This document shows positions 1 through 64,000 of a DNA stretch of 64,000 nucleotides, piece after piece. Each line of letters begins with the position of its first letter. The stretch's first letter is position 1. The stretch is from NCBI GenBank assembly GCA_040954595.2, contig CM082588.2, forward strand, positions 4,962,156 through 5,026,155. Direction: 5' to 3'. The notes beneath the pieces were generated by a model. That model saw only the letters and a program-made list of their open reading frames with translations, did no database searches and had not been told where the DNA came from. The translations under genes and the position numbers were made by a program. The DNA comes from Balanoglossus misakiensis. Taxonomy: Eukaryota > Animalia > Hemichordata.

Positions 1-1006
1 CTTCTGTGTGACGATGATTAGCGCCCTCACGTGTGTTGGCTCTGCTTTCTTTCCTCCATGTAGGTTTGTGAGAATCAATATGGTGAAATAAAACGTCATG
101 CTCCATGTCCAGGTTTCTTTTTTATAGAAATCAAGAAATTTTCAACAAATATTGAATGTTTGGAGGCTGAATTAAGTCACGACTTTTACTTGGAGCAGAA
201 CCCTCATCATGTAACTTTATATATAAAGGAGAGGTAATGCCCGCAACTAAACCAGGATGGTTTCATTTTTAGGTGGAAAACTGGTGTGGGTTGGTATTAC
301 GCTTTCTATCGCAAGCAAGGCTTTCATATCCGGGGCATTCAGCATGATTTATGTCTTCACGAGTGAGCTGTTCCCGACATCTGTCAGGTAAGGAATTAGA
401 GTCAGGTTCATTGTGCAAGGGTTTACCCTCAGCTAGACTCAGCTATGTTATCTGGTGGGGTTAAATAAAAAACTAGAACTAAGTCCAGGAATTTACTGCG
501 TAACGCGTGATTTCACTTCACAGGTCAACTGGGGTTAGTCTATGTGCAATGTGTTGTCGAATTGGAGGCATGTTGGCTCCACAGTTCCTATCGATGGCCG
601 ATGTCTGGGCGCAGCTGCCCGCTGTCGTGTTTGGGGGCGCTTCTGTTCTAGCTGGAGTCGCAATTCTCTTTCTACCCGAGACCCGGGGGAAATGTTTGCC
701 CGAAACTATGGACGAGGCGGAACAATTCGGCAAGTATGTATTCGTGCTGTCGGGTGCAGCAATGTATTTTAATGATAAAACAAAGCACGGAAAGAAATGC
801 TTCGATCCATGCGAAGGAATGGTGGTTTGATCACCGTATACATTTGTAAGCTCTGTTTATCATAGATTAATCTCATGTATTTCCTATTTGTTTAATTACC
901 TATCTTTTTCTTGTTTAGGAAACCACTGAAGCCTAACCACATGGACTATTGTGGCGGAAAGATAAGAATGGTTGAAATGGAGGAAGCACCCATTGTATCC
1001 ATTTAG
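1..1006 (+). CDS. SLC22 / organic cation transporter-like MFS protein, 3' exons only (5' partial)
   Basis: Exons <1-59, 273-387, 524-733 and 919-1006 have GT-AG boundaries and compatible phases. They translate to ...FSMIYVFTSELFPTSVRSTGVSLCAMCCRIGGMLAPQ...LFLPETRGKCLPETMDEAE..., with the SLC22 signatures ELFPTxxR and LPETxGxxLPET. TAG at 1004-1006; AATAAA at 1218 and 1351. Confidence 0.9.
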
Positions 1007-1421
1007 CTGTTGCTTGCATTTCAGCAAGACGTTTAGTTATTACGAAGTTGCCGTGGTGATGGATATTCCAATTGCAAACTAACTACAATTCGCAAACCCA
1101 TTCTGATCTTGCCCGTGTTAACTCCTATGTTAAACCTCGGGAAATAATCTTATACTGATGTTTGTCTGTCTGAGACCTGATTAGATTTGGTGAGCGTAGC
1201 TTGCATATTTATGATATAATAAAACATAACGTAAAATTGTAATTCTCAATACATTGTTCTCGCATTAGTACTTGTTGGACACAGAATATTTATGTATTAA
1301 AAATCCCGTATTCGTTTGAAATGTACTTCGTTTGTTATACTGGAGGCAATAATAAAGTCAGTCAGCAGCCATTAAAAAGTTCAACCAAATTTCGCAATAA
1401 CTGTAGGTTTTATATTTTCTT

Positions 1422-2975
1422 CTATCTTTGCAATGAAGTGTATTGATCTTCCTCTCGGGAATGTAAGTCTAACTTTTGATAATTTTCATGCTCGCTGGTT
1501 CCGCCTGAATTGGGGTTTTCATATGCACCATCTACGCTGTCTGGTATGTTAACCATTTGGAGATGTGAAGTATTCGCACCTTGAGGACACTTGTCCTGAC
1601 ATTCTTCGTAGTTGCTGTTAGCATGTGACGATGTGCCATCTGCACGCCTCTTTCTAATGATTATAAAGAGCCAACCGAACAATAGTGTCAGTAGTGACCC
1701 GAATACAAATGATCCCACTATGCCTCCGACCATCTGTGCTGTACTGTACGATGTGGAACATTTCCCCTGTACACACGGCAGACATTGTTCATTTAGATCG
1801 GTCGTTATGTGGCTTGTAACACTCTCCGCCCGTGTACCTGAAATTGTTGTTGTAGTGTCGTCTGTGGAATCTGTGGGTAGTACCAATTCTATGACACTTG
1901 TAGCAATACCTATACCGATCCCATTATCAGCAATGCACATGATTTCATGGTTCATTCCTTCACTGATGTCAAACCCCATAATCTCCAGAGTCATGTTATT
2001 GTAGCTTAGAACAATTGTGCCAGTGGTACCGTTTTGTGCCTCGAAAGTGCTACCATTATACCTCCACTGTATACTGTTCACCGGTGGGTAGCTGCTCACA
2101 TTGCAGACAAGCGTGAAAGTGTAATTTGTATTATATTGTATTTGCACGTGATTCGGCTCGACGTTGACATCAGGCGCAAATTCCAATAGAACATCAAATG
2201 GACCGATACTGCAAGACGTGTTGCTTCTAGCGTACTCACCGGTTGAAAAACCCGGGTGGCTCATTATGCAGTTGAATTGAATTCCAGTGTCAGATCTGTC
2301 TGGTTGCCAGTCATATTTGAGGTTCAAGATTGTTCCGCCCTCTGAATACATGTAAGGTGCGCCAGGCAAAGTTTCACCCGTATTATCATTATACCAGGTC
2401 AGTGATACCTGAGGATAACCAACGTCTGATTGGCACGAAAGCGTATAATTCTGACCTTCTTCAACTTTGATATTATTTGAAGACGACCATTTTGCATCAT
2501 TGAACAGACAAAGTGGGTGACTTACTCTCGGGAGTACATAGATATTAACGTAGGCTACTCGAGATTCTTCGATGACCGTCGTATCGCTTCCGTCTTGTAG
2601 AACTGTACATTGGTAGTCATCACTATCCTCCGCAGCATTTCCCAGGTATATTGGATTGATCTGTAGATTGTAAGTGGAGCTCCCACTTGATGTTGCACCT
2701 GTCATCACTCTGTATCTTCCGGTAGGCACTAATGCACTCCGTATGATGTCATTATCACTGATAACCCTTCCATTTTTCTTCCATGACACTTTGTGGCCAT
2801 TCTGCAGATTGCCGACTGTACAGTCCAACTGTACTGACTTGACACTTGTATCGGCGTGTTGGAATACTACAACCGTGTTGGATGGTTGGACTAGAAACGT
2901 CGCCGATGATAAAACAATGCTATAGAAAGTAGTGAAGAGGCACATAAAGACGTTAAAACTGACACGAGTTTCCAT
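1422..2975 (-). CDS. Single-pass IgSF receptor (signal peptide, 3 Ig domains, TM) with ITAM-like tail; putative activating member of a pair, 517 aa
   Basis: Uninterrupted ORF. Likely start METRVSF precedes a hydrophobic signal peptide. Three Ig folds with C...W...C pattern (D1 LDC/VSW/DxxxYQC). TM MVGGIVGSFVFGSLLTLLFGWLFIII followed by RKRR. Tail has YENP and YQKL-x9-YTSL (1431-1481). The ORF stays open upstream to an ATG at 3071, so the start is not certain. Confidence 0.88.
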   Translation of the reverse strand: METRVSFNVFMCLFTTFYSIVLSSATFLVQPSNTVVVFQHADTSVKSVQLDCTVGNLQNGHKVSWKKNGRVISDNDIIRSALVPTGRYRVMTGATSSGSSTYNLQINPIYLGNAAEDSDDYQCTVLQDGSDTTVIEESRVAYVNIYVLPRVSHPLCLFNDAKWSSSNNIKVEEGQNYTLSCQSDVGYPQVSLTWYNDNTGETLPGAPYMYSEGGTILNLKYDWQPDRSDTGIQFNCIMSHPGFSTGEYARSNTSCSIGPFDVLLEFAPDVNVEPNHVQIQYNTNYTFTLVCNVSSYPPVNSIQWRYNGSTFEAQNGTTGTIVLSYNNMTLEIMGFDISEGMNHEIMCIADNGIGIGIATSVIELVLPTDSTDDTTTTISGTRAESVTSHITTDLNEQCLPCVQGKCSTSYSTAQMVGGIVGSFVFGSLLTLLFGWLFIIIRKRRADGTSSHANSNYEECQDKCPQGANTSHLQMVNIPDSVDGAYENPNSGGTSEHENYQKLDLHSREEDQYTSLQR

Positions 2976-3600
2976 GTTTGGCAACTGCGAGGGATTGACT
3001 GTATGATCATCAATTCCATAAGCGCCACTAAAATAGTCAAACACTTCCGGGTTCAAATGTCGGTTGGGCATTATAATGTTAACAAAAGAATGCTTTGCCC
3101 ACCGTGCGCAAATGCCTGGTGGCGCTTATGGAATCGATGATCATACAGTCAATCCCTCGCAGTTGCCAAACATGGAAACTCGTGTCAGTTTTAACGTCTT
3201 TATGTGCCTCTTCACTACTTTCTATAGCATTGTTTTATCATCGGCGACGTTTCTAGTCCAACCATCCAACACTGTTGTAGTATTCCAACACGCCGATACA
3301 AGTGTCAAGTCAGTACAGTTGGACTGTACAGTCGGCAATCTGCAGAATGGCCACAAAGTGTCATGGAAGAAAAATGGAAGGGTTATCAGTGATAATGACA
3401 TCATACGGAGTGCATTAGTGCCTACCGGAAGATACAGAGTGATGACAGGTGCAACATCAAGTGGGAGCTCCACTTACAATCTACAGATCAATCCAATATA
3501 CCTGGGAAATGCTGCGGAGGATAGTGATGACTACCAATGTACAGTTCTACAAGACGGAAGCGATACGACGGTCATCGAAGAATCTCGAGTAGCCTACGTT
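2547..3600. repeat. Large inverted repeat: 482-bp arms (2547-3028 / 3119-3600) with a 90-bp spacer; weaker homology continues out to about 1812 / 4329
   Basis: Base-by-base comparison of the reverse complement gave 480/482 identity. Paired positions sum to 6147. Confidence 0.95.
2976..3171. promoter_or_regulatory. Putative compact bidirectional promoter and 5' leaders of the two Ig receptor genes
   Basis: Only 196 bp lie between the two divergent ATGs. Contains the palindrome CATTATAATG (3069-3078) and an ETS-type CCGGAAGT on the minus strand (3043-3050). Function is inferred. Confidence 0.55.
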
Positions 3601-5097
3601 GATATTTATATTCTCCCGAGAGTAAGTCACCCATATTGCCTGTTCAATGGTGTAAAATGGCCGACTTCAAGTAATATCATAGTTGAAGGTCAGAATTATA
3701 CGCTTTCGTGCCAATCAGACGTTGGATATTCTCAGGTATCACTGATCTGGTATAAGGATAATACTGGTGTAACTTTGCCTGGCGCACCTGGCACTTATTT
3801 AGAGGGCGGAAAAATCGTGAACCTCGAATATGACTGGCAACCGGACAGATTCGACACCGGAATTCAATTCACCTGCATAATGAACCATCCAGGTTTTTTA
3901 ACCGGTGATTATGATAGAAGCAACAAGTCTTGCAGTATCGGTCCATTTGATGTTCTATTCGAATTTGCGCCTGAAGTCAACGTCGAGCCGAATCACGTGC
4001 AAATAGAATATAATACAAATTACACTTTCACGCTTGTATGCAATGCGAGCAGCTACCCACCGGTGAGCAGTATACAGTGGTCGTATAATGGTAGCACTTT
4101 CGAGACACAAAACGGTACCAGTGGCACAATTGTTCTAAGCTACAATGACATGACTCTGGGGATTATGGGGTTTGACATCAGTGAAGGAATGAATCATGAA
4201 ATCATGTGCATTGCTGATAATGGGATCGGTCAAGGTAATGGTACAAGTGTCATAGAATTGGTACTACCCACATATTCTACAGACGACACTACAATAACAA
4301 CTGGTACAGAGACTGAACGTGTTACAAGCAATATGCCTATTCAGGCAACGATGAACAAGCCATTCAAATTTAACACACTTATGATAGCCATCGTTACTGT
4401 TTCTGGGCTCTTTGTCATACTGGTAATAGTCGCTGTGATTTGGTGCGGCATTGTTCAAAGTAGACGACAGAAACCAGGGCCGAAAACTGATTCTGAAGAC
4501 GTGGGCCTGAGTAAATACCAAGTGGGCGATGACGTCACAAATAGTGATGTTAAAGAGGAGGGTAGTGAAAACCCACTGTTCACTCAAGGGCGCACGTCTG
4601 GCGATGGAGTGGACATGTCAATTGGTGGAGGGTATGCTGACATCCGGGAAATCAGGGGAAGTAGCAGTACCAGTGGCGGGAATACACCACCTGCCGACGA
4701 AGATGTTGCTGCCAACGATGACAATCAACCGGTTGAAGACTCGCCAAAACCCGTCATTTACGCCAGCGTAAACAAGAGCAATAGAAGTAGGCGGGATGTT
4801 TCCGACTCGGAAGGAAAGGAGGAGAAAGAGGAACCTGACAGTGAAAAAGAAAACAAATCTGAGCTGGTTGGCGAGTCTACGAATACCACTGCAGAAGGAT
4901 ATGTTTATGATGACGTCAGCGACCAAACCAACCGTGACAACGAAAACGGTCAATCAACAGAAGTCCAGCCGGACGAAAAAAAATCCCCACCGAAAAATCC
5001 CGAGGAATTGCATTATGCTGAACTGGATTTGAGTAAAGGAGTCAAGCAACCACCAAAGAGCCATGATCCTGTCGAGTATGCACAAATAAAACTGTGA
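3172..5097 (+). CDS. Single-pass IgSF receptor (signal peptide, 3 Ig domains, TM) with ITIM-bearing tail; putative inhibitory member of a pair, 641 aa
   Basis: Uninterrupted ORF with the same ectodomain plan as the minus-strand gene. TM LMIAIVTVSGLFVILVIVAVIWCGIV. Long acidic tail with VIYASV (4753-4770), YVYDDV, LHYAEL (5008-5025) and VEYAQI (5071-5088). In-frame upstream ATGs exist at 3076 and 3112. Confidence 0.9.
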   Translation: METRVSFNVFMCLFTTFYSIVLSSATFLVQPSNTVVVFQHADTSVKSVQLDCTVGNLQNGHKVSWKKNGRVISDNDIIRSALVPTGRYRVMTGATSSGSSTYNLQINPIYLGNAAEDSDDYQCTVLQDGSDTTVIEESRVAYVDIYILPRVSHPYCLFNGVKWPTSSNIIVEGQNYTLSCQSDVGYSQVSLIWYKDNTGVTLPGAPGTYLEGGKIVNLEYDWQPDRFDTGIQFTCIMNHPGFLTGDYDRSNKSCSIGPFDVLFEFAPEVNVEPNHVQIEYNTNYTFTLVCNASSYPPVSSIQWSYNGSTFETQNGTSGTIVLSYNDMTLGIMGFDISEGMNHEIMCIADNGIGQGNGTSVIELVLPTYSTDDTTITTGTETERVTSNMPIQATMNKPFKFNTLMIAIVTVSGLFVILVIVAVIWCGIVQSRRQKPGPKTDSEDVGLSKYQVGDDVTNSDVKEEGSENPLFTQGRTSGDGVDMSIGGGYADIREIRGSSSTSGGNTPPADEDVAANDDNQPVEDSPKPVIYASVNKSNRSRRDVSDSEGKEEKEEPDSEKENKSELVGESTNTTAEGYVYDDVSDQTNRDNENGQSTEVQPDEKKSPPKNPEELHYAELDLSKGVKQPPKSHDPVEYAQIKL

Positions 5098-6433
5098 GCA
5101 CCATTAAAGTTACTTGGTGGGCGTAGTCCCGTCTGCGATTGTTTGTATGGCTCCCATACAACACAGTTATATTTGCTAAAATTGGGGAAGCGAATAATCC
5201 GCGTCACTTTGGCCAAATTACCTTCAAAGCAGAAAGACTGTTTCTATTGAAACTAGAGAATGGATTTGTAAAGTGTCCATCTCTTGATATTGTCTCATTG
5301 TACCCATGACCTCTGGCATATAAAGGTATTCAATACACCGGCACAGTTGCCTGTACAGCCTGTCTGACTATTGGGTGACTTGTCATATCGTACCTGCCAC
5401 TCCCAAATTGCATTGACAAGATATGAGGAACACCTCATATGATAACAAAATGTTAGCAATTACTTTTTTTCGTATTTGAAGCAAGTCATTTTTGACAATC
5501 TGTACTCAGTTTACTTATCAATTGAATGTATTAAATACATTCCTTTTCAATCTTTGATAATGGTAACCAGATAAAAACACAAGCCATGATAAACGTATGC
5601 TCTCAATCAATGTCATCATTACTCAAAAACATGATACTTTCCTCATGTTAACATCTAGATTTAAATAATTTAATTTTGTTGATGTGAATAATCGTTGTAA
5701 TTAGTCCTTTCTTATTTTTACGAGTTTTCAACATCACCATGGTATTGTAATGAAATTCTATATTCAATGCAGTGTTCATTTTATCAAGTAACATATTTGT
5801 TTGTACTCAGTCATTACTATCTTGGGTGTGTTTTATATATATTCAAAATATTTTTTTTGGTGATAACCGGGAATTCAGTTTTCCTTCTTTGTACATGTAA
5901 TAATAAGTATTTTAAATTTTAAATGTGTGTACTAAGTTTTGGAACCTAGAAATGTCCCATAGCGCCATTTCTCGGAAATTGTGTTATTTGAAGAACGAGA
6001 TAACGATGAGTTTATTACATATTCAAGATAATACAATTAAGCTAATTTCTAAATGGAGTTGAGAAATTGTTGATGTAAAATAGGTAAACCCATTACTGTT
6101 GTACTAAGAATATTTTGTAAATTTCACTCGAGCTCGTGTACAACACAATTCATCGAATGATTACACTTTGCAAAGTCTTTGTAAAAATTCTAAAATTTTA
6201 ATGGATTGCCATATTTTGAAAATGAAGGTTTTGGGTGTACGTATCAGACAGGTTGCCAAAAAGGCAACAAAGATAAAGACATCACGAATTTTTATGTATG
6301 GATGAGATGAAAATGGCAGTTTATGATTAAAAATTTCACTTTTTATCTGTCTATTATTTTGCATATATATCATGGTTGTATTCATCAAGTACTAATCATA
6401 TAGGTGTGTCATGTACATGTAGATTGGTACTGA

Positions 6434-6439
6434 AATAAA
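6434..6439 (+). promoter_or_regulatory. Candidate polyadenylation signal of the ITIM receptor gene
   Basis: AATAAA at the end of a 1.3-kb AT-rich stretch after the stop, followed by GT/T-rich sequence. Confidence 0.4.
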
Positions 6440-7898
6440 ATGTAAGAAGTAATGTAAATGTGACGCTTGTGGCTGTACTTTTCTTCCCCTTCTGCGTTGG
6501 AAGAACAAAAAGCACCCACAACAAAGAACAGCCCTAAGTCTATGATCAAAGCAAGCCAAAATCTACATTTGCATTAAACACGAGCTTATCAACGCTATAC
6601 ACTGATGGAAAGCAATTGCAAACGGTGTTTGCAATAAATATTTGAGAGAAAAAGTATGTTTGTCCAAACAAGAGAAATTTACATCTAAATGGTACTTGAA
6701 GGCACACCCATGTCGTTATCTTCCCAGGGTACTGAGAATTTAATGTTGTTTGGTAAAAACGAACAGCTCACCTTTGAACCCGGAAAGTGTTTTGCAAAAA
6801 CAGTTTTATTCCACAGAGAGGTGTACACATTGTTTTCCTGACATGGTTTTAGTGAGAAGTATTTTTTGTTAAATAATGCTAAAGATATAGCTCTCTGAAT
6901 GATAACTACAAAATATCATCAAAACAGGTCATCTCTATTGGAATTTGTGTTTTTCATGTAATCTTAGCTCAAATTGTTGGCTATTTATTCAGTAAGTTTA
7001 TTCTGTGGAACAACTCCAGTTTCTTGTTTTATAAAATGTAATTCCCTAAATTCCCAGTATTCTGCTTGCAAATTTACCATTTATAGGGTGTAACGACCTC
7101 GATTGTAAATAAATTCTAGTCCGGATTTGAATTCAATTTGGAACCAGGAGGCTGCTGACTAAATACAAAGGCTGGGATAATATGCAGAATACAGGGTATT
7201 TCATCATCGTCCTGGGATTAGAATGAAAAACTGCAGTGGATGCGCAAAACAAATATGCCGGGAAGAATCGAACGTTATCACCTGATGAAACTTTAATTTT
7301 CGTATTTCTATCTTAACCATACATGTATGTCTACACTGTTCGCATGTATTTATTTCCAGCTTCAAATAGGGTCGCCCTACTTTTCTCCCGTGTTTTCAAA
7401 AAATAAAAATAAAAATAGCCTGAAGAGTGTAGCTGAGGAGACCTTGTGAACCCGGAAAAAGTTTCAAACACAAAGAACAACTGTTGGAAGGCAAACACCG
7501 TGCTAACTCCTAATTGAATGTGCAATTTCTCTAAGACTGACTTCTGACCCCACCCTTTTATACTGGGTCTGCTATCAATGGCACCGAAGCCTTTCAATAG
7601 GCTAGGGTTTTAATGTTCAGGTCAACTGTCAGATGCTGCCGTCAGTACCAGATCTTTCTACTTAGATCGTGGTTCTTTTCACAGGAAACATTTAATGCCC
7701 CGGCCTGTACATATTTTTGTATAGGTTTATATTCATCATGTTTAAGCTAGCAGTGCATGTTACCGACACGCATGACAGACCAAGTTCACTGATATCGTGA
7801 TAATTGGCCGAATTTGGTGCACAAAATTCAGTTCATAAAATTCCACCGGTTGACGTAGTGGGCGCTATTTTCAGTATGTTGTTAGTTGAGGCAGTGTG

Positions 7899-7978
<80 letters not shown>

Positions 7979-8032
7979 CCACCACCACCATCGCCACCAT
8001 CACCACCATCACCACAAACACCACCACCATCA
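7899..8032. repeat. (CAT)n microsatellite grading into (CAC)n
   Basis: Pure CAT run 7899-7976, then imperfect CAC/CAT triplets. Confidence 0.97.
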
Positions 8033-10237
8033 ACATTATCAGTTATAAGCACAAAGGGTCCAGTGGTCCGAAATATACCATTATACCGAGCCACGAACAA
8101 AAATATAATGCAACTATAGTCAAAAATGCAAATATTCCTTGAAATTTTAAGCAAGGGGTTTCTTGTCAATTCAATTAAGTGTATCAATGGCAGGGATACA
8201 GTTGCCTTTCCCGAGTAAACATGGCAACCTAGCCAGAGGGCATATTCAAATCCACAGTTTCGCTATCCGATTCAATCCTCTACGGAAAAATACCCTGTTC
8301 TTGATGGTGATGAAGTCGGCGAGATGCTTCCAATCTCGGCCTTGACTTGTCATCTACAATTGTCTACACTCAGACTTGCGCACTCTTTACACCTGAAGGA
8401 GAACGGGCATCGTGCACGAAATTCCAATCAAACTGCGCAGCCAATATTGCAAGGGACAATGCTGTCACACATCAAATTGGTGATGCCTTAGAATACCTGG
8501 GGGAAGCCGTTTTATTAGTCCAGGCAGAATCAAATGGAAATGTTGCCTTTGGAGGATCAAACGATTCTGGGTATATACCTGTATCAGTGATCGCATTCGG
8601 TATCAGGTTGAGTAAAAAGGGCGCCCTCTGAAGGTTACCCACGCGAAGATGAGACTCAGCCAAAACACCTTCACACGTGTAAGCTAATAACTATGGTTTA
8701 AACAACTTCAGATGGACAAGGTCTGATATATGCCAATGGAAATAGTCTAGAAATGCATGAAAACGCACATGACATTCATCCAGTACGAATAGAGCAAAGA
8801 CTATAATAGCATACACTAAGCACTGTTCGTGCACGTGACATCAAGACAACGATTTTGATCATTTACGGTCGAAACGTGCAAAATCATATTTATTTGCATC
8901 TTACTGATGAGAAGTGCCCTCTTTAGACCGTACGCGTCCGTGTCCAGAATACGTATTATATACAAGGTTGATGAAAACCTCGAAAATGACTCCACTTGAT
9001 CGCATAAATTGCCGTTTGCTTTTGAGAGAAATTTGATGATCAAAATCTATTCATGCACTGACACGGACGGTGTTGCATTTATCATTTTACCCTTAAGAAT
9101 TCTTCACAGAATTTCTCTTCCTGTACGTGACGGCATTAACACTACACAAGAATCGACAGCGCTAAATGGCTGTCAATTTTGCGGTTGACTTAACAAGTAA
9201 CTTTAGAGATGCACTGTTAAATTGCACAACACTCGCGATATTATCAGTTTCTGTATTGTTGCTACTTTTTACCTGAACATCTGATGGAGAGTGCGAGGAA
9301 ATGCCAGCTTTCCGCGTTTATTTAGTGGCCTAGAAAGTCTAAGGATATCAATTTCTTTTGCTTTCAGTATACATGTCGATGTACTTTTACATTTTTCTGC
9401 TGAGTCTAATTAAGCTGGATAGGTACAATGTTTTCTTTCACGCATTGATTTCCGCGTTTTTTTTATCTTTACACAAGCAACGATATTAATTGAAAGTGAA
9501 TGCGTTAGTTTTATTGGGAATATCCGGTGAATGTTCCGGCCCGTTAAGGATCATTTGGGATACGTTGCTATGGTTACCGACATGTAAACATTCAATTAGC
9601 CACACTGCATATTCAGACGGAGCGAAAGTTTCCGTCTAACCACTGACAAAAAAATGAGCCAATTTCCTTGCAATGTTAATCCTACAACAAATGATAATAT
9701 TATCCTTCTCTCAAAGGCCGCCGATCTGAAATTCAAAGACCCGACCACTAGCGGGGAATTTTCTAAAATAGTATTTTTTAATGTCTATGCTAAATTGATT
9801 TTGGCGAGGAAATAACCAAGAGGTATTTAAGATATCTTGAATTCACGGTCCATGCACCCACTGATTTTGAATTAAAAATTGCTTTGACGACCATTTAATT
9901 TGATAAACTGTTCTCCTCGGCCATTTCACCGCCTCCCCAGAAAAATCTACCGTCGTTTCCTTGAGCAAAGTATACTAGTATACACGAGGATTTCAAACTT
10001 TGATCAATTTAATTTTTCATACAGTAGTCTGCCTGTAAGCATTCCGTGGGATACACGAAATGCCTATACTATGTATGCACACGTTTACAAACTTTAGGAT
10101 GGTGATTGACAGTGTGGTCCATACTGTCTTCGAGTCCGTCTTTCAGACCATGTCTACGTCAAGCTTCAGCAGCTTGTCGTCGGAGTCTAATTGCTGCGGG
10201 GAAAGTTGAACCGGCTCATGAATCTTAATAGTCGTTC

Positions 10238-10433
10238 AGACTATATTCCGTTTCCGAACGAGGAACCCCCGCGTGTTTTTATCTTTATGGCCCAGGTACG
10301 TATTTCGGCGCCCAAGGCCGTGCGGTTGGACGGCCCGAGCCGTTAGGAGAGCCCTTCTTCCACCGCACAACCGAGGGCCCAAAAAAACGTACTGAGGCCG
10401 TAATGTTTTATCATACACCTTGTGGAATAGTCT
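10238..10433. mobile_element. Imperfect fold-back (hairpin) element, MITE-like
   Basis: Arm 10285-10330 (ttatggcccaggtacgtatttcggcgcccaaggccgtgcggttgga) is an imperfect reverse complement of 10359-10403. Outer agacta..ttcc / ggaatagtct ends also pair. Confidence 0.55.
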
Positions 10434-11659
10434 AATATAATTTTAACTGATGCGAAGTCATAACCATAAAACAAGTGAACGATAGAAGTTTTATCGCGCT
10501 TGGATCGGTTATTCATAAAAGAAAAGTCCACAAATATTTCTCTGCTTCTTGCAGAGACCTCATTTGTCTATCGCTATTAACGTCGCGTATATAGTTAAAA
10601 CATTTGCGTTAAGCACACGGAGGTAATCACCACCTCCATGTGTTCAAGAAGCGCGATTATATACTCAAAAAAGTATTACTCAATGAAGATATGGGAATGG
10701 CGTTACGTTGGCCTAGTTGGGCCTTCACATGGTCATATGCGGTTTGTGCATGGGTAACCGGAGACAAAATTTGAGTCTGTCCAAATTCAGGTACCAGTGT
10801 AGTGCGGACGAAGTGGTCCAAATCTATTCCCCTGGGGACAATTTTAGTGGGATTGACGAATGTGTACAACGCTATAGTGATATAGAATAAGCGCTGCTGC
10901 AGTTGCCTATTGTCAGCCGACATTCCAAATCCAGCAGTCAACAATACGAGCACTTGTTGCGTAAAACACGAGACTCTTCAGCCAAGTAGCAGAGGATATA
11001 AATACTATTTTCCTGGACATTTCTTCCCGATGTACTTGAATGTATGCTCTGCCCTAAATACGTCTGAATGGGCATTATCTATATATCACGACTGAGTGGG
11101 AGATTACAAAATGTCGTGCAGAAAATCGCGTATATCAAAATAGCCATGACATGGGCGCAACAACATCACAACGTCGCCTGTAGTAAAGTTAATCCTCGCC
11201 AACAGCAAAAGGCGCAAGCATTTACGATGGATAATTTTGAACTTAAGAGGGAAGTAACTTATAAGCAGTCAGATACGACTGATGACATTTGCTTTATGAG
11301 AAAATGGAAAGGAAAATCGTAACGATTGTGCCACCGTGATTAATAAAACCTATGACTTCTAATGCCTTGTAAATGTACATGTAGTGCTCATGATATACGA
11401 ATTTCCACAAAAAGCATTACCTGTTTTATTTTGTGCATGTCATCACTGAATCCAATCTTTTATTTTAGTGAGTATGTACTGCCCAGGATATATACGAAAT
11501 GGGCAGAGGTATCCTTTCCACCACATTTCACTGTACGCGAAAAATATAACTGACGTTGTTGACGGGAGCAGTTTTCTCAGCTGGGTACTCCCGGAAGTTA
11601 CAACACTACGCGTGCGCGGAGACTCTTTGTTCTCCTGGCGGCCATCTTTCTTTGAAATC

Positions 11660-12227
11660 TGTACGCTGGGCCCGGCTCGACCTTTGGTTGAGGTTGCGTT
11701 TCTACATCGCGCACGGTTTCGAAGCACCTTGTTGACGTACTATCGAACATTCCTAATTAATAGAATAACCCTTAATTTAAATGTTTCATTAAAATGTGAC
11801 AGAAAACTGGTACTTACAGTACAGACTGTGCACAATGGTGGTTGCAGGCCAGGAGAAGAGGCATCCTCGAGTTTCGTCGTCACTTTCCATAACCGGTGGT
11901 TTATGTACATAATCCTAAATGAAGCTACCACAATCCTGGTAAATCCAGTCCATATCGTCCCAGTAATGTCCTCCACTTTCAATTGGTTGTCACAAATTGG
12001 CCTGAGGGTGATGAACAGGGCGTTGTTGTCACTACATTCAGACATGGTGTTTATACGTCAAAGACTGAGCATCGAATGATGGAAGTGGCACCTCACTGAC
12101 CATCCGGACAAATGAACTGACTGCGTCATTCACCAGGTGCATTTTGTGAGGCTTGTGATTGGTTGATGTGATTGAGAAGTTGTTTAGCATACCGAGACCC
12201 CAGATGGTGTTTTCATACTACGTGTTG
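11660..12227 (-). mobile_element. Dispersed repeat family copy A (about 570 bp)
   Basis: Aligns by eye with 25490-25985 and 46725-47298; shared blocks include ctggtacttacagt, catatcgtc, agggtgatgaacagg, cacctcactgaccatc and tgattggttgatgt. Confidence 0.8.
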
Positions 12228-15200
12228 ACTGGACAAGGCGTGATATCCCGATCAAGATAAAATGAACCGCTAGGATTCCAATGCATTTATTAAATTGTGA
12301 GGCTCCTTTACTGAAAAACTCTGTTGGTCAGCCTTGGAAGCATAACAAAACTACCAACCATGATAAAAAACAGCGCTCACACAGGACAAAACCTCTGCAT
12401 AGAGGCACCACACTAACTCACTGTGTGCGTGCTTTATTAGCCACTGCCATGGAAACGAAGCTTATTTGTACAATGCGTTACTTTTCAAGATGGCGTGCAC
12501 AGGAAACTTCAATGTCAAACGTTTCTCCTTCATTCTGTCCATTACGAGGGCGGCAATCTGTAACCCCCCTGTTGCAATTATTAGACGGTGTACGTCCGCG
12601 ACATGTATGTATGTACAGCTGGTGCGTGGATTGCATTCGACACGCATTGAAGTCTGGACGTGAATTCAGTTGTCGATCGCCACACTTCAAGCTTGCCAAT
12701 GCAAATACCCATGCTTGCGTGCAACAACTTGAATGCTTGGCATTCAAATCCTATTCAGGGAACAGATTCTTTGAGAGCCCCGTCAGTGTTAACGTCAACC
12801 ATGTTGATTTGCAATTAAGAAAAGTAACAGATTGGGTGCTGTGTGAATAAACTCGGAATAAAGCAGGTCAAAATTAGATGCTTTTTATAGTATAAGGAGA
12901 AAATTACCCTTGCAGGTTCATTAAATTAGAAGTGGGCTTATTGAAGTGGGAGCCATTTGTTATTAGAGGCATGCCTTCGCTTCGTCGTAAATGCATTCAG
13001 ATGGTGAAATATATTGTCATTGGGGAATTTGGTATTCTATTTATATTTAGACAGTGCATATACCAATGCATAGTCTTGATTTAATCTGCATATTAAACTT
13101 TCTTTCATCATCCACACGTAACATATGGCTTAGAGGTCCTGGGAACCACGTGCCAGTTTTGCTTTCTACTGATTCCCATCCGTTCAATACCTGTCATCGG
13201 TTGGGGCGGACGTTATTGGCCACAAACAGATATTGTGTATTTTTAATACTGAAATGCAGTAAGTCTTGTAACAAAGGTGTCACATATTACAGTTTGCAAA
13301 GAACAAGCTCTATTCATTCGATATTTTGAACGTGCTTGCAGCTCAAATATCAAGTTACAGTATGCCTATTTCCAGTTGCCCTTTTGACAGAAATCGTGCT
13401 TTTTTGAAAAGGGAAACGACATAAAGATGGAAAATTAGTCGGCATATTAGATATCACCTTGGTTATTATCATACACATATGAGGAAATATCATTCTTTCT
13501 TTATTCCGCAGTGGGAAAAATGAGTTTTCTTAGCCGTATCTTCATTCGAAATGACATAAAAATTGGCCGACTTACAGATATTACCCCCTTCGCACAATGC
13601 ACATGTACATGTATATGTGTTATCAGCCATTGGCAATGTTTCCGCATTATTCCCTACTCTGGATTAAGTCCAGGCGAGCGCTAACAATGTTTTCCTGTTT
13701 GCTACAACATCAAACATTGCACCGACATCGGGAGGCTAATGAGACATCGTGCGAAATAAGACACCGAAAGGGTTTTTTACAAGACGGCATTAAAACTAAC
13801 GCTTAAATGGAGTCGAATAAAAGCGTAAGACCAGTTGCTATGCATATTTGGACTACTAACACACTAAGTCGAACGTGAACACGCGTTCGCATTAAACTTG
13901 ATTCAATCTCCTAATTGATTCTATACAATGCACGAAGCTTTCATTCTATTTAAACATTTGTTAGGCAATGAGTTCATTAGGTGTGGCGTTATAAGAAGGC
14001 CCAGGCGAGGATATTCCGGAAATGACCAAATGTATACGTTTTACTGACAGCAAATAGTCGAATTGCTCACCTGGCCCAGTTTGATTGCATTCTGTAACAC
14101 ATTTCGACGTTAACACACAAGATTGGGGTTAGACGTTTTTGTGTCGACGTCATCTGTCATGGTACAGTATACCGAATGCTGGGGTTCCTGAAAACGTTGC
14201 GCTATCGCCCTTTTCATTTCTAGTTTTCAATAACCAAAGGAGGTGGAAGGCTGCAATAAGCTGTGTTTAGTTAGATTTGCCGATAGCATTTGGTGTACCC
14301 TGGAAGAAAGATTCTCTGTATGAATTTGTGAAGTGTACTTAGCCGTTAAAGTCTATCCAAAATTGCATTCTTTTGCTGGAATGTGCTGCAGGCGAATCTC
14401 CGTTGCAAAATGATTGGTATACACATATTTTTCCATCTCGTTCATCGTGTAATTGAAATAATATGGTGAAGTGTTTTTGAAATTTAATGCTTATCGTCTA
14501 TTTAAATATTTCATAATTATGTCGCCTACAAATTTACAATGTAATAAAAGAGTGTAGTACAACTGGAATTATTTTCACCTGATATAATTGCGTACAAAAT
14601 TGTGTAAAACGACCAGTATTTGAGGAGAATGTCGTCATTTCGCTATCTTTTGAACAACATATCATGACAAAAACAGCAGGTAATTTGCTGAGCTCTTTAT
14701 ACACATTGTACATGTATAATTATCCAAAATTGTTTTCAATCGTGTAAGTTGCAGAGTAATGCAAAACACAGAAAAAAAGTTTTTCATAAAATTGAGGATG
14801 CTTTGCTTTCTTTTTCCACGAGACAGGAATGCATGAGTCACGCCCTCCCTCGTGCCTTGTCCTCCGGGCATCGGAAGCAACCAGCAGTAACCATGACGAA
14901 CCGCGCGCGTGAGGAGTTGTACTTGACATACAAGTACATAGTTCACGCGTACTGTACATGAACTGCTGAAATACTGAGGACATTTTTTGATTGATCGAAT
15001 AAGACATTCCGCGTATGTCAGCTTCCTGCCAAGTTATCGAGGGAAAACATGCAAGGCGGCGACATTACTTCGGTGGTGTTCGTGAGTGCCCGGCCCTCCC
15101 TCTTTTAAGATTTACCTCCAGTACTTCCACGTTTCATTGAAGGAGACTTTACAGTCACTGTCAAAGCCAATGCCATTAAACAGGGAACTCTGTAAGAGGC

Positions 15201-17643
15201 TTGCCGTGTATTAACAGAATAGGATTGTGGCCTTTACATATTCACTAATGAATAAATGTTTTTACATTTCTAGTTTACGGAAAACTTAATTAACACGATG
15301 CCACTTTTACATACATTCTGTGGTCAAGTAATCTTTTTATGGATTTAGTACGATCACAATTAACATCAATCAGTTTTTCACAGAGCACACTCTTGCATGG
15401 TACAGTCCCGTGGTACGCCCTTTGACCTCACAGCCCCAGTTGGGTTCGTTATAGACTTCATTAGACGAATCACAGTCAATAGATGCACACATACTGGAAT
15501 CAATATTTTTTACAATCTGAATAAACTTCTCACGTGTGATCTCACCTTGATTTTATTGAACCCCAGATCATTGACTGCACGGGAAGACGCTGTGTGATTT
15601 TCGAAACCTCGTTCACTTACATTCGAAATTTCAATGCACTTTATGAACACAGACCCCCTAGTACACATGGCACCAGTGATCACATGCACATGACCCTGCG
15701 TCAAAATTACATTAAGAAAATGAGTTTAAAACAGCTTGTTTTCCTCACTTTCCTTCAATGGTTACAAAGCTACGATGAAGTGATTAGCAAGTTGCCTAAA
15801 GTACAGTGAGATTATCCATTTTCACTTCGTGCGCAGTTCGCCAATTTGAATATGGCACTGAGAAAGTGCAATGTCAATTGCTTGAGTTGTTTTCTGTTGC
15901 AGGCGAAGAAAGAAACATTGGGCCTTGACAGTTTCTCAAGTCCACGGTGGCCATGACGCACACTAATAACCCCATCTAAACCTCGAGGAACAGGATGCTT
16001 ATGGAAGAAACATGTTCGTTTGCTGGGTACTACAGTATCGATAAACACCAGCGGTATAATTGCAGTACATTTTTTCTCAAGTACATTGCCATGCATTCAT
16101 ATTCACTCACTCGGCCTTGAGTATGCGAATAAAATAACACTAGTAATATTCACTCACTGGTGTTTATTGTTCCCAGTGCCATGACTTTGACGTGGCAAGG
16201 ACATATAATGACGCGACTATAAATACACGAGAATCGACAATTTGCTTTCAATTGCAAATGTCTGTCAACGCACTGCTTTTTCCAAAGCTTACATTTTCAG
16301 CCATGAAGCATCAGTTGTTGAAATTCAAATATTTTGTTGACCGTTTTGTAACTGTTGCAAATATATAACATGATTGCTAGGCCTGTAAAACGAAAAGGTA
16401 ATCCTCACTAAACCGCATAAATAGCTTAGCTTTACGAAGGGTCTTTCTCATCCCACGAGGATTCGAACCACATAAAACGGACAGAAATAACCGAATTTAT
16501 TGGTGACCTTTACTTTATGACAAAACGACAAGAAAATAATCGTGATAAACCCATCACCCAGTTTTATGGACGCCGTTGTCTTTCAGCCTAGTGTTTATGG
16601 AACGGTAGAGATCATACGAATACGAATTTCAGTTGAACACAGACTCGTCTTAAGACATTCGCCAGGTTTTGGATATACGAATTCCCCTGGGCAAATATAT
16701 GACTCGTTTCCTTTTATGTGAAGTAGTAGAATTTAGCATGGTTCAGCCAAGGGAGAAGAATTATTTTAGAAGTAAACATCTTCGACCGTCCGGAGAATAT
16801 TTAACTATACACAGAAATGGAGCCGTTTACACCCACCCGGTATATACACCGTGAATATGGCGCCATTATCCCCGACAATTATGGAAACACCGCGTGATAA
16901 GTTGATCGTTATGAAGTCAACTGTTTTCGACAGTTATGATCTCCAATTACATCCTTAAAGGAACTCATTTCCGCTCCTTCGCTTAATGAGCAGCGGCCTG
17001 ACTCAAAAAATGCGCACTAACAATGCAATTTAAAACGGCAAGTCAGTGATGTTACAAGTGAAGTCATATCTACACATGTTCGCGCTGTCAGATTACGATG
17101 ACAGTCGCTGGGAAATGCATTAATTAGCGACCAGCGGCGTAGCACCCAACGCCACAGGTTCATTTCGATTTTAAATTAATGTTTATGGATTTCATTGAGG
17201 AAACCTTCAAGTTGTTATCTTCTCTCACGGCAGATACCGTTGTTCTGTTCAGACACCGAAGAAATCAGGCACTGCAGCTATATCTGGGCACTAATCCAAT
17301 GGAATTACAACTTCTTTAATTCTAGAATTAATTACATCACTGTGGCATATTTATCCCTGACTCTGTCGCTGTGGAAGCTAAGCTTCCAGCGACCAATAAT
17401 AACAAGCCTGGAAGATTCCGCACAAGAAGACAACATCAATCGTTTCCTAATACCCAAGCAAAGAGAGGTCGCAGATGGTGAATTTGTCGCTACGAGGAGG
17501 ATGTACCGGTGATATTCTCGGTGAGCGTGTTGCGAAGAACATCGTTTTATTCTGTTTTGGTATTAACATTTTGAACTAGAAGTGTATTGTGATGAAAATA
17601 TTATTCTTGACTTTATTAGTGATTACGAGTGACACGCTTTAAG

Positions 17644-18174
17644 GTCAGGGCGACGTTTTTATTTTCTGTGTTTCTCATCTCCCGACCGACCGTAAATTTC
17701 AGCTCCGACATGAAAATAAAAAAAACTGTTTTATTTGCGCCGACTCTGAGCCTGAGGCGATCATCCTAGCAACAGCGCCCCCAACGGCTAATTGTGAGAT
17801 TTTGCAAATATGACGTCATATTCATCATGGCGGTCGTGTCGGACCATGGCTGAAGCCATCGAGGCCGGAGGAAAGGGAAGAAATTGTAGAGAATGAAAGG
17901 ACAGAGCATTAAAGTGAAAGACAAGAAATTATAGTGACTGAAAGGACAGAGAGCACAAAACACTGGACTGAAAGATAAGAAATTGCAATGACTGAACAGC
18001 CAGAACATTGAACAGAAACAAATAGGCCTACACATTTGTTTGTAATGGATAAAACATGGAACTTAAACAGGTTTTTTTTTTTTGGTACACGTTTTTTTTT
18101 TATTTCGCCCGCCCGCCCTGCCTGACTATTCCTTTGGAGATGAGAAACAAATAAAAAAAAAGGGTCACCCTCAC
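17644..18174. mobile_element. MITE-like element with terminal inverted repeats and internal degenerate tandem repeats
   Basis: Left end gtcagggcgacgtttttattttctgtgtttctcatctcc matches the reverse complement of the right end (gtgagggtgaccctttttttttatttgtttctcatctcc). Three internal aagaaatt...tgaa units of about 45-55 bp. No coding capacity. Confidence 0.7.
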
Positions 18175-21100
18175 AGCGTACCAGCGTATATATCCAATGT
18201 CCAATCACACGTAACACAGCACTGCAATATTCTTAGCCACATATGTCTCTAAACTTTTAATGAACACAGTTCGCTTGCAGTGTACACTCCACGTCGCCGG
18301 TTCGACCGCAGGGAGGGAAGTTGACTGACACTGGCATGACTTGCACAGGTGGATGATTACGAAATGACCTCTCCGTGATTGGAAAATATCCTCGATGGCG
18401 TGTGTGCGGGCATTTGTTTTATTTATACCGAAATTTCTTGTTAGCTCTACTTTGAGATGTTCCCGGATGATAAGAACTGCAACATAAACGGGATTGGACT
18501 CAGCCGACCAGATTGTTTCACCGCAGTTACCTATTCCGGCAATCGTTTTGGCCCACAATGAATGTGCCGTAAAATCTTAACAGCCGGTGTATTGATTGTG
18601 TCGTTTAAAAAGCAATTATTCGCAAAGGGAACGTTTGTCAGCGTTTTCCTATCACCTCCGAGTGAACCACGTTAGGTTTTTGCGTATGTCGACGATGTTG
18701 ACACACCCACTGCGACAACAAAATCATTTTATAAATTTGTTTTGCATGATCAAGCAACAGTATGCATTCAGGCTGAGAGAAATGGACATTTTTAATAAGA
18801 AAGAGCTTCAGCATATATCTCGATGATATGATTTGCGATTGGATTTTTAATATGCAGATTAAGCCACCAATACAACCAAGGTTTCTGATTGTCTGTCATA
18901 TTGTGTTGTATCATACTCGATGTGCCAGAATGGGACAAAATATTAATTTAACGGTGTCAAATTTGGCTAAAATTGCCAATTAAAGAATATCGTTATCTAC
19001 CCTAATATAGTGCGTCTATTTCTACTTAGTACAGTGTCGCTCATGAAATCAAAGCGTTTGACTGAAACACGTCAGGTGTTCTCCAAACGTTGACTTTTTT
19101 CTTTTCAAGACAAAATCTACCGGAAGACGCACTGACAAAGAAGTGAAAATGTCATCGATCAATAACGGTCTCCAAGACATTTAAATGATTAATTCAAACA
19201 GCGTGTGACCGCGATGAGGCATCACGTTTCAATCCATTATTGTAATTGATTGCATGGTATGTACAAAAGATTTCTTTCTATTTAAACGTTTGTCGAGCTA
19301 TATGTTCACAAGGGACACGGTGTGAAAAGGTGAAAGACGGTCTTTTTATACGAAGGCAGTCGACCGTATCCCTTTGACAGCAGAAAGTCGAGCTGCCTGG
19401 CCGAAATTAGACGGCGGTGACATTTTGAGCATGACGCATACAGGTGTAACGGGAATTCGAATCTACATGGTCAAGGTCAGATGTTTTTGTCGTCAAAGAT
19501 TATATGAATGTAGACAGGCATGTAGTTTAGCCGTACACTGTAACAAAAGCCAAGATTCGATATACTTAATCAGTCACGATCGAAATATCGGCTCAATAAG
19601 AAAGTATCACGTACGCGAACCAGAAACATATTTTTTTCTTAAATAAATGACAGTGTTATGTCCTTGTTTTCAAATGTCAAAATCACTTTACTTTAAACCG
19701 CACTCCTTGTATAAAAGGATGTCGTTGATAATACGACACTAATACTAGAATATGCCATGCATTTTGGTTTTGGAAAATGATTTTCCCCGGCGTCAGCACC
19801 TACAAGAATTTTGCTTCCCATTAGACTGCTGAACTATAATATCATCCTTTCTCCGTAAAACCGTTCCATATTAACGGCTTCGTTTCCAGAAGCCAGATAT
19901 TTTAGCACCAACAGAGAGCGCGCCCTCGCTTAGTTGTAAATCCCCCCAATTTGGCGAGAAAGGGTTCCGAACGTTTATACGACCGCATTTTGTGGGCGCG
20001 TAATACCGGAAGCCAGGCAACCAACTGTTAACAACTCTCGGTTTGTTTATCGTTAATCCCTGCCTTTTTTATAATGGCAAGTGTGAAAACGTTACTCGAG
20101 TTATGTTCATCGATAATGGGCAATAAATTTTGCAGTTTGCTCCCGTAGCGGTTCTGTATGTCCCTAACATGAACAACGATTAATATATGGGCCAATCTCT
20201 ACCTCTATGTACATTACATACTATGGTAACACACATTCGTGTGATTGCATTTTTACAGGTGTGGATGGGAATTCACTGATGAGGTTTTCGTATTAAGTCT
20301 AGCATATATGATCCGTTTCCAAGGTTTCCGACTTGCCTGAACTGAAATGTCCCCAAAGTGCAAATAAAACAACGGCAGATGTTTCCGCTGCCAAAATTCA
20401 TTAAACAAGTCAAGCGATTTCACGCCAATATTGCCACTGGCTACCGATAACGACTCGGATGTGATTATTTTGTAGCAAAGCGAGATGTGAAAGTGTTGAA
20501 ATCTCGTTTTGCCACTGACTCATAAAATTACAGGTGAACAAATATCGTCTTTTACTGGTAATTCATGCATGAAAATAAGGAAATTATGATAAGGTCAGAG
20601 GAACGAACGACAGAAGTGATACGTTTTATAATACAACTGTGTCATCGCGAAAGCACCGGATGAAAGAACAGCAGTAACATAGACAATCGAATCACATTTT
20701 ATCAAGATTTTAAATTATATAATTTAAAATTTGAGCCACACAACAAGCAAACAGTGGTTATGGGCAAGGCACCCAAAGGAACGACTGTAAAGCCAACCTG
20801 TATCTTTCAAACTTGCTCGAAGACATCGGAAATGACCCAGTTATCCTAATGACTCATCCTCCAGAAACAATTTCCGCAACGCCGCGATTTTTTATGATGC
20901 GATAACAGCAATGACCTTTAAATGATATATCGGCGTTTCACAGAAACACATATTATTTGTTCATCTATGGCTATTATACCTGTTATGGAACAAATATGAG
21001 CGGTGATTACCTGGGTGCATCGTGACCCGGATAGGATGGCGTATCTTTTACATGTCGCGCAGACCATGATGATTTTGCCACGCGTTTCGTGTATCATGGT

Positions 21101-24100
21101 AGTCAGTTTGTTTGTTCGTGCTTTTTACAGTGTGCAGGGAAACGATGCACGGAATACATGCAATTAGGCTCCCTTTATTTTTGAAACTGAGACTCAGTGA
21201 ATCCCAGTGACCAGTGTACATGTATACATGTATGTAATGGCTATGCTATACACTATCGGGGGCTTTAAGAAAACATATACATGTACATGTAATTAGGGGG
21301 ACTCTTATAATTGACAGAAAGCTACAAGTCCTGACAGGGTCTGTTTTGTATATCGCTTCTATACACGTAACAAAGAGCCTACACGTAGCTTACGCTACCA
21401 CGTGAGCACACGACCAAAATAAGCACTTGTGAGACACCCAGAGCGAAATGCAGGTACAATAGGAACTCGTTATACCGGCCGTTACCACAGTTTCCGCTCG
21501 CCGGATTTGTTTTCTTAGAGTATTCTTAAATACATTTCCATTTTGGCTTGCCTCCCACAATGAATATTATTTTATTGTAAACTGAACGCAGATGCAAAGA
21601 TTTGTGAGTCCAGAGATGCCGACTACACTTTCTGAAAGACGTCAGGGCAATTTGATTTAAATAAGTATAATTTGTTTAGAATGATTCTATGCTGGCCGAA
21701 CTCGAGCATCTTCCGTTCAATGTGCGCACAAAGAACGATCACAGAAATATTAGCATCTAACGCGGCCTTGTGTATTGTTTATCAACGTATTCGAGTGGGA
21801 GTATCGACACAGCAAATAATCTGCGTTCTACGCAGATGTCAAATCACTTTGGGTATTTACAAGTCAGCATGCGTACAGTACGCAAGGTTTTACGCAAACC
21901 GTGACTTTTTTCCTGATCATTATCTTCGGGCTAACGGTGAAGGCCAAACCAAATTTGCCAAATAGAGCAAGAGTTGTGAACATTTCCAACAATTTTGTGC
22001 GTATTCAATTGTTAATAAAGCCCCTTTTACTCAAAGGTTGGAAATATACGTCAGAGTCAGGTTGGCGTGAGATGCTAGACATTACATTTTCCAGTCTGAG
22101 GAACTTTGCATCTACCGAACTGAAAGTAACAAACTCGCTGTTACCACAGAACGTTTCCATCAGTCCCAATTTTGATTTTTGCCTCGGAGAAAGCCCTAGG
22201 CTATTGATTGAGTTCCAGTAAGCTGTTAGACAGTGGCAATACAGTGTACCAGCTTGTCAAAACCTCATACATGTACCTCACAATATATCACCATCCATGC
22301 TGCAGGGCGTCATCGCTCGGTGATATCAATTCCAAGTGACGTTACACGATTATCAGTGACGTTACTTGTTCTTGCTAATTACGACACAGCATGGGCGCAC
22401 GGTACATTTATTTTGACTTTTACCTCATGTCACACGAAAGTTGTCACTAGACATAACATATACATGGTTACAGCTACAGCAAAACCAATTACATGTTAAA
22501 ACAACGTCTCGAGATATGTACAAGACGTCAGATAAAATTACATGCCTGTCTTGGTAATTTGGACACTAGCGTCTGGTTCCTTATTGATTATGTTCCATCT
22601 AATTGAAATTTCATACATGTGACAAATAACAATCCAGTCACCCAAATATGCCAAAAATACAGTCTTTACATATTTTTTCGGGTAAACATCGACACAAACA
22701 CACGCGTTCCTAAATCGAAAATGAGAACGGGAAGTCTTTTCCGCACTAACTGCTGCGCCAAATACGTTGCCCCTTCCCTTGTCAGTTCAAGTGTATGTTT
22801 TCTCACTTCACCGACTTTACCTCAAGGTAATCAGGCATGCCTAAAAGCCCTGGCAATGACGCATGACCGTGAAAGCGCGCTGGGTTGTTAACTCTCCCGC
22901 GCGTGTTTAGCTGAATAAATTGCCGAAAGATAGATAACCCCTCGACCCCCCCCCCCCCCCCGTGTAACGGGTTCGTGAGCATGCGCAGTGCCGTCACTAA
23001 TATCGCCTGTCACTAATTACTTGCGACTTTCGAAAACAAGCGCCAATTAACGATCATTCATTTGCTGATAGCACCACTTCCAGCGGATAATGTTTAATAT
23101 CCGCTAGCATCGTTCATTGATAACATATTCATTCGGTATATCCCCGTAAACGGTTTCCATCGGCAGTGAACTTGAATTCTGGGGCAACATCAGCTGCTGA
23201 AAAAATGTCTGTTGATGTACATTTGTGAGCTTCGGTGGTGGAAACCGTGATTGTCAACAGAAAGCTGAATTACCTCAGCTCTACTTCATACATTGCTAAC
23301 ATATTATACGAAGGTATAAAATACGAATGCCGTAACGCGCAGCACTGCAAAGATAGTTCGTCTTTAATCAAAGTGTCCCTCACTCTTAGAGCGCATGGTA
23401 ACAGTTATATTTCCCAGACAGCCCGGTTTCATACTCTCTCGTTAGATTTAACTGACGTGGAACTCACTGCTCTGACAGAACACCCAGGAGGGGAATGAAA
23501 TTGTCGGAAACACCGAAGGCGAACGTGTTAATTTCGGAGTGAGAGCAGATAGATTTTTTCCCCTCAAGATGGTATAGTCGTCATTCATTTTCGACTTGTG
23601 AGATCATATCACTCATTCCTCTAAAAGGAAGACGAGACAGTCCCTTACTAATGGTCATGCAAAGTATCTTTTAAGTCGCGTTCTTGTCTTATTTTTATCA
23701 AGACTTCGGGATATGGTGGTTCTTGTCCAGGAAGATTCATTGGACACTGCATCCGAATATAAGAAGTCATTTTTGATGACATGGTCCCCGCTGAATCAAC
23801 AGACTTTAGGGATACAGGTATGCTCTCCCGTGTGGGCTAATATAAACCGAATGCTGTCATGAAAGTACATGTACACATGCACACAGACTCATATTTGTGA
23901 ATAAACGAGATTAATTTGTCATTTCATATCGAGAAAATGTGGAATCTCGAAAAATATACACGCTACTGGTCTTTCCATTTATCTCTATACAAGTATACCA
24001 CAAGGAGGTAGTGGACTTTCATTTGCACTATACGGGGATTCTGAAATAATTCCGGAAATAGATAAACACGCTCTCAATAAGAATTATTGAAAGTAGCCGG

Positions 24101-25489
24101 TAAAATATCGAAAACTTATATGTAGGCGGGTGTTTTCTGCCGGTTTATAGCAGACTCTATCTGTGTGTACATCAGCGTACACAGCACACGTTATCGCCCA
24201 TCCTCCCTCGCGGTTGCCCTTTCCACGACGCTGCGTGGGAAAGATATGTCACAGATTTGGAAAGAAAAGAATCCTCACTGATTAATACGATGTATTTATG
24301 ATCGCCGCCGGTGGGGGGAGCTGAAATTATTGCCTCGTTAATTGCGTGGGGGCTTTTCCCCGGGAGCATTAACCTTCAATTGAAAGTGAATGTTGGTCCG
24401 CATTTGCAGATAAACATTGTCAACAGGCGATTTTAGTGGCGGCCGAGCCCGTCTTCACCGCCAGTCTAACGGATTGAGATGCTGCTGCGTTTTACCTCAC
24501 AACATCAGTTTTGCATTCACGTTGAACAATTCGCTTTATTAAATCTTCGATTGAGATCGGATTCTACGTCAGCGGCAGACCGACTTGCCGGCGTCGACGT
24601 CCGCACAAGACGTCTGTAAGCTCGCGAAGACTAAAACGCAACACAGGTACATGTTTGTATGGAATGCAACCTAGTGAATAGCCTTAGGCCTTGTACTGTG
24701 CATTCAAATTATTAGTAAACGTAAACGTGAAGAGAAGTTTTAAACCGGGGCACTGTAAACATATTAATTGTCGATTTACGGGATTGGGCGTATTGAGCTG
24801 TAAAAATCAAATCATCCTCACTTCAAAGACTTTCACATTCGTATGGTACGAATATACATATGTACGATGAATTTTTGGAGAGGGAAAATTAGTGGAACAT
24901 GGCGTGGAGGAAACAAAAGCTTCTGCAATGCTTTGAGGGAAGGAGTGGACTGGAAATTTGAAATAATAAAATTGCTGGAACAGTGACTGAAAATAAATTT
25001 GCTGACATACCGAAATCCTTCACCCCCTGAAATCAAATGGTTCACCCCTTACGTTGTGGTATTATACCAACATGGCGGTGGGTGACGCAGTTTTATCTAT
25101 ACTCCCACCATTGTGCGTGGTTGTTGTCGCTATCTCCGACAACTGCAGAAGATGAATGGCAGCCCGTATGTTGAAGATAAGCAATCGCCTGCAACCACGC
25201 GAAAGGCAATAATTACATCCCAGGGCAACGGAAATATCGAGCAATAAGAAACCTCGTTATTGTACGCGCGCATCTTTTATCATGTCGTAAATAAAACCAC
25301 GCTGATGTTAAAATTCTTTGTCATCGCTCTATCTGTTGATGAAAATTTTTTGTAGTCCGTCAGCCGCCGAAACTTGTTTTAGTTATGGCCACCATAAACA
25401 AGGTTCTCCATCGAATAACGCGGTGTACTGAAACATGTGGGAGTATTCTATAAACTAACGAACATATAAGAATATCCTAAGAAGAACCT

Positions 25490-25985
25490 AGCTGATGTAT
25501 TATCGAAAATTCCTGATCAACAGAATAATTTTACATTTCAATTTTGCGAGAAAAATGACATAAAGCTGGTACTTACAGTGGGGGCTGCAAGCCAAGGGAA
25601 AATGGACCCTCGATCTTCGTCAAATCATTTTCCATGTCCAATTGTTCACGCACACGAGGCTACCAAAGCTGGGGAAATCCAATCCATATCGTCACAGTCA
25701 TGACCTTCACTATCACTTGGTTGTCCGAAATTGTCCAGGGTGATGAACAGGTCGTTGTGGTCACTACATTCAGCCATGGTGTTTGTACGTCAACGACTGA
25801 GTACCGAATGATGGAATTGACACGTCACCTCACTGACCATCTGGCAAATAAACTGGATGACACCTATCCAATCGAAATGTGTCACTCAACAGGTGTATTT
25901 TGTGAAGCTTGTGATTGGTTGATGTTATTGAGAGGTTGATTAGCATACCAAGACCACAGACGTTGTCTTAATACCACGTGTTGGT
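25490..25985 (-). mobile_element. Dispersed repeat family copy B
   Basis: Homologous to copies A and C, same orientation. Confidence 0.8.
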
Positions 25986-27675
25986 GGCCGGAAAATGAAC
26001 TCGTTCAGATACTGCGAGTAGAACGATGGCACTCCACTCGTACATTATCCTTTACATATTCTACTTTTCTTTACAACTGAAGCCCCAGTTATCAGAAAAA
26101 TTGGTAACCAATTCACAGTTACATGCAGTTCTAACAATCGCGGTCTCAGACCGTGTAACGATAGACCGTAACGTGACAAGTTTAATTATTGAGGGCACCA
26201 GCTCCTTGCCAAAAACGCAATGTACGCACACACGTACTATGTTGGTACATACATATGCAAAGGAAAAGGTCACCCCTGAACATTAGCTATGTGCCCTACC
26301 GTTGTTAGAATAATATGCAAAAAGTCGTAAACATTGAAACGAGAACAGTGCATCCGGCGTTGGAAAACAAAGACATGTCCACAAACCATGATTTATTATA
26401 TCAGTAAAACAAGTATATACATGTAAGCACAGTAGAGGGACTGTGATATAAGTACATGTATATACAAAGTTATGACGCCAATATTCATAAGCAAAATGGC
26501 GCGGGTAGGCCCGTGGGAGGATCCTACACATCTTGACGACGGCATGTCTCTCTGTAAAATCCGCAAAAGTATCCGTCGGTTTAATTTTGATTATCTTTTG
26601 TGAGAACTTCGCCTGCAAAACAACGGGAATGCATGAGTTAGCCTCCAGGATATTGGAATTGTCGGCAAGATTGGGCGCCGTTAGATTACGTTCCAATATA
26701 TATTCAGCGCGGTGAGGACGTTGTAATATATATTGGGCGCATTTTCTGTGTAAAGATAGACTTCCCAGTTCTCTCGCTGCCGTCATATTACTCTTTATCC
26801 GTGACTTATACTCTTCAGTGCCATTTTAATTTCCGCTGGAAACATCCATGGCATTTTTACGGCCACACGACGTTTATTGATCAGCCTTTTGGAAGTTACA
26901 CACAAAAAAACTTTGTGAAATATTTAGTCCTCGTGCATATATACACCTGAATCAACATCACCAATGAATTTGCATATACGAATTCCTGAAAAGGTGCAAT
27001 GGGCTGAGGTATTCGCTGAGACGCGGAAATTACATTGCTATATTCATGATATACATGCATACAAACAAACAAAATCAAACAAAAAGAACAATGAAGGGTT
27101 AGTTTGACAGTAAACAGAAATTTAAGAAGACACTAATGGGCATCGTGCAATGTTTTACATCCGACACGTTGTTTTTCCTCCACTTATACTGTCTCCTTTC
27201 GTATCTCACAGACCATGAAATTACTCCCCATTTCAATCCTTTCCTTTTCTCAGAGTAATATCACGGTCGGCGAACCCCATGGAGGGCTGCAACTCTCGAC
27301 GACTGCCGCGATGACCTTGTCTCGCAGACGAAAGGTTAATTAAGGCAACGGGGAAGTTTCCCCTCGTTTTCATTGGAGTATCTACGGTTAAGTATTCTTG
27401 GCGAAGGTCAACGTTTGCCTCGGAATGCACAATTTCATCAAGGGATGCCAATGAAGTCGATGAGGAGTCATTGTGCCCGAATAAAATAATTACACGAAGT
27501 TCTACGAATGAGAGATTGGATGCAACATGTACTAGCATGCTCGAATGTGCCGATGTCCTTCAACTGTATGTTATCAAAAAAGCTATTTTTTCCTGGGGGA
27601 GGTTCAATGCTGAGCAAGGGATACGATTGTACCGAATCAAAGCCGTCTTCGGTTCTTGTAGAAATTATGAGATCG

Positions 27676-27836
27676 AAGGTTCTTAGATAGGATTTTATAC
27701 ACGGGGCCGATCACCAAGGTTCTAAGATAGGATTTTATACACGGGGCCGATCACCAAGGTTCTTAATGGGATTTTATACATGGCCGATATCATCATGGTT
27801 CTTAAATAGCATTTTATACACGTGGCCGAGGTTCTT
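27676..27836. repeat. Minisatellite, about 4 copies of a 40-bp unit
   Basis: Unit aaggttcttagataggattttatacacggggccgatcacc, head-to-tail, decaying rightwards. Confidence 0.92.
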
Positions 27837-29094
27837 ACCAAAAAGTTCTTACGTTTTACAGACGATTTAATACATAATCATTTTTGCATAATAAAGGGTG
27901 GTGTGAATATGGGGCTGTCTGGTCAAGGCGATTTCATAGCTAGTTATCTTTAGTCCTGGCGGCCCCGTAAGAGTATTGCATACCGATGTAATATATGCCA
28001 AAAGCACCCGATGATTCCTCCGGGACGTTGCTGTATAAACCCATTGGCAATTTTTGAGAAATGATATCACGGATCGTTTATGGAATTTACAAGAGTTGCA
28101 AAAAGGTTAATCGAAAATGTAAACGACCCAAATATAAGAGCTGATAACATGTATATATAGGCCCTAGCCAGCACTGTAATGGAACTGTTAAGTATTTAAT
28201 GGTTCAGCTCCCTACTTTCATTTCTGGGGCTCTTAATCCACCCGTTATACACTACTCTGAATGCTAGGGAAAGATTCACGACACAAAAATGACATTTCAA
28301 GCAAAAGCGTTGTTTGGATAATGTAGTGATCTTTGGATAAAAATATTTATTATAAGGGTATTGCTTCACACTGCTTTTGAATTAAGTTAACCTAGTTGGC
28401 GTTAAGCATGGGACTTCGTCGATCAACGCGTTGGAATTGCATTAAAATTAAGGGCGTACGGACATGGTTTATCTCTTCGACCGGGCACTGACCCAAGTGT
28501 TGAGTAAGCTTAAATGGCAGGTGGTTTGGCCAGTTAATTTTATTTCCATGTCGTGGGTATGAACTCGCTTCGTTTACAGCTTAAGTGTGGAGTTACTGAG
28601 CGGGTGGTTGTGACGGGTCATACGAATCTGCATTTAACAAGTGCCGCATCTGTTACTGCTGTTTGTTAGCGAGCGCATCAATCTGCTTCGATGGTTTCAT
28701 GTTATGACAAGAGTGAACGTCCTGCAGGGGAATGCACTTCTTTATTGGCAAAGACTGGACATCATGAAAGGTTGATGATCAGCTCTCACCTTTCTACTCG
28801 TGTATCCGATCATTCCAGTCGTCTTCCGAGTCACCATTTGCTGCCCCTGTTCTGTTCGGACGGTGTGAGAAGCCACCATTTTCACTAGTCCGGCTATCCA
28901 GTGAAGCGGGCTGCGGTTGGACCAGTCAACGGAGCCAGCCATCAGTTAAAACGGACATTTCTATTGGCTACATGCTCCACGTGCATATGCGGACTTTTTG
29001 TGACACATGACCTGCTAAACTACTCCGCCACTCCAAGAGAATCTGTGACCAAGTAAATAGTTCTACATTGATTAAACCAGTTGTTATTCCTGAA

Positions 29095-29331
<237 letters not shown>

Positions 29332-32300
29332 GTTTTCTGAAGTTGTATATACATTGTCTATAGAAGTGTTTCTTTAATGCCAGCACTTCTCGCCCACAAT
29401 TCGATGTTGCCCGGGGCGAACATCTTTTAGTCTATTGCGATTTATCGACGCAGTCGGTACATTATGAAAATCGATGCTTCCAATATTCAAACGGCATATA
29501 CCCGTATTCGCAGCTGTTACGCCGCACAGAGCGCCATTAGTGAAATTTTTGCCGTTGGGGCTGCTAACCGCCTTGAAATTAATGCACTTGAGTAGACCCC
29601 TGTGAAACATCAAAAACATCGTGAATAAACACAAACTTGGCAAGGGTTGGCGTATGCTTGAGCTGGCCCCCGGCGATATACACCCCATTAGCTTAATTTA
29701 TATGAATACTGGAAATTCAGGAGTCGTTAGCGTTCATAGGGGAAGTCCTTCATTGATTTAGGTGGCCGCTAAACTGAAAAATAACCATAGACGAAAATGG
29801 TTATTAGTCTCCCCCCCCCCCCCCTGTAACGGTTGTCAATACATCAATATCAGACAGGGGAATGTTATTTCAGAGATCTTTTGAGACTCGCATACGTGAA
29901 GGAGAAGCGATGGTGATTCGTTTTCGAATACTCGTACAAGCCGTCGGGACTCCATGGCAGTGCACTGATCAAGAAGCTAAGTCATTGTAACGAGCAAAAC
30001 GAAGCTTCACTAGAGGGTTTCTGAAGCTAATCCGTCCAATAAATGTTTCTCGAGACGGTATTATAAGGTTAGCAGCGTGTAAACACAAATAAGGGCCCTT
30101 TGAATAATAAACAATATTTTCTGTAGTGAAAGTATTGCCGAGCATTGTGAATCTGACTAATGTCGATTATATTTTGAATAGCTTTAGGCTGCGCCTAACT
30201 TCTCGTGGTTATTCATGGATTACGGCACTGACCCATTTCGGTATTATATCTATTTTTGCCGACAGTTGTTTGTTAGAGACTTGGTTTGAAGTCACCAACC
30301 GTCAGAAATCGGTCAATACCTCTCAAGGCTATTCCAATTTCCCCATTATGGAAGACAAGATGTACCTTTTGACGTTGTGTTTTTTTTCCGCCCAACAAAC
30401 TTGTGGCGAGGAACCCAAGCAAGAACGGCTTGTTAGGGGATCTGCATGAAGGCAGTGATTACATACTCTCCTCGGAGGCAGGGGCGCCTCTACGCCAGCA
30501 ATCGGTTCATGCAGCATGCGAAGCCAACCGAACCGTACATATAACATGTCGATAGCGATTACGGATCGTTGCTGTTACGAATAATGGTTGTTTAGCGATC
30601 CCGAACTAACGACTGGTCGGTTAGTCTAATCGCGTTTCACTTCGCCTGGAATACGATAAGCCGTTCGCAATTATACCTGTTGGTTTTTGCCGTGTCTTCA
30701 GACGTCGCAGGAAAACGTCTCCTTGAAATGGATATCCTTTTAAGAAGAAGAAGACGAGGAGGAGGATTAAACGGTGTTATTAACAAGAAACCATACAGCC
30801 TCGCAAAGTTGTAACGAATTACAAAAAGAATACATCTCTGACGTGCATTCGTCGAAATTTACTTTCAAATTGGTAGATACGTCACGTGTTTGCACACACA
30901 CGCCACATCGCCGTGATTCACGTATATCATGCCCACCTCATCAGTTTCTCTCGAATCCAAACGAATGAAGGAACTTTGTGTGGCATCAGCCAAGTATTGG
31001 ATCGCTCCAATCAATGGCTATCACATTCTTTAGCATTGTACTTCTTTTTTTAAATGCAACGACTTCTGGGAAACTTTATAAACGTATACGAACATATGAG
31101 AAACCTTCACAAGGTTGTTGGCTGCACCATCAAACAGATAGGAACCCATATGCCATGCACGTAATGTTTAGGTATGTCAGATTAAACGTGGCTTGATGAT
31201 CTATTCTGGAAAATGTCTTTTCCCTTCAAACATCTTTCAACAAACAATTAAGTAAATGGCGTCTGGGCGAGGGCGCCGCTTGTAGTGTCTGTTTTTGTTG
31301 TTGTTAACGTGCCGTCCTTGACATCAGCTCACTGAAAGAAGCCAATTTCCAGGTAAAAGCAATTGGCATGGAGAATTTCACCAGAATTTGCATCATCCTC
31401 GAGCACCCACTTGCAAAACGATTCTTGTCGAAATTCGTGTAAGGCTTCTCGCCGTCAGGTAATAGAAATGAATTGTTAAGCAATCCCAGGCGCTCTCTGT
31501 AGGCAAAGTAATCTCAAGAACGACTCCCGCGATTGTGTTTTTCCAATAAACTTTGCCACGCGAAATCCCCGTGGGACACACTACCTATATGATGCGTAGA
31601 TTTCGGGATTCTTTTCCGAAGATAAGCCCAGGCGATTGTCTCGTTTGAGTTGAATCCACCCTTTCCCCATTACTCTTAGACGTGCAGGAGCGCGCAATAT
31701 CTGATCGGATACGCTGGAGTCGTTTCGAATATTGCAATCTTGTTGTTGGAGAATTCTTTTAACAGTCAGGGGCCTTATAGTTATCATACTCGTTTCGAGA
31801 TTCGCTACAATGTGGTGTGCCACAGAAATCTGATTGACCGTAGATTATTCATGATTTATAATCATGACTTGAATAAACATGGCTATAGAAGCATAGCTAA
31901 TAGTATTATGGGGCAGAGTAACCCTATCTAATTGGTATACAGCTCTTCCGATTTCTCCATTCACTATGGTATGCATTGCTTTCTGTCTTCCTTGCTCCGG
32001 ATCGTGCTGTGAGCCCAGATAGCAATATACCAAGACCACTTCAATATGAACACAAACAACATCAATTGACGTACTGATAGTATGTGCTAATGATTAGTCC
32101 ACGCAGTTCTGCAAGAACTGTCTCTTCATAACCAACATTAACGATTTCGATATATATTCAACTCGTGATCTGACCAGCGCATTTCGGATACAGGCAGAGA
32201 ACATAGCGCGGTTGGGGAAAACTCCGCGCCCACCGTACGTACATGTATAGCGAACGGATGATGTAATACATTTGTACGAAAATGCTACTGTGTGGTTTTT

Positions 32301-33427
32301 ATGTACAATATACGGAAGTACTATGCAATTATCAGAGACTATAATGCGAGGCTTGTCATCAACTTTTTTACTACCTTTCCATTCAAACTGATGGAAGGTA
32401 GAGTTAACGGAAACGCTCGCACTGGGGAGCCTGGTCCTCGTGACTGCAACACACACATCAGCCTGTCATCTCATCGGGGACGGTGCCGGCAGAGAAAGAG
32501 TACTCAACATCGCCCAGAATTGGACAATAAACTCTGTTATTCCCATGATGGGGGAGTGAAGTAATGCAGTTATAATGGCCGACGCCAGTGTGATGAGCTC
32601 CTGCTGAAAAACTCTAATAACACGGTCTGCCGAGTGACAGTAATTAACGGACAGTTCCACACGAACTCGCGGATGGAAAGAAAGAGCGCAGCAGATGGAA
32701 ACTAGGATGATGAATAGGGCACACCACCACACACAGTAAAATAGATTCGTTCCCTTTTCCGTGCATTAGCGTTTGGGCAAGACGTTCAGACGTGCGAGTG
32801 TCGTTATTTGGCACCAAATCGCCTTGGTGACAAACAGAATTTCGTCTGGTATAACAGTTTCTCGAAGCTCAGTCTTTGCAAGGCAAAGCGAACTTCTCCG
32901 TAACTTGCTGGGGGCAACGAACGCGGTATAAGTTATCTTGTAACATGGAAAGTTTCTGTTAACGCATACATGTAAAAATGACTAATTTTCAGTGTAAAAA
33001 TACCAATAAAGTTCTGATCAACGCAACACGATTTCGAAAATTGTCAGTTTTTCCCACTGGCCAGTCAACGTTTTCCGCCTACCCAGTGAAGACTTTTGGC
33101 CATTAATTTTGCTTCTGCATTATTCATCTCTGACACGAATTTTATTCAATGGATGTCGGCATACACTTACGATATGCTTCATCGACATCATTATGACCAA
33201 GTAAGCCGAGGATATCTGCGACCATAATGGCTCATTTATCTAATTGTTGCCAAAGCAATAAATGGTCAAATCGTGACTATCATGTCACGCGTGAAGCTGG
33301 TTGTATACTAACGGTAACTATCCTTCCTTATTAGAGAATCAATCGCGAAAACGCCAACTGCTTCGCCAGAATTATCATTGTAGGAGGTGTCAATACTTTA
33401 TCAGAACAACATTAATCACAAATGTTT

Positions 33428-33473
33428 TCCATCCATCCATCCATCCATCCATCCATCCATCCATCCATCCATC
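33428..33473. repeat. (TCCA)n microsatellite
   Basis: About 11 tandem copies. Confidence 0.97.
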
Positions 33474-36400
33474 ACATCCGATTGCCTTGCACACATAGAA
33501 CAGTTGGGAATTGGCGAGAAATGGCCGCCGGACCTCTGTTGGGTACATATTCACGAGACCGGCGCTACCCCTATACACCACGGTATCTCTTCTGAAACCT
33601 TGCCCCCAAAAGGGATAAAGAGTTCACGGCCTCGACACAGACACACCGCGCTTGGGAATGACTGAGATGCGGTTTCGCTGGATGCTTCAGGAGCCTTCAA
33701 TCAAAGGGTTCCCTAAACACATCTGAGACTCGGCCAATTTACGGAGCAGAATTTGATATTGGTGGATATAAGTAGGCCCTTGGGAGAACCCTCTGCAGTC
33801 AACCACAATTGTAATTCTTCTGCAACTACTTTATCTCGTCTCGTGAGGGTGTATGCAATACCTCCTTTTGTGTCAGAGTTCTTTTTAAAGGGCATTCACT
33901 ACAGGTTAGCACGCAAGCATCCATCTTAACATCATGTACAATAAAATCCGCGATAAAAGCACTATACCGTGCAACACGTTGTGGCTATGGTAATACAAAT
34001 TTACCGTCTCATATAAAAACGAACTAAAGAGTTGTTTTAATATCATAAAAAGCACAAAATGTCAGTGGAACTAAACAGTAAACAATGAAATGTAGAAACT
34101 ATGGAACTCAGAACATTTAGAATGTGTGTAATCGAGTTTTAATTTTGAAGGTAAGATTTTCTCGAGAGCGTCAAACTGCTCGACACAATATCACGATTTG
34201 TCTTGCATTTGATTCCGGGGTATAGATGTTAGATGTTTCATTCAAGAGCCGTCAGTCATTACCTTGGTAGATCATCAAAAAAGGCCAAGCCAGTTGGTTA
34301 CTCTGGCAACTATTTTGAAGACGCACCAAATAGCAGTGCGATGTGCATTAACCTGCGCATGCCCCCATTGTCGACATTTGGCCAAGTGCCACTGTTTTGC
34401 TGAGCTGACATTCACGTTTGACTGATGGGGCTGTTACAACAGAAATGGTCTTAACAGTACGTATAATGAGCATTTCTGTAAGTTTTTGCCGTGAAATTAA
34501 TATCCAGAATTAAGGTCGAAAATTTATGTGCTCTAACTATGAAGTGATGGATTGTGCCAATCTTTCTTCTATGGGATAAATGAAACAACATTTTCATCTC
34601 TAATTACTTATTTATGGGGAGAATGTTGAACTGATTTCTGAGCAGTTTTTCTGTCAATCATCAGACTTGCCCTGAGTCACAGATAGTCTTCCATAAGAGA
34701 TCAAAAGCGTATCCTTGCACGAGACGTTCAACCATGCAGGCATCCCTGCAATGAAAGGCCTTCTTCCATACAATCTGCAACCATTATTCGCCGGTAGACG
34801 TTGTTTAAAGAGATGGATGATACCCCGGAGATATGACGCGTCGCAGATGCCGTGCCCTTCAGCCGTCAATGCAGTCTGAAAGCGGCGAGCGTCCACCATA
34901 TGCCCCGTGAAAGGTGTTGAGATTAAAATGTCGTGACAGCACAGTGATAGATCGCCTTTTGTACGAAACCGTAGGCAAGCCTATAGCGTATATTCCCTTT
35001 CTCGTTGCAAATGTTGATTTGCATTGAACTCGACCGAACCTACTTTGTGATAATACGTTCTTGAACCAGCCTGAAAATAGTTACTGTAGTATTTGATTAT
35101 TTTTCACAAATAAACCCACAATTTTAATATTTTAACTCAAAAGAAAACAAGCCAGTTGCAAAAATGTCAATACAGTTTCATAGAATTCAATTGGTTAATA
35201 CGATATTTCTGTTTATCTTAAGATCACAAACTCTAGTCTCAATTTTGTTAACTCATGTATTGTTATACATGTAAAACGTATTTTCAATATACATGTACCT
35301 GCTATACAGTGAATAATTTATGCAAATTAAACTTATGCAAGTCGCAGTACATTTGTCATGTTCAAAATATATAAGTCGTTTAGTATAGTAAAAACATCAA
35401 AGCGATTTTGTATTCCACGCAAATGGTATACGCTCCTGGGAATTGGACGAGCTCAGCGAAAACATATGTACACTAAATCGAATGTGGCACACGACTTTCT
35501 ACGGGTGATGTTCGGGTAGCCACCTATGCCCTAAATAACACGTCTGTGTAACACATTGCATCATCGACACCTAGAAAGTTTACAGGGTGAAAATTTGAAG
35601 GCTTTGCCCTCTTCTACAGGCGATGACGATCACTCGCTAAATATCGACAGTGGCCATTAAACGAAGCCCTCAACACAGACCCGTCTCGCGTGATTTGCCG
35701 TATTACCCACCTATAACTACCCAAGAGTATATAAAATAGATAACGGCTGCTTTTATGTCCAAACGCTCTCCATTTGCAGCCGCGGTCGTTCCGTAAAATT
35801 TCGTAATTCATGGCTGGTGTAAATTATTCCTGACAGTCTCCCTTGTGTGGTACTAAGTTATGTGGTTGCCTTGTAGAAAGAACTTTGCAGTGCTCTGAAG
35901 TAAGTATCTCTTTCGCTTGCATCAAACGTGCAAGCGACAGCAATGTGGCGCGGGTTAAGTTGAAAGTGTGAACGAGATTCTGCATTGCTCTACCTTAATG
36001 ACAAAAACGGCGACGGCAAGAATGATTCATTCATGCTACGCAGAAAGCGTAAATTTGCTTTATGGCACTACGCGCTAAGTTGCTAAGTGAAAATTCCTCT
36101 CGAAAGGATCTTTGCTCAGTTCACGCCGAGACCTACACGACGTCTCCTTAACTGTTCTCACTAAAATCAATCACCTAAACGAGGATTTCACCGAATGTTA
36201 TGCGATTTTTGTGTGAATTAATTCATTTGTCACTCGAGGGCTATTTAACCACAACTCATGATGGCGCTAATGCTCGTCTGCCCGCGTGGCATTTTGTGAG
36301 CGCACCGTCGATTTTATATTCGTTATCAGTGCATTTGTCATGTTTGAAATGGGTTCACGATTGATTTGGTGCACGTCACGATCGTTCGAGACTGCCATTG

Positions 36401-39400
36401 ACATTTGGTCGTTTGGTTCTTTTAAGGATTCATGCGTCATATTACCATTATACCTGATCAGGCATGCGCACGTTGTCTGGAGAGACACACATGCTTGAGT
36501 CGCCAAAATTACTGAGTTATGGCTCGGCGTTTGCAATTTTCTTTTAACGTAGACTGGTCTGCCAAACGATAGGTGATATTTGTTGTGTCGAAAGACAGAA
36601 GAAATTACGCAAGTGCCTATCCGCTGGAAAAAATGTGATAAACCATTTCAACACAGGTGTCGACAAGGCATTCATTTGCCTCAGGTAAATGAGTTGATGT
36701 ATTGCAAGGTTCCTTAGGTTACTCATGACAGGTCTCGTCAGATCCGACGCCGTAATGAAGTATATACTTTAGCATCCAGATTGAAAATTGTCGGTTGGGT
36801 TTCGGAAAAAGCTGTATTCATGAATTATGGACAGAAATGCAACGATTTGAGGGCCACGTGGAGTGACCGTGATTGAACCCTCTTTAATAGAGTTGACGGG
36901 TAACGCCCCGCACAATTTTAAATAATGCTCGGGTTAATAACACCCAAAAGCGGGTTATTTTCTCGAGAAAAAAAAATATTATGGGATGATGAACGTCTGA
37001 GAAATCCCTGCCGGTAAGGTAGCATGGGTTTCCATGGCAACACCATTAAATGCATTCCCTAGACGTTTCGCGGTAATAGCCATACGAGGAGAACTATGGG
37101 CAAATCTATCAGCGGCGTCCGCGGCATCAATCTCCATTGCCCGAGCAGACAGTTTTGTGTTCGCCCAACGTTGCAACGAACGCTATGTGTAGAAGAGTAA
37201 ACTGATACATGTACACGTTGTAAGTGGATAAATTCCGAGGACTCCTGAAAATCACCCCGCTTGCCGTTGGACAATGTGTACGGATTCTCACAGCTGCTAC
37301 AGGTGTTAATTGACGCCACTTTCAACTTAGACATACCTTGCTTGATAAACAAAAATCTGCCTGCGCTATCATTCACATGTACAACTTACAACACCATTGG
37401 AATGATAAACCGCCTGAGCTATTCTTTAGCTGATTAAATAAAAGCATCATTTTCACCAACACTTTTATATTAATTGATAAACCATTTCATAGTGGCTAAA
37501 TAACGTGTCAGGCAACTGTCTGAAATTCAACCTTTATGTATAGCACAATCAATCTGCATGCAGTTAATGTCATTAATGGGAGATTTTACAAGAAATGAAA
37601 AATTGCTATATCACTTTTTTCAGTGTGCTGACACTGGTTCAGTGCGAAATAAGCGTACCATTATACCGGGCGTAGAATGGCGCGAGTCAGACGTTGTGAA
37701 TTGCCGCAAATGCCTCCAGGAGGTATGAATGATAAAAATGACACAACTCGCCGGCTATGAAACGCGACTGCCAGTATCGGAAATCATTACATTCCGAATT
37801 GTGATAATAGAAAATGAATGCGGCTCTAATCATGATCGATATCAGTCCGCATGTGTTGGTCTATATGTGCGCGGCGGAAAGTCGCGTTTCCCCCATCAAC
37901 TCACCAGTGCATTGTTATAGCGTCTAATGGCATCCAGCGATACACACGTAATGAATGCATTCAATGCGGGAAGAATAACAATAATCGAGTCATAGCTCGC
38001 GCTGAGATAAAACTTGATTCGTCGATTTAGAATTGCTTTCGGAGCAAATAATAGAACAATCGTAAATTACGCAAACTAATGCATTGATCGAATCTTGATG
38101 TGAATAGAATCATGGCGGGATTTTTGTTGAGGGAATCATGCATTATCACAGTGTGGTTTCATTAAACTCCCTTATCGCTACTGCGACACTATATCTACTG
38201 ATGTTCGAGGCTGTAAACCTAACAAATTCGGTCCCCTTAAAGCGAAAACTTTATATGATAATGGGCGTCGTAGATTCTTGCTATTGTGATCAGTCTACCT
38301 ATCATATAGTGAGATATACTAAATTGCGGCATTGTCAATACCAGCATGGATTCTTCACGTAGTCAATCCATCTAGTTTGTTATAAGGTATTCATGGTTGC
38401 TACGCGACGCATCACATGCACAGAATGAGCTGCGTGCACGTATGTACAGAACCCGCTACAAAATCTGATGGCTTTCAGTGTTTATAACCTTTGACGATGG
38501 CCTGGGCGACTCTATAATCTTGTTTCTATCGACACACGCCGGGTATAGGTAAAATACGAGTGATCGGGTAAATCGAGATTTAACTGGACTTGATTGTGAT
38601 TTACCTCGATCAAATCTGACTTAAGGTCCCTCACGCACGTTAGTTTAATTTGTCTCGTGATCGAACAAAACTGCACCGTTCGACATGCGTGTGCCAAGGC
38701 CACGCTTTCTGTCCTATACACATACATGTACCTAGATACACATACCTATACACATCCGTTATTCCCTGCGCAACTCGTCGATTTTTCACCAGACATCACA
38801 TGGCGAAGCGGTGCCATTTTCGATTAACGTTGAGACATTTGAAGTAAAGACTTCCTTGCCAGGCAATCTCGTTAGAGTGTACGTTTCCTGAAAGTCTGTA
38901 TTTAGGAAACCTGGCTCACAACGTTGAGTGAAGAAACGGGATCACTTAATTTCCGAGAAAAAGAAGTCAATGTTAAGCTCACTACACTATAGGGCAGACA
39001 TTCATAAGGGTTGAAATTTGCATATTGAAAAATGTTCTATTAAGTTGCTTTGCTTTTAATCGATTTTTGTGAAGAAATAGTCGTAAAGGAATGCCAACTG
39101 GGCTCCGACACTACTATTGTAACCAAACTAGAGAGAGTGAGAAAAAAGATGTAAAATCTTGCTCGCTTTCAGTCACCACTGCATCGTTCATGTACAATTC
39201 TGCTTCAAAGAAAAATTACATCTAAACTGCATTCCATGTTAAGTGTTGGTTGGCGTAATGTGCTTGATATGTGAATCGGTATTCCGTTCTGTTAAAAATA
39301 GATTCCTTAAAAACCACTTTTCATTACAAGACAAGTCTGCAGGCTACACACACACACAAAAATCATTAGTACATTACGAGCTAGGCAACTTGCAAAACCG

Positions 39401-40266
39401 CATAGGATCGCAACCAAAACGTAATGTCTTCCGATAAGACCTTAAAATCATTATGTATCTACATGTTGTTGTTCATCACGATCAAGAGGTTTTCCCCCAA
39501 GTAGAATCGACTAGAGAGAAAAAATCTTTGAATTAAGAGCGGCTTGTGGTTGGTCGGTTGAGTTCTCCACGACGGGCGCCCAAGACCAAAGAAGAGTCAA
39601 CTGTGTGTATATTCTGAGATGCTTTCGTCGCCTCGAGATGTGTAGATGCTACTCAACTGGTGCGGAATTACAGGGATAAATGTGATACGTGGAGTGCGCA
39701 TCAGCGAGACACAGAACAGGGTAATTCGATTCGATGTAAATTGCAAATTAACGATGAAGCGGGACAAAATCCCTCGTCCTGTGGAGATAACACTTTCCTC
39801 GCAGGAACTCAGGTGCGGAAAATGCGTGCTTGAAATTCACTTACTGCTGCCGACGAAACAGGAGAAGTGAAAACACTGTCTTTGAGTGAAAAAAATGTCA
39901 GCAATTCTTATGAATCGGAGCGATATTCCGATAGGCAATACAGCAGCGGACATCTGCCGTCCGTCGACGGGTGTTTTCCATGTGCCATCCCGCGGGGACT
40001 GGAAGGGGCGTGCCGAGCCTCAGAAGAAAGGATGCTATTGTTAACGTTGCTGGATTCGTGAGCTCGCCAAAGCGTTAACGACGAAAAGCACCATTGCGCG
40101 TGTAATTGCAATGCGTGATATTTCGAATATTTGAGTAGTAAGAGCTCTTCATACGTGTAAGTTTTTTTTAACGGTAAATTTTATAGTTTCTGCCGCATCA
40201 TCACGCACGACGTGAATGTATTTTCTTCTCGTTCTGAGAAATGACATTACGTGTTTAAAAAATCAA

Positions 40267-41313
40267 TCACACAGAACAGACGTCTTTTGAGTTGTTGTGA
40301 GAGTTCGGTGATAGCACTGTGCTGGCTGGATTACGCGTTGAGATGGAGCGGTTCGTGGACATGAGGTGACGCAGGTTCCTGTTTCGGCCGTGCGGATGTG
40401 TGTGATGTCGACAGAAGAACGCGTGCTTGAAGGCTTGTCTGTAAGTCGAGCTGAGGATGTTATAGATGAAAGGATTCGCCGAGGAGTTAATCTCGAGGAA
40501 ATAGGTGCTTATGTTCGCCAGACAAAAGACATCATGGGTGAGAAGAACTTGTCCCGAAGCGTCGAACTGTATCATGAAGAGGACAGTCTGCAGGACTATG
40601 GGCAGCAGACATAGGAAGTGCAGCATCGAGGTAGCCAGGCATATTCGCACAATCTGCCGCTCTTTCTGGCGAGATAGGACCGGGCGCGGTGAATTTCTGG
40701 CGGCCAGTATAATGAGATTATACATCACAAATATAACCACCATTACGGCGAATACCGTGGACAGAAAAATTATCCTCCCCGCCAGTGCTCTCGACTCGGT
40801 GTGGGCGAAGCAGTCGACGAGCGCTTCCGACGATATGACGCACGAGAGAAACCAGATTAGGACGATCATGTAGGCTATGAAGTGAACCTTGTGGATCATG
40901 CTGTCTCTATAGATGACCGGCTTGCAGATGGCCAGGTAACGCTCGATGCTCAGCACGGCCACGGTGAAGAGCGACACGTACTGGTACAGCCGGGAGAAGT
41001 ACATCATGGCGCAGTACTCCGTCTCCGTCGTCGAGTCCTGGAAGTAGCCGATCCAGATGGCGACGTGCCAGACGAGGTGGAACAGATCGGCGACGGCCAG
41101 GTTGACGAGGTAGGCGTTCAGCACCGTCCGCATGGTCGGGATCTGGGCCACCACGTACATGAACGCCAGGTTGGCGGTGACGCCGATCACCGAAATGCTC
41201 ATGCCGATTCCGTACTGGACGTCGGGGTTTAACAGACAGGAGGATTCGAACGACATGTTGTCGAAGGTGAAATTTTCCATCGTGTAGGACGCGTCCGTTG
41301 GATACCTATCCAT
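40267..41313 (-). CDS. Intronless rhodopsin-like (class A) GPCR, peptide-receptor-like orphan, 348 aa
   Basis: Seven hydrophobic segments with TM1 Asn (VTAN), TM2 NLAVAD, TM3 Cys and ERYLAIC, TM4 Trp, TM6 CLLP, TM7 NSSANPFIY and helix 8 YRQAF. Start taken at the ATG in strong context (ctcaccATGg); N-terminal NFT and NMS sequons. Confidence 0.92.
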   Translation of the reverse strand: MDRYPTDASYTMENFTFDNMSFESSCLLNPDVQYGIGMSISVIGVTANLAFMYVVAQIPTMRTVLNAYLVNLAVADLFHLVWHVAIWIGYFQDSTTETEYCAMMYFSRLYQYVSLFTVAVLSIERYLAICKPVIYRDSMIHKVHFIAYMIVLIWFLSCVISSEALVDCFAHTESRALAGRIIFLSTVFAVMVVIFVMYNLIILAARNSPRPVLSRQKERQIVRICLATSMLHFLCLLPIVLQTVLFMIQFDASGQVLLTHDVFCLANISTYFLEINSSANPFIYNILSSTYRQAFKHAFFCRHHTHPHGRNRNLRHLMSTNRSISTRNPASTVLSPNSHNNSKDVCSV

Positions 41314-41686
41314 GGTGAGATCGGGCAAGAAGATCGGGCAAATGGAACGTATATATACGTACGAACAAATGTCAGGAAAAGATGTGAAAAACTTTTGTAC
41401 AAACACGAATCAAACTGTGATTATATAAATTGGCTGTATCTTACATTTCCGCTCTTGTATGGCCTAGGAGGAGATGGAGGACACCGATGCACCGCCAAGC
41501 TGAATGCTCCGGCTCGCTGGACTGAAGACACCACCAGTCACTCTTGCACAACAAAGCGTATTATGTCAGCGGCGAGAAGCAAACGGCATGCTTTCATCGT
41601 GGTCACAACTCCACTGATGTGCGCATTTCGCGTCTCGCGAAAGCGAGGTAGCTTCACCCCTTTGGGGGGTCGAGTAATTATCATGC

Positions 41687-41700
41687 GTTGCCCTGGCAAC
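41687..41700. promoter_or_regulatory. Candidate RFX X-box upstream of the GPCR
   Basis: GTTGCCCTGGCAAC is a near-perfect palindrome matching GTNRCC-N2-RGYAAC, about 375 bp 5' of the GPCR ATG. Motif match only. Confidence 0.45.
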
Positions 41701-43317
41701 GTCTACTTTTGAACGCTGAACGCATTAATCACGTGTACGAGGGAAGGGGCGTGTTTTGAGTGAACTGCCTGAAATGATCACGATCGCAGCGAAATCGACG
41801 CACTTTACATCGGTATTTCGCATGCGTCGTGACTAGTTCATATCGACATTCACTCGATGTATCAGCGATCTATTGGTCTATTTCAAAGAAATTGTATATC
41901 AAAGCATAGAGGGCTTTATTTATGCGCGGTGACGCTGACAACCTCACGTATAAATAATTGTTGACTGCAGAATTTTAACCTGATGCACTGAAAACCATGG
42001 CCACTCACACGGTTCTACAAAATTCGTGATAGTCCTTCCGGAAGCTGAAAACCTAACAGTGGTAACTTAAAATCTGCCGACAACGCTTAATGAATAAAAA
42101 CTACGAGATCTACATTTCCGTCTCAATACAATAGAAGAAAAAGTTGCCGCTGCGCTTTTCAATCTACATGTATCTATGGCTTTTTGCCATATACATGTAT
42201 TAGCTAGGTAGTCATTTCAGTAGCGAATACACGGGGAATCGTTGACGATTCCAAGAAATTTCCCCTTATATCTCTGGAAATTTAAACTGCGGGATTAGTT
42301 TCATTCGCGATTGGCATGGACAGCAGTGCCCACCAAAAAGACGAAGGCATGACATTTGATTTGTTTTGCGACTGCAAATATAGACAGGGCACGTCCGACC
42401 ACCGGATGATTTAGAAATTCCCATCGTAGTCCACTAGAGGGCGACCATTATGTCGACCACGCACGGCGTCAGTCAACAGAGAACGCTCTGAGGGCAAAAG
42501 GGTTTCGTGATTATCCTGGATATTCTGCTCCCCGAAATCGCAGGACACACAAAACTGGTTGTTTACCTGGGACCCCAGCGGCAGCAGCGGAGACGCACTC
42601 CTGCAAATTGACCCGTCGTTTCTTCCCAAGCGACACGTTCTTCTGCATTCCGTTATAGCATACCTGCGGCGGGTCGAAATTGAAGAACGGTTGTAAAGTC
42701 TCTTCGTAAAGTCATTGCATCACTTGTCACGGGTACGGGTCTTCTCACGCGTTTTTAACATTTAACTTTTTGATAACGTATTATTCGGTACATAGCCGTG
42801 TATATTTCGGTGCGTGACCATGTTGAGTACATTAATTGATGTAGCATAGTAGGCTTGTGAGTGGGTGGCTACCGAGTATGCATAGTTGAGGTAAACAAAG
42901 ATTGTGAGTCTAGATATCAAGATGAATATCTGAGTGATCTTAGATTGGAATGGCGATATATAATTGCAGAACAAAGCATTGAACTCAAAGTATAATCAGT
43001 GGCATGTTAATAGGGTTCATCAAATCGTGCATCGTCCTTTCGTTTACCTTCAAATCACGTTCAAGCGCGTGGTTACCAAGGTGACGCGACTGCAGCCCTT
43101 ATATGATACACATTTCTTCAGATACACCTCGCTTCCCCCAGGCAGTCGATTTAAATAGAAATTTGAATTGTTGTGGAGTTAAAGTATCCATTGAGGTCGA
43201 TGCCTCTTGTTAGGATAATATTTTAAAGACGAGGTAAATTTTCTCCTTTATACTGCTTGTACAGTGAAAAGTAACAACCTAAAATAATGATAATAATAAC
43301 GATACTAGTATAGTACA

Positions 43318-43389
43318 GATGATGATGATGATGATGATGATGGTGATGATGACGACGACGACGACGACGACGATGATGACGATGATGAC

Positions 43390-43457
<68 letters not shown>
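43318..43457. repeat. (GAT)n/(GAC)n microsatellite
   Basis: Compound trinucleotide run. Confidence 0.97.
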
Positions 43458-43459
<2 letters not shown>

Positions 43460-46400
43460 CTATCAGATAAAAGTGCAAAAAGTCCAAATTCTCTGACTTT
43501 ATTTCCAGCAAGATATTCTTCTAGCTTTCCTGCCTCGCGATTTCTTGCGCTGGCAAACCCGTGTTCAATGCACTGCACTCGCCAAATGTTTCTATTCGGA
43601 AAGTTCACAGAACAACCTCTGGCTTGTGTTGGAAAGTATAGCAATGTATAATGTGCATTATCCAATAAATTTTAGCGCATGAGAGAAATATTGAGATAAC
43701 CATCAGAAACATAATGGCAACGCACTTTTCATTTCGTGTCCTAAAAACGATACGAAAATCGTTATTCTGATGGTAATGGAGTTTAATGTCTCTCGGTACC
43801 TGCATCACATTTTCGTTGGTATCAATTTCGGATACTTGGACACAACAAGCAAACAGCAATAAAGACAGACATCATTATCCGCCATCCACACAAAGATGAA
43901 AGACAGTAAAATGCAATATAATAACATAAACTCCAATTAGAGTACAAAGTAAAAGGTAAGTTAGATAAAATATAATGGATAAATAATTTTCCGGAAGAAA
44001 AATTCTTCTTTGGTAATCGAACAGTATCTAATGTAACTATCTATGTGATATTTTCTTGACTAAAGTATTCCCAACGCAGCCGTTGCCCTCAGCAGGTTCA
44101 CACTGCCCTGACCCCGGGGACGTCTAATGGTTTTGTAAGGTCATTTACATTCGACATGCTTAAAGAGTAAAAAGCCTGCTAGCTGAAATTTATTGACGTT
44201 TTTCGAAGGTGAGCTAAGAGTAATACGAGCGTATGGACAAGCCAAGCCAAATAAATGAAAAGCGACGACACTGGATAAATCAAACATCTTTTGTGTGTGT
44301 ATGATAACCTACTACTCAAAAAATACTATTTAAGAGCTCAGAACACCCGGACTTTTGAGTCGTGCCTTGTACGCCATTACCGTGTCTCAGAACCCCATTT
44401 CTGCGGAGATAATATGTTCAATTGCATAAGCATGTTTTCTGCAAATGAGATAAAAGGTCATACCCGGCCGCCAAATGCGGGACACATGGAGCGATAAACG
44501 CCCGCGATATGTCTTGTTATGGACATTAGAACATCAATGCATTTTGAAGAGAGAGGCTTGCGCTTCTCGTCTGTCGATAATGGATGAATCTCTCCTGCAA
44601 GAGACGACAGTTTTTTGCTATCTTCTGCTTGGTTGACAACCCTGTACTCCAACACACAACATTTCATGGTTGAATCTGCCATGCCAATATCATGGCGAAA
44701 TCTAACCCAGAAGTTACCATACCCATATTATACATATAGGTACCCGATAATAAGGTTTTGTTTCAATCGCCCACGCAGTTTACTTCATTGATAATAAAAC
44801 ATGTTTTAATGTACCCACACATCCTGTTGTTTTATTTTGCATTTCCCAACATGGCGCTGATCATAATTCTTGCTAATCAGAGTGTCAATATTAAGACGCC
44901 TATTCGATTCCCCCACCTCTGCAGTGTGTAACTCTTTAATTTTTCCGACCTTCACATTTTCTGGTTGTTTTCCGACGGTTCACTGTGTTATTGAAAGCCA
45001 GAAATCAGCCACACATTCAGGGGCGTTGCGGTATACGTGCATAAAATCACGAATGACAAAACGTTCTTCCACAAAAGCCTTGTGGGGAGAACTGCCATCT
45101 GAAATGCCATTTTCCGCTTCTGGGTTAAAGAAATGTAAAGAGCGTGGGGGTGTTGTTGCACTTATCTTGATTATTAAGATATGGTGGTTCCCGGCCGATT
45201 TCGCCGAGGTGACAATCGGTATATAAACGCTTCTAACATGAAACTGTAAACTGCTCTCCTGCACGCCTTACACGGAATAACACAAGTGTTACTGTCATAA
45301 ACCACTCTCTCTCTCTCTCTCTGTTTACACACAACGGTACCACTGACAGATGTTGTACGGAGGAAGCTTTTATCGCACTAAAATCGATCGCTCAGCACTG
45401 CAAACTCAAAGTTGTTTCAAAATATGCACGACATCTATGACACCCTGACTTCTCTTTCATAACTGTTGTCCAAGTCTGACGAGAGTTTGCTTTCATCGCA
45501 GACGTAACACAAGATGCATTTACTGGGGATTGGTTAGTGACTTGGGGCAATTGCCCGTGCAATCAATACCACGTCTGTGAAACGCTTCAACTTCTGACAA
45601 CACAAATCTTACGAACGGTGACGCAGTCGGATTCTACTCTTTAATCGACAGTTGCATGCTGTTGACTGACGGTCTACGCCACGAATTGGCATTCTTTACC
45701 GGATTCAATACACTAGGAAATTGCGACAGTATTGGTATCTGTGTATCCTAACAGCCTTTTGAATGTGTCTGCAAAACACTCCAAATTCAGAAACAATACG
45801 GATACTTCTTCTCCTTCAGGGGAAAAACGATAACTGCGCGTCTTGCAAATGCCTTGATCCAACAAATATGCCAATCAAAGCAGAAATTGTAAAATAGCTG
45901 TGTATAAACAAGACTGTGTCATGTCACGACGTCAAAACTCATAGAAGTGCCATTTCAATGTATTGCCCATTCGACCTAAATAACTCTTACCACGGACATA
46001 CATTGAATGATTTTTATCGCTTTGCACTTTTTTCCCCGCGCTCTCTCGGGAGTACATACAGATTCCCCGTCAATGATGCGCGAGTACATTCAATCCCGAT
46101 ACCTATTATAATGTTTGATAGGCTGCCTTTATAGACAGATTAAACTGAAACTTTTCTAAGCAAGTTCCCCTGGACTTGATATTCGTGTCACGACCGACTG
46201 CCTTGTTGTTTGCAGTCAACAGGTCGCGTAGGAGTCAAGGCTAGTCTTTTAATGGCGTGTTGTTGTTTGTATCTCGTTCAACGGAATGCCCCGCTCTTCC
46301 GGAGTCCATTCCGCAGTCTCCGCGCACGTTGACGATATATCACGAATCCGCCTATGGACAGGAGATTATTTTTCCCCGTATCTCTTCTATCATCTGAATG

Positions 46401-46724
46401 TTTTCTTCGGGGAATCTCGAAATAATAGCTTTTTTTTGTTTGTCACTCGACGCCCACAATATCATTCATATTCTGTGTGACGTCATTAATCTGATTAGCT
46501 GATTAAGGAACATTAGCTCTCTAACTGAACATCTATAACGGACTGGATGTTCTGCGTGTTTAAGGATTTCCGAGTACAGAGCGAGTTTATCTGTGCTATT
46601 GTAATTTTTTTTCCGCTGAGATATTGCATCGCCGCAGTGCAATGTCTGGATATGCCTGTGCACTGAGTATCCATATGTTGCACTGCACCTGGCATAATGG
46701 CGGTCACTCACAGCATTCTGTATC

Positions 46725-47298
46725 TATGCGCTGGGCACGACCTTTGGTTGGGGTTTCATTTCTACCTCGCACACGGTTTCGCCCGAAGGTACCAGACTGA
46801 AGTACCTTGTTGACGTACGTTCGAAAATTCTTAATCAATATTAACTTTAAATTTAAATTTTTCGATAAAATGTGACAGAAAACTGGTACTTACAGTAGAG
46901 GATGTGCGCAATGGTGGTTGCAGCAAGCCAGGAAGAAGGTGTCCTCGAGTTTGGTCAAGTCACTTTCCATGACCGATGGTTCACGCACAGTTTCTTAAAA
47001 GAGGCTACCAAAAACTTGGAAAATCCAGTCCATATCGTCCCAGTCATGACCTTCACTTTCACTTGGTTGTCCGAAATTGGCCAGGGTGATGAACAGGTCG
47101 TTGTTGTCACTACTTTCAGCCATGGTGTTTGTACGTCAACGACTGAGTATCTAATGATGGAACTGACACGTCACCTCACTGACCATCTGGCAAATGAACT
47201 GGCTGTGTCATTCACCAGGTGCATTTTGTGAGGCTTCTGATTGGTTGATGTGGTTGGGAAGTTGTTTAGCATATCAAGATCACAGATGTTGTCTTAAT
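46725..47298 (-). mobile_element. Dispersed repeat family copy C
   Basis: Homologous to copies A and B, same orientation. Confidence 0.8.
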
Positions 47299-50200
47299 CA
47301 AATGTAGTAAACTCCCAGTAACTCTGGTGGTTATTTTTCAGTATTTTCTCCCATTGTTCTACTCTGGATAGCTTTAATATTCAAATCGCTCAAATCGTCG
47401 AATTACATTCACGTCAAGTACGGTGCATCTACGTATTTACAACTCTGCACACGTAGAGTTGTTTGTGCGCATACTGTCTCGTGTTTTTTTTTCTAACAGG
47501 AAATTTGGACAAGATTTGCCTTCACTCCAGATGTACATCATATACGCATCTCTTATTTATATTTACTTCCTTACATTTCTAGGCATTCTCTTCGGGTGCA
47601 ACTCAAAAGGATCAATTGGCTGGCGGAATGAAAAAAATACAGACTTAAACCCTGAAGGAATTTCGTGTAACAAAACACACTGTCTAACACCCGGTCACGT
47701 GAGGTTGGTGCTGCGGAGGACGAATGGAAATTGAGCATAGCCGCCAACAGGGCTTTGCAGTCACTGCATGCCAAGCCTTTGTCAGCGTGACGTCCAACCC
47801 TAACACTGTCTATGCATGTGCCTTTTTACCTCTGGTTTGATTTACCAGAAGCTTCATTCACCCACATATCGTCCGCAACCAAAGAACGCCCACACTTGGC
47901 GTCTTTCTGAATGGCATGCTGCATTTACCACGTCGTGCTCAACCGCACAGACCCAAGGTTTCGCATAGCGATACGTGGCACACGAACCATTCATTTGATC
48001 GGTTCGAGGACTTCACTTTCGAATCCTGTCGCGTGCCACGCAGCGTGGACACGACACCCTTTTTCCGTATGCAATGCCAATCACACGTCTTCTCAATGAA
48101 CCCTCTGTATGGCGGAATTGCTTAAATCATTGTGTTCGCGTGCAGTCGCTGTAGGTTATATCTATGAACACTATGGGTGCTGCATTTCCCATACAGTTAT
48201 GATTCTTTGATTGGAAATATATTTCCAAGGTTTTGGTCGAAAATCATCACGTTATGCCCCTTCTATTTTCCATTATGGAAATGATTCCGTCAGCTATATA
48301 TACTGCACACCAAAATGACAATGTCAATTAAACTAACCCGAGAGCCAACTTTTCTTGTTCTGCTATATTAAACCTCTGCCTATCTAGATAGATAGGAGGG
48401 CATGTTATCAATGCCAACTTTCCTTATATTTCCTTATATGACCCCACCTGTCCCCCTCTTTCTAGTAAGCGACAGATGCTTCTGTTATAAAGTAAAATCT
48501 ACTCAATAAATAAGTGTGCATACAATACCACTTATAAATGGCCTTGTTCGATACGAACTCCTTTTGTTACAGAAAGCATTTTCCTGGCAGAAAAATTGAT
48601 TTTTGTGTATCTCCAGCAGAACCAGATGTTTGCAAAGAAATGTAACTCTTTGAGTGTGTTGTGCCGGCGAACCATTCGCTTCGTAAATATGTTGAGGTGA
48701 AGACCTAGACATTTCGTATTATATAATCCAACATCTTAAACCGATACGTAATGAATACCTTGTTTCGCATGTGTCTGACGTCATCTTGCCGCCAAACGAT
48801 TCTACCAACCAGCAAGTTGCGCTGTACATCCTGTTTACCAAAGAACTCCTCGACATAGGCGTAACCTCAATTAAAAATTCAATTTCCGTCGTCTGAATCC
48901 CCCCACCTGTTAACCTTACGTATTTTTCGATATCTTTGAAATCTCGACGATTTCTCAGTTCAACAAAGTCGAATTTCATTTTGCGCGACAGCAGATGAAA
49001 TCTTCCAATGATCACAACGGAATCAGACGAGTCAACATTCTTTTCGTCATACAGAATTTACAGAATTGGTATTGACATATAAGTTAATGTCTTGCTGTTG
49101 CTAACGTGTAACTTCTAAGGCCTTAAAGCTTTCCCTGTGGAAAATTGTCAAACACGTAAAACGCCATGCATGGAGTGGCCAACAAACTTTAATGAAGAAA
49201 TAAGAGGCTTCAAAATGATTATAGCTTAATTTGAATATCACCGATTTCTGCTTCAGCATATCGACTTTAAAGGAAGCGAAACGTGGTTTCATTAATGTCA
49301 AAGGTTGTATTGAGAGGTTGTTTTGATAGTCTATTGTCTAAGGTGCAATTTTGAAACTCAACCACAGTGCACCAAATGTAACAATGAGGGGTGAATAGGG
49401 TCGAATCTGTGTTAGATTGGTAAGGGTGATTAAATATTGGCTCATGTTACTGTGTATGTCACAGAACCGTCAGCTTTATCACTACTATACCTGCATGTTC
49501 CAATTGAACGAAGCAGAAAGGCGGAGGAGATTCGTGTGCCTTTGAATTCAAACAACTACTCTTTTTTCAATTGGGGTTGGTGAAGCTTGATTCGATAAAG
49601 ATTGGTGTGCCAACACTATTTCTAATTTATTAAGCAACGCTGTCGGACATCTGCATTCAAAAGTGACATTCAGCCCTTTTCAATGTATACCCTACGCTTG
49701 ATGAATATCGTGCCATTACGCATTCATTGGACATTAAATAGCTATAGGGTGTCAGCGCTTTCTCCAAGAAAAGAATCTGCATCTCAAAGCGCGCAGAAGG
49801 AACACGCGGGTTTTGTAAGCAGATAGCATTGAAGACGAATCCCACTTTTGTCTGGTGTGTCCATTTATACTAGTTCTGTCAGTCATACAACTAGTGGTAG
49901 GCAACTGCCGCTGAACACTATACATTATGAAGTACAAGAAAACAAACCGTGGGACGAGAGATAACCGGCATATGATGAACTTGCATCTTTTAATATTTGT
50001 AAATTCAAGTACTCCTGTTCGGCACTGGAGCTCGCTCTTTGCTCTCACGGAAACATACGAAAACTGTTGATATACTGCTAGAATGTCTGCGAATCACGGA
50101 CGCCATGGATTTGTGTGCATGGTGGCTATTTAATCCGGCGCTTTAATGGATCAGCCATGTGCTACTGACACTTTCGATTTCTGGAAATTAGACAAAATTG

Positions 50201-53200
50201 AGGGCACTTCATTGATATATAGGTTGAAACAACTCCCTTGGCCCATTTTTATGTTTGTGAGTACAAGGCAGTGATAAATTAAAAGCAATTACATGCAGGT
50301 GTCGCAGACGTCGACACCGTTCAATTCAATATTATTTTGTTAATCCGCAAACTTGGCAATTGGGAACGCCAGATTTGTTCACGTTAGTGCACTTCGCGTT
50401 CTGTATAAGGGAGCATCAATGTTCTATTTATAGACGCAAGTTGATGGTATCTGATTTTATCGCCTGATGCATCTGCCGCCCTGATTGACGTCGTCGTAGC
50501 GGTCGTTTTCTCGCATCTGATCCTTGCGCACACGGTTGTAAAATCGTCACGGATTCCTTAGTTTTATTGACAAATGATCTATCAACGAGCGCGTTAAATG
50601 CGTTCGCAGCGGGGTTCAAGAGGCTTGAGACGCGTTCCTTTCCCAACATCATTTCCCGTACTTGACGAGCCTCGGCCTCCCTACTGTCAACGCCATCAAG
50701 TCTCGGCGTCGTAAACTTTTCGCGTGTGTGTTCCATCAGCTTGTCCACGGCTGACATTTACCTTAAACGTTCCATAAAACGTCGCAGCAAAATAAGGACT
50801 GGGCTAGTTTCCTCCAAATGAGCGAGATTCGGCTTGATAGAGACGGATTGATACGGGCTGTCATTAACCGGGTCAGACGTAAATTGTGCGGTTGGCTGGG
50901 CGGGGGGTTCGGCAGCGAAACGTCAACTGGGGTAACCTGTGCCCACACCTCGGATCGCTCTGCCCGCAAGACGGCCGTTAAAATCACGGGTCTCGGTGAA
51001 TGATTATTGACCCTTAGCCAACGGGGGGAAAGCCGTGAGGATAATACGTGAACCACCCCTTTAAAAGGGAATTCTCCTCAGTGGAAAGAAACACAATTAA
51101 GTTGCTCTCAGGCGCTCTGTGAATTTTAACAACACCAGTTAATTGAAGTAATCAGTGCCAGAGGGTATGAGACGCCACTTTGATTTTCCATGTTCATTAA
51201 CTTTTAGTGGTTCATCAAGAAAGTGAAGATTGATCTACCAGCCTGACTACCTTAATGAACCCGCTGATGAGTACAAGATACTGGTATTCCGGGCGAGAAG
51301 TAGGGCCCTTTGGCTACATGACCCCAGTACACACTCTGAGCTGTGAGGGCCACACCTGATGTTGCTGCAGGGGACGTGTATGTGTTTGTCTTGGCCGGCA
51401 CAAGAAACGCTTTGCGCGTACCAAAACGGTCTTGACTTGAAAACAAATGTTCCCCTGGAATGAGAATGTTCATCAAAGTCATTCGTGTTCCATTTGCAAA
51501 CGCCCGACCAGACTTTGGGGGAAGTATGAGAGAATATATGACCAAAAACGTCCGCTAATTTACACAATCTGGGTAGAGAACGTTGCGAGTGTGGAGTTTC
51601 CTGATACTTTCACTAGCCAAGATCTTCGAAAAATAATCGCATTTTTTTTGTTTTCACAGATTGCCATGATGGACAAAAACACCCCATATTCCACGTTATT
51701 GGAAATAGCATAGCTACAAAAAATGTCCCTATCTTCCATGAGATTACCACCAAGGGGCCTCGGATACATCTATCGGCGTGATCAAACACACCCATCTTTC
51801 AGTTCAGTTGATAAACAGCCGATTTTATTCGACCGAACCAAGCTTGGGATTGGATTGGCCGTTGATTACGCTTTCCCTTTGCAGAAATTGGAGGTGAAGG
51901 TGATTGATTAACGACGACGTTACCGCACTTTCTCGCCCGGCACTCTCACGTGATTTCTTATCAGACGGCGACCAATTCAGATCTCAGGAATCGATTAATT
52001 CCGCTGGGTGTACCAGTTCCACACGCTTTCATACCTACACTCATCTAATCACACAAAGCCGAAATACAAAATCCTTGATTACTCTCGCTAAATGAAGCGA
52101 TGGTTCTGCATGCCAAATATTTACTTTATTCACGAAGACCGTTTCAGTGTCCATGACAAGAATAGCCAGGCGACTCCTTTCTAAATGTCATCTGTCCAAC
52201 CCCTAACGTTATAACAAAAAACGTTTTATTTCCCTCTGTGCATTTTCTATTTCATATACCTAAGTGACAGTCGTGCGAATGGAACAGACGGTTCATTGTG
52301 CTGGTGCACTTAATTCACAAAGATGCGCTCGGTTCCCCGTTTATGAAGAAAAGTCACGTTTCCATAGACACAGACGCAGTATTCTCCTGAATTGAGCGTG
52401 AAATCTTAGGGATAAAGAGAGATAAACATCAAGACAAGCGTTTGGGGAAAATAGTCCACATGACTTTCATTCTTTTTCTTTGCGATATTAAAGATCCTCA
52501 TTTATTCAGATGCATTTTGGATGTCTCTATATCAAAAACAAATGACTAAGGTATATAGGAATTGCTTTCCTGATATCTATTAAGTTGATATATGAATAAA
52601 GCAAAAGAAACGTTAAAAGCAAAACAATTAACCTCACATAAAACTTAAAAGTAAAACTAATACGAAAAATAAGACATGTACATTTGTAAGTAGACATACA
52701 GAAATCATAAATATCCGAAAATCCTCGCAAGATAATGCTAAAAGCTAATGCATGTAATCTGAGACAAAGAATGCTTTTCATAGGTAATCCGTACAGTATA
52801 AATTTAATATGAAGTAACGAGTCTCGACTTTGTAAGTTCTAACATGCGTACAATCGGACGTTTATTGAGTTTTACAAAGTTCTAAATTTACCATGACAAC
52901 ACAAACCATCCCCATCAATAACAGTTCAGTAACTCATCCATTTCTTATATAACACAGATCACCAGCGCGCTGATTAATGCGACAGAAATTCGAGCAAAAT
53001 CTTACGCAAACCCAAACTGGCGTATATCTAGTTACTATAGGGGATTCCAGTTTTAAGATGTTACAGTTCCCAAAGCCGTCATTCTGTTGTTATGCTATTG
53101 CATTTGATTAATGGAATGACGCGCTTAATCGTGTACTCGTGGAATTTACAGAGGCTAAGCAAAGTTGCTTACCGCCGAAATGATATTATAACCGCGTTAT

Positions 53201-55427
53201 CGCTCCTAGCAAAGCTGTTCTCGAGAGCGATTAAATAAATGTGTACTAAAAGATTAACATAAGTTTTCGAGGAAAACACACGGCATAAGTATATAGACAC
53301 GCTATTACAGCATGTCATAAATTTTATATTTACGATGACTAATCGATTATTTTTCTAGTTTTCATAGTACTCCCCACACGAATCTGGATGGTAATTACCT
53401 TCGGGGTATACATAAACACGCGAGGTACAAACATGCTTGTATGGGAGTGCTGTCACTTAGAAAATATTTTCGTGCGTCTCCGTTCATTTGAAGTTGTTCC
53501 TGAATTACCTTTAAGACGTCTCAACGAGCAGGACTCTCGCGGCAGTGTAACGTCCCTGAATACTTCGAAGCAATTTTGTCTGCGCGGTAACTGCGCACTC
53601 CAGCACGTTTTCTCGGCGAAACCCGTCAACTCATAAGGAAAAAATGCACTCCATTGGTCTCCTTTACTTGCGCGCATGTTGCGTTAACGACAACAGACTT
53701 GTGCCAGTTTGGGACTTGTAAAGAGAACGACGAGCTATATAGATCTAGATTTACAGCGACCTTCAGATTGCTACTCCGTTTCATTTGTTGGACGGATTCG
53801 AACAAGGCTCGTACTAATACAAACACAAGAGCTGCAGATTTCCACAAAGCGCCACGAGTAGATCTCTGAAGAAGCAGACGAGTTTGCTTCAGAGAGAGAA
53901 ACCTGCCGACAAGAGATCCTAACACGAGAGGTGCCAGTCACTCTGCAAGTGGCGCTGTCGAAACACAGCGTCGACCCTGAACCAACACTGACAACACTGC
54001 TTCAACGGGTAAATAATTAAACGTACGACTTTCCTGTATCAGCCTGAGTGAGCTGAGATTGAAACCTAGCATTCAGTTGTCACTGTATCTAAACTGACAG
54101 TGGCTACATCCGCATGTTCATATTCTTATCTGAGTCAGAGCATACCTTTCTCGACACGAATGCAAACCATTTGACGAGAATAGTTACTCTACCCCTCATC
54201 CATGTTCTGGAACGGTGTTAAGGGAAAAAACAAGCCCCTTAATATTTTAAAACCTACTGCCTAATGCCGATTCTTTGTCACCTAATCATTGTTACAACTT
54301 CAGAGATTAAAACACTGTTTGCATGGACTGTCGTTTGCGTAGTGGTACCCGCAAGCTTTATGTGCCTCTAAAAAGTAAATGCCCATTAGCAACACGGACA
54401 ATAACAGTTTTGTAATCGATGCTGAAATAGGGAATAACGACCAATTTAACGTCGGCGCTATTTTCGACTGAAATGAAAACGTTTTTCGGGAGAACTGGAG
54501 ATGTAATGGCACCCGGGCTATCACGGGAAATGCTACGCATAGGTTACACCAAGCTACGTCAAATTGACGTCACTGAAATATCCGAATATGTCTAAACATT
54601 CGTCAGAAGGCGAGGATTATTATCTGGGATGTTCGGCGATACCACCCATGACAAAGGGATTGGTAAGTCTGTTCGGGGGTGATGCGACGCTAGAAATTAA
54701 CCGACAAGAAATCGTGCAGTTTTTATGGCCAAGGTACATGTTTATGTGGTTGGCTGGTTCGCCCAGTTTTTTTAATTTTAGTCAAACGATAGACGACAAT
54801 TTCTGATTAACCCGTGCGTGATCTCCGCATCAAGAGAAAGTCACGCGCTTTCTGGGAGTCTCACAGGTTTGGCTAACATATGTTTGGACATATGGTTGAA
54901 TGTAAAATCCTGCCGTGATACATTTTCGAAAATGAAATTCCAATGTAACGCTATTTTTCTTCCTGAAATTAAATTATACTCGCCTTGTTGATATCGCCGT
55001 GGCCGCTGTGTATTGTACTTTCCAAGTCGCCCACTCCTGGCGACCAATTATCACCGGAATTCGTGAATACATAAAAATTCAATAAAACGTGAGGCATGTG
55101 CACGGATCCGGAATTCAATTTTATTAAAATGTGGGGAATATAAACGCAGTTAATATAAACATTATCAGGTGGGTGTTTTTTGCGGGGACTGTATAATAAA
55201 ATAAATCACAGACTATGTAGGTAACACAGCAGCGCCCTTTCAATGCATTCCGCTAGTTTATTCGTCTGGGTAAGCAATCGAATTTTATGCTTACCTAACC
55301 AATATAGGGCAGCAAGCCGAGCGAACGGAAATGTGATTACAGGTGACAAACGAACGCGAAGACAATTCTTCATCTCATAGCTTAAGGTTTTGCAACACAT
55401 CGCGTTCTTCATAATCACTGCCTGCTT

Positions 55428-58333
55428 TTAGCTCCCTGAATTGTAATCAGATTTCAAGTAGACTGAAGCTTATGGTTTATTTGTCGTTCCTGCCTTTGAT
55501 GTATCTTGAAATCGCGAAGAACTCACGCATGTGTGCTCACAAAAGGCAGATAAGGGAAAAAAACATCGACTTCTGGTCGAATGTTTTGCAAATTGGTTAC
55601 CTGTAAATTAGGCAGGCCGTTTAAAAATATGCTAACTTGCAGAAATTTGTCTAGTTTCACTTTCCTCATATTTGGCAAAAACAATTGTAATGGGAGCACA
55701 GTGTACTTAGCACTATTTTTGTGGAGTGTATCCTGACCCACGCCGCCTTTCTTTGTAATGCGGTTCCCACTGAATATTAGTACAGAAAAACAGAATACAG
55801 AAAACAATGACAAAATAGTGCAGTACTTAGCACTAAATACAGAAATTTGGATGCGAAAATAAAGAAAATGTACATCACATGGCGATCTTACAATATATTA
55901 GGTTCGAATTAGGGTGTACAGAGAAAACAATAGACCAACTCACCTGATCGGATGAAGGATACCGATCGAACGCATCGGCTGGTTGCAATCTCGCTTGACC
56001 AGTCATGGGAGTCATAGTACGACCTCTGCCATAAACCACACGTTCCTCCAATACCAATGACCCTCCCATCATCATTGACGGATATGTCACTGACAACTCC
56101 ATAGCCATCAACAGCGGACCACGCCCCCTGTATACCAGGACGGATCCATAGTTTGCCTTCCATGCCCACACCGAGCACGCCAGCGGCTGGCAGTGGTGAT
56201 ATGGATTGCACACAGCAGCTACCACCAACTGGCCCACTCCATGTACCCTCCACTGCAGGGCGTGTCCACATCTGATTCCCCATACCGATACCAACTATTG
56301 TACCATCTGGCATAACGGTGACGTCTTTGACACAGCAGCTGTTGGCCACAGGTCCCTGCCAGGGCTCGTTTGGATTGGTCGATGACTTGGTGTATAGATA
56401 GTTATCGTGGCCGACACCGACAACAGAACCGTCATATAGGGTAGTGATAGCGATGACGCAACAACTGTTTTCCAGTGGTCCTATCCAAGTTCCTTCTATA
56501 TCATTTCGTTTGTATACTTGGTAGTTGGATCCGACGCCATATGTCGGTGCTGTGAAGAGAAAGCAAAGTCACGAGTTGCTACAAGTCCAGCTTTGTCAGA
56601 AACTAGAATGGGAGTAGATTTTCACAATAAGGCGTCATACGTCATAGTGTATGTGTTACTGTACTTATTCAATTTTAAAATATTTACCTGCATTGCCATG
56701 GTAAGTTTGCCAGTTTGACACCTGGGCTGTGAAGATAATATGTGTAAATATGTTATGAAATGTTTTCCCTATTGAAGGTGTCAATTGGTGGAAAGATAAA
56801 AATGCCTTTTGTTTGTTAATAAGCTACTGCGCACATCATCATGTTTCTGGAATTTGGACAATAAACAACAGTAGAATGCAGAAAACAAAGATACTGAAAA
56901 CACGGCGAAAAAATATATCGAACAAAGAGATCGTGTCTGAAAACATAATTGTGTGCATAGCAATAACTTACCATTTCGCATAAATGACACTGACTTAACA
57001 CATCGACTACTAGCGATTTCGCCCAACCAGTGATGCGAGTCATACGCAGTTCGCTGCCACAATCCACACGTAAATCCAATACCGATGACTCTACCGTCTC
57101 CGTCCACGGAAATGTCACTGACACCTCCATAGCCATCAACGTTGGTCCACGCTCCTTGTACGCCTGGACGGACCCACAGCTTGCCTCCCATACCAACACC
57201 AAGCACTCCACCAGACGGCAGAGGTGATATGGATTGAACACAGCAGCTGCCGGCCACAGGACCACTCCATGTACCCTCCACTGCAGGGCGTGTCCACATC
57301 TGGTTACCCATACCGATACCAACTATTGTACCATCTGGCATAACGGTGACGTCTTTGACACAGCAGCTGTTGGCCACAGGTCCCTGCCAGGCTTCGTTCA
57401 GTTCGCTGGGGGATTTAGTGTACAGGTAGTTGTCAATGCCAATGCCAACCACTGTCCCGTCGGTCAAGGTGGTTATGGACGACACGCAGCAACTCTCTCT
57501 CAAAGGACCTATCCACGTGCCTTCAATCTCCGCTCTCTTGTACACGTTTAAGTTAGACCCCACGCCAAGTATAGCTGTTTGGGCAAAAAAATGGTCAAAA
57601 ATGCAATTTTGTGTTGTTTTGGGTCAATCGGACTACTTTTTTCGTAATATTCACCAAATTTTACATAGAATAAGCATATCATATGTCATCAGATCTCAGA
57701 ATGTGACGAAAACAGTGTGTTTTATGTGTTTTCTAAAAATGACCTTTTTGGGGTTAAAAATGGCCAAAATGGCAATTTTGTCTTGAGTGGGGTCAATAAG
57801 ACTGACTTTTTTGGAATCAGCACCATTTTTACATAGAATGGACTTCTCAAACCTTCCTTAACGGCACCTATCTCCTGGACTAAATGTAAGTGGAAGAAAC
57901 ATTATACGGTGCACAATGTTGACTGATTTGAAAATTGGGAGATTACTGTACTTACGGCGCTGCAATGCACATCTGATAACTTCGGTCTAGTAATGAAAAT
58001 ATAAAGTTTGTGTGACTGTACAGAATAGCTATAGCTCTGGAAATTTGAATTGAATTTCTCAATTGTCCGTCTGTCGGTTTTTGTTTGTCTTTTTCTGTAT
58101 GCAATGTGAGCTGTCTCTGAAATTATAAGCTTACTCCCCATCGATTTTGTTCAGATGCGTTGGGAAGTACGAACCTTTTGCTACATAACAAGGGATAAAA
58201 GTTACTCGTGGTTCAGGTGTCGCAACAAATATACATGTACCCAACCTCAATCATAGTAAAAGCATTTTCTTCAAAGGATGAGACATAAACTTACCTGGCA
58301 GAGCAGACACACCAATAAGATTTTGAAATCCAT
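55428..58333 (-). CDS. Secreted tectonin/tachylectin-like beta-propeller protein with two tandem five-repeat domains
   Basis: Phase-compatible GT-AG exons: 58333-58295 (MDFKILLVCLLCQ), 57986-57956 (TEVIRCALQR), 57574-56972 and 56549-55944. Each large exon encodes five repeats of about 40 aa (GxG..LW.R....G.W.GP...SCCV..I....DG). The terminal exon is uncertain; one candidate is 55435-55428 (GS-stop). Confidence 0.8.
57578..57839. repeat. Two diverged direct repeats (57578-57671, 57747-57839) in an intron, probably a transposon remnant
   Basis: Shared tttggg..aaaaatgg.caaaa..gcaattttgt..tg....gggtcaat...cacca..ttttacatagaat. Confidence 0.65.
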
Positions 58334-58750
58334 CGTGGTCGCCGTGTATGCTTCAAACAGCCGTGTGTCTGGAATTAAATAAAAAATACACCAGGGTCAC
58401 GGGGCAGAAAGGTCCAATCGCCGGGCTTTTTAATATTAGCCGCATATCGACCCACACTGTTATTTATGACCGCTAAGTAACTACGTGGCAGAAGTACGAA
58501 CCTTTTGCTACATAGGTCGATCTATACGTCGGTCGTCAGTCCGAAATATCCGCATATCGACCCACACTTTTATTTATGACCGCTCAGTATTTAAACTACG
58601 TGGCAAAAGTACGAACCTTTTGCTACATAACAAGGGATAACAGTTCCTTGTGGTTCTTAGCAGTGTCGCAACAAATATACATGTACCCAACCTCAATCAT
58701 AGTAAAAGCATTTTCTTCAAAGGATGAGACATAAACTTACCTGGCAGAGC
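58165..58750. repeat. Local mosaic of direct duplications around the first coding exon of the tectonin-like gene
   Basis: 58165-58304 recurs at 58607-58750, with the last 88 bp identical. 58440-58514 recurs at 58551-58629. Confidence 0.9.
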
Positions 58751-58858
58751 TTTCAATACTTTCAAGGGGCTTTGGAAAAGATTGGTATTGTCAGCCCCAG
58801 AATGGTAGCCATTGAAACAGTTTTGTTCTATGTGACTCACCTCGGGGGGGGGGGGGCA

Positions 58859-58866
58859 TTTTTATA
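58859..58866 (-). promoter_or_regulatory. Candidate TATA box of the tectonin-like gene
   Basis: TATAAAAA on the minus strand flanked by GC-rich sequence, upstream of a splice donor at 58741; AP-1-type TGACTCA at 58833-58839. Confidence 0.4.
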
Positions 58867-58935
58867 GGGGAGGAGGTCACTCACAACAATGAAATCAATG
58901 TCAGCAGAACGACAGCAATGAACTTCTGTTATTGT

Positions 58936-59258
58936 GTCGATCGGAAAGGTTAAAACTAAAACAGGTACATCACGAACAAAATTGCGGGTTAGTAAAATTC
59001 TCTCAACGGGACCCGAAAATGTCAATACTATTTTTATGACATTAAAGTTTGACACCAAAGTTAACATTTTAGCTCCGCTATCAGCGACGCCGGCCTTGTC
59101 AGATAGGTCGTCAATCGGAAAGGTTAAAACTAAAAAAGATACATCACGAATCGGAACAAAATTGCGGGTAGTAAAATTCTCTCAACAGGACCCGGATATG
59201 TCAATACTATTTTTATGACGTTAAAGTTTGACACCAAAGTTTACATTTTAGCTCCACT
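58936..59258. repeat. Tandem duplication, two copies of about 145 bp (58936-59079, 59110-59258)
   Basis: atcggaaaggttaaaactaaaa...ttaaagtttgacaccaaagtt.acattttagctcc repeated with few differences. Confidence 0.92.
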
Positions 59259-60027
59259 GTCCAAAGATATATGACTGCTAGTCATATATCTATGCAATTT
59301 GCCTATATCTGTCTGTTTTGAACTGACATCCGCCACAGACTCTTTTTTGATTTATTAATGGAAACATGAGGGTAGTCAAGACGCCACATTTAGCTCTGAA
59401 AACAATTCTATATGACTAACCGCCCTCCACACAATATCAACGTCCAATGCAAACATACACACATTCACATTATAACACCACAACAAACACAATTCCATTA
59501 TATCACTTTATTAGTGGCATACAACAGTTAAAAATCAATTCAAATTATTGAAACCAATGATGACAACATGGTCATGTAAATACAATAAGTGGAATGTAAT
59601 TTATATATTTTAATTATAAAATCTAGCTTGTGTTGGCTCCTACTAGTTCTAAATGACACAGCCATGCATTTTTTAATAAAGATTTTGTGTACATTAGTCA
59701 ATAAAACTGAATGCCTCATATGACGTGTAATGAAAACAAAACTTTACATTTTGCCCTTTCAATGATTTACAAATTGCTTTGTTTTACCTTGTAATTCTTA
59801 CAGTCAGATGTCCAGAAGTTTTACTGTGCATAATTTCGTTTCCCTTGATAAAGATACTCATTCCTCCACTGATATTTGTTCAAACTGATATTTATCAAAA
59901 CTAATCTACAATGTTAGGCAAATTACACTTAGTATAGTATAGTATAAAACAAATGTAACTGCTGAGCATGGCAACATACACGATTGTATCTCAGCCAGGA
60001 ACACTTGTGTATCACAGGTGGGGAAAT

Positions 60028-61794
60028 CTAAACCCACTGCAGCAAATTGAGTGCCAGGTAGATCGACATGCCCACCAAGGCGAACAGTCCAAAGTAACCG
60101 TAGGAACCTCTCAGGCGTTTCTCGGGATCTGAAAGCAAAAAAAAAGATAGAGGTATGGTTAGGTTGGGAAAGGGGGTTTCTGAGTTACAGAAAGCGTGAA
60201 TTGCAAGGGTTTGGGTTGATTTTGGGTTTAGGGTTATCGTGGTAGGTATCGATTGCCATATTATGTGGTACCCAAATTCACATACCTCCAGTGTAGTAGC
60301 CGTGGGCATAGGAAACCCTGCTGACAATCCACACGAGGCCGGCAACAGAGGCACACAGCTGCAACAAGAAAGGGGGAATGTAACGTATCAGGGAACACAA
60401 AGGTAAGTCACATTAACCAGATCACACACAGTAAACCATCTACAAATGTACAAGAGTCAATGCAACAGGAGTAATTGGGAGTGACAACCCAGCAGTCTTG
60501 AACAGTAGAACTCATAGCAGTACAGCAACCATTCAACCAATCTATTTGGTAGAGTCATTGTTGTATTCAATTGAGCGGTCAATTTCCAACACCTTGCAAT
60601 GTGGGTGACATCATCAAAGGGATATATTTCTTCCTACACATGAATACACAACAAACAACACACTCTTTGTCTTGCAGTACATTCTAATGTCTGAGAAAAG
60701 GAGTTGGCATCACAAGTACCAATTCAAAGAAATGTGTGGTGTATCTCAAATATGTTTACTTACTGGAAACTGCAGACCAGCTATGATTTGAAATATCACA
60801 TACACAGGATATTGTTCCAACCTGTAAACAAAAGACATGCCATTAAGCTGGTTATGCAAAATCTGCCTTTATCGCAAGATAATAATTTAACTGAATGGTA
60901 GAAACTGCTCACAGATAAAACAGAAGATGTAAATTCCACTCACGTATTTTGGTGGCCTCTCTGGATGCAATTGAAAATAGGTGCCCTGTCAGAGTACATG
61001 GCTGGGTACTGCAAAGGCAAAAAAGGAGAGAGAACTTGCATATAAATGACATAAAAATGCCCACTGATACAAACTGGACATTGTGAATTTGTACTGCCAG
61101 GCCAGCAGACTTCGGACTGTACCATTCTGTGGTGGCTAAGGTTAGCATTAGGGTAAATAAAGTCACAAATGTAAGGGCTAACCCTAACCATCGCCACCAG
61201 AGAATGGCAAAAATTGCTGAGTCATGCAACTTAAATATGTTTTACTTTAAGTGACACAAGTTTTCACTCTAAAATCAGTTATCACGACACATCCAATTGT
61301 TTACCAAGTAATTATTTTTCATTCTCTTTCTTTTCTTGGGGTCGTGGCATTTTTAAAATCGCGCATGTACTGGCCTGTGTCAATATCAGTGCGAGGATGG
61401 GTCGGTGATAGAAGCCTGGATGGAACCATGGCCGTTGTCTGGTACATAGCCTTCCACGAAACAGTACACTGTACATTTTTGCAGCATGGCAAAATTAACC
61501 GTGAACTAGAATAATTCACAAAAATCGCATACATTTCTCACGACATGGCTTCGAAAGCACGTGAGTCGCCATGCACTGTAGGTGGGTTAATATTTACTCA
61601 GTCGCATGACTTGCGTCGTGAGGCTATGGTGGGTTGCAATTCCAACGCCCACTGCCTACGTACGTACGTACCTGCACTTCGTACTTCTTTCTGGCCCTAC
61701 CAACATTGATAGCGAGGTACATAAGCATAACCCAACTTGCTAGGAGAGTAAATATCACATAGCCAAATTCAGGATAGATAGTTAAAGTAGCCAT
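60028..61794 (-). CDS. MGST3: Microsomal glutathione S-transferase 3 (MAPEG family), complete, 5 exons, 139 aa
   Basis: Exons 61794-61672, 61008-60944, 60821-60764, 60358-60286 and 60128-60028 splice in frame (420 nt) to MATLTIYPEFGYV...VGRARKKYEVQYPAMYS...FNCIQRGHQNTLEQYP...SRVSYAHGYYTGDPEKRLRG..., carrying the MGST3 motifs FNCIQRxHQNTLE and GYYTGxPxKR. Minus-strand AATAAA at 59507-59512. Confidence 0.95.
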
Positions 61795-62611
61795 CTTCGA
61801 GTATTTACGTCCTATGTAACTGCCTGCCCAGGGTCTGGCGATAGTAAACTTCTCTGACCTCTTTACATGTGGTCAAAGGTCAAAAGTCGTTTGGGAAATT
61901 GTTTCTCGTTTGAAATTTGCTAATCTTATGCTTTAATTGATTACGCCAAAATACATGTGTTATTTTAAGATTCACATATGTTTCACCGGAATTATATGTA
62001 ACCTCCTTACACTTGTCTGTGGATCTTTGTGTAAATGTCTACGAATGCACAAGCTGAATATGTTGGCATATGTTTGTCGACGTCAAGGGGCCGGGGGAAA
62101 TATGAACATTTCACATATACTCGGTCACAGAGAGAGCAAATAGAAAACCTATCGGAGGCAATGACGTATATTTATTGGGAAATGACTAGTTTTTATGGAT
62201 TTAGAGCTACCGTATTTTGGGCGTAGATCAATTTACGAAAATCTGAATAAGCGCCATCTTCGACCAAAGCCGTGAAACTTTCGGGGTCATCGACTGTAGC
62301 GGGCGCATGGCGGGTTGTTTCAAATTACGGAGGAAAACATCAAAACAATAGCAAAACATTGCGGAACAGGGCACGAATTGGCTTGAAGTACAGCATTTGG
62401 AGTTTGCTGTGTGGTTGAAAAGACATCGTATGTTAACATGTGACGTATGATTACCAGGTTAGACAGAAACTGAATTTTTGGTGTTAATTTTTACAACTTA
62501 CAACTTGTATCACTCTCACCTCCAATCCATGGTTACACCGTCTGTTCGACCGCTGGACACTGCATATTGACTTTGAAAATATCAAGGCACAATCTGTATA
62601 GTCAATTACAC
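61795..62611. promoter_or_regulatory. Putative bidirectional promoter region between MGST3 and DONSON
   Basis: 817 bp between divergent ATGs; YY1-type CGCCATCTT at 62252-62260; GGCGGG at 62309 next to TTTCAAA at 62318. Confidence 0.5.
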
Positions 62612-63908
62612 ATGGCGGAAAGTCCAACATGTTCCCCCAGGGCAAAATGGAAACGACCCTCGGATGTGATGAAAATGAGACGCAGAAAGAAAGTCCAAGG
62701 AGGCCAGAACACAACCTTGAATTCTCCTCAGACCCTAATTGGAAGCAGCCAAAATGCAGAGAAGGAAAGGACAAGAGTTGAGAAGAGAAGAAATCCCTTT
62801 GGTTGCCGGAAGTCGCCCAGGAAGAGGGTTTACTTGTCAACGTCTGACAGCGATGTCAGTGAGGAGACGGCTAAAATTACTGAAAGTCAGCGTGACTTCT
62901 TCAAATCATTGGATCACCCCCTTGTGAAGGTAGGCTTTTTTATTTCTGGATCTGCTACAAGAGGATGACTTGCAGGCTCAATGGGAATATTGGAATACAG
63001 CTAGATTTTGCAACACAACTGAATGGAAGTCTTTGTCTATGGCTGGGTTTTGACTGCAGCACATACAAGCAGACAAAATTCATTCTGATCTTTCTTCATG
63101 TGAGTGCATGCAAAGGTAATTCTAGAATTGATTAAATTGTACATTTCAGGAAATGAAACCTGAAGTTTTAAACAAACAAGTCTTCAGATCATCCCAGGAA
63201 AGCCAAGTTACGAAGAGTGCACCATGCCAACCAGAAGTTGAAGTAAGATAGGATTTTATTTTCTCCGAAACAATATTCAAAATTGTTTACTTTTGAAATC
63301 TACCTGTATTATAGGTATTGATACTGGAGGGAAATCATGCTTTGGATTTTGTTCACAGGTACAGAAGAAGGTTGAAAGTCAGCCAGAATGTCCGGTGGAC
63401 TGGAGCATAAAAACAAGGATACGGTTTCTGTCTCCGGAAACTTTCAATTGGTGCATGAACTTGAAATCCACAGAAGAATCTGCAGGCATCAATGCGTTTG
63501 TGAGATGTCAGCCTTATGAGAAAATCGAAAGTGTTCAAGTAAGTGATAATATGTAGGATCTGGCAAGATTGATGTGGTAGTGTATGAATCTTGTGTGTGT
63601 GTCAGTGTTTGTATGGGGTGTATGATTGTGTGTATGGTATGTATTGTAAATGTGTGTGTGTGTGTGTGTGTGTTTGTGCACAGGACTGTAGCTAAGTACA
63701 GATTAAAACTTGTTTTTTTGCTGTTTGAAAACTGAGTGTTACCTGATACATTGTGCTTAGAATGTGAATATCGTCATCATCTACAGGATTTACAGAAGAA
63801 TGCAAAGGCTCGTTCACAATTCCAGCAGTGTCTCCACACATGGATCCATCCAAACATTCCATGGATAAAATTGTTCCCTCGGTTATCGACTGATATAAAA
63901 CAGACCAG
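62612..63908 (+). CDS. DONSON: DONSON (protein downstream neighbor of Son) homolog, first four coding exons (3' partial)
   Basis: In-frame GT-AG exons 62612-62929, 63150-63242, 63359-63538 and 63787-63908. Motifs WKRP, KRRNPF, PVDWSIKTRIRFLS and FQQCLHTWIHPNIPWIKLFPR match the conserved blocks of DONSON. Confidence 0.92.
63592..63678. repeat. TG-rich / (TG)n tract in a DONSON intron
   Basis: Imperfect TG repeats ending in a pure run near 63651-63673. Confidence 0.85.
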
Positions 63909-64000
63909 GTGAGTTCCATGAGTAGTATGTGATTGCTTTTGTATCAACAGTCAAACATCTGTACTCACAGTGCAAACTTAACTTCGGTTTAATTACTTAA

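What the first reader, a model, noticed from the sequence alone, without database searches (positions are those of the whole stretch)
1422..5097. Head-to-head paired Ig receptors: same first Ig domain, opposite signalling tails (ITAM-like vs ITIM)
Seen: two divergent genes encode an identical signal peptide and first Ig domain, homologous domains 2-3, and unrelated TM and cytoplasmic regions. The minus-strand tail ends YQKL-DLHSREEDQ-YTSL and also has YENP. The plus-strand tail has VIYASV, LHYAEL and VEYAQI. Established: YxxL-x(6-12)-YxxL is the ITAM pattern that binds Syk-family kinases (the 9-residue spacer is at the long end), and [ILVS]xYxx[LV] is the ITIM that binds SHP phosphatases. The LHYAEL...VEYAQI pair resembles the CD33 LHYASL...TEYSEV arrangement. 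Vertebrate paired receptors (SIGLEC11/16, SIGLEC5/14, PILR, KIR, SIRP) use this logic, but their activating members usually signal through an adaptor via a charged TM residue. Here the TM is uncharged and the motif is in the receptor's own tail. Inference: an independently evolved activating/inhibitory pair for pathogen-mimicry defence or allorecognition in an invertebrate. I do not recognise it as a described system, but could not search.
Basis: partly seen in the sequence, partly recalled or inferred. Interest (0 to 1): 0.92.

Follow-up and report, generated by a model that had tools for sequence, protein, structure and literature searches.

The report
Acorn-worm back-to-back paired receptor cassette
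Two intron-free genes, likely from an acorn worm, sit back to back only 196 bases apart and encode receptors with an identical outer tip but unrelated insides, one with an accelerator-type motif and one with three brake-type motifs, so they likely form an invertebrate version of the opposing immune receptor pairs of vertebrates.

Summary
Observation confirmed. Gene A (minus, 2975-1422, 517 aa) and gene B (plus, 3172-5097, 641 aa) are single open frames forming a palindrome around a 90-nt spacer. Signal peptide and V-type domain 1 are identical; domains 2-3 differ at about 9% of bases; membrane segments and tails are unrelated. Short-read contigs match both arms exactly and show domain 1 at double depth, so a collapse artefact is unlikely. 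The host is likely an acorn worm; the ectodomain falls in a hemichordate-only clade whose Ptychodera member ends in the same YxN-plus-ITAM layout, and two hemichordate proteins share B's twin-ITIM ending. Two further domain-1 versions in the same sample differ by 11-14%, tails by 1-3%. Best reading: a paired receptor whose tips are likely matched by gene conversion, working like CEACAM1/CEACAM3 without being a CEACAM or Siglec. Expression, ligand and signal direction are untested. The scan noted two similar layouts elsewhere in this genome (unchecked). My searches found no paper on this family.

The parts
1422..2975 (-). Gene A, single open frame, 517 aa: signal peptide, three Ig domains (V-type, C2-type, I/C2-type), Thr-rich stalk, uncharged membrane segment, 77-aa tail with YxN and ITAM
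3172..5097 (+). Gene B, single open frame, 641 aa: same ectodomain plan, uncharged membrane segment, 213-aa acidic tail with three ITIMs
2547..3028 (-). Left arm, near-identical tract (53-nt leader, signal peptide, domain 1); likely gene-conversion tract
   Evidence: 2 differences in 482 nt against 3119-3600; Fisher p about 2e-13 against the rest of the arm
3119..3600 (+). Right arm, near-identical tract; ends at the last strand of domain 1
1815..2546 (-). Left arm, older similarity (domains 2-3 and start of stalk), 86-96% identity per 100 columns to 3601-4330
3601..4330 (+). Right arm, older similarity (domains 2-3 and start of stalk)
3029..3118 (.). 90-nt unique spacer; candidate shared two-way promoter. 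Holds an ETS-type site (3043), a C/EBP-like site (3104) and a 10-nt TATA-like palindrome (3069-3078) exactly at the axis of symmetry
   Evidence: ETS pattern: 2 matches in 64 kb; C/EBP-like: 4; chance of a 5-pair palindrome at the axis about 0.001; all noticed after the fact; motif names recalled
1758..1784 (-). Three extra cysteines (C398, C401, C406) next to the membrane in A only; an odd number, so a covalent dimer is possible (inference)
1656..1733 (-). Membrane segment of A, no charged residue
1512..1523 (-). YENP, a YxN motif (Grb2-type site), 14 residues before the ITAM
   Evidence: YxNx as GRB2-type motif in PMC5112662 (passage)
1431..1481 (-). ITAM-type motif YQKL-x9-YTSL, two residues before the stop
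4378..4455 (+). Membrane segment of B, no charged residue
4753..4770 (+). ITIM 1 (VIYASV)
5008..5025 (+). ITIM 2 (LHYAEL)
5071..5088 (+). ITIM 3 (VEYAQI), at the C-terminus

Best explanation
Two back-to-back, intron-free genes encode receptors with the same outer tip and opposite tail motifs, and they likely act as a paired immune receptor: B would recruit SHP-type phosphatases and damp a cell, A would recruit a Syk-family kinase and Grb2 and trigger it, with the tips likely kept alike by gene conversion. Shown: gene layout, identical domain 1, sharp end of identity at the domain 1/2 border, motif content, related hemichordate proteins with the same two tail layouts, and further domain-1 versions 11-14% apart in the same sample. 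Inferred: (a) the 90-nt spacer is a shared promoter, so the same cell makes both; (b) the palindrome lets the arms pair and copy domain 1 across; (c) B reads a self or self-like ligand and a microbe that exploits B is caught by A, as for CEACAM1 and CEACAM3; (d) the tip changes fast under that pressure and conversion re-matches the two genes. The ligand is unknown.
For: Identity gradient: 2 differences in 482 nt, then about 9% over the next 730 nt, with no intron at the border; synonymous divergence 0.01 in domain 1 against 0.15 in domain 2. This matches the conversion pattern reported for oppositely oriented Xenopus ceacam pairs (PMC5112662, passages) and for head-to-head SIGLEC11/16 (PMC5701461, passages). 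Motifs exceed shuffles. Of 144 homologs (Ptychodera XP_070550477) ends in A's YxN-plus-ITAM layout and 2 (Ptychodera XP_070568247, Saccoglossus XP_077864649) end in B's twin-ITIM layout; each layout arose in 0 of 100,000 shuffles of those tails (patterns written after seeing the sequences). The pair sits in a clade of 11 hemichordate rows (support 100/96), and in a sub-clade of 7 (97/91) that holds ITIM- and ITAM-tailed members (49 of the 146 proteins were used). In run X1 two domain-1 contigs at single-copy depth differ from the window at 24 of 209 and 22 of 161 letters, while tail contigs differ at 10 of 366 and 12 of 844; all 10 changes in tail A lie outside the last 42 codons that hold YENP and the ITAM (p 0.007). 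Amphioxus SYK binds and phosphorylates an ITAM receptor (PMC13344425, passages).
Against: No expression, binding or signalling data exist for either gene. The shared leader holds two out-of-frame ATGs (3128, 3137) and an acceptor-like AG just before the start, so the transcript ends and the promoter are unresolved. A has no AATAAA or ATTAAA on its strand between 1430 and 900, only variant hexamers. The ITAM spacer of 9 fits the x6-9 consensus of the Hydractinia paper but not the D/ExxYxxL/Ix6-8 consensus of PMC5112662. Whole-tail alignments to the homologs are not significant (phmmer E above 0.2): the likeness is motif-level. The Ptychodera ITAM protein model lacks a membrane segment. The two extra domain-1 contigs overlap yet stay separate, so they differ from each other: identity of the two tips does not appear to hold in the second haplotype, and a paralogous origin of these contigs is not excluded. 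An intron patch nearby is as polymorphic (25 listed changes in 174 nt). The closest folds are adhesion proteins (Rst, SYG-1, Neph1). Amphioxus SYK suppresses NF-kB (PMC13344425), so 'ITAM = activating' is not certain in invertebrate deuterostomes.
Confidence: 0.58

Rival explanations
1. An adhesion or development pair derived from Kirrel/NEPH-type molecules: both bind the same partner cell, and the tails feed different but not opposing outputs (SHP2 as a positive scaffold for B; Grb2 and Syk/Shark for A, for example engulfment or migration).
For: Best fold matches for domains 1-2 are Rst (Z 16.5, rmsd 4.7, 202 aligned), SYG-1 (15.6) and Neph1 (15.0). Ptychodera homologs are auto-named 'kin of IRRE-like' or 'cell adhesion molecule'. 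Amphioxus SYK is inhibitory on NF-kB. SHP2 acting positively is established knowledge (recalled).
Against: Only three Ig domains; no homolog above 50% identity in the collections searched and 11-17% difference between ectodomain versions in one sample point to fast change, which is atypical of developmental adhesion genes (inference). The clean split of ITAM-only against ITIM-only tails suits opposition.
Confidence: 0.17
2. A self/non-self (allorecognition or gamete/kin recognition) device: the polymorphic tip binds its own allele on another cell, with B giving 'self, stand down' and A giving 'attack', as proposed for Hydractinia Alr and Botryllus FF/FcoR.
For: High difference between versions of the ectodomain in one sample. 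ITAM/ITIM Ig receptors lie in invertebrate histocompatibility loci, and FF/FcoR genes are head-to-head pairs. Kirrel-type domain 1 often binds like with like (Kirrel2 D1 homodimer among the fold matches).
Against: Acorn worms are solitary and no natural tissue fusion is known to me (recalled). If both tips bind the same self ligand equally, allele discrimination is hard to explain. FF and FcoR do not share an ectodomain, unlike this pair.
Confidence: 0.12
3. A by-product: a recent inverted duplication put an ectodomain copy on a second tail, conversion near the axis follows from the palindrome geometry alone, and one gene is silent or drifting.
For: Conversion rate rises with proximity (PMC5701461, passage), and identity is highest nearest the axis. 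Upstream ATGs and the weak poly(A) signal of A. Between A and B, domains 2-3 show no strong purifying signal (dN 0.10/dS 0.15; dN 0.06/dS 0.03).
Against: Both frames are intact, indels between arms are in multiples of three, all ectodomain cysteines are kept, unique tails stay open far beyond chance, the ITAM part shows no change in the second version, and both tail layouts recur in other hemichordate genera.
Confidence: 0.1
4. Assembly artefact (fold-back read, collapse or polishing made the arms and the identical domain 1).
For: No contig laid spans the whole locus; the runs belong to one sample, possibly the assembly's own.
Against: Contigs match arm-specific stretches of both arms with no difference (1954-2136, 3696-3956, 4008-4190); domain 1 is at 177x against 89-90x for single-copy stretches in X2; the spacer is covered at about twice single-copy depth in X1 and a contig crosses 3030. 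A fold-back would not give two different intact tails.
Confidence: 0.03

Closest known systems
CEACAM1/CEACAM3 and Xenopus ceacam pairs (PMC5112662, PMC2832619; passages read)
   Same: ITIM against ITAM or ITAM-like motif in the receptor's own tail; YxN motif beside the ITAM; conversion limited to leader and first Ig domain; opposite gene orientation; fast re-divergence of the tip.
   Different: Not a CEACAM: domain 1 keeps the canonical cysteine pair (C52, C123). CEACAM genes are multi-exon, lie far apart, and the tract follows the exon; here the genes have no coding introns, lie 196 nt apart, and the tract ends at the domain border without an intron.
SIGLEC11/SIGLEC16 (PMC5701461; passages read)
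   Same: Head-to-head genes; converted region covers upstream DNA and the V domain; less similar region follows.
   Different: About 9 kb apart; Siglec-16 has no signalling motif and uses an ITAM adaptor; this domain 1 lacks the Siglec arginine.
Hydractinia Alr family (bioRxiv 10.1101/2022.03.04.482883; passages read)
   Same: Invertebrate V plus I-set receptors; ITAMs (x6-9) in 14 tails and ITIMs in 2; tails more divergent than ectodomains.
   Different: Alr domains 2-3 lack the paired cysteines and most carry an Fn3-like fold; no converted pair with one shared tip appears in the passages I read.
Botryllus FF/FcoR (PMC12582321; passages read)
   Same: Invertebrate deuterostome Ig receptors, encoded head-to-head in co-expressed pairs, with ITIM or hemITAM tails and polymorphic haplotypes.
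   Different: The pair is a motif-less receptor plus a co-receptor from another family; activation and inhibition swap by allele or splicing; hemITAM rather than a full ITAM.
Irre-cell recognition module: Rst/Kirre, SYG-1, Neph1/Kirrel (PDB 4of8, 4of3, 4ofd)
   Same: Best structural match for domains 1-2.
   Different: These have five Ig domains (recalled) and no ITAM/ITIM pairing; identity is only 19-24%.
Hagfish APAR-A/APAR-B (recalled only; searches found no paper)
   Same: As I recall, closely related V domains with activating-type and ITIM-type tails in a jawless vertebrate.
   Different: As I recall, a single V domain and a charged membrane residue in the activating form; not checked here.
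Unnamed hemichordate three-Ig receptors (Ptychodera XP_070550467, XP_070550475, XP_070550477, XP_070567334; Saccoglossus XP_077864649, XP_077864427)
   Same: Same clade by domains 1-2; ITIM- and ITAM-tailed members; three lie on one 771-kb scaffold and several on the 44.3-Mb sequence that also carries the best match of this window's GPCR.
   Different: 26-34% identity in domains 1-2; only automatic names; their gene layout could not be read.

Membership tests
Paired receptors (functional class, as defined in PMC5701461) | Closely similar extracellular ligand-binding region | tested here: met
   Residues 1-143 identical; domains 1-2 88% identical
Paired receptors (functional class) | Opposite signalling motifs in the two members | tested here: met
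   ITAM pattern only in A, three ITIMs only in B, both above shuffles
Paired receptors (functional class) | Opposite signalling shown by experiment | not testable with these tools
   Needs chimeras and pull-downs
Paired receptors (functional class) | Overlapping expression in the same cells | not testable with these tools
   No RNA holder listed; the 196-nt gap only suggests a shared promoter
Paired receptors (functional class) | Tip similarity kept by gene conversion | tested here: met
   Step in identity at the domain 1/2 border, p about 2e-13; dS 0.01 against 0.15. Direction and date not determined
ITAM | Yxx[I/L]x6-9Yxx[L/I] (consensus in the Hydractinia paper) | tested here: met
   YQKL-x9-YTSL
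ITAM | D/ExxYxxL/Ix6-8YxxL/I (consensus in PMC5112662) | tested here: not met
   Spacer is 9; acidic residues lie at -2 and -4, not -3
ITIM | [I/L/V/S]xYxx[I/L/V] | tested here: met
   Three matches in B
Siglec / CD33-related | Essential arginine on strand F and no canonical F-strand cysteine in the V domain (recalled) | tested here: not met
   Strand F reads Y121-Q-C123-T-V125; C52/C123 invariant in the 56-row alignment
CEACAM | N domain without the B-F disulfide (recalled) | tested here: not met
   C52 and C123 present
Kirrel/NEPH/IRM | Domain 1-2 fold like Rst/SYG-1/Neph1 | tested here: met
   Z 16.5, 15.6, 15.0; other Ig proteins follow closely (Necl-4 15.2)
Kirrel/NEPH/IRM | Five Ig domains (recalled) | tested here: not met
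   Three domains, then stalk and membrane
Nectin / nectin-like | V-C2-C2 ectodomain with orthology to nectins | tested here: inconclusive
   Three-domain plan fits and nectin-4 is the only PDB sequence hit (E 4.5e-4), but no named nectin was in the tree
Hydractinia Alr | Domains 2-3 without paired cysteines; Fn3-like fold | tested here: not met
   Cysteine pairs present in all three domains; no Fn3 family hit
Botryllus FF/FcoR | Head-to-head pair of a motif-less receptor and an unrelated co-receptor | tested here: not met
   Both genes carry tyrosine motifs and share the ectodomain
Adaptor-coupled activating receptors (DAP12/FcR-gamma type) | Charged residue in the membrane segment | tested here: not met
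   None in A or B

The most novel reading that the evidence does not exclude
A self-contained 3.7-kb palindromic immune switch: one two-way promoter of under 200 bases drives an activating and an inhibitory receptor together, and the palindrome itself copies each newly evolved tip from one gene to the other. Acorn worms would use such cassettes repeatedly, on old ITAM and twin-ITIM tail modules, which would place conversion-maintained paired receptors outside vertebrates and before adaptive immunity.
Probability: 0.3. Interest if true: 0.86.

Novelty: new variant of a known kind. Interest (0 to 1): 0.7.

Why it matters
Paired receptors kept alike by gene conversion are a vertebrate textbook answer to microbes that hijack inhibitory receptors. 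Invertebrate ITAM and ITIM receptors are known from Hydractinia and Botryllus, but the passages I read there show no pair sharing one converted tip. A hemichordate pair would show that the whole design, conversion included, exists in an invertebrate deuterostome. Because both genes lack coding introns and fit with their likely promoter in 3.7 kb, the locus can be amplified whole from many animals and its tails tested directly in reporter cells. That makes three open questions testable: whether ITAM/ITIM opposition predates vertebrates, whether the tip is under microbial pressure, and how conversion and diversification alternate.

Tried and rejected
No whole genome is held for this window, so gene copy number and other loci could not be searched. 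Word-index search with the ectodomain: 0 of 2,952 candidates at E 1e-5. The same tool with a 10-row alignment returned 0 of 7,993 at E 1e-15, not even the alignment's own members, so I treat that blank as uninformative. No RNA holder listed. Run X3 holds a contig that skips the 734-918 intron of the neighbouring transporter gene and so looks RNA-derived; it laid nothing on either receptor gene; this is no evidence on expression. Predicted homodimer of domains 1-2: no answer, score 0.00 in two runs, alignment not used; not counted either way. Three loose ends in X2 (2551, 3744, 5068) first looked like alternative domains or an alternative last ITIM; all carry GATC at or next to the break, two as GATC-GATC, which points to ligation chimeras, so I dropped them. 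Most X2/X1 differences at 2292-2513 are B-arm letters laid on the A arm (10 of 14 listed), not alleles. Whole-tail phmmer against the fetched proteins gave nothing significant. No further copy of the family in the window (tblastn). A crude scan found donor-like sites but no strong acceptor inside either tail. ESM Atlas gave generic three-Ig clusters (fasciclin-3-like, nectin-3, MUC18). Foldseek gave generic three-Ig hits. Paper searches that found nothing on this family: 437 papers, none of the 25 listed mentions hemichordates; 0; 1, a Siglec review; 1, unrelated; 1, a KIR review; top 20 of 3,846 listed, none on these receptors; hagfish APAR not found. The library lacks most subscription journals, and I read no supplements.


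Full report
What is there. The window holds two divergent, uninterrupted frames: A, minus strand, ATG 2975 to stop 1422, 517 aa, and B, plus strand, ATG 3172 to stop 5097, 641 aa. The start codons are 196 nt apart. The genes form an inverted repeat whose arms begin at 3028 and 3119 and run about 1.2 kb, around a unique 90-nt spacer. Pfam finds three Ig stretches in each (Ig_3, C2-set_2, a weak V-set). AlphaFold models give a signal helix, three confident Ig domains with a V-type strand order in domain 1, a disordered stalk, one membrane helix and a disordered tail.

Identity is stepped. The first 482 nt of the arms (53-nt leader, signal peptide, domain 1) differ at 2 places; the next 730 or so differ at about 9%, with two 3-nt indels (Fisher p about 2e-13). 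Synonymous divergence is 0.01 for residues 1-143, 0.15 for domain 2 and 0.03 for domain 3. The step falls on the last strand of domain 1, where there is no intron. A single duplication would give even divergence, so repeated conversion is the better reading. Proximity to the axis could also produce a gradient, so selection for the border is inferred, not shown.

Tails. A ends YENP ... YQKL-x9-YTSL; B has VIYASV, LHYAEL and VEYAQI. A has no ITIM and B no ITAM. An ITAM pattern arises in 0.3% of 100,000 shuffles of tail A and three ITIMs in 0.09% of shuffles of tail B. Neither membrane segment is charged; A alone has three cysteines beside the membrane. The unique parts stay open for 129 and 251 codons, far beyond base shuffles, so they are coding and not read-through intron. 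The ITAM fits the x6-9 consensus used for Hydractinia Alr and misses the stricter x6-8 consensus in PMC5112662.

Is the locus real? Three coded runs of one sample were laid; they are not independent of each other and may be the assembly's source. Contigs match arm-specific stretches of both arms with no difference, domain 1 stands at 177x against 89-90x for single-copy stretches in X2, and in X1 the spacer bin is at 71x against about 36x for single-copy contigs, with one contig crossing 3030. No contig spans the locus. An artefact is unlikely but long reads are still wanted.

A second set of versions. In X1 two contigs at single-copy depth cover domain 1 with 24 of 209 and 22 of 161 letters changed (residues 39-111), three changes at 3505-3522 are seen at double depth, and a domain-3 contig has 51 of 291 changed. 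Tail contigs differ at 10 of 366 (A) and 12 of 844 (B). Summed depth over the mirrored domain-1 bins is near four single copies, which fits two genes on two haplotypes, though a paralogous pair is not excluded. All 10 changes in tail A fall at 1550-1713 and none in the last 42 codons (p 0.007); contigs can be mosaics of two alleles, which weakens this. The two domain-1 contigs overlap but remain separate, so they differ from each other: the tips seem identical on the assembled haplotype and only partly alike on the other. That fits conversion followed by re-divergence, as described for Xenopus Ceacams, and it argues against a strict need for identity. An intron patch at 84-257 is as variable (25 listed changes in 174 nt), so the ectodomain level is high for coding DNA, not beyond local background. 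The tool showed 40 of 167 difference rows, so dN/dS could not be computed.

Host and family. The window's GPCR is 59% identical to a Ptychodera flava protein and 41% to a Glandiceps talaboti protein: the host is likely an acorn worm. A full HMMER search of the ectodomain gave 144 proteins at E 0.001 or better. All 10 top-ranking hits that I looked up (P0010-P0019) are Ptychodera (8) or Saccoglossus (2) models with automatic names; of 10 further look-ups, 3 are hemichordate, 4 echinoderm and 3 unnamed. In a tree of domains 1-2 from 49 rows (the pair and 47 of the 144 hits, chosen for covering both domains), the pair lies in a clade of 11 hemichordate rows (100/96) and a sub-clade of 7 (97/91) with Ptychodera XP_070550467 (one ITIM match), XP_070550477 (ITAM) and Saccoglossus XP_077864649 (two ITIMs; long branch). 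Among the 144 hits, 1 ends in A's three-tyrosine layout and 2 end in B's twin-ITIM layout; each appeared in 0 of 100,000 shuffles, with patterns written after the fact. One of the twin-ITIM proteins (XP_070568247) has an ectodomain outside the clade, so tails and ectodomains appear to mix. Whole tails do not align significantly, and the ITAM-bearing model lacks a membrane segment. By fold, domains 1-2 are nearest to Rst, SYG-1 and Neph1 (Z 16.5, 15.6, 15.0).

The spacer. It holds 1 of the window's 2 ETS-type sites and 1 of its 4 C/EBP-like sites, and a 10-nt TATA-like palindrome lies exactly on the axis, equally far from both start codons (chance about 0.001, noticed after the fact; motif names recalled). 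This suggests a two-way promoter. Against a simple picture, the shared leader has two out-of-frame ATGs and an acceptor-like AG ten bases before the start, and A lacks a canonical poly(A) signal. Transcript ends need RNA.

How it likely works. Shown: layout, motifs, conversion signature, family. Inferred: both receptors reach the surface of the same cell; ligand binding leads to tyrosine phosphorylation; B docks an SHP-type phosphatase through its twin ITIMs; A docks Syk or Shark through the ITAM and Grb2 through YxN. A self ligand would favour the brake, and a microbe that binds B's tip to damp the cell would also bind A and be engulfed, as for CEACAM1 and CEACAM3 (PMC5112662, PMC2832619; passages). 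Invertebrate Syk is reported to occur with CARD-CC and Bcl10, and hemichordates are named among Bcl10-bearing groups (PMC5978004; passages); I did not see a direct statement of Syk in acorn worms. Amphioxus SYK binds and phosphorylates an ITAM receptor, yet suppresses NF-kB (PMC13344425; passages), so the direction of A's output is open. I put this reading at 0.58, an adhesion pair without opposition at 0.17, allorecognition at 0.12, a by-product at 0.10 and an artefact at 0.03.

Comparison with what is known. It works like a CEACAM1/3-type pair in motif placement and like SIGLEC11/16 in head-to-head layout (about 9 kb apart there). It is not a member of either family, nor of Kirrel, Alr or FF/FcoR, by the tests listed; the defining residues for Siglec and CEACAM and the Kirrel domain count are recalled. 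Hydractinia Alr and Botryllus FF/FcoR already show ITAM or hemITAM and ITIM tails in invertebrates, the latter in head-to-head pairs of unlike genes. Hagfish APAR is recalled only. Ten paper searches gave no paper on this family; the library lacks most subscription journals and I read passages, not whole texts or supplements.

Earlier scan notes. Two unchecked notes describe head-to-head Ig receptor pairs with shared tips on other pieces of this genome, both with an ITAM on a predicted dead kinase (e1-10585863, e1-10597145). Look-ups by sequence and by relatives found nothing like this locus, so those seem to be other genes. I could not test them and do not count them as support; they shaped only the wording of the most novel case.

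Verdict. A real feature and a new variant of a known kind: a compact, intron-free, palindromic receptor pair in a likely hemichordate, with good sequence evidence for conversion and for old ITAM and ITIM tail modules, and no functional data. Interest 0.70.

Noticed in passing
window 1-1250 (+): Last exons of a transporter-like gene (my reading: SLC22/MFS type; the one exon scanned had no Pfam hit). It converges on gene A; its stop is near 1005 and a contig of run X3 skips its 734-918 intron. Little room is left for A's 3' untranslated region.
   Followed up: partly
window 3622 (+) and 2525 (-): A donor-like GTAAGT lies in both arms just after domain 1; if used, it could give short forms with domain 1 only.
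   Followed up: no
window 3927-4338 and 1865-1866: Run X1 holds a domain-3 version with 51 changes and a 6-nt gap in 291 nt, and stalk variants, at about single-copy depth: the second haplotype or a paralog differs over the whole ectodomain.
   Followed up: partly
window 5116-5167: A short stretch 20 nt behind B's stop is shared with other places of the genome (several loose ends in X1 and X2).
   Followed up: no
window 40267-41409 (-): Intron-free rhodopsin-family receptor, 59% identical to a Ptychodera flava protein and 41% to a Glandiceps talaboti protein; used to place the host.
   Followed up: yes
window 55909-57623 (-): Two neighbouring tectonin-domain exons, 75% alike over 300 nt: likely a tachylectin-type lectin gene or pair.
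   Followed up: no
window 11721-12216, 25481-25972, 46799-47298: Three decayed copies of a dispersed repeat, 79-93% alike.
   Followed up: no
P0086, P0089, P0103, P0114, P0118, P0130, P0131: A separate well-supported clade (100/99) of short Ig receptors from unnamed sources, in which several tails match ITAM or ITIM patterns; host not determined.
   Followed up: no
P0009, P0010: Long proteins built from many repeats of the same domain 2-3 unit (P0010 is a Saccoglossus 'hemicentin-like' model): the unit is a mobile module in hemichordates.
   Followed up: no
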